DNA from: Eledone cirrhosa
Lineage: Eukaryota
Length of the DNA: 64,000 nucleotides
Direction of reading: 5' to 3'
Assembly (NCBI GenBank): GCA_964016885.1
Contig: OZ024751.1
Coordinates: 18,352,001 to 18,416,000, forward strand
The number at the start of each line of letters is the position of its first letter. Position 1 is the first letter of the stretch. This document shows positions 1-64,000 of this stretch, in pieces. The notes under the pieces are model-generated. The model was not told the origin of the DNA and did not search any database. It worked only from the letters and a program-made list of their open reading frames with translations. A program made the position numbers and the translations under genes.

Positions 1-17
1 GATGCATGCTTATATAC

Positions 18-95
<78 letters not shown>

Positions 96-131
96 GTGAC
101 TATCAGCGTACATACATCTACGTATTACGTA

Positions 132-199
<68 letters not shown>

Positions 200-1489
200 C
201 TTGTATATGTGTGTTTGTGTACATGCATCTACATATGCATGTATGTATCTGTGTGCTTGTGTACATGCATCTATGTATGTATGTATGTAGGTATGTATGT
301 AAATATGCATGTATGCATGTGTGTATTTTATGTATGTATGTATCTATGTACGTGTGTGCATGTACGTATGTAATATATATGTATCTGTGTATGTATGTAC
401 GTGTGTATGTATGTATTATGTATGTATATGTGTAAGTGTGTATATGTAAGTATGTATTATGTATTATGTATGTATTTGTGTATATGTGTGTGTACGTATG
501 TATGCATGTATGCATGTTTGTGTATGTACGTATGTATGTATTTATATATATATATATATATGTATGCATGCATGTATACATGCTTATGTATCTGTAACTA
601 CGATTAGCGAAAAAAAAAATGTTGCCTGGAGGTAACATGGATGGCAAGTGACTTCCGGTCGATAACGGTAACCTGTCCTGACTGACGCTAGTAACATAGC
701 GTCTCAGGTGACAAACATAACAGACTATGACAGCTATTAACACGCCTTTCAGCATATTTCCACTCTTTTCTGACATTGCAATAATTCACATCTGCTCACA
801 ATGCACTAGCCAACCCGACTCTTGTATGTAATATATGCGTGCCTGCGCATGTGCAGTTATGTATGACTGTATATGCGTAGGATTTATGTGTGTTTTTTAG
901 TGTGTGCTCAGGAATTTGCGCTTCTGTGCATAATATATATATATATATGTATGTATGTGTGCGTGTATCTATATGTGTATGTATTTATGTATATTTGTAT
1001 GTATGTATATACGTACGTATGTGTGAATGTATGCATGCTTGCATATTTGTATATATGTAGAGAGAAAGAAAGAGAATATGTATATAACTAGCAGTTTAGC
1101 CCGGCGTTGCTCGGGTTTGTTCATTTGCTATGAAAAGTTACATAAAGGTAAACGTAGCTTGAAAGCGCATAAGCTTATCAATTAAGTGCATAAAGCAGTT
1201 GAACCGGTTATTAATAGTTACAAACCAATTAGCATTTTGGACATTCAATAGCGAATTTAGTAGACCAAAGTTGCAAGATGGTGGCCATGATGCCACTGGT
1301 GTCAGATCTGTCCGCTATGGGTGACCCTACCAGTTTTCCAGACGGCATAACTCCAACACCTCCAACACCTGCACCAACATCTATAGCACCTCTTTGTAGA
1401 CAATATTGCATGTCATCCCTTGAGGAGTGTAAGCAAAAAGTCCATTCCAGCTCCCTACGCGGCAACAGGCAACATAAAGTGGGCCATGG

Positions 1490-1588
1490 GAGATTAGCCA
1501 GTTTCAGTCTGAATATTCTGGCAATGAGGTCATGTCTGTTCGAATAATTTTGCCCAGGAAAAAGTTCACGGGCTACATTCCGATTCAT
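1490..1588 (-). pseudogene. Helitron Rep/helicase N-terminal fragment
   Basis: ARELFPGQNYSNRHDLIARIFRLKL resembles the L.PGQ....RPDL.ARVF..K motif of Helitron RepHel proteins. Confidence 0.75.
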
Positions 1589-1683
1589 ATGTCTAGAGCA
1601 TTAATCTGTTATATGAAGTGTTATTTTGCGGGTTGTTATTTGCAATAAGCCGATTGAAAATGTCCCAGATAAGCCGTATGCCA

Positions 1684-1996
1684 ATACGGAACGCTCCGCT
1701 GTAGTGTTGTCATATAGTGAGTGAAGAGCGACAGAGACAGTAAAGCAGTTAAATTATAGAGAGGGGGAATATACGGAACGCTCCATTTGATCATATACGT
1801 TGTTTCTCTCTCTGCAGTGTTGTCATATAGGGAGTGAAGAGCAACAGAGAGAGTAAAGCAGTTAAATTATAGAGAGGGGGAATATACGGAACGCTCCATT
1901 TGATCATATACATTGTTTCTCTCTCTGCGGTGTTGTCATATAGGGAGTGAAGAGCGACGGAGAGACTAAAGCAGTTAAATTATAGAGAGGGGGAAT
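1684..1996. repeat. Helitron-internal tandem repeat (~115 bp, ~3 copies)
   Basis: ATACGGAACGCTCC...GTGTTGTCATATAGGGAGTGAAGAGC...AGCAGTTAAATTATAGAGAGGGGGAAT repeated. Confidence 0.85.
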
Positions 1997-3001
1997 GATC
2001 ATGATCGATTTTTGCCCTTATTGTTGATTGATTTGAAATTTTTTTGCTACATGACCTTCTCCCGACCAAAAGAAATAATTGTCCCGACTTTGAATAGAAT
2101 CCCGTGAAAAAAGTTTTCTCAATTGTTTTGTCTCATATTGAGAAAAACAAAGAAAGAAAATTACAAAAAGGACAACAATAAAATATAATGTCTTTGTTGA
2201 GAATCATGTAAATAAATGCTTAAGCGTCGTTATTGTTACGTTTGTTGTTTTATAAATTCATCTGTTGCTTTTGAATATTTGTTATTTGATGTAAAATGTA
2301 AGTGTGTAAAATGTAACGTTGAGAGAGCAGTATGTATTTAGTGTTATCGGCTTTTTAAATTTTGATATTTGATGTATGAGTGTCGTTATGACAGTTTGTT
2401 GCTTCGGTTTCAAAGTTTGTGTCACGTTCCTTCAAAAGAAGTTTTGTCGTTGTTCTAAACTGTAAAGGGTAGTAGACGGAGGCAGTAACCTTTTAAAGAG
2501 AGTTGCAGAGGAGATTGAGGGGGGGGGGGGGGTAGAGAGAATGATGAACCTTTTAAAGAGAGTTGCAGAGGAGATTGAGAGTGGAGTAGAGGAAAAGATG
2601 AACCTTTTAAAGAGAGTTGCAACATGTATGTAGTTTCATATATTTTGATGGTAGTAGTGAGAGGAATGAAGCGTGTAAGAGAGAGGGTTACAGCATGTAT
2701 TTAGTTTTATCGATTTTTTTTCATAGAAGCAGGACATTTTTGACAAAAATAACTACGCTTTGACCTGCCCTGGTAAATTTGGAGCACATTGGAAAAGAAT
2801 ACAACAAAATCGGTAGAGAAATGTGGAAATGCATAAAAATCATACACACACACAGACAGACATCTACCGTTTTATATATATATAGATTATTCATACATAC
2901 ATTATCCATATAAATAAATACGCATACGTATATGCGTGCATGAACACACATACATACAGAAATCGATGCTACCGTGGCTGATATATGTTTGTATATATAC
3001 G

Positions 3002-3044
<43 letters not shown>

Positions 3045-3444
3045 GTATATATATATCGCTGCGTATGTTAAACAATGCATATTTTTACTGTTCATCTTAT
3101 AGAACTTTTTACAGAGCACCCGTTCACTTTCTTAACCTTACAAGCCTAACATTCGTAAGTATCACCTCGTTATTTAATACTATAAACCTATACACCAATA
3201 GTTATCAATACAACTTTAATTTCCTCATCTCAATATAGAAAGAACGTCAAGTTTTGAATGAGTTGTCCCTAAATACTCTGTGATTCTGAAAGAGGTGTTT
3301 AGATTTCTTCCTATACAGTTAACTACTGTGACTGTGTGAGAATATATTTTGTCATAAACCACTACGCCAGATATAGGGTTGTAGGTGGTGCAGTCATTTA
3401 TAGAAATGCTCCACTAATATATGTTATGATGATATATCTACGTA

Positions 3445-3619
3445 CGAGGTTCGGCTGAGAAGTTCATAGGCTGCCAATGAAAGATTGACGCTAGAGTTGT
3501 GAAATCATGCATGCATTAATTTCAACTCTTCTTATTAATAACTGCATTGTTTCTTTCCGGAGTTTCGTCATTCTATGAGAGTATGTTTGTCAGCTTATCA
3601 ACCTTTCTGTCGAACCTCG
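3445..3619. mobile_element. Mariner-type MITE
   Basis: TA|CGAGGTTCGGCTGAGAAG...CTTTCTGTCGAACCTCG|TA. Related copy at 21436-21625. Confidence 0.75.
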
Positions 3620-3840
3620 TATGTACTCAATAACAGGAGTGCTCTCTATGTTTATCCTAGGGCAGACACGTCTGTGGGTGGTTTACTGTGTTATTTTAGC
3701 TGCATCTTTGTACCGGAAACTAGTACTACCTTGATTTCGGAGCAGCTGTTGATCCCGTGTGCACTATTTTGCAGTGAATTGTGACATAATCGACATTTTC
3801 ATTTACATAATCGACATTTTCTATATTAAATATGAATATT

Positions 3841-3961
3841 TAATATAGAAAAGGCTTCTACAGGACTAGAACTGTTTCATTCGGGAGAAACCATCTGGGG
3901 CTTCCTGATGATTTCTCCCGAATGAAACAGTACTAGTCCTGTAGAAGCCATTTCTATATTA
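3841..3961. mobile_element. Family A palindromic HHR element (PLE pLTR-like)
   Basis: ~55 bp inverted arms around a short loop, right end runs into (TA)n. Confidence 0.8.
3899..3949 (+). ncRNA. Type I hammerhead ribozyme motif (family A)
   Basis: GGCTTC-CTGATGA-T.TTC(TCCC)GAA.T-GAA-ACAG(TACTAGTC)CTGT-A^GAAGCC: stems I, II and III all pair, GUA cleavage triplet. Confidence 0.8.
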
Positions 3962-4142
3962 TATATATATATATACGGGATAACAGATTATTGTTATAGG
4001 TAGTCCACTTAGGTGTAGTCCAGTTAGGGTACTCCGAGTAGTGGATGGTATCAACGCTTGGATAAGTTTGACTCAACCTTTTTTGTATAGCAAACCGTGT
4101 CCCTCTTCTTTCTTGATATATATATATATATATATATGTATA

Positions 4143-4310
4143 TAGGAAAATGTTTAACCCCGACGGCAGAGCTCAAGCCGTTTGGACGACTATATCCAGA
4201 GCTCTGCTGTCGGGGTTAAACATTTTCCTATTACCCACTCTACTACCCTAAGTATTGAGTACTCTGGTGCGTTATGGTCTATCTGGTTCCATACCATTAT
4301 TCCTTCGTTA
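4143..4310. mobile_element. Family J palindromic element (3' half-HHR)
   Basis: Inverted CCCCGACGGCAGAGCTC arms plus the shared tail CCCACTCTACTACCCTAAGTATTGAGTACTCTGGTGCGTTATGGTC, between (TA)n tracts. Confidence 0.75.
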
Positions 4311-4326
4311 CGTATATATATATAAA

Positions 4327-4542
4327 TTTTGAGTATATGTTGGTTGTTTACCAACACCTCAGTATGTAGATTGGAGCACTCGACTAAGTACGCAGGTTGG
4401 TTGGTACGCAGGTTGGTTGGTTTACTCCAAGAAATAACAACACAACCAGGAGCTGGGCATATCGATGTATTGACGGAGTAAAACACACTTCAACAACATG
4501 TGTACCTGTCTTTCCCACACCAATTCCGACTGCCTGAAGAGG
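4327..4542 (+). mobile_element. Family K element, ends within the HHR core
   Basis: Homologous to 35449-35748. Ends ACTGC-CTGAAGA-GG (4529-4542). Confidence 0.65.
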
Positions 4543-4673
4543 TTTAATTATTTTATATATATATATGTGTGTGTGTGTGTGTATATGTATACATATATGT
4601 GTGTGTAAATATATTTATATATAAATATACATATATATGTGTATATATATGTATACATATATGTGTGTGTGTA

Positions 4674-4704
<31 letters not shown>

Positions 4705-4814
4705 GTGTATATAAATGCACATATATGTATATATATGTATATATATGTCTGTGTATACATTGTGTGTATATATAATGTATACACACACATGTTATATATA
4801 TATATCATTTGGTC

Positions 4815-4970
4815 GGTGCTTATCACGGTTTCATGGCGTGAAGCAACTGAGAGTACAAGACTCCCCCTTGGACAGGACGCCAGTCAATCGCAGGGTTAAA
4901 CCTCCAGCTATTGTTGGTACTTATTTTCAGCTGAGTATACTGGAGCAACGTGAAATGAAGTGTTTGCACA
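4815..4970 (-). mobile_element. tRNA-SINE fragment (3' part)
   Basis: Reverse complement matches the body of the SINE at 55238-55500. Confidence 0.65.
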
Positions 4971-4990
4971 ACACTCGTACCACGTGCCTC

Positions 4991-5079
<89 letters not shown>

Positions 5080-5511
5080 CTTCCCACCCACCAAACGAAA
5101 ATTGTTTATCAGTGCGTACAATAAGGAACATGTATGTTTGTGTAAGGATTATGGAACATTGAAGATATAAAACAAGGGTGGCTGAGTATATTGTTGTGAA
5201 GATGGCGGGTGGGAGTGGTGACGATGGGGTGGTGGGAAGAGTGGGAGTTGGGACGAAGGGGTGGTTGGATGGGTGGGAGTTGGAACGATGGGGTTGTTTG
5301 GATGGGTGGGAGTTGGGACGAGGGGGTGGTTTGACGGATGGCTGTGATTTGAGTATGACAAAAATGATGTGGGAACAGTAAGAGTAGCTGTAAGAGGATG
5401 TGTTATTGGTGAAATATGAAGAGGCAGCGATGGGTAGTAGGTAAGGGTGTCTAGTTGTGGCCTGAGGTCTGTGATAACATAGGTATCTATATGTGAGTGA
5501 GTTTGTGGGCG

Positions 5512-7841
5512 GGTAGGTGTGTAGATGTGTCTAGGAGTGTAGATGTGTGTAGGTGTGTAGATGTGTGTAGGTGTGTAGATGTGTCTAGGAGTGTAGATGT
5601 GTGTAGGTGTGTAGATGTGTCTAGGAGTGTAGATGTGTGTAGGTGTGTAGATGTGTCTAGGAGTGTAGATGTGTCTAGGAGTGTAGATGTGTGTAGGTGT
5701 GTAGATGTGTGTAGGTGTGTAGATGTGTCTAGGAGTGTAGATGTGTGTAGGTGTGTAGATGTGTCTAGGAGTGTAGATGTGTGTAGGTGTGTAGATGTGT
5801 GTAGGTATGTAGATGTGTGTAGGTGTGTAGATGTGTGTAGGTGTGTAGATGTGTGTAGGTCTGTAGATGTGTGTAGGTGTGTAGATGTGTGTAGGTGTGT
5901 AGATGTGTCTAGGAGTGTAGATGTGTGTAGGTGTGTAGATGTGTGTAGGTGTGTAGATGTGTCTAGGAGTGTAGATGTGTGTAGGTGTGTAGATGTGTCT
6001 AGGAGTGTAGATGTGTGTAGGTGTGTAGATGTGTCTAGGAGTGTAGATGTGTGTAGGTGTGTAGATGTGTCTAGGAGTGTAGATGTGTCTAGGAGTGTAG
6101 ATGTGTGTAGGTGTGTAGATGTGTGTAGGTGTGTAGATGTGTGTAGGTGTGTAGATGTGTGTAGGTGTGTAGATGTGTCTAGGAGTGTAGATGTGTGTAG
6201 GTGTGTAGATGTGTGTAGGTCTGTAGATGTGTGTAGGTGTGTAGATGTGTGTAGGTGCGTAGATGTGTCTAGGAGTGTAGATGTGTGTAGGTGTGTAGAT
6301 GTGTGTAGGTGTGTAGATGTGTGTAGGTGTGTAGATGTGTGTAGGTGTGTAGATGTGTCTAGGAGTGTAGATGTGTGTAGGTGTGTAGATGTGTGTAGGT
6401 GTGTAGATGTGTCTAGGAGTGTAGATGTGTGTAGGTGCGTAGATGTGTCTAGGAGTGTAGATGTGTGTAGGTGTGTAGGTGTGTGTAGGTGCGTAGATGT
6501 GTGTAGGTGTGTGTAGGTGCGTAGATGTGTGTAGGTGTGTAGATGTGTGTAGGTGCGTAGATGTGTGTAGGTCTGTAGATGTGTGTAGGTCTGTAGATGT
6601 GTGTAGGTGTGTAGATGTGTCTAGGAGTGTAGATGTGTGTAGGTGTGTAGATGTGTGTAGGTGTGTAGGTGTGTAGATGTGTGTAGGTGTGTAGATGTGT
6701 GTAGGTGTGTAGATGTGTGTAGGTCTGTAGATGTGTGTAGGTCTGTAGATGTGTGTAGGTGTGTAGATGTGTGTAGGTGTGTAGATGTGTGTAGGTGTGT
6801 AGATGTGTGTAGGTGTGTAGATGTGTGTAGGTGCGTAGATGTGTGTAGGTCTGTAGATGTGTGTAGGTCTGTAGATGTGTGTAGGTGTGTAGATGTGTCT
6901 AGGAGTGTAGGTGTGTAGATGTGTGTAGGTGTGTAGATGTGTGTAGGTGTGTAGATGTGTGTAGGTGTGTAGATGTGTGTAGGTGTGTAGATGTGTGTAG
7001 GTGTGTAGATGTGTGTAGGTGCGTAGATGTGTGTAGGTGTGTAGATGTGTGTAGGTGCGTAGATGTGTGTAGGTGTGTAGATGTGTGTAGGTGCGTAGAT
7101 GTGTGTAGGTGCGTAGATGTGTGTAGATGTGTGTAGGTGTGTAGATGTGTGTAGGTGTGTAGATGTGTGTAGGTGTGTCGATGTGTGTAGGTGTGTAGGT
7201 GTGTAGATGTGTGTAGATGTGTCTAGGAGTGTAGATGTGTGTAGGTGTGTAGATGTGTGTAGGTGTTTAGATGTGTGTAGGTGTGTAGATGTGTGTAGGT
7301 GTGTAGATGTGTGTAGGTGTGTAGATGTGTGTAGGTGCGTAGATGTGTGTAGGTGTGTAGATGTGTGTAGGTGTGTAGATGTGTGTAGGTGTGTAGATGT
7401 GTGTAGGTGCGTAGATGTGTGTAGGTGTGTAGATGTGTGTAGGTGCTTAGATGTGTGTAGGTGTGTAGATATGTGTAGGTGCGTAGATGTGTGTAGGTGT
7501 GTAGATGTGTGTAGGTGTGTAGATGTGTGTAGGTGTGTAGATGTGTGTAGGTGTGTAGGTGTGTAGATGTGTGTAGATGTGTGTAGATGTGTGTAGGTGT
7601 GTAGATGTGTGTAGGTGTGTAGATGTGTCTAGGAGTATAGATGTGTGTCGGTGTGTAGATGTGTAGATGTGTGTAGGTGCTTAGATGTGTGTAGGTGTGT
7701 AGATATGTGTAGGTGTGTAGATGTGTGTAGGTGTGTAGATGTGTCTAGGAGTGTAGATGTGTGTAGGTGGGTAGATGTGTCTAGGTGTGTAGATGTGTGT
7801 AGGTGTGTAGATGTGTGTAGGTGTGTAGATGTGTGTAGGTG
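5512..7841. repeat. 18-bp minisatellite array, ~2.3 kb
   Basis: Unit GTAGATGTGTGTAGGTGT with variant GTAGATGTGTCTAGGAGT. Explains the VDVCRC ORFs. Confidence 0.95.
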
Positions 7842-8000
7842 TCAGTATGTGACGTGGAAACGAAGGAAGAAACACATAGGAATAATAAATTCTACGAATA
7901 TGACCTCCAATAAAACAATAACGACGTGTGTTCGCCTCCAGCATTGACCTGCCGCCTGCCCCGGGTTACTTTTGTTACATCGTAGCCAGTTATCATCATG

Positions 8001-8069
8001 ATAGTAGTAGTTGTAGTAGTAGTAGTAGTAGTAGTGGTAGTAGTGGTAGTAGCATTAGTAGTAATTGTG

Positions 8070-8108
<39 letters not shown>

Positions 8109-8249
8109 ATTGTCGTAGTAATAGAAGTAGTAGTAGTAATTGTGGTAGTAGTAGTAGTAGTAGTAATTGTCGTAGAAGTAGTAGTAGTAATTGTGGTAGT
8201 AGTATTAGTAATTGTAGTAGTAGTAGTAGTGGTAGTGGTAGTAGTAGTG

Positions 8250-8292
<43 letters not shown>

Positions 8293-8337
8293 TAGTGGTA
8301 GTAGTAGTAGTAGTAGTGGTAGTGGTAGTAGTAGTAA

Positions 8338-8370
<33 letters not shown>

Positions 8371-8385
8371 TAGTAGCAGTAGTAG
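8001..8385. repeat. (TAG)n microsatellite
   Basis: Directly visible. Confidence 0.95.
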
Positions 8386-8486
8386 AACTATTTGAGTAGT
8401 CGATTTTTGGTTATTTACTAATGTAGTTTCAAATGGTCCTTTGGACAAATATACTTTTCAAACATTCTGGTGTGAATAAAATAACA

Positions 8487-8573
<87 letters not shown>

Positions 8574-8653
8574 GTGGGGCGTGTGTCTGTGTGTGTGTTT
8601 GTAAGTTTAGAATTGCCGTTCGCAAGAATGATTACAATATACCAAATATATAT

Positions 8654-8690
<37 letters not shown>

Positions 8691-8691
<1 letters not shown>

Positions 8692-9018
8692 ATATAAGAT
8701 CAAAAGATGGTTAAAAGAGCTCCAAGTATTTTATTATGCGCATTTCAAAAACAAATATCATCATGAGATGATACCTGCGTTTTCATCAAATAAAATAGGG
8801 ATACATGATATGAAGGTTAAAAAACACTTGCGAACAGTGAAGTTTTAAATCAACATATCATGATGATATTTGTTTTTGAGATGCGCATAAGAAAATACTT
8901 GGATCTCTTTTAACCATATTTTGATAATATATTATTTATACCCCAGTCCTACAAACTGTAGAGTGCTACTTATCCGATATTTGCATTGCTTTATTTTGCT
9001 ACAATAAAACTCACCTCC

Positions 9019-9021
<3 letters not shown>
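8691..9021. mobile_element. Family D inverted pair (degenerate HHR)
   Basis: Left arm minus, right arm plus. Homologous to 59708-59923 and 60906-61136. Core here reads TTGATGA. Confidence 0.75.
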
Positions 9022-9085
<64 letters not shown>

Positions 9086-9262
9086 GTATAGGTGTATATC
9101 TATATATATGTGTAACCATATGTATATAATTATATATGTACACATATATATAGTAATATATATGTATATGTAAATGTATATATGTATATATATATATGTA
9201 TTTATATATATGTGTGTGTTTGTGTGTGTATGTGTGTGTGTACGTATGTATGTATCAATATA

Positions 9263-9299
<37 letters not shown>

Positions 9300-10439
9300 G
9301 TGTGTGTACATATATATTTATAAAAAGAGAGGCAGAGAGTCCGAGAGGGAGACATATGGGAGAAAATAGAGAACTATTAGAGAGAAGCAGAGGTGAGAGG
9401 TTAGGTGGAGAGAGAAACAGACTGACATACAGTCAGATAAACATAAAGATTATACTATAGAAATTGAGTGAGGGAGAATTGAGAGACAGTGTTCTTAAGA
9501 TATTTCCATTAGTCTTATAGTAATTGCATTGCATTCAATTATTGCTGAACATCTTTGGTCTTTGGAGTATAAAGAATATCACAGAATTACTCAACTGCAA
9601 ATGTCTGCATGTAACAACTTTTGGAAATTTTGGACATCGCTTCTCGCTTTGCGTAACGATTATAATTCTTCAAAGAATACATTCTGGAATTTGGTTTTCA
9701 AAGTATGATTAATGTTTTAAAACTTTATTTTATTCAGACTCAGGAATAACTCTACAACTAATGAGTTCGCGACGCAACCACATAGTTTTTTTTTAATTCA
9801 GTCAAAGTGCTAGTCTACTTAACTTAAGATTTTATAAATATAAATACACGCTTAGAATCAATAATATTTCACACACACTGTAAATTCGGGATAAAGTTGG
9901 TGATGATTCAGAAGAAAAAAATGTATTGTTCTATAAGATTTTGTATCCACCCGTTCAAATCTATTGAAATTTATGTTTAAATATCTCAAAATATCAATCA
10001 CTGGGGAGACATATAACAAGCTGTTTTACGCTCTCCGAAATATTACCTATTATCCTGAAAATCACATTTATAATGCGTGAAATTTCAGCATAAAATAATG
10101 ATGTATACATGTATGTAATGTATGCATGTATGCATGTATGTAAATTTCTCTCTCTCCTTTCTGCCTCTCTTTCTTTATCTCACTCTCTCTCTCTCTCTCT
10201 TTCTCTCTCTTCCTCTCTCTACCTATATATATAAGGTTGAGTAAAACTTTAGGCAGTATTCGGTTGCGCTTTCTAGCAACCAGCCTACTCGCCGCAAGGC
10301 AACAATCACAAGCTTTCTGACTTGACCAGTGGCAATGGGCAATGTGAGAGTTCTTAGCCATTTTGAATTCGTTTTGGGCGGGGATCATTTAAGAAAAATC
10401 TTTGTCCGATTGCGTTTGTTTCATTATGATTCCGAAACT

Positions 10440-10790
10440 CGCTGATTTATCCATGATCGGATATTTCTAAAAAGCGAATGAAATCTCCGGGGGTAGAAAC
10501 ATAATTTTGGTATGTTTCTGTACATTTTTTCTTCTAACTTAGAATTTCTACCTAATTGTGTATGGTTAGCTATATATCTAGTCAATTTCTACGGACTATT
10601 AGAAATACTAGGTAAATATTCTGTGGCTGTGGATCGTGGATAAAATAGGTATCATTTATTTATCTATAATTCTTCATAGGTACATTTTAAACTTATAACC
10701 TCGTTTAATTGATTTTTTTATGTGGTTGATTATGGTGATTCGGAGGAGAAATAGTGTATATATTTTATCGAATGATTCTATGGACTTACT
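10440..10790. repeat. Unclassified dispersed repeat (family M)
   Basis: Collinear similarity to 27457-27785 (e.g. CCTAATTGTGTATGGTT, TAATTGATTTTTTAT). Confidence 0.6.
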
Positions 10791-10792
10791 TT

Positions 10793-11780
<988 letters not shown>

Positions 11781-11929
11781 TAACTTATGTTCGTGTAAGG
11801 ATTACCGAAGTCTTCCATAGATTTCAATATAGTGTATTGAATTACATAAAATATAGAGCTATAATGTAAACGAAGTGACACATGAAAACAAATCGAGGGA
11901 CATATGTTAAAACAAATATATATATATAT

Positions 11930-12500
11930 ATAAAATATTAAACAAATAATGAACAAACAATTCCTTATATTAAACAAAAAAAGTTCACTATTTAACGATC
12001 GTTTCTAGGGTATATATGTGTTATAATTGGTATGCATATTCAACAGATCTATGTACAAAATTATACAAAATTATACAAATTATCAAGATTAAATATACAT
12101 ACCTAACACATATATACGCCGTCTTCAGAAATAACGAAGTATATAAGAGATATATACTTCGTTATTTCTGAAGACGGCGTATATATGTGTTAGGTATGTA
12201 TATTTAATCTTGATAATTTGTATAATTTTGTATAATTTTGTACATAGATCTGTTGAATATGCATACCAATTATAACACATATATACCCTAGAAACGATCG
12301 TTAAATAGTGAACTTTTTTTGTTTAATATAAGGAATTGTTTGTTCATTATTTGTTTAATATTTTATCTTGACTCTGTATACCGTTTATCTTTCACCGAAA
12401 GTGGATTTTCATTACATCTCTTCTTTCCATGATATCCGGAATACATTGAGTTCTTCATACGGATTGGACACTACCGTAAACTCTTGGTAGATTTATCTAC
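11930..12500. mobile_element. Family F palindromic HHR element
   Basis: ~216 bp apparently identical inverted arms (11930-12366) around the 5-nt loop AGAGA. Right arm continues to 12500 and then (TA)n. Second copy at 61352-61697. Confidence 0.85.
12163..12307 (+). ncRNA. Type I hammerhead with very long stem II (family F)
   Basis: TATTT-CTGAAGA-[~116 nt; GTATATATGTGTTA/TAACACATATATAC and GGTATGTATATTTAA/TTGAATATGCATACC pair]-GAA-AC(GATC)GT-T^AAATA. Mirror copy at 11989-12133 minus. Confidence 0.75.
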
Positions 12501-12586
12501 ATATATATATATATATATATATACACATACATCCATACACGTGTATACCTGTGAGAGTGTCACTATATATATATATATATATATAC

Positions 12587-12808
<222 letters not shown>

Positions 12809-12846
12809 GTTTATGTTGTTATTTCTGTTTATCTTTTACACACACA

Positions 12847-12894
<48 letters not shown>

Positions 12895-12950
12895 TGTGTG
12901 TGTGTGATTGTGTTTGTACAAATAGATTGATAAACAGAGAGGCAGATATG

Positions 12951-13057
<107 letters not shown>

Positions 13058-13345
13058 TCAGTCAGATAGATGAATAGAAATATAGATACTTAAATAGACT
13101 GGCAGATTGATAGATAGATAGATAGATAAGTATACTGATTGATTGATAGATAGATATGTATATATCAATAGATATATAGATAGATAAATAGAGTGACAGA
13201 TAGATAGATTGTAAAAGAGACAAAACAAAAAAGCCAACAGTTTATACGTGCAGCAGAGAAATTTAACATGAAACTTGTCAACATAAAATATAGACAGATC
13301 TCTAAACAAACATGGCCGTTAGAAAAGTTGCCGCCCAAATATTTA

Positions 13346-13381
<36 letters not shown>

Positions 13382-13536
13382 ACGCATACACACGTATGCA
13401 CTGGCATGGTATATCAACACACTCGCACTGCATTTGAATGTATAAATGTCATTGCATACATATACCTACATTGAGGTCTTTAAATATCTATATTATGTCT
13501 TTGTTTCGTGAATTTACTTAGCTATATATGTATATA

Positions 13537-13575
<39 letters not shown>

Positions 13576-13579
<4 letters not shown>

Positions 13580-13733
13580 AAGTATGACCCCGACGGCAGA
13601 GCTCAAGCCGTTTCGACGAAACGGCTTCAGCTCTGCCGTCGGGGTCATACTTTTCCTATTTCCCACTCTACTACCCTAAGTATTGAGGACTCTGGTGCGT
13701 TATGGTCCACCTGATCCCTTACCATAATTCCTT

Positions 13734-13738
<5 letters not shown>
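13576..13738. mobile_element. Family J palindromic element
   Basis: GACCCCGACGGCAGAGCTCAAGCCGTTTCG-A-CGAAACGGCTTCAGCTCTGCCGTCGGGGTC plus family tail. Confidence 0.8.
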
Positions 13739-13770
<32 letters not shown>

Positions 13771-13927
13771 ACTTTATATATATATATATTTATATATATA
13801 TATACATATATACATATATGTATATTTTTATATATATATATATATATATATGGATATATATATATAAATATATGGACATATATATATATATAATATATAT
13901 ATATATATAGATATATATTTATGTACT

Positions 13928-13963
<36 letters not shown>

Positions 13964-13981
13964 CACACACACATATATATA

Positions 13982-14021
<40 letters not shown>

Positions 14022-14347
14022 CACACACACAAGCATATATACATACATATGTCTGTGTGTATACATGTATATATATATATAGACATTTATATGCAATATC
14101 ACATGGATACACATGCATCCACTTACACCGAAACATACACATATACATATGCATATAATAGGACCGACACACACTCTTTCAGCTGTGCTCATAGGTTTTC
14201 AACTGAAAGACGAAACCTTGTTTAGTTTATCATATTTACTTAACTATGGGAATTCCATAATACACTAAAAAAGTTATATATATTTTTTGTATACGCACAC
14301 ACACATACATACACGCGAACTCAAAGACACACACACATATATTTACG

Positions 14348-14407
<60 letters not shown>

Positions 14408-14453
14408 TACATATATACATATAGAGAAAGATATATGAGTACGTATATACGTA

Positions 14454-14537
<84 letters not shown>

Positions 14538-14907
14538 ATATAATTTAATACAGAAATGGCGTCTAGAGACATATTACTGGACGGAAACCACAAATACATT
14601 TGTACCACGTCTCACAGAAACACCGTTTAGAATTACTGAAAGTCTAATGAATCTCGGAATCATCCTATGTCACATAAGCTCTATGGCACGCTTCTCAGAA
14701 CCTTCACAGAAACTTTGTCATCTGGGAATGAGACTATTGAGTGAGTGAATGTTTTTCCCCAAGCACTTCAATTCGTTGGGCTCAACCCATGCGTTTTTAG
14801 AGAGAGAGTTCTCGTGGAAAATTTTCGAATGTCTTTATCATAATTTGCCTGATCAATGAAGTGTTCTGATGAAAAGGAAAGCACCATCTATTTGTCATTC
14901 TGAGACT

Positions 14908-15084
14908 TTGGCAGATTTAAGGTCGGACACCATGCTTTGCGCATAGAGTTACGGCCCTTGCCATTCTGAATTCAAATCTGGCCGAGGTTAACTTTGCCTT
15001 TCATCCTTACGGGGTCGATAAAATAAAGTACCAGTAATGTACTGGGTAATTGCTGGCCTTGTTCCAAACGTAGAAACGATTATT
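14908..15084 (+). mobile_element. tRNA-derived Nin-domain SINE (octopus OR-like)
   Basis: Core TTTGCCTTTCATCCTTACGGGGTCGATAAAATAAAGTACCAG. 13 or more copies in the window. Confidence 0.8.
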
Positions 15085-16173
15085 ATGCTGAGGAGATCCG
15101 ATGAAACCGAAACATGTCACTAGATTTTATTATGATCATGCTTATTCCAAACCCCTTGCATATCTTTGTTTAATTTCTGGGCATTTGAAAGTATCCGAAG
15201 TTCTCTCCCTTGTCTCTTTTGGGAGTAATTTGTTATTAAATCTCATGACAATTCTTCTCGTTACAATTAAAATTGGAGTTGTATAGAATGTATTGTCGCC
15301 CACTACGTTGAATATAGAATCTTGCACTTAACTATATGTTTTTTAAGCAGAAGGTTCCATAGACTTCCATACACTAACGCATACCTACACCCAAACAAAC
15401 GTATTTCATTACACATACACACAACCCATTCGCACGTCCATACGCGAATATACACATAAATACACACATACACATTAAACATATGCAGACACTTATACGC
15501 ATAACTTCACGTGTATGAACACGCACACGCACACACACACACACACACACATTCTATCATACACACATACCCACACACACACGCATACGGAGATACGCAA
15601 ACACTGGCACGAAAAAATATACTGATACAGAAAAAGAAAAGAAAAAAATAAACAAAGCAAGACTATCAAATATTTATATATATATATTTTATTGAATAAA
15701 AATAATATAAAGAGGGGGAGAGAGGGGAGAGAGAAAAGGTAGATAGAAATATGTATAGATGGACAGAAAGAAGGAAAGAAAGAAAGAAATATAGAAAGAA
15801 AGGAAGCAAGGGGTTTTACAAAGAAAAAGCCATGTTTTCTCCTGCAGCGAGGGCATCAGCTGTCACTATCGATTAGTTAAACGTAACCTGAAGCCTATAG
15901 TCGAGACATTCCAGTCAATAAAGTTTTGAACTAAATAGATTCGCACCTGTAGGCTGCAGCCTCGAGCCTTTCGTCTGAAGATATGAATGTTTTATCTGGT
16001 ACTTACGTAGGCATATATATATGAATATATAGCTCTCTCTCTTTCTCTCTATCTCTCTGTCTCCCTCCTCTCTCACTCTCTCTCTCTCTCTCTCTCTCTC
16101 TTTCTATCTCTCTCTCTCTCTCTCTCTGTATATATATATATATATATAAATACACACACACATCTATATAATA

Positions 16174-16230
<57 letters not shown>

Positions 16231-16242
16231 CACACATATATA

Positions 16243-16309
<67 letters not shown>

Positions 16310-16378
16310 CATACATACATACATATATACATACATACATGCATATTTATATATGTATGTGTGTTTAAGTATGTATGC

Positions 16379-16424
<46 letters not shown>

Positions 16425-16454
16425 GTGTGTGTGTGTGTATGTATGTATATCTAG

Positions 16455-16680
16455 CGCATGGTCAACAATGAAAGACAGTGAAAACAAACACTCAGAGCAA
16501 TATATAAAAGGTGTTATTAGGTTAACGCTTTATTTGAAGTCTTGAAAAAATGTGACCTCAATGTATCGGACGCTAGTCTCTCATCAGCAAGGAGACAAAA
16601 GGTTATTTAGAAAACAAAGAAATAGAGAAGAGATTTGAAAAATAAATCGGTGCAGGTGAGGGTAGCACGCCCCACTACGT
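16455..16680 (-). mobile_element. Family B-like element, degenerate HHR
   Basis: Minus: CTGATGA-GAGAC(TAGC)GTCC-GATAC, and the shared downstream motif AAGCGTTAACCTAAT. Confidence 0.6.
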
Positions 16681-16703
16681 ACACTCACACACTCGCACAA
16701 ACA

Positions 16704-16741
<38 letters not shown>

Positions 16742-16755
16742 TATACATATATACG

Positions 16756-16809
<54 letters not shown>

Positions 16810-16884
16810 CATATATATATATATATATATATGTGTGTATATATATTCATATATATATGTATATATACATACGCATGTGTGTAT

Positions 16885-16925
<41 letters not shown>

Positions 16926-17227
16926 GACAGAGAGAGAGAGGGTGGGCGCGAGAGTGAGTGAGAGAGATATGTATACAGAGATAAATAAATATCAATACTC
17001 GCATTTATAAAAACACCATGACTCCTGATACTCATATGTGCTCGCATAAAACAATGAGTTCAACGGGTCCTTCTTTCTACATGTAGACAGGGAGAACCTC
17101 AATAGAATTATGGCGCAATATATGAGTTTTATTTACCAAGTATAATATTTAGTTGAAGTTCTGGCCTGGGACAAGAGAATATTAAGCGGCATTGTTCCAA
17201 TTGGTGAGATTATTCCCATTTTCGAAT

Positions 17228-17365
17228 GCAAACATCACCATAAAAAATGGCTGCCGAGACTTAACGTATAAATGATTCAACAATAGAATATCTTATGGTG
17301 GATCCTGATGACGATAAGGGCGACGATGATGATAATGATGTTGATGATGATGATGATAATGATGT

Positions 17366-17409
<44 letters not shown>

Positions 17410-17750
17410 TTGATACTGATGACCATAAGGACGACGATGATGATAATGATGTTGATGATGATGATGATGATGATAATGATGTTGATGATCAAACATCACC
17501 ATAAAAAATGGCTGCCGAGACTTAACGTATAAATGATTCAACAATAGAATATCTTATGGTGGATCCTGATGACGATAAGGGCGACGATGATGATAATGAT
17601 GTTGATGATGATGATGATGATGATGATAATGATGTTGATGATGAAGATGATGATGATGATGATGATGATGTTGATACTGATGACCATAAGGACGACGATG
17701 ATGATAATGATGTTGATGATGATGATGATAATGATGTTGATGATGAAGAT
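17228..17750. repeat. ~261 bp tandem duplication including (GAT)n
   Basis: CAAACATCACCATAAAAAATGGCTGCCGAGAC... occurs twice, each followed by the same (GAT)n pattern. Confidence 0.9.
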
Positions 17751-17754
17751 GATA

Positions 17755-17942
17755 ATTGTTTCTACATGTTTCACAAGGCCAGCAAATACCCAGTGCATTA
17801 CTGGTACTTTATTTTATCGACCCCCCCCCCCGTAAGGATGAAAGGCAAAGTTAACCTCGGCGAGTTTTGAACTCAGAATGGCAAGGGCCGTAACTCTATG
17901 CGTCAAAGCATGGCGTCCGACCCTCTACCGATACTGCCAATC
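17755..17942 (-). mobile_element. Nin-domain SINE
   Basis: Same core, inside (GAT)n. Confidence 0.8.
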
Positions 17943-17951
17943 CTGATGATA

Positions 17952-17989
<38 letters not shown>

Positions 17990-18184
17990 AATGTTGATAC
18001 TGATGACAATAAGGACGACGATGATGATAATGATGTTGATGATGAAGATGATAATGATGTTGATGATGATGATGATGACGATGATGTTGATACTGATGAC
18101 GATAACGAGGATGAGGATGAGGAAGGGGACGATTAGAGGACGATTATTTCGATGATGTTAATGATGATGATGATACCAACAACC

Positions 18185-18218
<34 letters not shown>

Positions 18219-18649
18219 CACCGACAACGATGATGATGATGATGAGGAGGAGGTGGAGGAGGAGGAGGGGGAGAACGACTGTTTCGATGATGATGTTAAT
18301 GATGACGATAATGTCAATAATGAACTTTGAAGATGACGATGATGATGATAATAACCATCATCATCATCATCATAAAGTTGACAATGTTCATGATGATAAT
18401 GATGATGATGATGATGAATATCATCATCATCATCATCATGGTGGTAGTGGTGGTGGTGGTGTGGAAGAATATATGTATGGATGCATTCCATATCAGATTT
18501 CGATGATGAGCATACAGTCATTCGACATGTGAATGAGTTAACTTGTAAATGGCTGAGTATTCCGTACATAGATGTACCCTTTTACGACATTTTCAAGCAG
18601 AATCAGTATTACAGACCAGATGTTTTAATTAGAGGTACAATTAATCTTA

Positions 18650-18800
18650 CGGGCTTCCACACAGTTTCCGTCTGCCCAGTTTCACTTACAAAACATGGGT
18701 TGATTCGAGGTTATGGTATAGACTCTTACTTATGCGAAGTAATATCAAACTCAGTTCCTCATGACTGCGAAGCGGACATCTTAACCCCTAAGCCATACTT
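18650..18800 (-). mobile_element. Old tRNA-SINE fragment
   Basis: GGGCTTCCACACAGTTTCCGTCT...CACTTACAA, similar to the decayed copy at 39110-39250. Confidence 0.45.
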
Positions 18801-19705
18801 GCATACACAGAATATATTATGAAATGAAACTACCATGGCATTAAGGACTCCACTTCACAGAGCAGTTTAAGGGGCTGAATAATAAATAACGTTGATTTCG
18901 AACATGAGCACAAGGTCCCAAATTTAGGAGACGGGGGTATATTAAACTATATCGAACCTAGTGCTTGTCCCGTACATTAATTTAACGACCCCTGAATTAT
19001 GAAGATGACTTTGACAAAGATGGACTCGGCGTTTAATTTGATTTCCTATAATGTAACATTTCAGCCTATTTGCCGCCTTTCTAATTAATCAAATTTGCGT
19101 ATAATTATAAGAGAAAAAAAAAGAATGGTCTCTAATTTAAGTACTAGGCCTGCAATTTGGGGGAGGGGGATGTCAATTGCAGTAGTTCACTGATAAATTG
19201 TCGGCCCCATAGGGAGGACAGGCTAAGTTGACCACGCCATGTTTTAAACTCAGATACTTAATCCAACTTCCTAACGATATTGTCAATTTGCCACCTGATG
19301 ATAACATGAAAACAAAACTCACAGCCTAATCGGGTTGATTTCAAAATCGTAAAACAAAATGAAAAACCCCAAAACAAGGGAACATAGTGTTCATGCAAAT
19401 AAGTTCTGATATAGTTTAAGATTTACGAAGAGATAAATACTTCACATATAAACGTCCAAATAACAATATATATTAGAAAATGTGGTTAGCAAAAAGAATA
19501 TATATATATATATAGAGAGAGAGAGCAAACATCATGGGCGCTCTATCTCAAAATTATTTTTGAAAAGCATTAGAAATGCGCAACCGGTAAAGACTTAAAA
19601 CTAAAACTGAATACTAACCAATACTTATTACTAATTTTTACTTAATCCTAATTAAACTATTTTTCACTGGGAAAAATTGGTCAGCATTTTCTTTTCCTTT
19701 TACTA

Positions 19706-19752
<47 letters not shown>

Positions 19753-19804
19753 GATGGAGAGATAGATAGATATAGATATACCGTGAAACTATCCTACTCA
19801 ACAA

Positions 19805-19857
<53 letters not shown>

Positions 19858-19875
19858 GATATATACATGTTTGTT

Positions 19876-19944
<69 letters not shown>

Positions 19945-20013
19945 TTGTTGAGTAGGATAGTTTCACGGTATATCTATATCTATCTATCTCTCCATCTCTC
20001 TCTGTCTCTCTCC

Positions 20014-20060
<47 letters not shown>

Positions 20061-20075
20061 GATATATACATGTTT

Positions 20076-20116
<41 letters not shown>

Positions 20117-20515
20117 GAGAGAGAGAGAGACAGAGATATTGATATAAATATATAGATAGATAGGTAGATAGATAGATATGCATACATAAACACCTGTATT
20201 AAAATCAACATGGCGATCAATGCATTTGGATGAATTGTATCAGTTAATTTTCGTGCAAAGAAGCAATATACTTGATAACATGTAATGTACAAAAAGATGA
20301 AAACAAAACGTCCACATCTTAAAATTACATTTTACAGGTTTGAGTGAAATTTATAATATGTATGCGTGTAAACAACAGTTTGTTATTCAAAATAATTTGT
20401 TTTTATGTTGTAACAGTGGGAATATTAAATTAAATACACCATAAATAAAATACATGATATCAAACCGAAGAAAGAGTATGTGTGAAAATGAATGGATGGA
20501 AATAGAAGGTAGATA

Positions 20516-20706
20516 ATTGTTTCTACTTTTGGCACAAGGCCAGCAATTATCCCAGTGCATTACTGGTACTTTATTTTATCGACCCCCATAAGGATGAAAG
20601 GCAAAGTTAACCTTGGCAGGATTTGAACTCAGAACATAAAGGGACGTAACTCTATGCTGCAAAGCAGGGTGTCCAACGCTCTACCGGTTCTGTCAATCCA
20701 CCGCCC
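20516..20706 (-). mobile_element. Nin-domain SINE, full length
   Basis: Head GGCGGTGGATTGACAG, B-box-like GAGTTCAAATCC, core, tail AGAAACAATT. Confidence 0.85.
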
Positions 20707-20786
20707 TAGAAGCTACATAATGCAACATTATGAGACATCAAAAAGTAGATTAATATAAAGCAGATATAGAAGAACCTTACTAATTA

Positions 20787-21217
20787 TGATATGGTGTACA
20801 CAGGAATGGCGCACCCTTTAGGCCGACCAGGGCACAGAGTTGTATAGAATAAAGCAAAAATAGACTAACCTTAATACTCATGATACGGTGTACTCAGGAA
20901 TGGCACATCCCTTAGGTTAACTAGGGCACAGGGTATATTAGAGTAAAGTAGAAATAGACTTATCTTAATAGTCATAATTGTTTCTATTTTTGGCACAAGA
21001 CCAACAATTACCAGTACATTACTGGTACTTTATTTTATCGACCCCCGTAAGGATGAAAGGCAAAGTTAACCTCGGCGGGATTAGTCATAATGATGTGTAC
21101 TCAGAAATGGCACTTCTTTTAGGCTAACTGAGGCACAGGGTAGATTGGAATAAAGTACCAATTGACTAAACTTAATAGTCATGATATGGTGTACTCGGGA
21201 ATGGCACTTCTTTTAGG
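20787..21217. repeat. ~94 bp minisatellite interrupted by a SINE
   Basis: TGATATGGTGTACTCAGGAATGGCAC...GGCACAG...GAATAAAG units, ~3.5 copies. Confidence 0.85.
20977..21081 (-). mobile_element. 5'-truncated Nin-domain SINE
   Basis: Core present, flanked by direct repeat TAGTCATAAT (TSD). Confidence 0.8.
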
Positions 21218-21229
21218 CAACGTGGTCCG

Positions 21230-21376
21230 ATTTACGCGAAACTTGTTTTATTCCATTTGAATTCCCATTTCAGGGTCAACTTCCTTTCAAAGTATTTTCC
21301 CATTATGCGCCCTTTTGGCTGTATTACATTACAGACAAGCAAGCAGGCAATCGCAGAGTTTTAGTAGTATATAGAT
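21230..21376 (-). mobile_element. Possible Helitron 5' fragment
   Basis: Minus strand begins A|TCTATATACTACTAAAAC followed by (CTTG/CTGT) repeats, like the element ending at 2886. Confidence 0.4.
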
Positions 21377-21435
21377 AGAAGATAGATAAAACAGCTAAAT
21401 ATCTATTGACATATGTACGAAACTAGATATAGTTA

Positions 21436-21625
21436 CAAGGGTGGGCCGACTATAAAGGATTGATGCTAGAGCTGTGAATTCTTTCAGGCATTAAATTTGA
21501 ACTCTTATTAATAACTGCATTTTTTTTCTTTTTGTTTCCAGGGACAATCCTAAAAAAAATAAACCTTATTTGGTCATTACATGAGAGAAACTTGGTCAGC
21601 CCATGAAGCTTTCAACTGACATTCG
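21436..21625. mobile_element. Mariner-type MITE, decayed
   Basis: TA flanks. Shares GATTGA.GCTAGAG.TGTGAA and CTTATTAATAACTGCATT with 3445-3619. Confidence 0.6.
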
Positions 21626-22154
21626 TAAGTTATTGTTAAATATTCTTATTAAATCCTTTCTATGCTAAGGCATGTTGTGGCCGTTTATCTTAAATGTGAT
21701 TAGTAGGCCGTCATCTCTTTACAATCCTGAACTAAGAAAAGGCAATTTCTGTAAGTTCCAAGAATAAGCCATTATTAAGCCACCTCAACTCCTGAATAAC
21801 TCCCCATGAAGGTTTAAAAAAAAAAACAACACACAATCTTTTTTTACCCAATACGAATAATCAGTATGAAAATTGATTTCCTCCCATACATTATGACGGC
21901 AAACTATGAAGAGTTCTCTCCTGAAATCCAAGGTTATTCTGGTAGAAAGATTTAGATATAGAAGGATAACAGTTCACAATGTCGAACTGGTTCAATCTGT
22001 AATGCTATGTTTTCAATGCCGTCTATATTTAATATACATCTATCTAACATTCACGTTACTCACCATAAGTATGAATCCATAAATTTAGCTAGACGCATAC
22101 ACCATATATGGACATACACACTAACGCAAAAAAATACGCAAACAATGTTTTATG

Positions 22155-22210
<56 letters not shown>

Positions 22211-22296
22211 CTCTTTTACCTGTTTCAGCCATCCGGCTAAGGCCATGCTGGGGCACCGCCCTATACATACATATACATACGCATACATACACACAC

Positions 22297-22375
<79 letters not shown>

Positions 22376-22396
22376 CGCATAGATACACACATATAT

Positions 22397-22482
<86 letters not shown>

Positions 22483-22880
22483 TTATATATATAGAGAGAG
22501 AGAGAGATAAATATAGATATATATATACATACATATATACATACATATATATATATATCCATATATATATATATACACACACACATATATGTATGTATGT
22601 CTACACACTACATGCACATATTAAAGAACATAAAGCTTTATTTTTTCATCCCATTTTCCTACATATTATTTTTCAATATCTATTTTTATTTTATTACAAA
22701 ATAAGATTTAATATTTTTTTTATTATTTTTTTACTTTTCTAATCTTGAAATAGAATTCAGTTCTGTACTTTTAAATTTTTATATTCTATAGTTTCCATTG
22801 TAATTTAATATTCATGTACTTTTTCAAAATATTAATTTTTCTTCTACTAATGTTTTTCTGGTGAATTTTTACAATCTTAC

Positions 22881-22942
<62 letters not shown>

Positions 22943-23092
22943 GGGTATGTGTGTGTATATATGTGGGGATATGTGTGTATGTAGACATGTGTGTGTGTAT
23001 GTACTATATACACATATATACATGCAAATATATTATTTTTCTTTTTTCCCTATGCCATTATTTTTTCTTTCTTTCTCATTCGTTTTATACTG

Positions 23093-23159
<67 letters not shown>

Positions 23160-23178
23160 CCTTTCTCTCTCTCTTTCT

Positions 23179-23216
<38 letters not shown>

Positions 23217-23432
23217 GTGTGTGCATGTGTATACAGACTCATAAAATAGTATATGCCTTTAAACATTTAGGAAAGGTTTCATAACTTGCTAGACGAGGAA
23301 GTATTGTTTGATAGCTAGCCTGTAGCTCAACATCCTACATATACATGCGTAAAAAACATATACACACACACACAGAGACTCACAGACACACGAACAAACA
23401 TACACACACACACAAACACACATATATATATA

Positions 23433-23593
23433 TAACAAAGAGGGTGTGGTAAGATACCAGGTAGACCATAACGCACCAGAGTACTCAATACTTAGGGTAG
23501 TAGAGTGGGTGATAGCTGGCTTAGTTCGGTTAGTTGGGATCTAGCTGTCGAAACGGCCGGAGCCCAGCCGTCGGGGTCCTGACTCTTTTCCTG
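23433..23593. mobile_element. Family J inverted element
   Basis: Tail in minus orientation, then GTCGAAACGGCCGGAGCCCAGCCGTCGGGGTC in plus. Confidence 0.75.
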
Positions 23594-23599
23594 TATTTG

Positions 23600-23911
<312 letters not shown>

Positions 23912-23950
23912 ATATATATATATATATATATATAGATATATTTATATATA

Positions 23951-24310
23951 CAATATATTAATAAATGGAAACTATATTTATAAAACCATAATTATTTTAT
24001 TATATATATTTCAAGGGCAACCAAGGCAAATTTTGGTGCGCTTTCATCAGATAAAATACAAATTTGTTTTATAAATAAATATTGACATACCCGCATAAAG
24101 ACAACATTAACAAATTTGTATTTTATCTGATGAAAGCGCACCAAAATTGGTTGCCCTTGAAATATATATAATAAAATAATTATGGTTTTATAAATATAGT
24201 TTCCATTTATTAATATATTGAATATTTACTCCACTAGCTGTTGAATGCTTTATATCAGTTATAAAAATGTTAAGCTTTTTGAATCCCAACAAATTAAATA
24301 CAGCCTCTGC

Positions 24311-24311
<1 letters not shown>
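23951..24311. mobile_element. Family C palindromic HHR element
   Basis: HHRs at 23993-24058 (minus) and 24119-24178 (plus). Confidence 0.85.
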
Positions 24312-24361
<50 letters not shown>

Positions 24362-24667
24362 AGGGGAGAAGAATACTGCATGGTTGCACATGGATTACCT
24401 ATTATAAAATTAGTCCCTCATCAGTGATTTACCAACCATCATTGGTATTTCATCGCATTAAAAATCAGATACCTCAGGTTGGTATGAGCCATAACTAAAA
24501 TAAGCTATTGGGACAAGTATATATATATATATATATATATACATCTGTAGGCGGTGATCACCGAACACGAAAACTACCCGGTCACACACCCGAATCTCGC
24601 TTAACTATCCTTCCAAGGTCACATTGAGTTCTATCAACCGTATCAGCCACACCACAACCACATATAT

Positions 24668-24968
24668 TATTATCCTTTGGGGATGTCATACTGCCAATAA
24701 AAACACATGGTTTTCCCTTCAATTTACTATAAATTTCCGGTTGGTTGGTTGGTTCGATAACCGGATGGTTGTTTATATATTGTCAAAGTCCTTTCGTCAC
24801 ATATTCTATGACCTCTTCAGTAACTGGCTTTTTATTTTGTGTCTATCCTTAAAACCCACAGGGGCGTGTGTTTTTATTGGCAGCATGGCCCTCCCAAAGT
24901 ATAACAATATCTGTTTCAACACACGTTTTCAGATGAAAAATCTTGCAAAAGTAATTAAAAAACGAAAT
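24668..24968. mobile_element. Family L inverted pLTR pair
   Basis: Minus arm with HHR at 24782-24824. Plus arm 24866-24968 gives the 3' tail. Confidence 0.7.
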
Positions 24969-25153
24969 ATATATATCTGATTGTTTTGCTTTCCAACCTA
25001 CCTATCTACAATTTCTCATAACTTTAGACTTTCCTGATGCAGGTTCAATGTCTGATATGTCGAGACATTATTTTCCCATTTCCCTCAAACCTGAAACTAA
25101 AAGAACTTTGTTTCATTGTATCTCCATGTTCGTCATTTTTAACCGTAAACTAA

Positions 25154-25260
<107 letters not shown>

Positions 25261-25663
25261 TTAAAATGTTTTGCTTAAACTTTCAATCGGAATTACTTAT
25301 ATCTTCCTCACACTTTCACTCACTTACTCTCTGCTACTCCTCCTCTCTTACTTCCTCCCGTCTGACCTGCGGTAAGTCTTCCCTCTCTCACTTTTTTCGT
25401 GGCTCGGACGTGTCTGTTTTCTTCTCGTCATTTGATTTGTCGGACTTAAGCCCACAAGATTCATTGACTTGATTTGTCTCCCTTTTCCTCTCTTTACGTT
25501 GCGTTACTTCCATGTTGTTTGTTCACTTTCGTCTGTCCCGATAACTTAATTTAGTTATCGCTCGCACTGATTTTAGGCATCTAGTCTTTAATGCAAAAAA
25601 TACCAATGAGAATCAGCAGACTACTGATGAAGGACTTTTCCTGTTTCTCGGTCTATTTTTATT

Positions 25664-25730
<67 letters not shown>

Positions 25731-25732
<2 letters not shown>

Positions 25733-25925
25733 CAAAGAAAGTGTGGTAAGGAACCAGGTGGACCATAACGCACCAGAGTACTCTTTACTTGGGGTAGTAG
25801 AGTGGGTAATACGGAAAGAGCCAGGAACCCGACGGCTGAGCTCCGGCCATTTCGACAGCCAGATCCGATCGGACCTGGTTGTCGAAACGGCCGGAGCTCA
25901 GCCGTCGGGGTTCTGACTCTTTTCC

Positions 25926-25926
<1 letters not shown>
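25731..25926. mobile_element. Family J palindromic element
   Basis: Arms centred on CCGATCGG (~25866-25873). Confidence 0.8.
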
Positions 25927-25998
<72 letters not shown>

Positions 25999-26168
25999 GC
26001 GTGTGTGTGTGTGTGTTGTTATGCTTTGGGAGGGTCATGTTGCCAATAAGAAACACACGCACCACTAACTTTCACTCCAATTTATTATGAATTAAATTTA
26101 TAAATTTAAGAATTTATAAGTTTCCGGTTGGCTGGTTGGTTCCAGAACCGGACGGTGGTTCATATATT

Positions 26169-26211
26169 GTCAAAGTTCTTTCGTCACATATTCTGTGATC
26201 TCTTCAGTGAC
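26169..26211 (-). ncRNA. Minimal type I hammerhead (family L)
   Basis: GTCA-CTGAAGA-G-ATCACA(GAATA)TGTGAC-GAA-AG(AA)CT-T^TGAC. The copy at 32655-32697 has a perfect GTCACA/TGTGAC stem II. Confidence 0.75.
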
Positions 26212-26408
26212 TGGGGATTCTTTTCTTTGTTTTGTGTCTCTCCTTTGTTCTACCTACGCCATCTTGTTTTTGTGTGTGTTGTGTGCTTAGTTTGCGCATG
26301 TGTTACATCCGGGTGTCTGTGTGTGTTTTTATTTGTTTATTTATCTGTTTATCTACATGTTACTGGTTGGTTGTTTGTTCTATGTGTGTGTGTGTTTTCA
26401 TTTTGTCC

Positions 26409-26820
26409 TTAATTGTAAGTTGTGATATTGCTATTCCATTCATGCTGTGGTTGGAGTTCATTTATGTTTATTGCCTTTGTGATTTGTCTAAACGTTGCGT
26501 CTTTTCTGTTTGTAGATTCTATTTTTATTTCTATGTTCTCTAATTTGCCCTTATGTTCTATTTTAGCATGTTGGTGGAGTATTGATGATTCTTTTTATCT
26601 TGAAGTTCTCGCCAGTGTTCATTTAACCGTTCTCCTATACTACGAGCTGTCTCACCTATGTACACTTTATTCTTATCGTTACATTGTCCTTCAGTACATC
26701 TTATGCTTTATACTACATTTCTAGTTTTACAGTTAATATGGGGGCTTAGTTTACAGATTATGCATTTCTTATCTACATAAGGAGGTCTTTGAAAAGGGTA
26801 TGTATTTCTAATAAGTGGTA
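26409..26820 (-). pseudogene. GIY-YIG endonuclease domain of a Penelope-like element
   Basis: Manual translation: CIICKLSPHINCKTRNVV*SIRCTEGQCNDKNKVYIGETARSIGERLNEHWRELQDK / ESSILHQHAKIEHKGKLENIEIKIESTNRKDATFRQITKAININELQPQHEW. One stop (26708-26710) and one frameshift. Confidence 0.88.
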
Positions 26821-26856
26821 TATATATATACACATATACATATATATACATATATG

Positions 26857-27045
26857 TTTATCCCGGGTTCAATCGGGGGAAACCACAATAAGTACGGTAC
26901 TCAATACATAGCAGAGTATAAATATTTAATATAGAAATGGCTTCTATAGGACTAGAACTGTTTCATTCGGGAGAAATCATCAGGAAGCCACTGATGATAT
27001 CTCCCGAATGAAACTGTCCTAGTCCTGTAGAAGCCATTTCTATAT

Positions 27046-27052
<7 letters not shown>
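26857..27052. mobile_element. Family A palindromic HHR element
   Basis: Minus-strand HHR at 26938-26990 with 7-bp stem I TGGCTTC/GAAGCCA. Second core on plus at 26991. Confidence 0.85.
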
Positions 27053-27333
<281 letters not shown>

Positions 27334-27359
27334 AATATATATATATATATATATATATG

Positions 27360-27432
<73 letters not shown>

Positions 27433-27456
27433 GTAAATATATTTATATATATACAT

Positions 27457-27785
27457 TCCTATTAATTGGATGTCTAAAAATAGGGATGAAACCATGGTAG
27501 AGATATAATTACGGTATGTACACATTTCTTCTAAGTTTAATTTTACACCTAATTGTGTATGGTTGATGGTATATTTAGTCAGTTTCCACGTGCTGTCGAA
27601 ATGTTGGATAAATACTCTATTGGGGCCACCGCGAAGAGGCTACTTTCGGTTATTTGTCGGAGATTTCTTCATAAGAGCCTTTCTTCTTATAGCTTGGTCT
27701 AATTGATTTTTTATATGGTTAATTATGCTAATTGGAAGAGGAATTGGTATATATTTTATCTAATAATTCTAAGGACATGATTTAT
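27457..27785. repeat. Unclassified dispersed repeat (family M)
   Basis: Similar to 10440-10790, bounded by (TA)n. Confidence 0.6.
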
Positions 27786-27814
27786 GATATATATATATAT
27801 ATATATATATGTAA

Positions 27815-27898
<84 letters not shown>

Positions 27899-28314
27899 GT
27901 ACAACGGTCTTGTCATTCTTGGGTTAACCATTGTTAAACACGTCTATGTTATTGAGTTCTCGTTCTCGTGACTGTCAATACTGTTTCTGATATGTACTTA
28001 TGTATATATATATATATGTGCGTGCGTGAATATATATGCATGTATGCATGTATGTACATATATATGTATGTAAGTATGCATGTATGTGTATTATATTATA
28101 TATTACTGTCAAAATAGATATCTCTAAGATTTTAAATTTCACCTCCATTTAATTCACCACCACCCGAAACCCATCTCGCCTCCCGTCAACTCCTGCTATG
28201 ACTCACCATCTTCTCTCTTCTGAACACCTTCCTCTCTCTCTATATATATATATATATATCTGTGTATTTCTCTTATTCTCTCTGTATTACACATATTCTC
28301 TCCCTCTCTCTCTT

Positions 28315-28365
<51 letters not shown>

Positions 28366-29084
28366 TACTGTTACACACGCACACTCTCTCCCCTCTCTCT
28401 CACTGTATCACTATTACACTCCATCTCCCATCTTCACCCTCCTCGTTTCACCTATATAAAATATTATTTCTTCAGTTTCTTCTCAGACCGTTCTCGTAAT
28501 ATTTTCTCTTCCATTTTATTTTCTCTAAAATCTTCAAACTTTCATTTCGAAAAAATAATATTATTTACTTATTTATCTATTTATTCTATTTTTTTTCATT
28601 TATATTTCACGATTCCAAATAAAGGAATTTTCTAATTTTTTTTTTTTTTTTTTGCACAATTATTATTATTATTTTTTTTTTTTCTAATTTCGTCACTAAA
28701 TTTCCCTTTACCTTTCTATGTTCTGATTCTTTAAGTCATTCTTGTTATTCTTCTCACATTTCCATCTTCTGTCATTCTTTCTTTCAATCCTTCACTCGTT
28801 GTTATTTTTTTTTATTTCTTTTAATCTATAAGTTTTCCTCCCCCCACCCCCACTCTCCATACACTCAATTGTGGTTTTGTTTTTGTTTTCTTTCGATTTT
28901 GTTTTTGTTTTTGTTTTTGTTTTTGTTTTTGTTCATTCGTTGGTTGAAAAGAAGAAAAAAAAAATGATTCTGCTTTCATCTTCCATTACGTTCTTATCAC
29001 ATTCTATCACATGATGGACTCCATGTAGATCAGGATAGGATATGTTTCCATGTGTGGTAGTGTGTGTGTTCCTATATATATATA

Positions 29085-29102
29085 TGTGTATCTATCTATC
29101 TA

Positions 29103-29179
<77 letters not shown>

Positions 29180-29236
29180 ATGTATATATATATGTATATA
29201 TATATATGTATGTATACATATATGTATATATATATG

Positions 29237-29267
<31 letters not shown>

Positions 29268-29272
29268 GTATG

Positions 29273-29309
<37 letters not shown>

Positions 29310-29363
29310 GTATGTATATATATATATATGTATGTATATATATATATATATGTGTATGTATAT

Positions 29364-29414
<51 letters not shown>

Positions 29415-29623
29415 TATATATATATATGCATATATATATATAAACATATATGCATATATATATATATATATGCATATATATATATATATATATATATATG
29501 CATATATATATATATATATGCATATATATATATATATATATGCATATATATATATATATATATGCACATATATATATATATATATGCATATATATATATA
29601 AATATATATGCATATATATGCAT

Positions 29624-29665
<42 letters not shown>
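29085..29665. repeat. Compound (TA)n microsatellite
   Basis: Directly visible. Confidence 0.95.
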
Positions 29666-29671
<6 letters not shown>

Positions 29672-29822
29672 GCATACATACAGGCGTATGTGAAAAAATT
29701 GAATGCATGAATACAGATATAACCTCAATATACTAACTCTTGCGACACACATACACACAAACTATATATATATATACACATATATACATATATATATATA
29801 TGTATATGTATGTATATATGTC

Positions 29823-29886
<64 letters not shown>

Positions 29887-30114
29887 TATATATGTATATT
29901 TTATGTATTGGAATTATTTTTGCGGAGCGGTTAAGATATAACCTCAAATCGAACGGAGAGTTGGAGAGAGAGGAGAATGAGAGTCTAAAGTATAGAGTGA
30001 GAGAGTGAGAGAAGGGAAGAGGGGGAGAGGAGACAAATGGGGACGAAAACGATGGGGTAGGGCATATGGAGAAAGACGAAGAGATGGATAGAAAGATGGA
30101 GAGAATAAACTATA

Positions 30115-30158
<44 letters not shown>

Positions 30159-30161
<3 letters not shown>

Positions 30162-30340
30162 CTATTTAAATTGTTGGGATACAACAAGCAAATATTTTTA
30201 TAACTGATATAAAGCACTCAACAAATAATTGGAGTAAAAATACGATATTAATAAATGGAAACTATATTTATAAAACCATATTTATTTCATTATACATATT
30301 ACAAGGACTCCAAGTTAAATTGAAATGAAAGCACACCATA
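30159..30340 (-). mobile_element. Family C element, collapsed centre
   Basis: Matches 39465-39630, then flips orientation at GAAATGAAAGCACACC. Confidence 0.7.
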
Positions 30341-30777
30341 TATGCATTAATTAGAACCTTATATGCATTAATTAGAACATAAACAATTAATTCTATACTA
30401 AACCCACTCTGACCTCGAGCTCAAGCAGATTCACAACATAATTCTAGAATCAACCAAAACAACCATACCTTGCTTTACCAGCCATAAATTAAATACACAC
30501 ATATTCTTTAAAACCATACTACCGTCCAGTCAGTAACACAACAGAGATATGCTACAGTTATTTCTCGAAAGATATATATATGTGTGAGTGTGTGTGTCTC
30601 TGTGTGTGTGTGGGGGGGGGGGGGGGTATGTGTGGTGTAAACAAGCCGGAAAGATCGCTCTCTATAGAAAAACCAGTTAAAATTCAATAAGGACTATATT
30701 CAAAACTTTATCAGACTAGACTTGGAAATTCAGGTAGTTTTATGTATATGTGTGTATATATGTGTGTATATATGGAT

Positions 30778-31387
30778 GTCAGGTCACCAGTTGGTGCTAC
30801 TGGTAACATGTATCCCAGTACAACCTGTCTCATGGTCAGGGCGTTGGCGACTAAACTGGCAACCCCACCAATGTTTCTTGGTGAGGTGGGTGACTTTGGA
30901 CATCCTGCAGGACTAAAAACAAAACCTATCAAAGGGCAAAGGAGCTCTTAAGAGTCAATGGCCATCCAAAATCACCGGGAGAGATGACCCCTTAGCCTTT
31001 GTCAAGGCAGAATTCTAGGAGAAGGAAAATTCTGATATAACACCTGCAACCCTGATGGTATCCAATGATGTTGACTTGTTCTTCTTTTTGGTAAATATCA
31101 TCTTGGTTAAGAGAGTGGGACTGGCTTTGTGCAGTGCCTTTGCTCACTATAAAAGCTTCACGGCACAGGCATTGCTTTATATCTGGAGATCTCTCTGCAC
31201 TTGTCATCACATGGTACCATGGGCCCAGCAGTATGTGCCAATAATTGTCACAAGTGTAGTGTTTGTACCAGTGTTTTCAAGTCGCTGGCTGGACTAAGAA
31301 GTCACACTCGTTCAGCGCATCGGTAGGGGTTCTCCTACATGGATATAAAGTAGTGGCCGCACTCGAAAACGAGTTGGCAGCCACCAT
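30778..31387 (+). mobile_element. Family O non-coding retroposon (RTE 5'UTR-like blocks)
   Basis: Closely similar to 46706-47312. Contains TAGGAGAAGGAAAA.TCTGAT. Flanked by a ~35 bp direct repeat (30726-30760 / 31437-31471). Confidence 0.75.
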
Positions 31388-32028
31388 TGTACATGTATGT
31401 ACTTATTTATATTTATATATATATATATATGTATATAAACTCAGGTAGTGTTATGTATATGTGTGTATATACATATGTATGCATGTATGTACGTGTTTGT
31501 GAGTATATGTGTATGTATAAATGTATGTATGTACGTTTGTATGTATGTGTGCGTGTGTGTGTATGTAAGTATGAATGTATGTATGTTAATATATATGTTG
31601 GTATGTATACATTAACGCATTCATATATACATGCATACATGCATACATGCATGTATGTATATACATATATATATATATATAAATGTTTCATAAGTATAGA
31701 TGTATTGTATGTATTTATTGATAAATGTATGTATATAGGCGTGAAGATATATGTGTAGAATCAATGTGATCAATGTGATCAATATGTGGGATCAATGTGA
31801 GCGTTTATGTCTAGCTAAGTATATGTGTGTGTCCATCTATTGGTGTGTTAGTCTGTGTCCCTGTGTGTTTATATATGTGGTTGTATGTGTGTGAAATTAC
31901 ACAGCAATGAATACAAAAGGAAGGAAAGGCAGACAGGGTTCAAATGAAAAATGTTGAAAGGAGGCTCGTGTGAATAGAAGTTATGTTGCATGTTTTTGTG
32001 CTGCACTGTTTATATATGTATCTATTTA

Positions 32029-32198
<170 letters not shown>

Positions 32199-32314
32199 AT
32201 GGCATACTGTTAGCTTCTCGCTACAACAATTTCTATACTTTTCATTTATATATATATATATATCATTGAATGTATACATACATGTATGAATGTATGTACA
32301 TATATATATATATA

Positions 32315-32385
<71 letters not shown>

Positions 32386-32389
<4 letters not shown>

Positions 32390-32512
32390 TAAAATAAAAG
32401 ATTAAAGTTTAAGCAAAGAATCGCTGCTTTCACTCTACGGTTCTTATATATTTGATATATATTTATCCTTATCGAGCACTCTTTGGATTTTAGTCTTAAA
32501 ATTTATTATTAT

Positions 32513-32516
<4 letters not shown>
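32386..32516. mobile_element. Family H element, collapsed
   Basis: Matches both ends of 39873-40095. Confidence 0.7.
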
Positions 32517-32564
<48 letters not shown>

Positions 32565-32565
<1 letters not shown>

Positions 32566-32770
32566 TTTTAATATAGATGAGATTCTACAGGACTAGAACT
32601 GTTTCATTATTTAGAAATCATCAGATTCCACAACCGGACGTTTGTTCATATATTATCAAAGTTCTTTCGTCACACATTCTGTGACCTCTTCAGTGACTGG
32701 GGATTATTTTCTTTGTTGTTGTGCCTCTCTTTTGTGCCTCTCCTTTGTTCTGTCCTACGCCATCTTGTTT
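32565..32770 (-). mobile_element. Fused family A and family L pLTR fragments, two tandem HHR cores
   Basis: A arm 32565-32624 directly abuts L arm 32626-32770 (HHR 32655-32697). Confidence 0.7.
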
Positions 32771-32999
32771 TATATATATATTTTGTAGGTCACGTTTGAG
32801 GTTGCTCGGTCATTGTAAAGTTTCAGCGTACTCTAGGTGGCAATATAGACAATGGTTGTTCCAAGTCCCTTATGTCAATGATAATACCCATGCCACTACC
32901 TTACTCCTATATGGTGGTCACAATGTTGTACCGTCACAGCTGTGACATGCATACATACTTGCTCCTATTATATAAACACAGGAGACATACACACGGTAG

Positions 33000-33327
33000 A
33001 GGAGGTAGTGGTGGAAGTGGGGTGGTGGTCGGTGGTGGTGGTGGTGGTGGTGTTGTTCTTGGTGGTGGCGATGGTGGTGGTGGTGGTGTTGGTGATGTTG
33101 GTGTTGTTGTTGGTGGTGTTGGTGTTGTTGTTGTTGGTGGTGGTGTTGGCGGTGGTGGTAGCGGTGGCGATGGTGGTGTTGTTGTTGGTGGTGGTGTTGT
33201 TTTTCTTGTTGTTGCTGGTGGTGGTGGCGGTGGCGATGGTGGTGTTGTTGTTGTTGGTGGTGTTGTTGTTGTTATTGTTGGTGGTGGTGGTTGTGCTGGT
33301 GTTGGTGTTGGTGTTGTTGTTGTTGTT
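33000..33327. repeat. (GGT/GTT)n microsatellite
   Basis: Directly visible. Confidence 0.9.
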
Positions 33328-33399
33328 CGTGCAAGATCAGATGAAGAATGACTTTATGTTCCACCTGGTTCGGATTTAAATCTTCACATTTATTATTAT

Positions 33400-33435
<36 letters not shown>

Positions 33436-33438
<3 letters not shown>

Positions 33439-33591
33439 CTTCTGCAGGACTAGAACTGTTTCATTCTTGAGAAATCATCAGGAATGAAACAGTTCTAGTC
33501 CTGTAGAAGCTCTTATATATTAAACATGTATACTCTGCTTTGTATTGAGTACCTTACTTACTGTGGTTACCTCCGATTCAATCCGGAATAA

Positions 33592-33593
<2 letters not shown>
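33436..33593. mobile_element. Family A palindromic element
   Basis: Minus core intact, plus arm starts within stem II and runs to the family 3' end and (TA)n. Confidence 0.8.
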
Positions 33594-33626
<33 letters not shown>

Positions 33627-33628
<2 letters not shown>

Positions 33629-33815
33629 CGAAGGAAATGTGGTAAGGAACCAGATGGACCATAACGCACCAAAGTACTCAATGCTTAGGGTAGTAGAGTG
33701 GGTAATAGGAACAAGTAAGACCCCGACGGCTGAGCTCAAGCCGTTTCGACGGCTAATTCTGTACTGAATTAGCCGTCGAAACGGCTTGAGCTCAGCCGTC
33801 GGGGTCTTACTTGTT

Positions 33816-33819
<4 letters not shown>
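33627..33819. mobile_element. Family J palindromic element
   Basis: Near-perfect ~55 bp arms centred on GTAC. Confidence 0.85.
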
Positions 33820-33852
<33 letters not shown>

Positions 33853-34148
33853 AAATGTTATTGTTTGCTTGAAGCATTTTATGTAATATGTAACTAACGA
33901 TGAAAGAGATAGAAGGCTTGACAATGCAAAATGGACTGTAAGATGTATGTATGTATGTATGTATGTATGTATGTATGTATGTATGGATGGATGGATGTAT
34001 ATATGGATGGATGGATGGATGGCTTCTGCCAGTGAATGTTTTGTTTGCCAACTCTGTGCAAGACATTGGCTCGATTAAACAGCCACATTCAATCGCAGCA
34101 CCGTTAATTGTCGTTATATATGTGTGTATATGTATATATAGATATGTA

Positions 34149-34189
<41 letters not shown>

Positions 34190-34193
<4 letters not shown>

Positions 34194-34380
34194 AAGGAAA
34201 TGTGGTAAGGAACCAGGTGGACCATAACTTAGTGTAGTAGAGTGGGTAATAGGAAAGAATAGGACCCCGACGGCTGAGCTCAAGCCGTTTCTACGGCTAA
34301 TTCTGGACTCAATAAGTTTTAGTCCAGAATTAGCCGTCGAAACGGCTTGAGCTCAGCCGTCGGGGTCCTACTCGTTCCTA
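34190..34380. mobile_element. Family J palindromic element
   Basis: Inverted arms, (TA)n flanks. Confidence 0.8.
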
Positions 34381-34725
34381 TATATATATAATAATAATTA
34401 TTATTATTATTATTTTTATTATTATTATTATTATTGTCGTTATTATTAGATTTTTGTTCTTGCAATGGCCATACTCGACAACGAGGGGACAGCCATCATG
34501 TATGCATGTATAGACAACGATTGCAGACTGGATTTGGAGTGCAGATTGAATAAAGCAAAATAATATTTTGAAGGGAAGTTAATAAAGAAGAGAACAAGAT
34601 AAAACAAAAAGAAAGACAGGAAAAAAAATGAAAGAAAAAGGTGGAAGAAAGCGGAGACGGAAGCGAGTGAGAAAGAAAGTGAAGGGGAGAGAGCGAGAGA
34701 AAGAAAGTGAAGGGGAGAGAGAGAG

Positions 34726-34791
<66 letters not shown>

Positions 34792-34900
34792 AAAGAAAGT
34801 GAAGGGGAGAGAGCGAAAGAAAGAAAATGAAGGGGGGAGAGAAAGAGAGAGAGAAAGAAAGAAAGTGAAGGAGGGAGATCGAGAGAGAGAGAGAAGGGGA

Positions 34901-34957
<57 letters not shown>

Positions 34958-35304
34958 TATTACAAGAGAGGTTGCAAGAACTAGGGAATATAAACAAAGG
35001 GAGAAATAGTTAACGATGAATAGGGAGACTGAGTTAATGAATACCGGGAAATGTAATTAGAACGAAGAGGACATAATGACAAAATATAGTAATTAAATCC
35101 GAGGGGCGTTGTGGGTAAAGAGAGAAACATAAGGAAATCGAAAAGCCTGTTACATGTTCCTTTATCTTTTACTGTGTTAGACCTTAAATTGCACCATCAC
35201 ACAGACAGACACACACATACCCACACACACATATATATATATATATACATGTATATAAATATATATGTGTGTGTGTGTGCGTGTGTGCGTATATATATAT
35301 ATAC

Positions 35305-35430
35305 ATAAAACTGATCTATATTATATTTTATCTGATGAAAGCACACCATAATTTAACTTGGTGTCCTTGAAATATGTATAATGAAATAAATATGGTTTTA
35401 TAAATATAGTTTCCATTTGTTAATATATCG
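35305..35430 (+). mobile_element. Family C solo arm with HHR
   Basis: TATTTTAT-CTGATGA-AAGCACACC...GGTGTCCTT-GAAATATGTATA-ATGAAATA. Confidence 0.75.
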
Positions 35431-35448
35431 TATATATATACATATATA

Positions 35449-35748
35449 TTTTGAGTATATGTTGGTTGTTAACCGACACCTAAGTATGCAGATTGGAGCA
35501 CTCGACGAAGTGCGCAGGTCGGTTTGGTTACTCCGGAGTAATTTAAAATAAAATAAATAAGTCAAATATTTTAAATTTGGCTTCGTTTGTTACTGCTATA
35601 TATATTTCGGTGACAGCCATCTTTGGCTGTGACCTCTTCGCGCAGTCCGAATTGGTGTGGTAGAGACGGGTACATATGTTGTTGAGGTGTTTAACTTCGT
35701 CAATACTCTGCTATGCCCAGTTCCTGGTTGGGTTGTTATTTCTCTGAG
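35449..35748. mobile_element. Family K element with internal inversion
   Basis: 5' part on plus (35449-35541), 3' part on minus (35586-35748) with HHR fold at 35592-35646 (core mutated to GCGAAGA). Confidence 0.7.
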
Positions 35749-35960
35749 GAACTGAAATCATATGAATTCGAACAAACGAATTTCAGCGTCAAAGAATACC
35801 CCTTCCTCCCATTGGTCAGTTGTGAGAACATTCCTTAGTCAAAAGTCTATAGAAATTCATTCTGAGGCGAAGCAACCTGTAGTGGTTGTTTTTTTTATTG
35901 TTAAGTACATCTGACATCTTCCCTTATGTTGGTAGTGGTGTTGGCGTTGAGGTCAGCTTA

Positions 35961-36088
35961 AGAAAGGAAGTGTGGTAAAATACCAGGTGGACCATAACGC
36001 ACTGAGTACTCGATACTTAGGGTAAGCTGGCTTAGTTCGGATCTAGCTGTCGAAACGGCCGGAGCTCTGCCGTCGGGGTCCTGACTCT

Positions 36089-36092
<4 letters not shown>
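35961..36092. mobile_element. Family J inverted element
   Basis: Same layout as 23433-23593. Confidence 0.75.
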
Positions 36093-36124
<32 letters not shown>

Positions 36125-36163
36125 AAACCTCAAAGTTAATTCTTTCTTGAGTTTTATAAATAT

Positions 36164-36345
36164 AATTGTTTCTGCTTTTGGCACACGGCCAGCAATTACC
36201 CAGTACATTACTGGTACTTTATTTTATCGACCCCGTAAGGATGAAAGGCAAAGTTGACCTCGGCGTTATTTGAACTCAGAATGGAAAGGGCCGTAACTTT
36301 ATGCGTCAAAACATGACGTCCGACCCTCTACCGATACTGCCAATT
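36164..36345 (-). mobile_element. Nin-domain SINE
   Basis: Core and head present. Confidence 0.85.
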
Positions 36346-36437
36346 CACATATAATGATGCCTGTAAGTATATATTTGTGTATGCTCTTATCTTTCTTCTA
36401 TCAATGTCTGTGTAGGTATATTTTTATATATATATAA

Positions 36438-36620
36438 GTTATTACGGGTTGAATCGAAGGTAACCACAGTAAGTAAGGTACTCAATACATAGCAGAGTAT
36501 AAATGTTTTAATATAGAAGAGCTTCTACAGGATTGTTTCATTCGTGAGAAATCATCAGAAAGCTTCCTGATGATTTCTCACGAATGAAACAGTTCTAGTC
36601 CTGTAGAAGCTCTTCTATAT
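36438..36620. mobile_element. Family A palindromic HHR element
   Basis: Long minus arm plus short plus arm, (TA)n flanks. Confidence 0.85.
36561..36611 (+). ncRNA. Type I hammerhead (family A), intact
   Basis: AGCTTC-CTGATGA-T.TTC(TCAC)GAA.T-GAA-ACAG(TTCTAGTC)CTGT-A^GAAGCT. Confidence 0.8.
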
Positions 36621-36642
36621 ATATATATATATATATATATAG

Positions 36643-36853
36643 GAGACGATCGACTTTCGTCAAATCGGACCGAAGGAAGAGTGTTTCCGTTGGTCTTTCC
36701 AATTGCTTATACTATCTGTCGGTCGCAACTCCAGGTAGAAGGAGCAACGTGAAAATAAAGTGTCTTGCTCAAGGACATAACGCATCGCCTGGTCCAGGAA
36801 TCGAACTCACAACCTTACGATTGCGAATCCAATTCTCTAACCACTCAGCCACA
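36643..36853 (-). mobile_element. tRNA-derived SINE (second family)
   Basis: Reverse complement of 50263-50478. A box TGGCTGAGTGG, B box GTTCGATTCC. Confidence 0.85.
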
Positions 36854-36860
36854 TATATAT

Positions 36861-37051
36861 AACGGAGGAAATATGGCAAGGAACCAGATGGACCATAACG
36901 CACCAAAGTACTCAATACTTAGGGTAGTAGAGTGGGTAATAGGAACAAGTATGACCTCGACGGCAGAGCTCAAGCCGTTTCGACGGCTAATTCTGGACTA
37001 AATAAGAATTTTTAAAAAATTCTTATTTAGTCCAGGGGTCATACTTGTTCC

Positions 37052-37054
<3 letters not shown>
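36861..37054. mobile_element. Family J inverted element
   Basis: Longest upstream extension. Hairpin CTGGACTAAATAAGAATTTTT/AAAAATTCTTATTTAGTCCAG. Confidence 0.8.
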
Positions 37055-37093
<39 letters not shown>

Positions 37094-37479
37094 AGTCTTG
37101 TGAGTTTATGCAAGTATATATTAGTGTTAGAATTATACTGAACAGCAGTAAAATAAGAAAAAAACCCTGGGATGAAACGGGTATTAAATCTGGCGTCGTG
37201 AAACACTGATAGACTCGCATAACCTTGGAAACATAACATAGTCACCATACATTTACATATGTGCAAGATTACATAATCTCACAGATTCAGATGGATGCAT
37301 ACACTCACGCTCATATGCATAGACACACACACATTTGTCCATACACATACGCCCGCACACATATGTGTACATACTTACACAAACATACATGTAATTCTAA
37401 CCATGCTTCATCTACATATGTATAAACGAGATAAGTGACTACGTATGGAGAGATTTGTTCGTATAGATATAGATATATG

Positions 37480-37563
<84 letters not shown>

Positions 37564-37641
37564 CGTGTGTGTGTGTGTAGAGGGAGAAATAGATAGAGAC
37601 AGAGACATTTATATATATATATATATATGAATGTATATATA

Positions 37642-37900
37642 TATAAGGAAAAGAAATCGAAAAAAAAATGCAATTGGAGTCTTTTTAAGAATGTGTATTT
37701 GTTTTCTTTACCGGTTTCACAGTTCTTATGCTTTTCAAAAGTAGAACTGAGATGGAGGGTTTGTGCTTTCTCGAGAAAAACCACAAAGCCTCCATTTCAA
37801 TTCTATTTTTGAAAAGCATAAGAACTGTGAAACCGGTAAAGGGAACAAATATATATTCTTAAAAATACTCCAGTTGCATTTTCGATTTCTTTTCCTTATA
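37642..37900. mobile_element. Family G palindrome with variant HHR-like motif
   Basis: ~125 bp imperfect arms centred on CTCGAG. TTGAAAA-GCA(TAAGAAC)TGT-GAAAC-CG-GTA in both arms. Confidence 0.65.
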
Positions 37901-37979
37901 CTTTCACTCGTGTAGGACATCTCATTTTTATAATTTTAAAAACAAACCACATTTTGTATATATATATATATATATATAT

Positions 37980-38478
37980 AACCAAAGATTAATATGGTTC
38001 GTTGATTACGCAATGAATACAATTTTACAATAGATTAAAAGCACTCAACAGTAGAAAAGGTTTTCCTGGATTTTTTTATATTATTCAAAATATTAACAAA
38101 TGAAAGATATTCACATAATCAAAATATATGCTTTATTATATATATTTCAAAGATACTGTGTTGTTTTTTTTCAGTACGTCTTCATCAGATAAAATATATA
38201 TGATATATGACATACCGCTACGGTCTTGATTATACAATTCCAGTATTGGTAGTACTGCCAATACTGGAATTGTATACTCAAGACGTACTGAAAAAACAAC
38301 AACACAGTACCTTTGAAATATATATAATAAAGCATATATTTTTATAATGTGAATATCTTTCATTTGTTAATATTTTGAATTATATTAAAAATTCCAGGAA
38401 AACTTTTTTGTTGAGTGCTTTTAATCTATTGTAAAATTGTATTCATTGAGTAGTCAACGAACCATATTAATCTTTGGT

Positions 38479-38479
<1 letters not shown>
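37980..38479. mobile_element. Family E 500-bp palindromic HHR element
   Basis: Terminal arms of ~200 bp and central hairpin on AGTACT. Minus HHR at 38129-38196: TATTTTAT-CTGATGA-AGACGTACTG...CAGTATCTTT-GAAATATATATA-ATAAAGCA. Confidence 0.8.
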
Positions 38480-38516
<37 letters not shown>

Positions 38517-38521
38517 AGAGA

Positions 38522-38555
<34 letters not shown>

Positions 38556-38579
38556 GTTATATTTAATATCAAGGAAGCT

Positions 38580-38745
38580 CCAACCGTTAAGGTTGTCTTT
38601 TTTTCCGAGTATGTCAATATTTATTTATGAAACAAATCTGTATTTTATCTGATGAAAGCGCACCATAATTTGCCTTGGTTGCCCTTGAAATATGTATAAT
38701 AAAATAAATATGGTTTTATAAATATAGTTTCCATTTATTAATATA

Positions 38746-38746
<1 letters not shown>
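38580..38746 (+). mobile_element. Family C solo arm
   Basis: Homologous to the right arm of 48645-48974. Confidence 0.8.
38641..38706 (+). ncRNA. Type I hammerhead (family C)
   Basis: TATTTTAT-CTGATGA-AAG.C.GCACC(...)GGTTGC.C.CTT-GAA-ATATGTAT-A^ATAAAATA. 8-bp stem I, near-palindromic stem III. Confidence 0.78.
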
Positions 38747-38806
<60 letters not shown>

Positions 38807-38807
38807 T

Positions 38808-38936
<129 letters not shown>

Positions 38937-39320
38937 CATATATATATATATATATATACATACATATATACTCATACACACTTAAATAAATACAGACGCG
39001 CACACAATCACACACATATATGCAATTGTATTCACGCTTCATCTGCATATGTATAAGCGAGATGAGTGACTAGGCATGGAGGTGTGTGTGTGTGGGGGGG
39101 GGGGGGTTCTCTGGTCATGGAACTGTCACTCACAAGGTATTGGTCAACCCGCATCTACACTAACGACACTTGGTGCGCTGCGGGAACAACGACTCGGAAA
39201 CCTGGTAAGATCTCACAAAAGGCAAAGTGAACTTGTTAACCGTGCGGATTATGTTATTCATATTCACAGACAGATACACGTATGTATGTATGATGTATGT
39301 ATGTAATGTATGTATGTATA

Positions 39321-39356
<36 letters not shown>

Positions 39357-39369
39357 CATATATTTATAT

Positions 39370-39461
<92 letters not shown>

Positions 39462-39464
39462 AAA

Positions 39465-39860
39465 AGTTCTATTTAAATTGTTGGGATACAACAAGCAAAT
39501 ATTTGTATAACTGATATAAAGCACTCAACAGTTATTTGGAGTAAAAATACGATATTAACAAATGGAAACTATATTTATAAAACCATATTTATTTTATTAT
39601 ACATATTTCAAGGACACCAAGTTAAATTATGGTGTGCTTCTCATCAGATAAAATATAATATAGATCAGTTTTATAAATAAATATTGACATACCCTTAAAG
39701 AATGCAACCATTACTGTTGGAAGCTCCCTGGAGCTTCCAACAGAATCGCATTCTTTAAGGGTATGTCAATATTTATTTATAAAACTGATCTATATTATAT
39801 TTTATCTGATGAAAGCACACCATAATTTAACTTGGTGTCCTTGAAATATGTATAATAAAT
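39465..39860. mobile_element. Family C palindromic HHR element
   Basis: Arms meet at GGAAGCTCC-CT-GGAGCTTCC (~39728). One HHR core on each strand. Confidence 0.85.
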
Positions 39861-39872
39861 ATAATAATATAT

Positions 39873-40095
39873 ATATTTATTAAAATAACAGATTAAAGTT
39901 TAAGCAAAGAATCGCTGCTTTCACCCTTAACGGGATCTTCTGAAACTCCCGTTAAGGGTGAAAGCAGCGATACTTTGCTTAAACTTTAATCTGTTATTTT
40001 AATAAATATTTGCTCTACGGTTCTTATATATTTAATATATATTCATCCTTATCGAGCCCTCTTTGGATTTTAGTCTTCACATTTATTATTATTAC
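39873..40095. mobile_element. Family H palindromic element
   Basis: ~62 bp arms (39873-40009). HHR-like GAAGA-T.CCC(GTTAA)GGG.T-GAAA. Confidence 0.7.
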
Positions 40096-40125
40096 TATAT
40101 ATATATATATTTATTTATATATATA

Positions 40126-40210
<85 letters not shown>

Positions 40211-40448
40211 TTTTAGATAAATATATATACATACACACATATGCACATACACACATGCATGCGTCCATACATACATATACACGTACATATGTGTAAATAG
40301 TCAGATGAATACAACTATCGATATCGATACACACACTTACATATACACATATATACACTCATACATGCATGCAACAATAACCAAAGCATCAGCAGCATCA
40401 TCATCAGCAACAAAACTCAACTATACATGACCAAGTCCTGCAAAAACA

Positions 40449-41215
40449 ATGACAGATGAATGCAACAACTATGACAACAATAACAACAACGACAACAGCA
40501 TCAACAACAACAATGACAACCACAGCGATAATAATAACAATAACAACAAGCACAATAGCAACAGTAACAACAACAACAACAATAATAATAACAACAATAA
40601 CAACAACAACAAGAACAACAACAATGACAACAACCACAATAGCAACAGTAAAAACAACAACAAGAACAACGACAATGAAAACCCCAGGAATAATAATAAC
40701 AACAATAACAACAACCACAATAACAACAATAAACACAATAGCAACCATAGCAACAACACTAATGACAACCACAGCGAGAATAACAACAATAACAACAACA
40801 ACAACAATAGCAACAACAACAATAATAACAGCCACAGCAATAATATTTGTTCTTACTTTCGGCACAAGGCCAGCAATTATCCCAGTGTATTACTGGTACT
40901 TTATTTTATCGACCCCTTAAGGATGAAAGGCGAAGTTAACCTCGGCCGGATTTGAACTCAGACCATAAAGGGCCGTAACTCTTTGCTGCAAAACATGGCG
41001 TACGACCCTCTACCTATACTGCCAACCCACCGCCCTTATCAACAGCAATAATAATAATAATAACAATAACAACAACGACAACAGCAACAAAAACAACAAC
41101 AATGACAACCACAGCAACAATAATAACCATAACAACAACGACAATAGCAACAACAACAACTACAATAATAACAACCACAGCAGTAATAATGATAATAAAA
41201 ATAACAACAGCAGTA
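40449..41215. repeat. (AAC/AAT)n microsatellite containing a SINE
   Basis: Directly visible. Confidence 0.9.
40846..41035 (-). mobile_element. Nin-domain SINE, full length
   Basis: Head to tail present. Confidence 0.85.
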
Positions 41216-41724
41216 AGAACAATGGCGGTAAAAACAATGCAGGCTGGTACGGGGTCATTATGGACGAATTGTGAACACTGAAGATCTGGAAAGAACAGAA
41301 AAAGACAGATGTTACAATGGTGAATTTGTTCTCACAGAAATCAATGGAATGTTTGACTTCGCATCAACACTGGATACATCAAACTAGTAACAGCTACTAT
41401 CCACATCGTCACTTTTCTATTGTTATCAGTCTGAGGTGTGTACTTCATTAATGGTGCATTGCTCAACCGATTCTTTGAACAACTGTCAACTTACTTTTCT
41501 CTCTCACCCATTCTCCTTTGCATACTCTCTTTTTCCGTCTCTTTCCTTCTCTCTTTTATTCTTGTCTCTCACTTTCTTTTTGTCTTTCTTTTTGTCTTTC
41601 TTTTTGTCTTTCTTTTGTTCTCTATTAGTACTTGTATGCACGAATATATATATGTATGTCTTAAATCTATCGAACTAACTATCTATTTATCTATCTATCT
41701 ATCTTTCGATCTACCCATATATAC

Positions 41725-41786
<62 letters not shown>

Positions 41787-41787
<1 letters not shown>

Positions 41788-41910
41788 GGATTCAATTGGA
41801 GGTAACCACAGCAAATAAGGTACTCAATACAAACCAGAATATAAATATTTAATGTAGAAATGGCTTCTTCGAATGAAACAGCTCTAGTCCTGTAGAAGCC
41901 ATTTCTATAT

Positions 41911-41911
<1 letters not shown>
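41787..41911. mobile_element. Family A element, centre deleted
   Basis: AGAAATGGCTTCT...AGAAGCCATTTCT arms. CTGATGA core lost. Confidence 0.75.
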
Positions 41912-41959
<48 letters not shown>

Positions 41960-42130
41960 AAAAATAAATAGAAATAACAACACAATCAGTACAGTATATG
42001 GAAGGGATATATTAGCTTAACGCTTGATAAAGCAGGAAGATGGTGTTAACGTTTCAGACGTTAGTCCTTCATCAGAAGAAAGAATCAGAAATAAAATAGA
42101 TTGAGGGGACGGGCGGGTTGGAATTGGAAA
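41960..42130 (-). mobile_element. Family B element with minimal HHR (42044-42079)
   Basis: Minus: TCTT-CTGATGA-A-GGAC(TAAC)GTCT-GAAACGTT. Homologous to 58908-59104. Confidence 0.8.
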
Positions 42131-42189
42131 TATATATATATATATATATATATATTTAATTAGAAAGTGAACAACATAATATATAACTA

Positions 42190-42257
42190 CTCCATTACCA
42201 ATGGTTTCGGGACCCTAGAAAATATCAACATATGTCTAGGTCACTCATCAGATAGAG
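42190..42257 (-). ncRNA. Type I hammerhead (family N, single copy)
   Basis: CTCTAT-CTGATGA-GTGACCTAGA...TCTAGGGTCCC-GAA-ACC(ATT)GGT-A^ATGGAG. Confidence 0.78.
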
Positions 42258-42583
42258 ATGTTATCTTTCTAATTAAATAGCTTTGTTTTAGAGCACTCTT
42301 TTTTCCTTTGCTTTTTCTTCGGAAATACTTAACATATATATATAATGAGGGAGAGAAAGAGAGAGGGGAGAAGAGTGTGTCTACTACGGTGCAGGGAATA
42401 CACTAATCATGGGAGTACTCAGTGCATGGGGAGATGCAGAATGGGTATAGAGATAGGAAAAACCCTGACCGTGGTGCTAGGTGGTCGGGATTTTACTCCT
42501 CTCTCTCTCATTCACTCACTCTCTCTTTTTCTCTCTCTCTCTCTCTCCCTCTCTTTCTCTCTCTCTCTATATATATATATATT

Positions 42584-42770
42584 ATTACGCGTTGACCATC
42601 CTTGGTAAAGTTGGAGCACATTGGAAAAAACATCATTATAATCGGTAGAGAAATGTGGAAATGCATAAAAATCATACACACACAGAGACAGACATCTTCC
42701 ATTTTATATATATATATATATAAAACAGAAGATGTTTGTCTCTGTGTGTGTATGATTTTTATGCATCTTC

Positions 42771-42810
<40 letters not shown>

Positions 42811-42997
42811 GAAGATGTCTGTCTCTGTGTGTGTATGATTTTTATGCATTTCCACATTTCTCTACCGATTATGATGATGTTTTTTCCAATGTGCTCCAAC
42901 TTTACCAAGGATGGTCAACGCGTAATAAAGTTTGCCAAATATTTCCTGATTCTATGAAAAAAGATCGATAAAACTAAATACATGTTGCAACTCTCTC
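42584..42997. mobile_element. Head-to-head Helitron 5' ends around (TA)n
   Basis: Arms match 2690-2880 of the Helitron. Confidence 0.75.
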
Positions 42998-43142
42998 TAT
43001 ATATATATCACACACACACACACATATATACATCTAAAGAGAGAAAGGGAGATGTAGAGAGAGAGTGAGATAGGTCGTTATACAGAGAGAGGTACAAGAA
43101 AATCAGATAGATAGAGAGAGAGAGGTAGAGAGAATAGCGACG

Positions 43143-43218
43143 AACGGGGTCGAGAAAATAAAGTACCAGTAATGCACTGGTATAATTGCTGGCCCTGTGC
43201 CAAAAATTAGAAACAATC
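43143..43218 (+). mobile_element. Nin-domain SINE 3' fragment
   Basis: CGGGGTCGA...TAGAAACAAT. Confidence 0.75.
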
Positions 43219-43427
43219 ATTAATTCAGAATTCATAACATATCGATTATAATTGTTGATATCTCTATATTTGTTTTCTTTTCAAATAGTTTCAAGGGATG
43301 TCTTTTTGTTTTGTTTTCAAGTAGGCCCTTGGAAACCTTTCTTCAGACTTTAGCATAGAGGTCCTCAAAGTGGGTGCTACCATCCTCCAGGGGGCGTTGA
43401 GAAGGTTCAGGGGACACTAGGGCCTAA

Positions 43428-43612
43428 GGCGTTGGTGTGTGCTAGAGAGAGGGTCGGACGCCATGCTTTGACGCAAAGAGTTACGGCCCTTTCTATTCTG
43501 AGTTCAAATCCCGCCGAGGTTAATTTTGCCTTTCATCCTTACGGGGTCGATAAAATAAAGTACCAGTAATACACTGGATAATTGCTGGCCTTGTGCCAAA
43601 AGTAGAAACAAT
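43428..43612 (+). mobile_element. Nin-domain SINE
   Basis: Full core. Confidence 0.85.
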
Positions 43613-43697
43613 TAATTATAAAATGATATGTTTTATATATAAATATAGTAAAATAAAAAATATATAATATTTATCTATACATTGTATATATTATATA

Positions 43698-43760
43698 TTG
43701 GCAGTATCAGTAGAGGTTCGGACGCCATGCTTTACAGTGTAGAGTTACGGCCCTTTATGA
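43698..43760 (+). mobile_element. Nin-domain SINE 5' fragment
   Basis: TTGGCAGTATCAGTAGAGG...TTACGGCCCTTT. Confidence 0.7.
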
Positions 43761-43783
43761 ACTAAGTGTCATTTTGTTTCAAT

Positions 43784-43972
43784 GGGGTGGATTGGCAATA
43801 TCGGTAGAAAGTCGGACACCATGCTTTGCAGCATAGAGTTAAGGCCCTTTACGGTCTGAGTTGAAATCCCGCCGAGGTTAGCTTTGCCTTTCATCCTTAC
43901 GGGGTCGATAAAACAAAGTACCAGTAATGCACTGAGATAATTGCTGGTCTTATGCCAAAAATAGAAACAATT
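43784..43972 (+). mobile_element. Nin-domain SINE
   Basis: Full core. Confidence 0.85.
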
Positions 43973-44865
43973 ATTTATTATATATAAATTAACGATTTTA
44001 TTTATTGTACATTATTTACAATTTGCGTGTAGGCAGGTCTCTCTGGAAATAGGGTGGGGGCGCTGAGGGTAGTAAGTAGCCATGAGGGAGGCGGTGGCCA
44101 AAAAAGTTTGAGAACCTCTGTTTTAACACATCGCTGAGTTCCCAAATATTTGATTGACTTGTGTTCACTGTACGATTTCACGCACTATCTGAAGCTTCTA
44201 AACTAGTTATAATTTTAGGAATCCCTGCCATACCTCGGTCGGAATCATTCTAATTAGTTAATGGAAATGAAGATTCCAGGCAGCGCCTTCGTTGACTTTT
44301 TCCGCTTCGTGATTCTATGTATTGTATGAATGAACACGTAACTCATGATGCAATCGTTGGGGCGCCAGTGTCATACGGTATGCCTTAGACATTTTAAATT
44401 TGGCGGAACACATATTTTAACACGATATCTTACAATCTCCTTTTTGCTTTTTTTTTCTTCTTTTCGTTTTTCTTGCTTTTTTTTCTTTGTTTCTTTCCCC
44501 TGTCATGTTATGAGAGGTACCAAACATTTTCCCTGGTGTCACACAAAATTATGTGTGTATTTAGCCTAATTGCTATGAATCTATGTTTTGTATCTCGTCT
44601 CTTACTCCACTGGACTGTATTTGGCTTATGTGAGACGCTGTGACCCCGGATTGATCAGCAGTAACGTTGATAGGGGTCAAAACTGGCAAAGTTTATCTCA
44701 AAGGCCGATGACCATGGAGTTCTGTGTCCCCCGCTTGTATTTTTATTTATTTTTAATAATTGTTTTATGTGTTGTTTTGTTTCAGTTCGATATCTTGTCC
44801 TCTCTTTGTTAATTATTTGAAGTTTATTTACTAATGTGAGGAACGCGTTTATTTCTTCTACTTCC

Positions 44866-44929
<64 letters not shown>

Positions 44930-44986
44930 TATTTCCTTAACGTTCCCTTATTATTCTTTGGAGTTTCTGTTCTGCCCCTATCCGAA

Positions 44987-45023
44987 CTTTGCTGATGAAG
45001 GACTTCTGTCCGAAACGTCAAAA
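44987..45023 (+). ncRNA. Minimal hammerhead (family B-like)
   Basis: CTGATGA-A-GGAC(TTCT)GTCC-GAAACGTC^, followed by AAGCGTGAACCTAAT. Confidence 0.7.
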
Positions 45024-45097
45024 CCTCCACCACTTCCACCAAGCGTGAACCTAATATAACTGTAAAATTGCTTCACGTGTTCTGCTTGTTCATTTTC

Positions 45098-45177
<80 letters not shown>

Positions 45178-45207
45178 CTGTGTGAGTGTTTGTGTGTGTA
45201 TGTATGT

Positions 45208-45287
<80 letters not shown>

Positions 45288-45472
45288 TTATATATGTATG
45301 TATTTATATACGTATGTATATATATATATGTATGTATTTATATACGTATGTATATATATATATGTATGTATTTATATACGTATATATATATGTATGTATG
45401 TATACATATATATATATGTATATATATATATATATGTGTGTGTGTGTGCGTGTGTATGTATACATATATATG

Positions 45473-45526
<54 letters not shown>

Positions 45527-45539
45527 TATATATATATAC

Positions 45540-45590
<51 letters not shown>

Positions 45591-45898
45591 CAGGGAGTAA
45601 CGTGAAGTCACAGCAAGTTGCCCCAGGTGAGCACTCGATGTTTACGTTCCTGTCAATGACGACGTGTAGAGCTAGACAGTGTTGTGTCATTACTACACCA
45701 CAAGTCCGAAGAGCTTCTGATTCCAAAATCGGGCCAGATCGTTACAGATCGAACCTTGAGCTAATCAATAGTGAAACGCGCGTCACCGATCAATAAACGT
45801 AATGAAAGCTTAACAAATCGTCCTTGTATTATTATATATATATATCTGTGTGTGTATGCGTGTGTGTGTGTCTGTGTGTGTCTGTGTGTGTGTGTGTG

Positions 45899-45986
<88 letters not shown>

Positions 45987-46075
45987 CATACATGCATACA
46001 TTCTTACATAAATACATACACATACATAAATAGACACGTACATACATACATACATACATACATCCATACATACAT

Positions 46076-46527
46076 ACAAACAAGACCGAGAAGTGACATA
46101 CACGTCAAAACATATATAATATGATGCAGTGAAAGCTAGTGAGAACGTTCAATGGAGAGAAAACAGAAGTAGGGAATGTGAAGTGTAAAAGCCGTGTGTG
46201 TGTGTGTGTGTGTCAACAGGCAGGTAACAGTTGTGAATATTTGTGTGTCCAGTAACTATTGTCGTATTAAGCAGCTGTTTATTACCAGTGTCCACTGTTA
46301 TATTAACCCCCCTCCTACCACACCGACCTGTCTACCTTTATACTACCTCCACCTCACACCCCCAACATCTCCTTCTTGTTCATCGCCCTCCTCATAAAAT
46401 TATATTGTTTACTTAATAACACCACATTCCCTACTTCTGTTTTCTCTCCATTGAACGTTCTCACTAGCTTTCACTGCATCATATTATATATGTTTTGACG
46501 TGTATGCCACTTCTCGGTCTTGTTTGT
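46076..46527. repeat. Element with ~105 bp terminal inverted repeats in (TACA)n/(TGTA)n
   Basis: 46076-46180 is the near-perfect reverse complement of 46422-46527. Confidence 0.85.
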
Positions 46528-46705
46528 ATGTATGTATGTATGTATGTATGTATGTATGTATGTATGTATGTATGTATGTATGTATGTATGTATATATGTA
46601 TGCTTGTATGTATGTATGTATGTATGTATGTATGTATGTTTGTATGTATGTATGTTTGTATGTATGCTTGTATGTTTGTATGTATGTATGTATGTATATA
46701 TGTAT

Positions 46706-47310
46706 GTCAGGTCACCAGTTGGTGCTACTGGTAACATGTATCCCAGTACAACCTATCCCATGGTCGGGTCGTTGGCGACTAAACTGGCAACCCCACCAAG
46801 GTTTCTTGGTGAGGAGGGTGACTTTGGACATCCTGCAGGACTAAAAACAAAACCTGCCAAAGGGCAAAGGAGCTCTTACGAGTCAATGGCCATCCAAAAT
46901 CACCGGGAGAGATGACCCCTTAGCCTTTGTCAAGGCAGAATTCTAGGAGAAGGAAAACTCTGATATAACACCTGCAACCCTGATGGTATCCAATGATATT
47001 GACTTGTTCTTTTTGGTAAATATCATCTTGGTTAAGAGAGTTGGACTGGCATTGTGCAGTGCCTTTGCTCACTATAAAATCTTCACAGCACAGGCATTGC
47101 TTTATATCTGGAGATCTCTCTGCACTTGTCGTCACATGGTACCATGGGCCCAGCACCATGTGTCAATAATTGTCACAAGTGTAGTGTTTGTACCAGAGTT
47201 TTCAAATTGCTGGCTGGACTAAAAAGTCGAACTCGTTCAGCGCATCGGTAGGGGTTCTCCTACATGGATATAAAGTAGTGGCCGTACTCGAAAACGAGTT
47301 GGCAGCCACC

Positions 47311-47312
<2 letters not shown>
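46706..47312 (+). mobile_element. Family O retroposon
   Basis: Second full copy, embedded in (ATGT)n. Confidence 0.75.
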
Positions 47313-47343
<31 letters not shown>

Positions 47344-47529
47344 TGTATGTATGTATGTATGTATGTATGTATGTATGTTTGTATGTATGTATGTATGTAT
47401 GCTTGTATGCTTGTATGTATGTATGTTTGGAGGAAAAATTCATAAGTGTCAACGGCCATCCAAAAATGTGTACATGTGTATGTATATGTAGATATGTATA
47501 TGCATGGGTGCATGTGTATGCATATGCGC

Positions 47530-47878
47530 CGGGACATAGAAATAATCGGGCTGGATACCCGATCGCGTGGTTAGACCACTGCGGGTGAAGGACCTCTAGC
47601 CTTTGTCAGGGCATTCTTATAGGAGAAGGCAACTCAGGAAACTGGGATAATTCCAACATAAAAACTGCGGCTCAGTAGTTACCGATAATGTTGATCTTTT
47701 CTTCTTTTCGGGTTATAGCTACTGTCGCTCAGAGAGTGGGATTGGCTCTGTGCACAGTCTTTCCTCACTTTAAAAAAAATATTTACGCACCGGCATTGCA
47801 CGATAGCATTAATTGATAACTAATAATAATGTTATATCGTGCAATGGCGATACTCGATAACGAGGGGGCAGCCATCAT
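47530..47878 (+). mobile_element. Family O diverged relative
   Basis: Shares AGCCTTTGTCA, AGGAGAAGG, GAGAGTGGGA.TGGC, GGCATTGC and the GGCAGCCATCATGT end. Confidence 0.6.
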
Positions 47879-48210
47879 GTATATATGTATGTATGTATGT
47901 ATGTTCGTTCTTCTGGTTTTATAATTTCACAAATGTTTACCAATAGAGAGAGTCGGTTTCTAACATATACAAGACTCTCTCATTGGAATTTACACAACGT
48001 CAACTAGGTAAGTATGTACACATATCTGCATGCATGCATGTGTGTGCAGGTATGGGTGTTATTGTATGTGTGGATGTGGATATTTTGAGTTGTATGTGTG
48101 CATGTGCATATGCTTTGTATCTGTAGATGTGTTTATGCAGTTATTAGATGCAGAAGTTTTGGAATGGTTTACATATTTTTACTGTTCCATTAATGGATTA
48201 TATTTGTATG

Positions 48211-48242
<32 letters not shown>

Positions 48243-48254
48243 TGTATGCATGCA

Positions 48255-48568
48255 TGGGAGTGAAAGGCCCCCAGTGGTTGTCACAACAGCTTTCTAGGAG
48301 AGGGAAACTTTGAAAAATAGACCTGCTGCTTTGGAAGCATCCGATGATGTAGACCAGTTTCTACTTTTCAGGTAGTGTTTTCAATGCTCAGAGAGTGGGA
48401 TTGGTCGAGTGCCAGGCTTCTCGGCACTTAAAAACCATTAAAAGCTCAGGCATTGCTTGTTCAGGATATGTTACATGTTCGTGTGGCTGGCCGTAGCCTC
48501 AAAGCTCACCAGACTCTATAATCTGACAAGCGATTGCAATACTCTTAGCAGAGTTTGCAGCCATCATG
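48255..48568 (+). mobile_element. Family O diverged relative
   Basis: Same conserved blocks and 3' end. Confidence 0.55.
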
Positions 48569-48644
48569 TATGCATATGTATGTATGTTAAGTATGTACGT
48601 ATGTAGGTACGTATGTATATATATATATGTGTATATATATATAT

Positions 48645-48974
48645 GCAGATGTTATATTTAATTTCTTGGGATTCAACAAGCTTAAAAATGTTTATAGCTG
48701 ATATAAAGCACTCAACAGTTAAGTGGAGTAAATACACAATATATTAATAAATGGAAACTATATTTATAAAACCAGATTTATTTTATTATATATATTTCAT
48801 GGGCAACCGACCGTTAAGGTTGTCTTTTTTCTGGGTATGTCAATATTTATTTATAAAACAAATCTCTAATTTATCTGATGAAAGCGCACCATAATTTTCC
48901 TCGGTTGCCCTTGAAATATATATAATAAAATAAATATGGTTTTATAAATATAGTTTCCATTTATTAATATATTG
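48645..48974. mobile_element. Family C inverted pair
   Basis: Minus arm truncated in stem II, plus arm with full core (~48875). Confidence 0.8.
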
Positions 48975-49050
48975 TATATATATATATATGTATATGTATA
49001 TGTGTGTGTATATATGTATATATATGTATATGTATGTATATGTATGTATA

Positions 49051-49097
<47 letters not shown>

Positions 49098-49198
49098 GTG
49101 TATATGTATATATGTGTATATGTATATATGTATATATATGTGTGTATATATGTATATATATGTATATGTATATATGTATATATATGTATATATATATG

Positions 49199-49232
<34 letters not shown>

Positions 49233-49255
49233 TATGTGTGTGTATATGCATTATT

Positions 49256-49294
<39 letters not shown>

Positions 49295-49369
49295 ATATGC
49301 ATATATATGTATGTATATATATGTATATATATATATGTGTGTGCGTATATGCATATATATGTATGTATA

Positions 49370-49411
<42 letters not shown>

Positions 49412-49412
<1 letters not shown>

Positions 49413-49501
49413 GGGATTTGAACTCAGATCATAAAGGGACATAACTCTCTGCTGAAAAGCATGGCATCCGACCCTCTACCGATACTGGCAATCCATCGCC
49501 C
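49412..49501 (-). mobile_element. Nin-domain SINE 5' half
   Basis: Head and B-box-like sequence. Confidence 0.75.
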
Positions 49502-50219
49502 CTTGGGAGACAAATATAATAAGATAAGATAGAAAAGAAACGAGAATGAATAGAAAATATTAGTATATAGAAGAAAGAAGAAGCTCGAACCTCGTCTGGG
49601 AGTTTCTAATATTAAAGTCTGGTCTCTTATGTATGCGGCTTTGTTTGTTTAGTGAGTAATTGATGCGATGTAGACTGTGTGTCGACTTTTATAGAAACAA
49701 ACTACAAATGTTGAACGGTAAACTCCGTCAAAACACTGTTGCTCTCGTGAACTGGATAGAAAAGACTTAACTACGACAGATGGCGATTTGACTCTGGAGG
49801 AAATTTGTGAGATTGTTGACGATGTATGTATGTTTATATGTCTGTCTGTCTCTATGAATGTATGTATGTATGTTTGTATGTCAGTCTGTCTGTCTGTCTA
49901 TCTATCTCTCTCTCTCTATGAATATGTATGTATGTTTGTATGTATGTTTGTATATTTGCATGTCTGTCTGTCTCTATGTATGAATGTATGTTTGTATGTA
50001 TGTCTGTCTCTATGTATGAATGTATGTTTGTATGTATGTCTGTCTCTATTTATGAATGTATGTATGTATGTATGTATGTATGTATGTATGTGTGTATGTT
50101 TATTTACATGTATGTCTCCATGTCTATTTGTCTGTATGTATATATATGTGTGTGTGTGTGTGTGTGTATTAATGTATGTATGTCTCTTTGTATGTATATA
50201 TGTTTGTATGTATATATGA

Positions 50220-50260
<41 letters not shown>

Positions 50261-50262
50261 GA

Positions 50263-50478
50263 AGGCGTGTGGCTGAGTGGTTAGAGAATTGGATTCGCAA
50301 TCGTAAGGTTGTGAGTTCGATTCTTGGACCAGGCGACGCGTTATGTCCTTGAGCAAGACACTTTATTTCACGTTGCTCCTTCTACCTGGAGTTGCGACCG
50401 ATAGATAGTATTAGCAATTGAAAAGACCAACGGAAACATTGTTCCCTCGGTCTGATTTGACGAAAGTCGATCGTGCCT
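50263..50478 (+). mobile_element. tRNA-derived SINE (second family)
   Basis: A box TGGCTGAGTGG, B box GAGTTCGATTC, body CCTTGAGCAAGACACTTTATTTCACGTTGCTCC. Confidence 0.85.
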
Positions 50479-50752
50479 TTAATATATATATAGAGAGGGG
50501 GGGGGGAGAAATAAATAGACAGATAGGTAGATGTGTGTATTTTTGGTACTACAGTTAGTAGGTGACAGATATGCAAGCACGTTGGATGAAATACTTTGCG
50601 ACGTGTGTCGTGAATCTCTGAGTTATTGAGTTCAAATCTCAGTGAGGTCAACGTTGACTTTCATTCTTCTTGGTCAATGAAACAAGTACCAGTTCAATAC
50701 TAAGTTCGATTCTTCTTCTGCATTTCTCGATACCTTACACAATCTCTATCTC

Positions 50753-50807
<55 letters not shown>

Positions 50808-50944
50808 GTCTCGCAGATTTCTCTCAGTCTCTCTTTTTCTCAAGGCCATCACAGCATTAAAATTAGGAAAGTTATGGTAACTGTCTGGTGTATCTGGAAT
50901 AGAAATACGTAATGCGAGCACCGTTACAATTCCATCAAGATTGA

Positions 50945-51140
50945 AGTCTCATACCTTTTGTGGTTCGATAATTAGATTCGCAATCGTACACTTTGTGTTC
51001 GTTTCCCGGACCAGGAGATACGTCATGTCCTTCAGCAAGATTCTTTATTTCACGTTGCTCCTTCTGCCAGGAGTTGCGACCGGTAGATAGTATCAACAGC
51101 TGGAAAGACCAATGGAGACTTTCCTTCCTTGTTAAAATTT
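50945..51140 (+). mobile_element. Diverged copy of the second SINE family
   Basis: GATTCGCAATCGTA...GGAGTTGCGACCG.TAGATAGTAT. Confidence 0.7.
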
Positions 51141-51456
51141 GAAGAGTTCTACCTCCAACCAAGATATGGGATCTTGTCGTTTATTTAAGATAATGTGTGT
51201 GTATATGTGTGTGTTAGTGTGTGTGTATGTGTGTGTGTGTGTATCTGTATGTGTGTATGTGAGAGAGAGTGTATGTGTGTGTGTGAGAGAGAGAGAGAGA
51301 GAGTGTGTGTGTGTGTGTGTTTGTGCGTGAGAGAGATAGAGTGTGTGTGTTTGTGTGTGTGTGTGTGTGAGAGAGAAAGAGTGTGTGTGTGTGGTGTTTA
51401 TGTGTGTGTGTGTGAGAGGGAGAATGTGTGTGTTTGTGTGTGTGTGTGTGTCTGTG

Positions 51457-51506
<50 letters not shown>

Positions 51507-51944
51507 TGCGTGTGTGAGAGAGAAAAAGAGAGAATGTGTGTATGTATGTGTGTGTGTATGTGTGTGTGTGTGAGAAAGAGAGAGAGAAAGTGTGTGTGCG
51601 TGCGTGCGTGTTAGTGTGTGTATATGCGTGTGTGCGTGAGAGAGGGAGTGTGTATGTGTGTACGTACGTGTGTTTATATTCAGAAACGGAAAAAAGATCA
51701 CTCTGTTCAGGTGTATTTATATTTATTATAAAAAAAAAAAATCAGTAAATTCACTCCATCGTTACAATGTTTCTCTTATTGGCTGTGAATCTGTAACGTG
51801 AAACTGGGAATCATAAACATATGAAGTTTCACATAAAAATGAATTTTATGGAATTACTATTATTTCCTTGTATTTAGCATTGTTTTATATTTAATTCCGT
51901 TTTCTTAACGTCTTCTTTACACTAATGGGTATTTCCCTCGCTCA

Positions 51945-52046
<102 letters not shown>

Positions 52047-52099
52047 AGTATGCGTATTTATATATGTATGCATTAATATTTATGTATGTATATACATAT

Positions 52100-52221
<122 letters not shown>

Positions 52222-52986
52222 ATATGTATATACATACATAAATATTATACACACGCAAACACACACACGTAGAGTTATATATATATATATATATATATAA
52301 CTCTGCGTGTGTGTGTTTGCGTGTGTATAATATTTATATTTATATATATATATGTGTGCATGTGAGTGTATAACTGCAACATGTTCCATAGCTATGTATG
52401 TGTGTATATGTATGTAATATACATACACACATACGTGCATACATGCATGAGTACATACATACATGCATACACTGACACACATGTGGCGAATGTACAGGTA
52501 CAAGTTATAGTTATTATGTTAACGGTGGTGTTGGTGATGTTTGTTGTGGTTATGTAGTCAGACAGTGTGTATGTTTATAGTGAGTGTGTGTGTGTGTGGA
52601 TGTGTGTGTGTGTATGGATGTGTATGTGTGTGCAAGGGTAATGTTAATGGTGGTTTTGAATATAGCAAATATGAGAAGAATGCAAAGTGTTGCATGATTC
52701 ATTGTTGTTAAAGTGAATCCATGCTGTGTGTGTTTGTGTTTGTGTGTTTGTGTTTGTGTGTGTGACTGTGTGTTTGTGTGTGTGACTGTGTATGTGTGTG
52801 TGTGACTGTGCGTTTGTGTGTGTGACTGTGTGTTTGTGTGTGTGTGTGTGTGTGTGTTTGTGTGTGTGTGTTTGTGTGTGTGTGACTGTGTGTTTGTGTG
52901 TGTGTGTGACTGTGTGTGTGTGTGTGTGTGTGTGTGACTGTGTGTTTGTGTGTGTATTTCAAAATGTACTCACACTCACACACGTA

Positions 52987-53046
<60 letters not shown>

Positions 53047-53054
53047 TATATATG

Positions 53055-53097
<43 letters not shown>

Positions 53098-53099
53098 TA

Positions 53100-53199
53100 C
53101 AGGGTGTCCTAAAAAATGTATTGACACTTTGATTATCTGAAGAGGCAATATTTCTTAGAATGCATTTGAAGTGTGTATACATTTTTGGGGGACATCCTA
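53100..53199. mobile_element. ~100 bp Tc1/mariner MITE
   Basis: TA|CAGGGTGTCCTAAAAAATGTAT...ATACATTTTTGGGGGACATCCTA|TA. Confidence 0.7.
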
Positions 53200-53484
53200 T
53201 ATATGTATGAGTGTATGATGAATGTGTGTTTCCGTATGATGTTTCATGTGTGTGTGTGTGGGTTTCTGTGATTCTCTCTGAATGTGTTTGAGTGTGCTTG
53301 CATATGCACATGCTTATGTGTCTGTGTATGTACCTGTGTTTATATGCGTGCGTTTCTAAGAGTCTTGTGCGTGTAGTTAAGGGATGCATGAACAATAGAG
53401 ATGAGGGAGAGGGAAAGAAAGGTAGTGAGAGAGAGGGAGGAAGAGAGAGAGAGAGAGAGAACGTGCGAATGTGAATGAGAAAAC

Positions 53485-53530
<46 letters not shown>

Positions 53531-53807
53531 GAGAGAGACAGACAGACAGAGAGAGAGAGAGGCAGGATGGAGTGTGGAATTTAAACGGGTGAGGTTTCAA
53601 TTTCTGACTGAAAGAAAGCAATTGATGGAATTCAAGTCAAACAGCAGGGGGAGCCACATCATTATTAACAATCGTTATCATTATCATCATCATCATCATC
53701 ATCATCATCAACGTCATCATCATCATCAATATCAACAGCAACAATATTCATCTTGATTATCATCATCATCATCAACATCAACAACAACTCCAACACCAAT
53801 CACACTA

Positions 53808-54196
53808 ACATGACCATCTTCCCGTCCCACGGTGGCAAACCCCTCATCTGGGATGCCACTTGCACCGACACTTTCTGCAGCCGCAACCTGGTGCAGTCTG
53901 CGACTGACCAAGGTTCTGCTGCACGTTGGGCTGAGGGGGCCAAACTCATCAAATACCGGTCGCTCTCCGACAGGTTTGCGGTCTTTCCCCTGGCAGTGGA
54001 GACTTCTGGTGTCCTCAGCCCCAGGGCTACCTCCTTACTCACCACCATAGCCGCTGAGCTGACCAGCCGCAGGTGTGAGCCCCGCGAGTTGGAGTGGCTT
54101 TTCCAGCGCGTCTCCCTTGCCGTCCCCCGGGGAAACGCCTTCTCTGTTCTGTCCGCAAGGGCTGTGGGTGGACCCCATCGCGTACCAATACATTAG
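53808..54196 (+). pseudogene. 3' fragment of a CRE-like non-LTR retrotransposon (restriction-like endonuclease)
   Basis: GKPLIWDATCTDT...AE..K..KY...FPLAVETSG...LFQRVSLAVPRGNA matches the CRE-clade RLE C-terminus. Confidence 0.8.
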
Positions 54197-54226
54197 TTAA
54201 ATACCATTCTATCACACTAACATCTT

Positions 54227-54415
54227 CGGTGGTTTGGCAGTATCGGTAGAGGGTCGGACAACATGCCTTTGCCGCACAGAGTTACGCCCCTTTCTGATCT
54301 GAGTTCAAATCCTGCCAAGGTTAACTTTGCCTTTCATCCTTAAGGGGTCGATAAAATAAAGTACCAGTAATACACTGGGATAATTGCTGGCATTGTGCCA
54401 AAAGTAGAAACAATT
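54227..54415 (+). mobile_element. Nin-domain SINE
   Basis: Full core. Confidence 0.85.
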
Positions 54416-54858
54416 ATCAATATCAACAACAACACTAACAGCAAACCCGACAACAACATGAACAACAACAAAGACATCAACAACATCAACAACATCAACA
54501 ACAGTGTACATCATCGCCATCATTAACAAAATCAACATTAACATCACTAATACAATATGCATCATCATCAGCATCAACAAAATTAAACAGTTTCAAGAAG
54601 AGAGCCAAGGTAGCATTTACGTGGTCGTTCATTTTGGTTTTTGGTTTAAACAACAGCCAAATGACCTCATTTCAGATCTTTAAAATCAGGATGGACACGT
54701 TGGAAAATGTATTCATAAATATACAAGAATTCTGGAAGAGGGGTTTAAAATTGGGACACCTTTGATCATAGCTCTTTTTGAAGAGGATTGACCTATGGTT
54801 AAACAGTAACAACAGCGTTCTACGAATGACAACGTATCTCTTTTCCTTCAATCTACAT

Positions 54859-55169
54859 CAGTCATGGGCAACCTGGAACCTGCGGGTCGCATGCGGTCTG
54901 CGAAGCTTTCTGAATGGCTCGCCTAAGTCACCTAAGTGAAATATTTCTGATTTTTTTTTTACTCCAATTTTTCAGTCTTAATTTATCTTTCTATCATATT
55001 TACGATCGAGGAAAACAACGTGTACGAATTCTGAAGAAACAAATCAAAAGACCCTGAGTTACCACCTTTTTTTTTAATGTGGGCGCGAATGTAAATTAGC
55101 GCTTGCGGCCCGCCTGATGATGACCAAATCTCATGCGGCCCGCCTCTCGAAAAAGGTTGCCCATACCTG
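54859..55169. mobile_element. hAT-type MITE
   Basis: TIRs CAGTCATGGGCAACC / GGTTGCCCATACCTG, perfect 8-bp TSD ATCTACAT. Confidence 0.88.
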
Positions 55170-55237
55170 ATCTACATCCCTACTGTCTTAAAGAATGAAG
55201 GGAGACGTTGAACAGTATAGATTAAGAAACGCTGTAG

Positions 55238-55500
55238 AGGCGCGTGACGTAGTGGTAAGGTACTTTCGATCATAATGTCGTGGGTTCGATTCCTGGACTG
55301 AGTTCTGTGTTGTGTTCTTGAGCAAAATATTTCCTTTCACGTTGGTCCAGTATACTCAACTGAGTGCCAGCAACAGCTGGAGTTTTGACCCTGCCATGGA
55401 CTGGCGTCCTGTCCAGAGGGGAATTATTGTACACTCTGTCACTTTACGCCACGGAAATAGATAATCACCGTTCTGTTGAGCCTCTGGGCTTGAGACAGAC
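55238..55500 (+). mobile_element. tRNA-derived SINE (third tail type)
   Basis: TGACGTAGTGG A box, GGTTCGATTCC B box. Tail shared with 4815-4970. Confidence 0.75.
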
Positions 55501-56329
55501 GTTTTAGAGAAGCTGCAAGAATTAAAAAGGGAATTGTCACGGATGGAATGTCTTCGATCATGTGTCTGCTCAGTCGGGACTTACCTGGGGTTAAATAATA
55601 GCAACAGCAACAGTATCAACAATAACAAGAACGGCAATAGCGAAATTAAAAGCATGAACGTTTTAACAACAATAACAACAAGTAGACCAACAACAACAAT
55701 AATAACAGCATTTACAACAACAACAGTCACAACAATATTAATAATATAACAGCTATAAGAGTGAAAACAGCTCATACGGTAACAACGACAACAGTAACAA
55801 CAACAATAACAGTAACAACATCAATAACAACGACAACAATAACAACAACGACAATACATAGAGACATTTTCATGTAAGAATGTGAAGAATTTTCTAGCAA
55901 AAGGGTTTTCAAATTTGGAATATTGAAGTATTTTTGTGAACATGTGTGTAAGTGTGTGTGTGTGTTTTGTGTATGTGTGTGTGTGTGTGTGGGTGGGTGT
56001 GTGTTTGTGTATTTGTGTGTGTGTGTGTGTGCATGTGTGCGTGTGTGTTTGTGTATTTGTGTTTGTGTGTGTGTGTGTATTTTTGTGTGTGTCTTTGTGT
56101 TGAATGGATTGTGTGGGCAAATCTAGTGGTGTGTGTATGTGCGTGTGAGTGAGTCAGTGTATGTATGTGTGTGTGTCTGTGTGTATGCACGTGTGTGTGT
56201 GTGTGTGAGTGTGTGTATGTTTATGTAAAGTGGATTGTGTAGGCAAATATAGTGTTGTGTGAATATTTATGTATGTGTGTGTGTGTGTTTGTGTTGAAAA
56301 GATTGTGAGTGTAAATATTGTGGTGTGTG

Positions 56330-56362
<33 letters not shown>

Positions 56363-56661
56363 TTGGAGTGGATTGTGTGGGCAAATATCGTAGTGTGTGA
56401 ATATGTGAGTGTCTGTATGTGTGTGTGTTTATGTTGAGTGGATTGTGTGGGCAAATATAGTGGTATGTGAATATGTGTGTGTGTGAGAGAGTGTGTGTTT
56501 GTGTGTAGGTGTGTGTGTTTATGTGTGTGTGTGTGAATGTGAATGTGTTTGTGTGTGTATGTGTGCGTGTGTGTTTTAGAGTGTGGGTACGTGTGGTGTA
56601 TCAATGTGTCTGTCTGTAAATATGTGTCTTTAAATGTTTTAGATAATGTGTGTGTGTGTTA

Positions 56662-56699
<38 letters not shown>

Positions 56700-56885
56700 C
56701 TGTTGTGTGACTGTAATGTGTTATGTTAGTGTGTGTGTGTGTTAAGTGGTTTGTGAGTGCAGATATAATGAGGTGTATGTGAATATAAATGTTAGTGTGT
56801 ATATGTATGTGTTGTATTGTGTCAAATGAATGCATGTATGTGTCAAATGGTTGTGTTTCAGTATGTGTTTAACGACATATATATG

Positions 56886-57759
56886 CAAGGTGTGTCAGAA
56901 AAGTTCCAGGACTGATGTCACAAAAGATTTATTTCAAACCCAAACTTCACACTAAGAGTTTTCTCCTTCAAAGTAATCCCCCTGGAGTCTATTGCACTTT
57001 TCCATCCTTTTCTGCCACGCTTGGAAGGATTCTTCCGGGATCCTCCGCAGTTCCGTCGTTACGGCCTTTTTGATGTCGTCTACGTCTTCAAAACGGGTCC
57101 CCTCCGGGTCGTACTCGAAGATCCATGACTCATCACTGGTGATGACTGTCCCTAGCAAGTCTGGTTCAGTTTCAAGACGATCCAGAATGTCCTGGCACAC
57201 TTGCATGCGTCGACCCTTCTGGTCATCGTTCAGCAGTTTTGGCACCATCTTCGCGCAGACTTTTCGCATGTCCAAATCTTCAGTGAGAATCTTCCAGACG
57301 CTGTCCCGATTCATGCCCAGCTCATTTGCCATCAGTCGAACAGTCAGCCGACGATCGCTACGCACCATCTGCCTGACGCGCTCAACGTTGACCACAGTCC
57401 TGGTTTTTGAGGGCCTTCCGCTCCTAGGGTCATCTTGCACCACTCAAAAACACGTGAGCGTGACATCGTCTCATCTCCATACACTTGCTGCAGCAATCCC
57501 AGTGCTTCTGGCGGAGTTTTCCCCAACCGTACCAGAAACTTCAAGTTTGTTCGTTGCTCTGTGCTCATTGCTTGACGACCTGAAACAGAGGACATATATA
57601 TAAAATTATGAAGAAAAAAGTTTGATCGCTGCAGAGAGCTAAGATTACAGTTACATACTCCAGGGGGATTACTTTGAAGGAGAAAACTTTTAGTGTGAAG
57701 TTTGGGTTTGAAATAAATCTTTTGTGACATCAGTCCTTGAACTTTTCTGACACACCTCT
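56886..57759 (-). mobile_element. Internally deleted mariner transposon
   Basis: ~103 bp TIRs (56886-56988 / 57657-57759), TA at the right end. Confidence 0.92.
56952..57568 (-). pseudogene. Mariner transposase, frameshifted and missing most of the catalytic domain
   Basis: MSTEQRTNLKFLVRLGK...SRSRVFEW / DDPRSGRP...KVCAKMVPKLL...ITSDESWIFEYDPE joined directly to GTRFEDVDDIK...GDYFEG. Confidence 0.92.
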
Positions 57760-58719
57760 TATATACATATATACATATCTGTGTGACTATATTTCTGTTT
57801 GTATTAGTATGTATATCTGTGTGTCTGCGTGTGTGTGTGTATGTGTGTGTGTTTTCATCTGTATGCATGTGCATGCGGGTTTGCTTGTGTCTGTATGTAC
57901 ATGTCTCCGTCTGTATGTATTTGCAGACTTGTTTGTCAGTGTGTTTAAGTACATTTTTATGTGTGTGTGTGTATAAATATGTGTATGTGTATGCGTTTAT
58001 GTGCGTGCATGTTTTCGTGTGTGTATATTTGCATGCTTGTTTGTCTGTGTCTAAGTACATTTGAGTGTATATATAAATATGTGTATGTGTTTGTGTGCAT
58101 GTTTCCGTGTATGTTTGTGCATGCTTGTGTGTCTGTGTGTTTAAGTATATTTGTGTATCTGTGTAAATGTGTTTATTTGTGTGTATATATGTGTTTGTTT
58201 GAATGTTTCCGTGTGTGTGTTGTGCATGTTTGTTTGTCTGTGTGTTTAAGTATATTTGTGTATGCGTGTAAATGTTTGTGTGTGTGTGTGTGTGTTTGTG
58301 TGCATGTTTCCGTGTGTATGTTTGCGCATGCTTGTTTGTCTGTATGTTTAAGTACATTGTGTATATTTATACATGTCTATGTGGAACAGAAATATCTAAG
58401 TGGATACCTATAATCCAGAATGGATGTAGATGTTAAGTAATGAATGGGAGAATGAAAGAATAACGGGATGAGAGAATACACTGTAAAAATAAAGAATATA
58501 AGACTAATAGTGTAATAAATGACGTCACACAGATATGGCGTCTTTCCTGTATTTCAGCTGACAAATGTTCGTCTTCAGTTAAATTTTCTATATATAGAGG
58601 ATACGTTTGGAAATAACGATATCTCGCAGGCACCTCTGTGCAATTTTTCTGTCTCTAGGAGTACTCCACCTGAAATTATCATGTATTATACATAGTGATC
58701 GACTAACATTTTGGTTCTT

Positions 58720-58763
<44 letters not shown>

Positions 58764-58824
58764 TATGTACACGTAGTAACAGCCGTACTAAGAGTGGGAA
58801 ATGAAATATCGTTTCATTTTTTCC

Positions 58825-58859
<35 letters not shown>

Positions 58860-58907
58860 CAAGAGATGTCAACATGAATGGACCTGTTATTTTTATCTAA
58901 AAACATT

Positions 58908-59104
58908 TTTTTCCAATTCCAACCCGCCCGTCCCCTTCTCTTATTTCTCATTCTTACCTCCCCTATCTTATTTGCCATTCTTTCTTCTGATGAAGGACTA
59001 GCGTCCGAAACATTAAGACCCTCTTCCAGCTATATCAAGCGTTAACCTAATATATCCCTTCCAAATACTGTACCGATTGAGTTGTTATTTCTGTTTACCC
59101 TTTA
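58908..59104 (+). mobile_element. Family B element with minimal HHR (58983-59018)
   Basis: TCTT-CTGATGA-A-GGAC(TAGC)GTCC-GAAACATT^AAGA. Confidence 0.8.
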
Positions 59105-59292
59105 GATACATATATATGTATGTATATATATGTGTTAGTTTAGCCTACCACAATGTTCGATTTGTCAAGCTTTTTAAACGTATGTTATTACTCTAAGGAC
59201 CTATCTTATCGAGTGCTTTGCTAACTCATCATTTCATATAAGTAAGCCGAATTCACTTGCAAACCACCAGAGATTCGATTTTACTGATTTCC

Positions 59293-59327
<35 letters not shown>

Positions 59328-59377
59328 TGAGATTGCGCATGTGTATATATATATATATATGGGTATATCTCTCTCTC

Positions 59378-59479
<102 letters not shown>

Positions 59480-59659
59480 GAAAAGATTCAGGACCCGAAG
59501 GCTGGGCTCCGGCCGTTTCGGATCTAGCTTTCGAAACGACCGGAGCTCAGCCGTAGTAGTATTTGTCCTGAATCTTTTCATACTACCCACTCTACCTCTC
59601 TAAGTATCGAGTACTCTGGTGCGTTATGGTCCACCTGGTATCTTACCACACCTTCTTTG

Positions 59660-59661
<2 letters not shown>
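59480..59661. mobile_element. Family J inverted element
   Basis: Decayed arms plus family tail. Confidence 0.75.
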
Positions 59662-59707
<46 letters not shown>

Positions 59708-59710
<3 letters not shown>

Positions 59711-59923
59711 GGAGGTGAGTTTTATTGTAGTACAATAAAGCAATGCAGATATCGGATAAGAAGCACTCTACAGTTTGTAAGACTGGAGTATACATAATAT
59801 ATAAGATCAAAATATGGTTAAATGAGTTCCATGTATTTTATTATGCGCATTTCAAAAACAAATATCATCATGCAATAACATTTGTGTTTTCATCAGATAA
59901 AATAGGAAGACATGATATGAAGG
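59708..59923 (-). mobile_element. Family D element
   Basis: Homologous to 60906-61136. Confidence 0.8.
59834..59904 (-). ncRNA. Type I hammerhead (family D)
   Basis: TATTTTAT-CTGATGA-AAACACAAATGTTATT...GATGATATTTGTTTTT-GAA-ATGCGCAT-A^ATAAAATA. Confidence 0.78.
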
Positions 59924-59993
59924 TCTACAACATCAAAATATTTTTATTGGCTTACAATGTTTCTTCCTTACGTAACCGTAGTATTCGTCAGAG

Positions 59994-60068
<75 letters not shown>

Positions 60069-60229
60069 TGTGTGTGTGCGTGTGTGTGTGTATTAGGCAC
60101 TGCTTAAACTGTACATGATCAACAAATAAATTCACTGAACAACCAGCAAACACCAGAATCAACAATAAAAACGACAACAACACCAGCTGTCGAAGCAACA
60201 AAAATAGCAAAATAAACAAAATTTACTGA

Positions 60230-60332
60230 AACAACAACAACACGAACAACAATAACAAGTGCAACAACAACAACTAAAACTACAACTATTACCATTACTA
60301 ATACAAGTACTACTACTACCACGACTACAAAA

Positions 60333-60365
<33 letters not shown>

Positions 60366-60560
60366 GCTACTACTACCACGACTACAAATACTACTACCAC
60401 CACGACTACAAATACTACTACTACCACCACCATGACTACAAATACTACTACTACTGCTACTACTACTACTACTACTACTACTACCATCACTACAAATACT
60501 ACTACTACTACTACTAACATGACTACAGCTACTACTACTAACACTAATACTAGAATAACA
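60230..60560. repeat. (ACT/AAC)n microsatellite
   Basis: Directly visible. Confidence 0.9.
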
Positions 60561-60905
60561 ACACCATCACCAGTACCAATATCCAACTGCAGCAGCGACA
60601 TCTACAATATAAACAACAGCAGCAACAGCACCATTAGCAATAACAGCTGCAACAGCTATAAAACTGCAACAGTAACAGCTAGAACAACATGGGGTGGTTG
60701 TACTAGGTTTTAGTACACGGTTACTCACGTAATATGGTTGCATGTTTGTGTGAGCTGCAAGTCAAACATGAATGGAACTTGTATAAATAGCTGTGGCTGG
60801 CTGTGGTTTAGTTTATTTTAGTTTGTTTAGTATAGTAATGATTATTTTCTTTATTTCTTAGGAATTATTTTCTTTATACACGTATATATATATATGTATA
60901 TATAT

Positions 60906-61340
60906 GTAGGAGGTGAGTTTTATTGTAGTACAATAAAGCAATGCAGATATCGGATAAGAAGCCCTCTACAGTTTGTAGGCCTGGAGTATACATAATATAT
61001 AAGAACAAAAGATGGTTAAAGGAGTTCCATGTATTTTATTATGCGCATTTCAAAAACAAATATCATCATGCAATAATATTTGTGTTTTCATCAGATAAAA
61101 CAGGAGGACATGATATGAAGGCTAAAAAACACTTGTGGATACCTTAACGGTTCAAGTTTTTCTTGAATAGAAAAACTTGAACCGTTAAGGTATCTTTTCT
61201 TGGTTATGTCAAAATTTATAAAACAAACTTTGTATTTTATCTGATGAGAACGTACCAAAGTTTTGGTACCCTTGAAATATATATAATAGAATAATTATGG
61301 TTTTATAAATATAGTTTCCATTTATTTATTATCATTGAAT
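60906..61340. mobile_element. Family D (minus) joined head-to-head to family C variant (plus)
   Basis: HHRs at 61032-61102 (minus) and from ~61233 (plus). Junction hairpin at 61137-61193. Confidence 0.75.
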
Positions 61341-61351
61341 ATATATATATA

Positions 61352-61697
61352 TTATTTCTGAAGACGGCATATGTATGTGTTGGTATGTATATTAAATTTG
61401 ATAGTTTGTATAATTTTGTATAATTTTGTACATAGATCTGTTGAATATACATGCCAATTCTAACACATATATGTCCTAGAAACGATCGTTAAATAATGAA
61501 CTTTTTTTGTTTAATATAAGGAACTGTTTCATTGTTTTATTCATTATTTTTTTAATACTTTATCTTGACTCTGTATTCCGTTTATCTTTCACCGAAAGTG
61601 ATTTTTGAATGCATCTCTTCTTTCCATGATATCCGGATTACATTGAGTTCTTCATACGGATTGGACACTACCGTAAACTCTTGGTAGATTTATCTAC
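61352..61697 (+). mobile_element. Family F solo arm with long-stem-II HHR (61353-61495)
   Basis: Homologous to 12162-12500, starts exactly at stem I. Confidence 0.8.
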
Positions 61698-61808
<111 letters not shown>

Positions 61809-61921
61809 GGATACATATGTATAAATATATATTCATACACATATATGAACGTATTTATGTATTTATGTATTGTTGTATTCATAGATACGGGGGTATGCGC
61901 TGCTGCGTATATATGTGTATG

Positions 61922-61957
<36 letters not shown>

Positions 61958-61983
61958 TGTAGATATATAGGTAATATCAAGAA

Positions 61984-62036
<53 letters not shown>

Positions 62037-62420
62037 ATAGATTTATTGTTCGTTTTTTTTCTACAACTTCTTCAAAAGAGATCATCATCGTTAATATTAT
62101 TGTTTTGTTATTGGTGAGCTAACGATGAGTGCGACGCCTGGATTTCCAGAAAGAGAGGAAAAAAACTGAAGAGTTAGTCACGGAAGATAACTCTGACAAC
62201 AACTAACAAATACAATACCCAAACAGATATCTAACAATAAACAAATATGTAAAGCATACATAAATAAAGATATATGAATAAAACTCAAGAATTTAATATA
62301 AAAAAATATGAACAAATATAACGGGGAAATATGGTGCTAATAAAAATAATAAAATTTGGTTTCATTTATTGGCCACAGGGGCCGACATGCTGATAATAAT
62401 AATGATAATGATAATAATTA

Positions 62421-62507
62421 TTATTTCTACTTTTGGCACAAGGCCAGCAATTATCCCAGTGCATTACTGGTACTTTATTTTATCGACCCCGTAAGGATGA
62501 AAGGCAA
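62421..62507 (-). mobile_element. Nin-domain SINE 3' half
   Basis: Core truncated at AGGCAAA. Confidence 0.8.
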
Positions 62508-62540
62508 AGATAATGATAATAATAATAACAACAATAATAA

Positions 62541-62960
62541 GACGGACAAGAAACTGGAACACAATAGACCTGACCTGGTGGTTTTGGACAAGGAAAAAAG
62601 ATCGTGCCTGATTGTGGATGTAGCCTGCCCATTCGACACGAGAGTGCAAGAGAAGGAGAGGGAGAAAATTAACCGATACCAGGACTTAAAGTGGGATGTA
62701 AAAAAGGATTTGGAACTGCCATGAAGTCAAAGTGGTCCCGATTGTCATGGGTGCACTAGGGACTATCTCAAAAAGTTTCCAGGGATGGTTAAAGAAAATT
62801 GGCCCCGCCAAGCTTTTTGGAACGCTTCAAAAGGCATGCTTGCTGGGAACAGCAAGAACCCTCCGATACGTCCTGAATATCTGAGGCTGCAGGTAGTGGC
62901 TTGATATTCATTTCAACAAACTTTCCAGTTAACTAACATCAATGACTGAGAGTCAAAGAA
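62541..62960 (+). pseudogene. 3' fragment of an R4/Dong-like non-LTR retrotransposon
   Basis: TDKKLEHNRPDLVVLDK...IVDVACPFD...EKEREKINRYQDL / IWNCHEVKVVPIVMGALG...LQKACLLGTARTLR, stop at 62882-62884. Preceded by (TAA)n. Confidence 0.85.
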
Positions 62961-63038
62961 CAACAATAGAGCAGAACAATGATTATGAATACGTGGAGAG
63001 ACAGGGAGTATGAGAGAGAGACACACATTCATATATGA

Positions 63039-63071
<33 letters not shown>

Positions 63072-63084
63072 GGCAAACAATTGC

Positions 63085-63122
<38 letters not shown>

Positions 63123-63219
63123 ATGTGTGTAGATATATATATATATATGTATATGTATGTATATGTAAATATATATATATATATATATATATGTATATGT
63201 ATGTATATGTATATGTATG

Positions 63220-63253
<34 letters not shown>

Positions 63254-63407
63254 TATATGTATGTATACGTATATGTATGTATATATGTATGTATCCATAT
63301 ATATATATATGAATGTATGTCTATGTATATATATATATATACATGTAGATGTATATATATGTATATATATGTATATATATATGTAGATGTATATATATGT
63401 ATGTATG

Positions 63408-63472
<65 letters not shown>

Positions 63473-63548
63473 GATGAATGTATGCATATGTATATATATA
63501 TATGTATATATATGTATGTATGTATATGTATATATATATACGTATATA

Positions 63549-63590
<42 letters not shown>

Positions 63591-63592
63591 CA

Positions 63593-63688
63593 CAGGATGT
63601 CCCAAAAAATTTGACATCATTGAGCTAGACTTAGTAGTTTTCGCGATATTTGCTTTTAAAATGATGTCAATTTTTTTGGGACACCCTG
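63593..63688. mobile_element. ~96 bp Tc1/mariner MITE
   Basis: CAGGATGTCCCAAAAAATTTGACATCATT...AATGATGTCAATTTTTTTGGGACACCCTG|TA. Confidence 0.75.
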
Positions 63689-63738
63689 TATATATATATG
63701 TATCTGTATATATATATGTATCTGTATATATATATGTG

Positions 63739-63787
<49 letters not shown>

Positions 63788-63825
63788 GTATATATATATG
63801 TATGTATGTATATGTATATATATGT

Positions 63826-63867
<42 letters not shown>

Positions 63868-63922
63868 ATGTATATATGTATATATGTATATATGTATATA
63901 TGTATGTATGTATATATATATA

Positions 63923-63978
<56 letters not shown>

Positions 63979-64000
63979 TTATATATATATATATATTTAT

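Follow-up and report, generated by a model that had tools for sequence, protein, structure and literature searches.

The L-family copy at 26016-26818 is, with a probability of about 0.88, a dead-on-arrival, 5'-truncated insertion of an autonomous, single-ORF Penelope-like element (PLE), made by two-site priming in (TA)n. It lies in the 64-kb window, by which we mean the whole stretch of DNA analysed, and it ties a short hammerhead repeat family to a coding parent. The layout with a GIY-YIG endonuclease at the C-terminus followed by a hammerhead-bearing pLTR, together with the mechanism, is known biology and the locus itself is ordinary PLE debris. According to PMC13282606, PLEs are plentiful in the Octopus vulgaris genome and have been active there recently. 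New here are a pLTR end that appears to hold the start of the ORF, and head-to-head insertions in which a single arm has a tail, a pattern already published for PLEs. Unexpected is the parent lineage, in which a Nematis-like endonuclease linker is combined with an RT carrying a conserved ~70-aa insertion; this may be an undescribed PLE clade, a suggestion we rate a little below an even chance.

Coding remnant, hammerhead and probable ORF start

Six-frame translation of the minus strand gives the peptide in two frames, 26818-26561 with one TAA and then 26594-26412 (Table 1). With this window peptide phmmer retrieved 117 proteins at E<=0.001 from 1.84 billion representatives (best 1.1e-19, 57% identity), and 116 of them match the family profile. 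Pfam GIY-YIG (PF01541) is matched at E=2e-4 with 22.0 bits, 0.6 bit short of the 22.6 cut-off, and the second endonuclease piece (26594-26412) has no Pfam family match. A word-index protein search with an 86-aa piece against longer proteins returned eight candidates, none significant. The decayed minus-strand GIY-YIG peptide of the preliminary description is real on the Pfam and phmmer evidence, the extent of the element being corrected to 26818-26016. It is missing from the ORF track, as had been remarked, with no ATG-started ORF covering the domain: the longest in its frame has 47 aa and stops at the internal TAA.

Table 1. Features of the L-family insertions in the window
Feature	Position	Strand	Description
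Whole L-family copy	26016..26818	-	5'-truncated PLE, 803 nt, ends at tail-less 3' end
End of RT-endonuclease connector and Cys linker	26711..26818	-	[C]-X4-C-X2-C-X7-C; Tyr at first Cys position
In-frame TAA	26708..26710	-	at Tyr position of GIY motif
GIY-YIG core	26592..26707	-	two Cys, YIGET, conserved Arg and His; frameshift in A-run 26596-26592
Endonuclease C-terminal half, second frame	26409..26594	-	two His kept; stop codon 26411-26409
3' UTR, AC-rich	26212..26408	-	final 60 nt common to 32.7 kb copy
Minimal type I hammerhead	26169..26211	-	core 26207; predicted cut between 26173 and 26172
Probable start of the element's own ORF in pLTR end	26016..26038	-	ATG at 26038
Short L arm with hammerhead (core 24820)	24667..24850	-	tail-less 3' end
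Inverted L arm	24861..24970	+	head-to-head with 24667-24850, bears 3' tail
L mini-insertion	27103..27222	-	120 nt; no hammerhead
L copy with hammerhead (core 32693)	32626..32771	-	84% over 146 columns; 3' end missing

The copy is heavily damaged. Conservation was scored on 63 relatives with a complete endonuclease, chosen for the insertion, the linker and at least 110 residues after the linker, so that the linker Cys and Tyr columns are invariant in them by selection rule. Of the 26 conserved columns, 20 are identical in the window copy, one lies outside the piece, one carries Ile for Leu and four are lesions. These affect the first linker Cys, the GIY Tyr (a stop), a Glu that is invariant in 63/63 relatives and is Lys here (26477-26475), and a conserved Asn region that is shortened, the last two in the C-terminal half of the endonuclease. 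Judged from its sequence, this copy cannot yield an active nuclease. Neither tblastn nor profile searches placed a telomerase-like RT in the copy itself. It is flanked by (TA)n on its 5' side and (CA)n/(TA)n on its 3' side; as (TA)n lies directly upstream of 26818, the truncation falls within the connector, ahead of the linker. It is a dead sibling of the short L copies and not their parent.

The hammerhead core begins 202 nt past the ORF stop codon, in keeping with the ~200 nt first reported. It has a stem I of 4 bp, one extra base after A9 and a stem III of 2 bp; stem II has 6 bp in the sister copies and a mismatched first pair in the 26 kb copy. A strict descriptor found 11 cores in the window and none from family L, because it disallows an extra base after A9. 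A relaxed type I descriptor, tuned after the stricter one had missed all three L motifs, found 14 motifs in the window including 26207, 24820 and 32693 (100 shuffles: mean 0.04, max 1). Rfam gave no match in the window at gathering score, and the folding energies of the L monomers are unremarkable (z -0.34, -1.52 and -0.67). The L motif, for which cleavage is predicted, shares traits reported for metazoan PLE hammerheads in PMC4209133, which gives an extra base after A9, a long stem II and a short stem I, together with weak cleavage, and cleavage as dimers.

The pLTR end of family L likely holds the start codon of the element's ORF. An ATG lies ~22 nt before the near L end in three arms (26038, 24689 and 24885), and that at 24885, continued into the tail, opens a 29-codon frame resembling the N-termini of full-length relatives. 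Compared with the first 40 aa of 22 long relatives, its peptide ranks first of 1559 ATG-started window peptides, scoring 495 against a mean of 304 (sd 42); with the ATG requirement dropped, the tailed stub ranks 5/2355. The best single comparison stands at 2 of 1000 shuffles, uncorrected and for one of 22 relatives. The first two proteins compared with the L start were not significant (169 and 240 of 1000 shuffles), and the L ends are not among the top matches to a profile of 19 N-termini. The two tailed L arms differ at five positions, four of them third codon positions (P=0.045, small numbers). A comparable arrangement is given in PMC3846280 for a rotifer (Adineta) Penelope pLTR, which holds the first 12 aa of the ORF, or 22 with the tail. 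The likeness of the pLTR end to these N-termini likely ties the L ends to the protein lineage by a route separate from the endonuclease.

Short copies and two-armed insertions

Only four L insertions are present in the 64-kb window (26016-26818, 24667-24970, 32626-32771 and 27103-27222). The copies without the ORF that had been placed at 24668 and 32626 are real, at 24667-24850 and 32626-32771 with 81-84% identity. Their details needed amendment, as the former has an inverted partner at 24861-24970 and the latter is without its 3' end. Within the first, 24850-24728 matches L at 84% over 131 columns and 24707-24667 at 81% over 42. The mini-insertion consists of an inverted arm of 21 nt without a tail (27202-27222), a partial repeat, also of 21 nt, and an arm with a tail (27180-27103). 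It was considered as a 5' pLTR of the 26 kb copy and rejected as a separate, two-armed insertion without a hammerhead. A matching 5' pLTR, envisaged in the preliminary description, was not found in tandem upstream of 26818. Since the copy is truncated inside the ORF, its absence is expected and has no bearing on the parent.

The L 3' ends recur at two points, one near (26016, 24667 and 27222) and one far, ~40-60 nt on (24970 and 27103). Both two-armed insertions have a tail on one arm and none on the other, and the 26 kb copy is without an inverted partner arm. The 5' starts of the arms fall at five different positions of the 803-nt copy (1, 549, 574, 756 and ~784). Because the 5' ends differ, we take the short copies most likely to be truncated insertions, in preference to a pLTR-only family. 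The earlier proposal that they are pLTR-only products of the parent holds in that they come from the same element, and is too narrow in view of the five starts. Inverted 45-48-nt repeats around the 24.7 kb copy were also considered as the terminal repeats of a MITE; this was rejected because they are the L 3' end, one of them continuing into the tail.

At 32567-32771 the L copy is joined, without a spacer and on the same strand, to an arm of a second family, K, which starts at its hammerhead core. This junction, at 32626/32624, is a possible template switch between the two families.

By analogy with other PLEs, the element protein would nick (TA)n DNA and use the nick to prime reverse transcription, starting at either of two sites just inside the ORF start in the downstream pLTR. 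Priming at the inner site would give the tail-less end (26016 and 24667), and at the outer site the tailed end (24970 and 27103). The cDNA would then run back through the hammerhead and 3' UTR and stop early, after ~20 to 255 nt in most L arms and after 803 nt, as far as the endonuclease linker, in the 26 kb copy. Where both strands are primed, two truncated cDNAs would be linked head-to-head, leaving a single arm with a tail. The hammerhead would be a passenger in monomeric copies, its 2-bp stem III needing a dimer or the element protein, again as in other PLEs. Inverted 5'-truncated copies and one-ended tails are published for PLEs (PMC8557442), and PMC11167929 describes how PAc cuts and extends both strands, the tail lying between two RT start sites. 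Nicking and extension of both strands from two such sites would explain the tail on one arm in L. The window thus displays in genomic DNA a pattern of two-start-site, two-strand priming so far seen in vitro for one Poseidon element. Its head-to-head products resemble MITEs or hairpin RNAs and could be misannotated.

Four further families, labelled K, J, M and N in this analysis, contain head-to-head pairs with a tail on one arm only (K 5/6, J 7/7, M 3/4 and N 1/1), nearly all in (TA)n. The pairs lie at 23728-23908, 26856-27048, 33438-33591, 36439-36610, 41787-41912 and 3831-3959 for K; at 13586-13735, 23436-23588, 25733-25922, 33631-33806, 34194-34378, 35963-36090 and 59482-59659 for J; at 23951-24300, 39465-39866, 48651-48974 and 38090-38436 for M; and at 8692-9021 for N. 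Type I hammerhead cores are present in K, M and N. The J copies have no CUGANGA core in either hammerhead scan, a possible 3' half being seen by eye only. This shared two-armed, one-tailed architecture in (TA)n indicates that the four families were probably made by the same mechanism as L. The earlier notion that each has a parent of its own agrees with the shared architecture and finds no coding support in the window, where tblastn of 235 proteins and two family profiles run on 2355 stop-free segments gave no other PLE coding remnant.

The 5' starts of the M arms spread over ~125 nt, and those of 10/13 K arms fall <=15 nt from the hammerhead core, a count made with a query that itself starts near the core and would cut off longer K arms. 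The K clustering could be explained if the RT stalls at the ribozyme, or if the template is short and defined. At 15 sites in the window (for example 4255, 23488, 23774, 26904, 30221 and 48715) the word TTGAGT(A/G)C is found, and 14 of these are in K, J and M tails by their flanks. These families are otherwise unlike one another, and the L tail is without the word. It may be a shared protein-binding or priming signal.

Other features of the window were seen in passing. Longer perfect or near-perfect fold-backs, found by eye at 11932-12365, 38090-38436, 42582-42925 and 46063-46525, may in some cases be further two-armed insertions or assembly artefacts. A decayed mariner-like transposon at 56900-57760, also recognised by eye, has inverted ends and transposase-like frames on the minus strand; its only Pfam match is HTH_32 at E=2.4e-4, below cut-off. 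Frames at 53810-54196 and 62540-62900 have no Pfam match and look like the endonuclease region at the C-terminus of non-LTR retrotransposons. At 5490-7840 lies a minisatellite of 2.3 kb, rich in G/T and strongly skewed in GC.

Parent lineage and its RT insertion

No full-length L copy or RT was seen, and the RT of family L is therefore inferred via relatives. Going by these, the parent would be an autonomous PLE with one ORF, encoding a telomerase-like RT, a Cys linker and a GIY-YIG at the C-terminus. The relatives have a single ORF with the RT first and the endonuclease last, and in the 63 chosen relatives the linker lies 124-254 aa from the C-terminus. Of the 117 phmmer proteins, 24 extend upstream into the thumb or RT, and an RT after an endonuclease occurs only in P0060 and P0102, both of which also end in an endonuclease. 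The PLE layout asserted in the preliminary description, a C-terminal GIY-YIG and then a hammerhead-bearing pLTR, is borne out by the endonuclease homology, the architecture of the relatives and the hammerhead motif.

The longest near match, P0069, gave 198 proteins in a search of its own. Among the matches listed (best 120 of 198) are names of Octopus vulgaris (P0161) and Holothuria leucospilota, and one with a bacterial MAG label that is taken for a mislabelled contig. Over 60 aa, P0161 and the window piece share 45% identity, and judging from P0161 the host of the window is probably a cephalopod. In an endonuclease tree of 78 columns and 212 rows, the window piece falls with P0161, P0003 and P0005 in an 11-row group with an SH-aLRT of 88, which is not strong. 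The endonuclease matches also include a more distant PLE group, P0080 and P0117, whose motif B is related and whose endonuclease is followed by long C-terminal extensions.

In the relatives the RT is telomerase-like in its predicted fold. An AlphaFold2 model of the relative P0120 (pLDDT 92.2) has telomerase as its top four rows in both Foldseek and VIA-align, in the latter with Z 12.4 and rmsd 4.1 over 408 aligned. A PDB sequence search returned only two bacterial defence RTs, weakly, and no TERT. Three of the seven relatives tested match Pfam RVT_1, all below cut-off. The nearest ESM Atlas clusters to P0120 are unnamed and are followed by PLE-like Pfam sets, which serves as a lead only.

What sets the lineage apart is the distance separating RT motif A from motif B. 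Counted from the Asp of motif A up to the initial Gly of motif B, it is 129-138 residues in 93/93 rows, these being the rows with both anchors among 123 aligned relatives. A pattern count in 89 relatives gave the same spacing with three exceptions: P0102, which is Poseidon-like (59), P0233 (91) and a relative lacking motif B. In Fig. S1 of PMC8557442, counting by hand gave spacings of 61 (Penelope), 63 (Nematis), 60 (a Neptune) and 87 (a Naiad); human TERT has ~118, its Asp position being assumed as in the other rows. Published clades with a C-terminal endonuclease have a spacing of about 60, and the insertion is ~70 aa. It contains conserved Glu (93 of 93 rows), Pro (92), Arg (92 and 90), Gly (90), Trp (89) and Cys (80), and is modelled at pLDDT 89-98 in P0120, where it lies at about residues 330-440. 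Searched alone in the ESM Atlas, it found unnamed clusters at 0.88-0.91 and no family, again a lead only. The relatives were gathered with an insertion-bearing query, and an insertion in every relative of the window piece is not implied.

The insertion sits at the position of the telomerase IFD, and position alone does not prove IFD homology; the structure searches report ranges rather than residue pairs and do not thereby show an IFD-like fold. Were the insertion homologous to the IFD, C-terminal-endonuclease PLEs would not all have lost it, and in its architecture the lineage may be one of the PLEs that stand nearest to the PLE-telomerase ancestor. A large RT family barely recognised by Pfam stands against the rule, as stated, by which an IFD is confined to PLEs with an N-terminal endonuclease. 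It bears on the relationship between telomerase and PLE RTs, and intact ORFs exist.

The parent could belong to a ninth, unnamed PLE clade that is widespread in invertebrate data and present in Octopus, with a Nematis-like GIY-YIG, a canonical hammerhead and a telomerase-sized, conserved and folded insertion in the RT fingers, an assignment made tentatively and at somewhat under one chance in two. It may equally be an ordinary member of Nematis or of Neptune, a paraphyletic group according to PMC8557442, with the RT insertion a subclade trait already in curated libraries; this is a serious prospect, if short of an even bet. The resemblances to Nematis in linker spacing, CCHH and RT1-RT2 loop favour such a placement, as do the short Cys-rich inserts described at the same RT position in two rotifer families (PMC3846280). 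It fits poorly with the A-B spacing, 129-138 in the relatives vs about 60 in the hand-counted Nematis, Neptune and Penelope rows, and with the statement in PMC8557442 that canonical PLEs are without an IFD, with sporadic Coprina exceptions only. Two motifs typical of the lineage also occur 0 times in the supplement of that paper, which gives full sequences only for Naiad, Chlamys and Hydra. Searches of open-licence PMC and bioRxiv papers listed no description of such a clade, which may already be represented in Repbase, Dfam or the subscription literature.

The origin of the copies themselves could also be read differently. Short L elements might be a self-standing non-autonomous family of the non-LTR retrozyme type, made as short hammerhead RNAs that are cut and circularised and that a PLE copies in trans; the 26 kb copy would then show only where they came from. 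Retrozymes do derive from PLE pLTRs (bioRxiv 10.64898/2026.07.22.740005), coding remnants are far fewer in the window than short hammerhead elements, and the K starts cluster near the core. This account is nevertheless unlikely. Active retrozymes are defined in that preprint as tandem units and the 64-kb window holds no head-to-tail L arrays; the five 5' ends of the L arms also speak against it, and the third-position bias in the ORF start suggests coding masters, in small numbers. Far less probable still is that the endonuclease fragment and the hammerhead-bearing pLTR have nothing to do with each other and came together by chance or by template switching, in an insertion hotspot rich in microsatellites. 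Insertions in (TA)n are nested in the region, which has one chimeric L/K junction, and the endonuclease-pLTR link is seen once. However, the stretch from the stop codon to the hammerhead contains no (TA)n tract or inverted junction, and the pLTR end independently resembles N-terminal sequences from the lineage to which the endonuclease belongs, the best being that of P0192, an insertion-bearing protein. The truncated insertion of a single-ORF PLE remains the preferred reading.

Comparison with known PLE clades and retrozymes

Nematis is close in its endonuclease, sharing the C-terminal GIY-YIG, the CCHH and the pLTR hammerhead (PMC8557442). The Nematis_C4 linker of Fig. S2 in that paper has the spacing C-X4-C-X2-C-X7-C with a Tyr seven residues on, the first Cys being Tyr in the window copy, and the lengthened RT1-RT2 loop of its Fig. 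S7 is also found in the relatives. In contrast, the relatives have ~70 extra residues between RT motifs A and B, and their RT1 and motif B consensus is unlike the printed nematode rows. Neptune similarly has a Cys linker ahead of a C-terminal GIY-YIG and targets (TA)n. However, its linkers printed in PMC8557442 have ~20-30 residues from CxxC to the next Cys where the window copy has 7, and its printed rows are without the RT insertion.

Penelope/Poseidon, represented by PAc of Anolis (PMC11167929) and Adineta (PMC3846280), resembles L in the pLTR over the ORF start, the one-ended tail, the inverted truncated arms and the minimal hammerhead. This clade is without the Cys linker that is present here, and the Poseidon-like P0102 has an A-B spacing of 59. 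Naiad and Chlamys share an RT insertion at the IFD position, a preference for (TA)n and presence in Octopus (PMC8557442), but have an N-terminal endonuclease, whereas here it ends the ORF. Naiad further has no canonical hammerhead, whereas one follows the ORF here, and its insertion is ~20 aa.

Hydra, including Hydra-1_Obim, has a C-terminal endonuclease, a (TA)n target and a hammerhead, with KDHK in RT1 of the relatives as a further likeness. It differs in having CxCX5C and no CCHH; the window copy departs from it in both, keeping two Cys and the His residues. The Hydra-1_oBim hammerhead printed in PMC8557442 is by eye unlike the L motif. Non-LTR retrozymes are likewise short and non-coding, being units with a type I hammerhead and a relationship to PLE pLTRs, but they form head-to-tail tandems, whereas L consists of dispersed single or head-to-head arms with variable 5' ends. 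Among the PLE clades, the Nematis-type linker spacing together with CCHH therefore excludes Poseidon, Neptune, Hydra, Naiad and Chlamys on the features stated.
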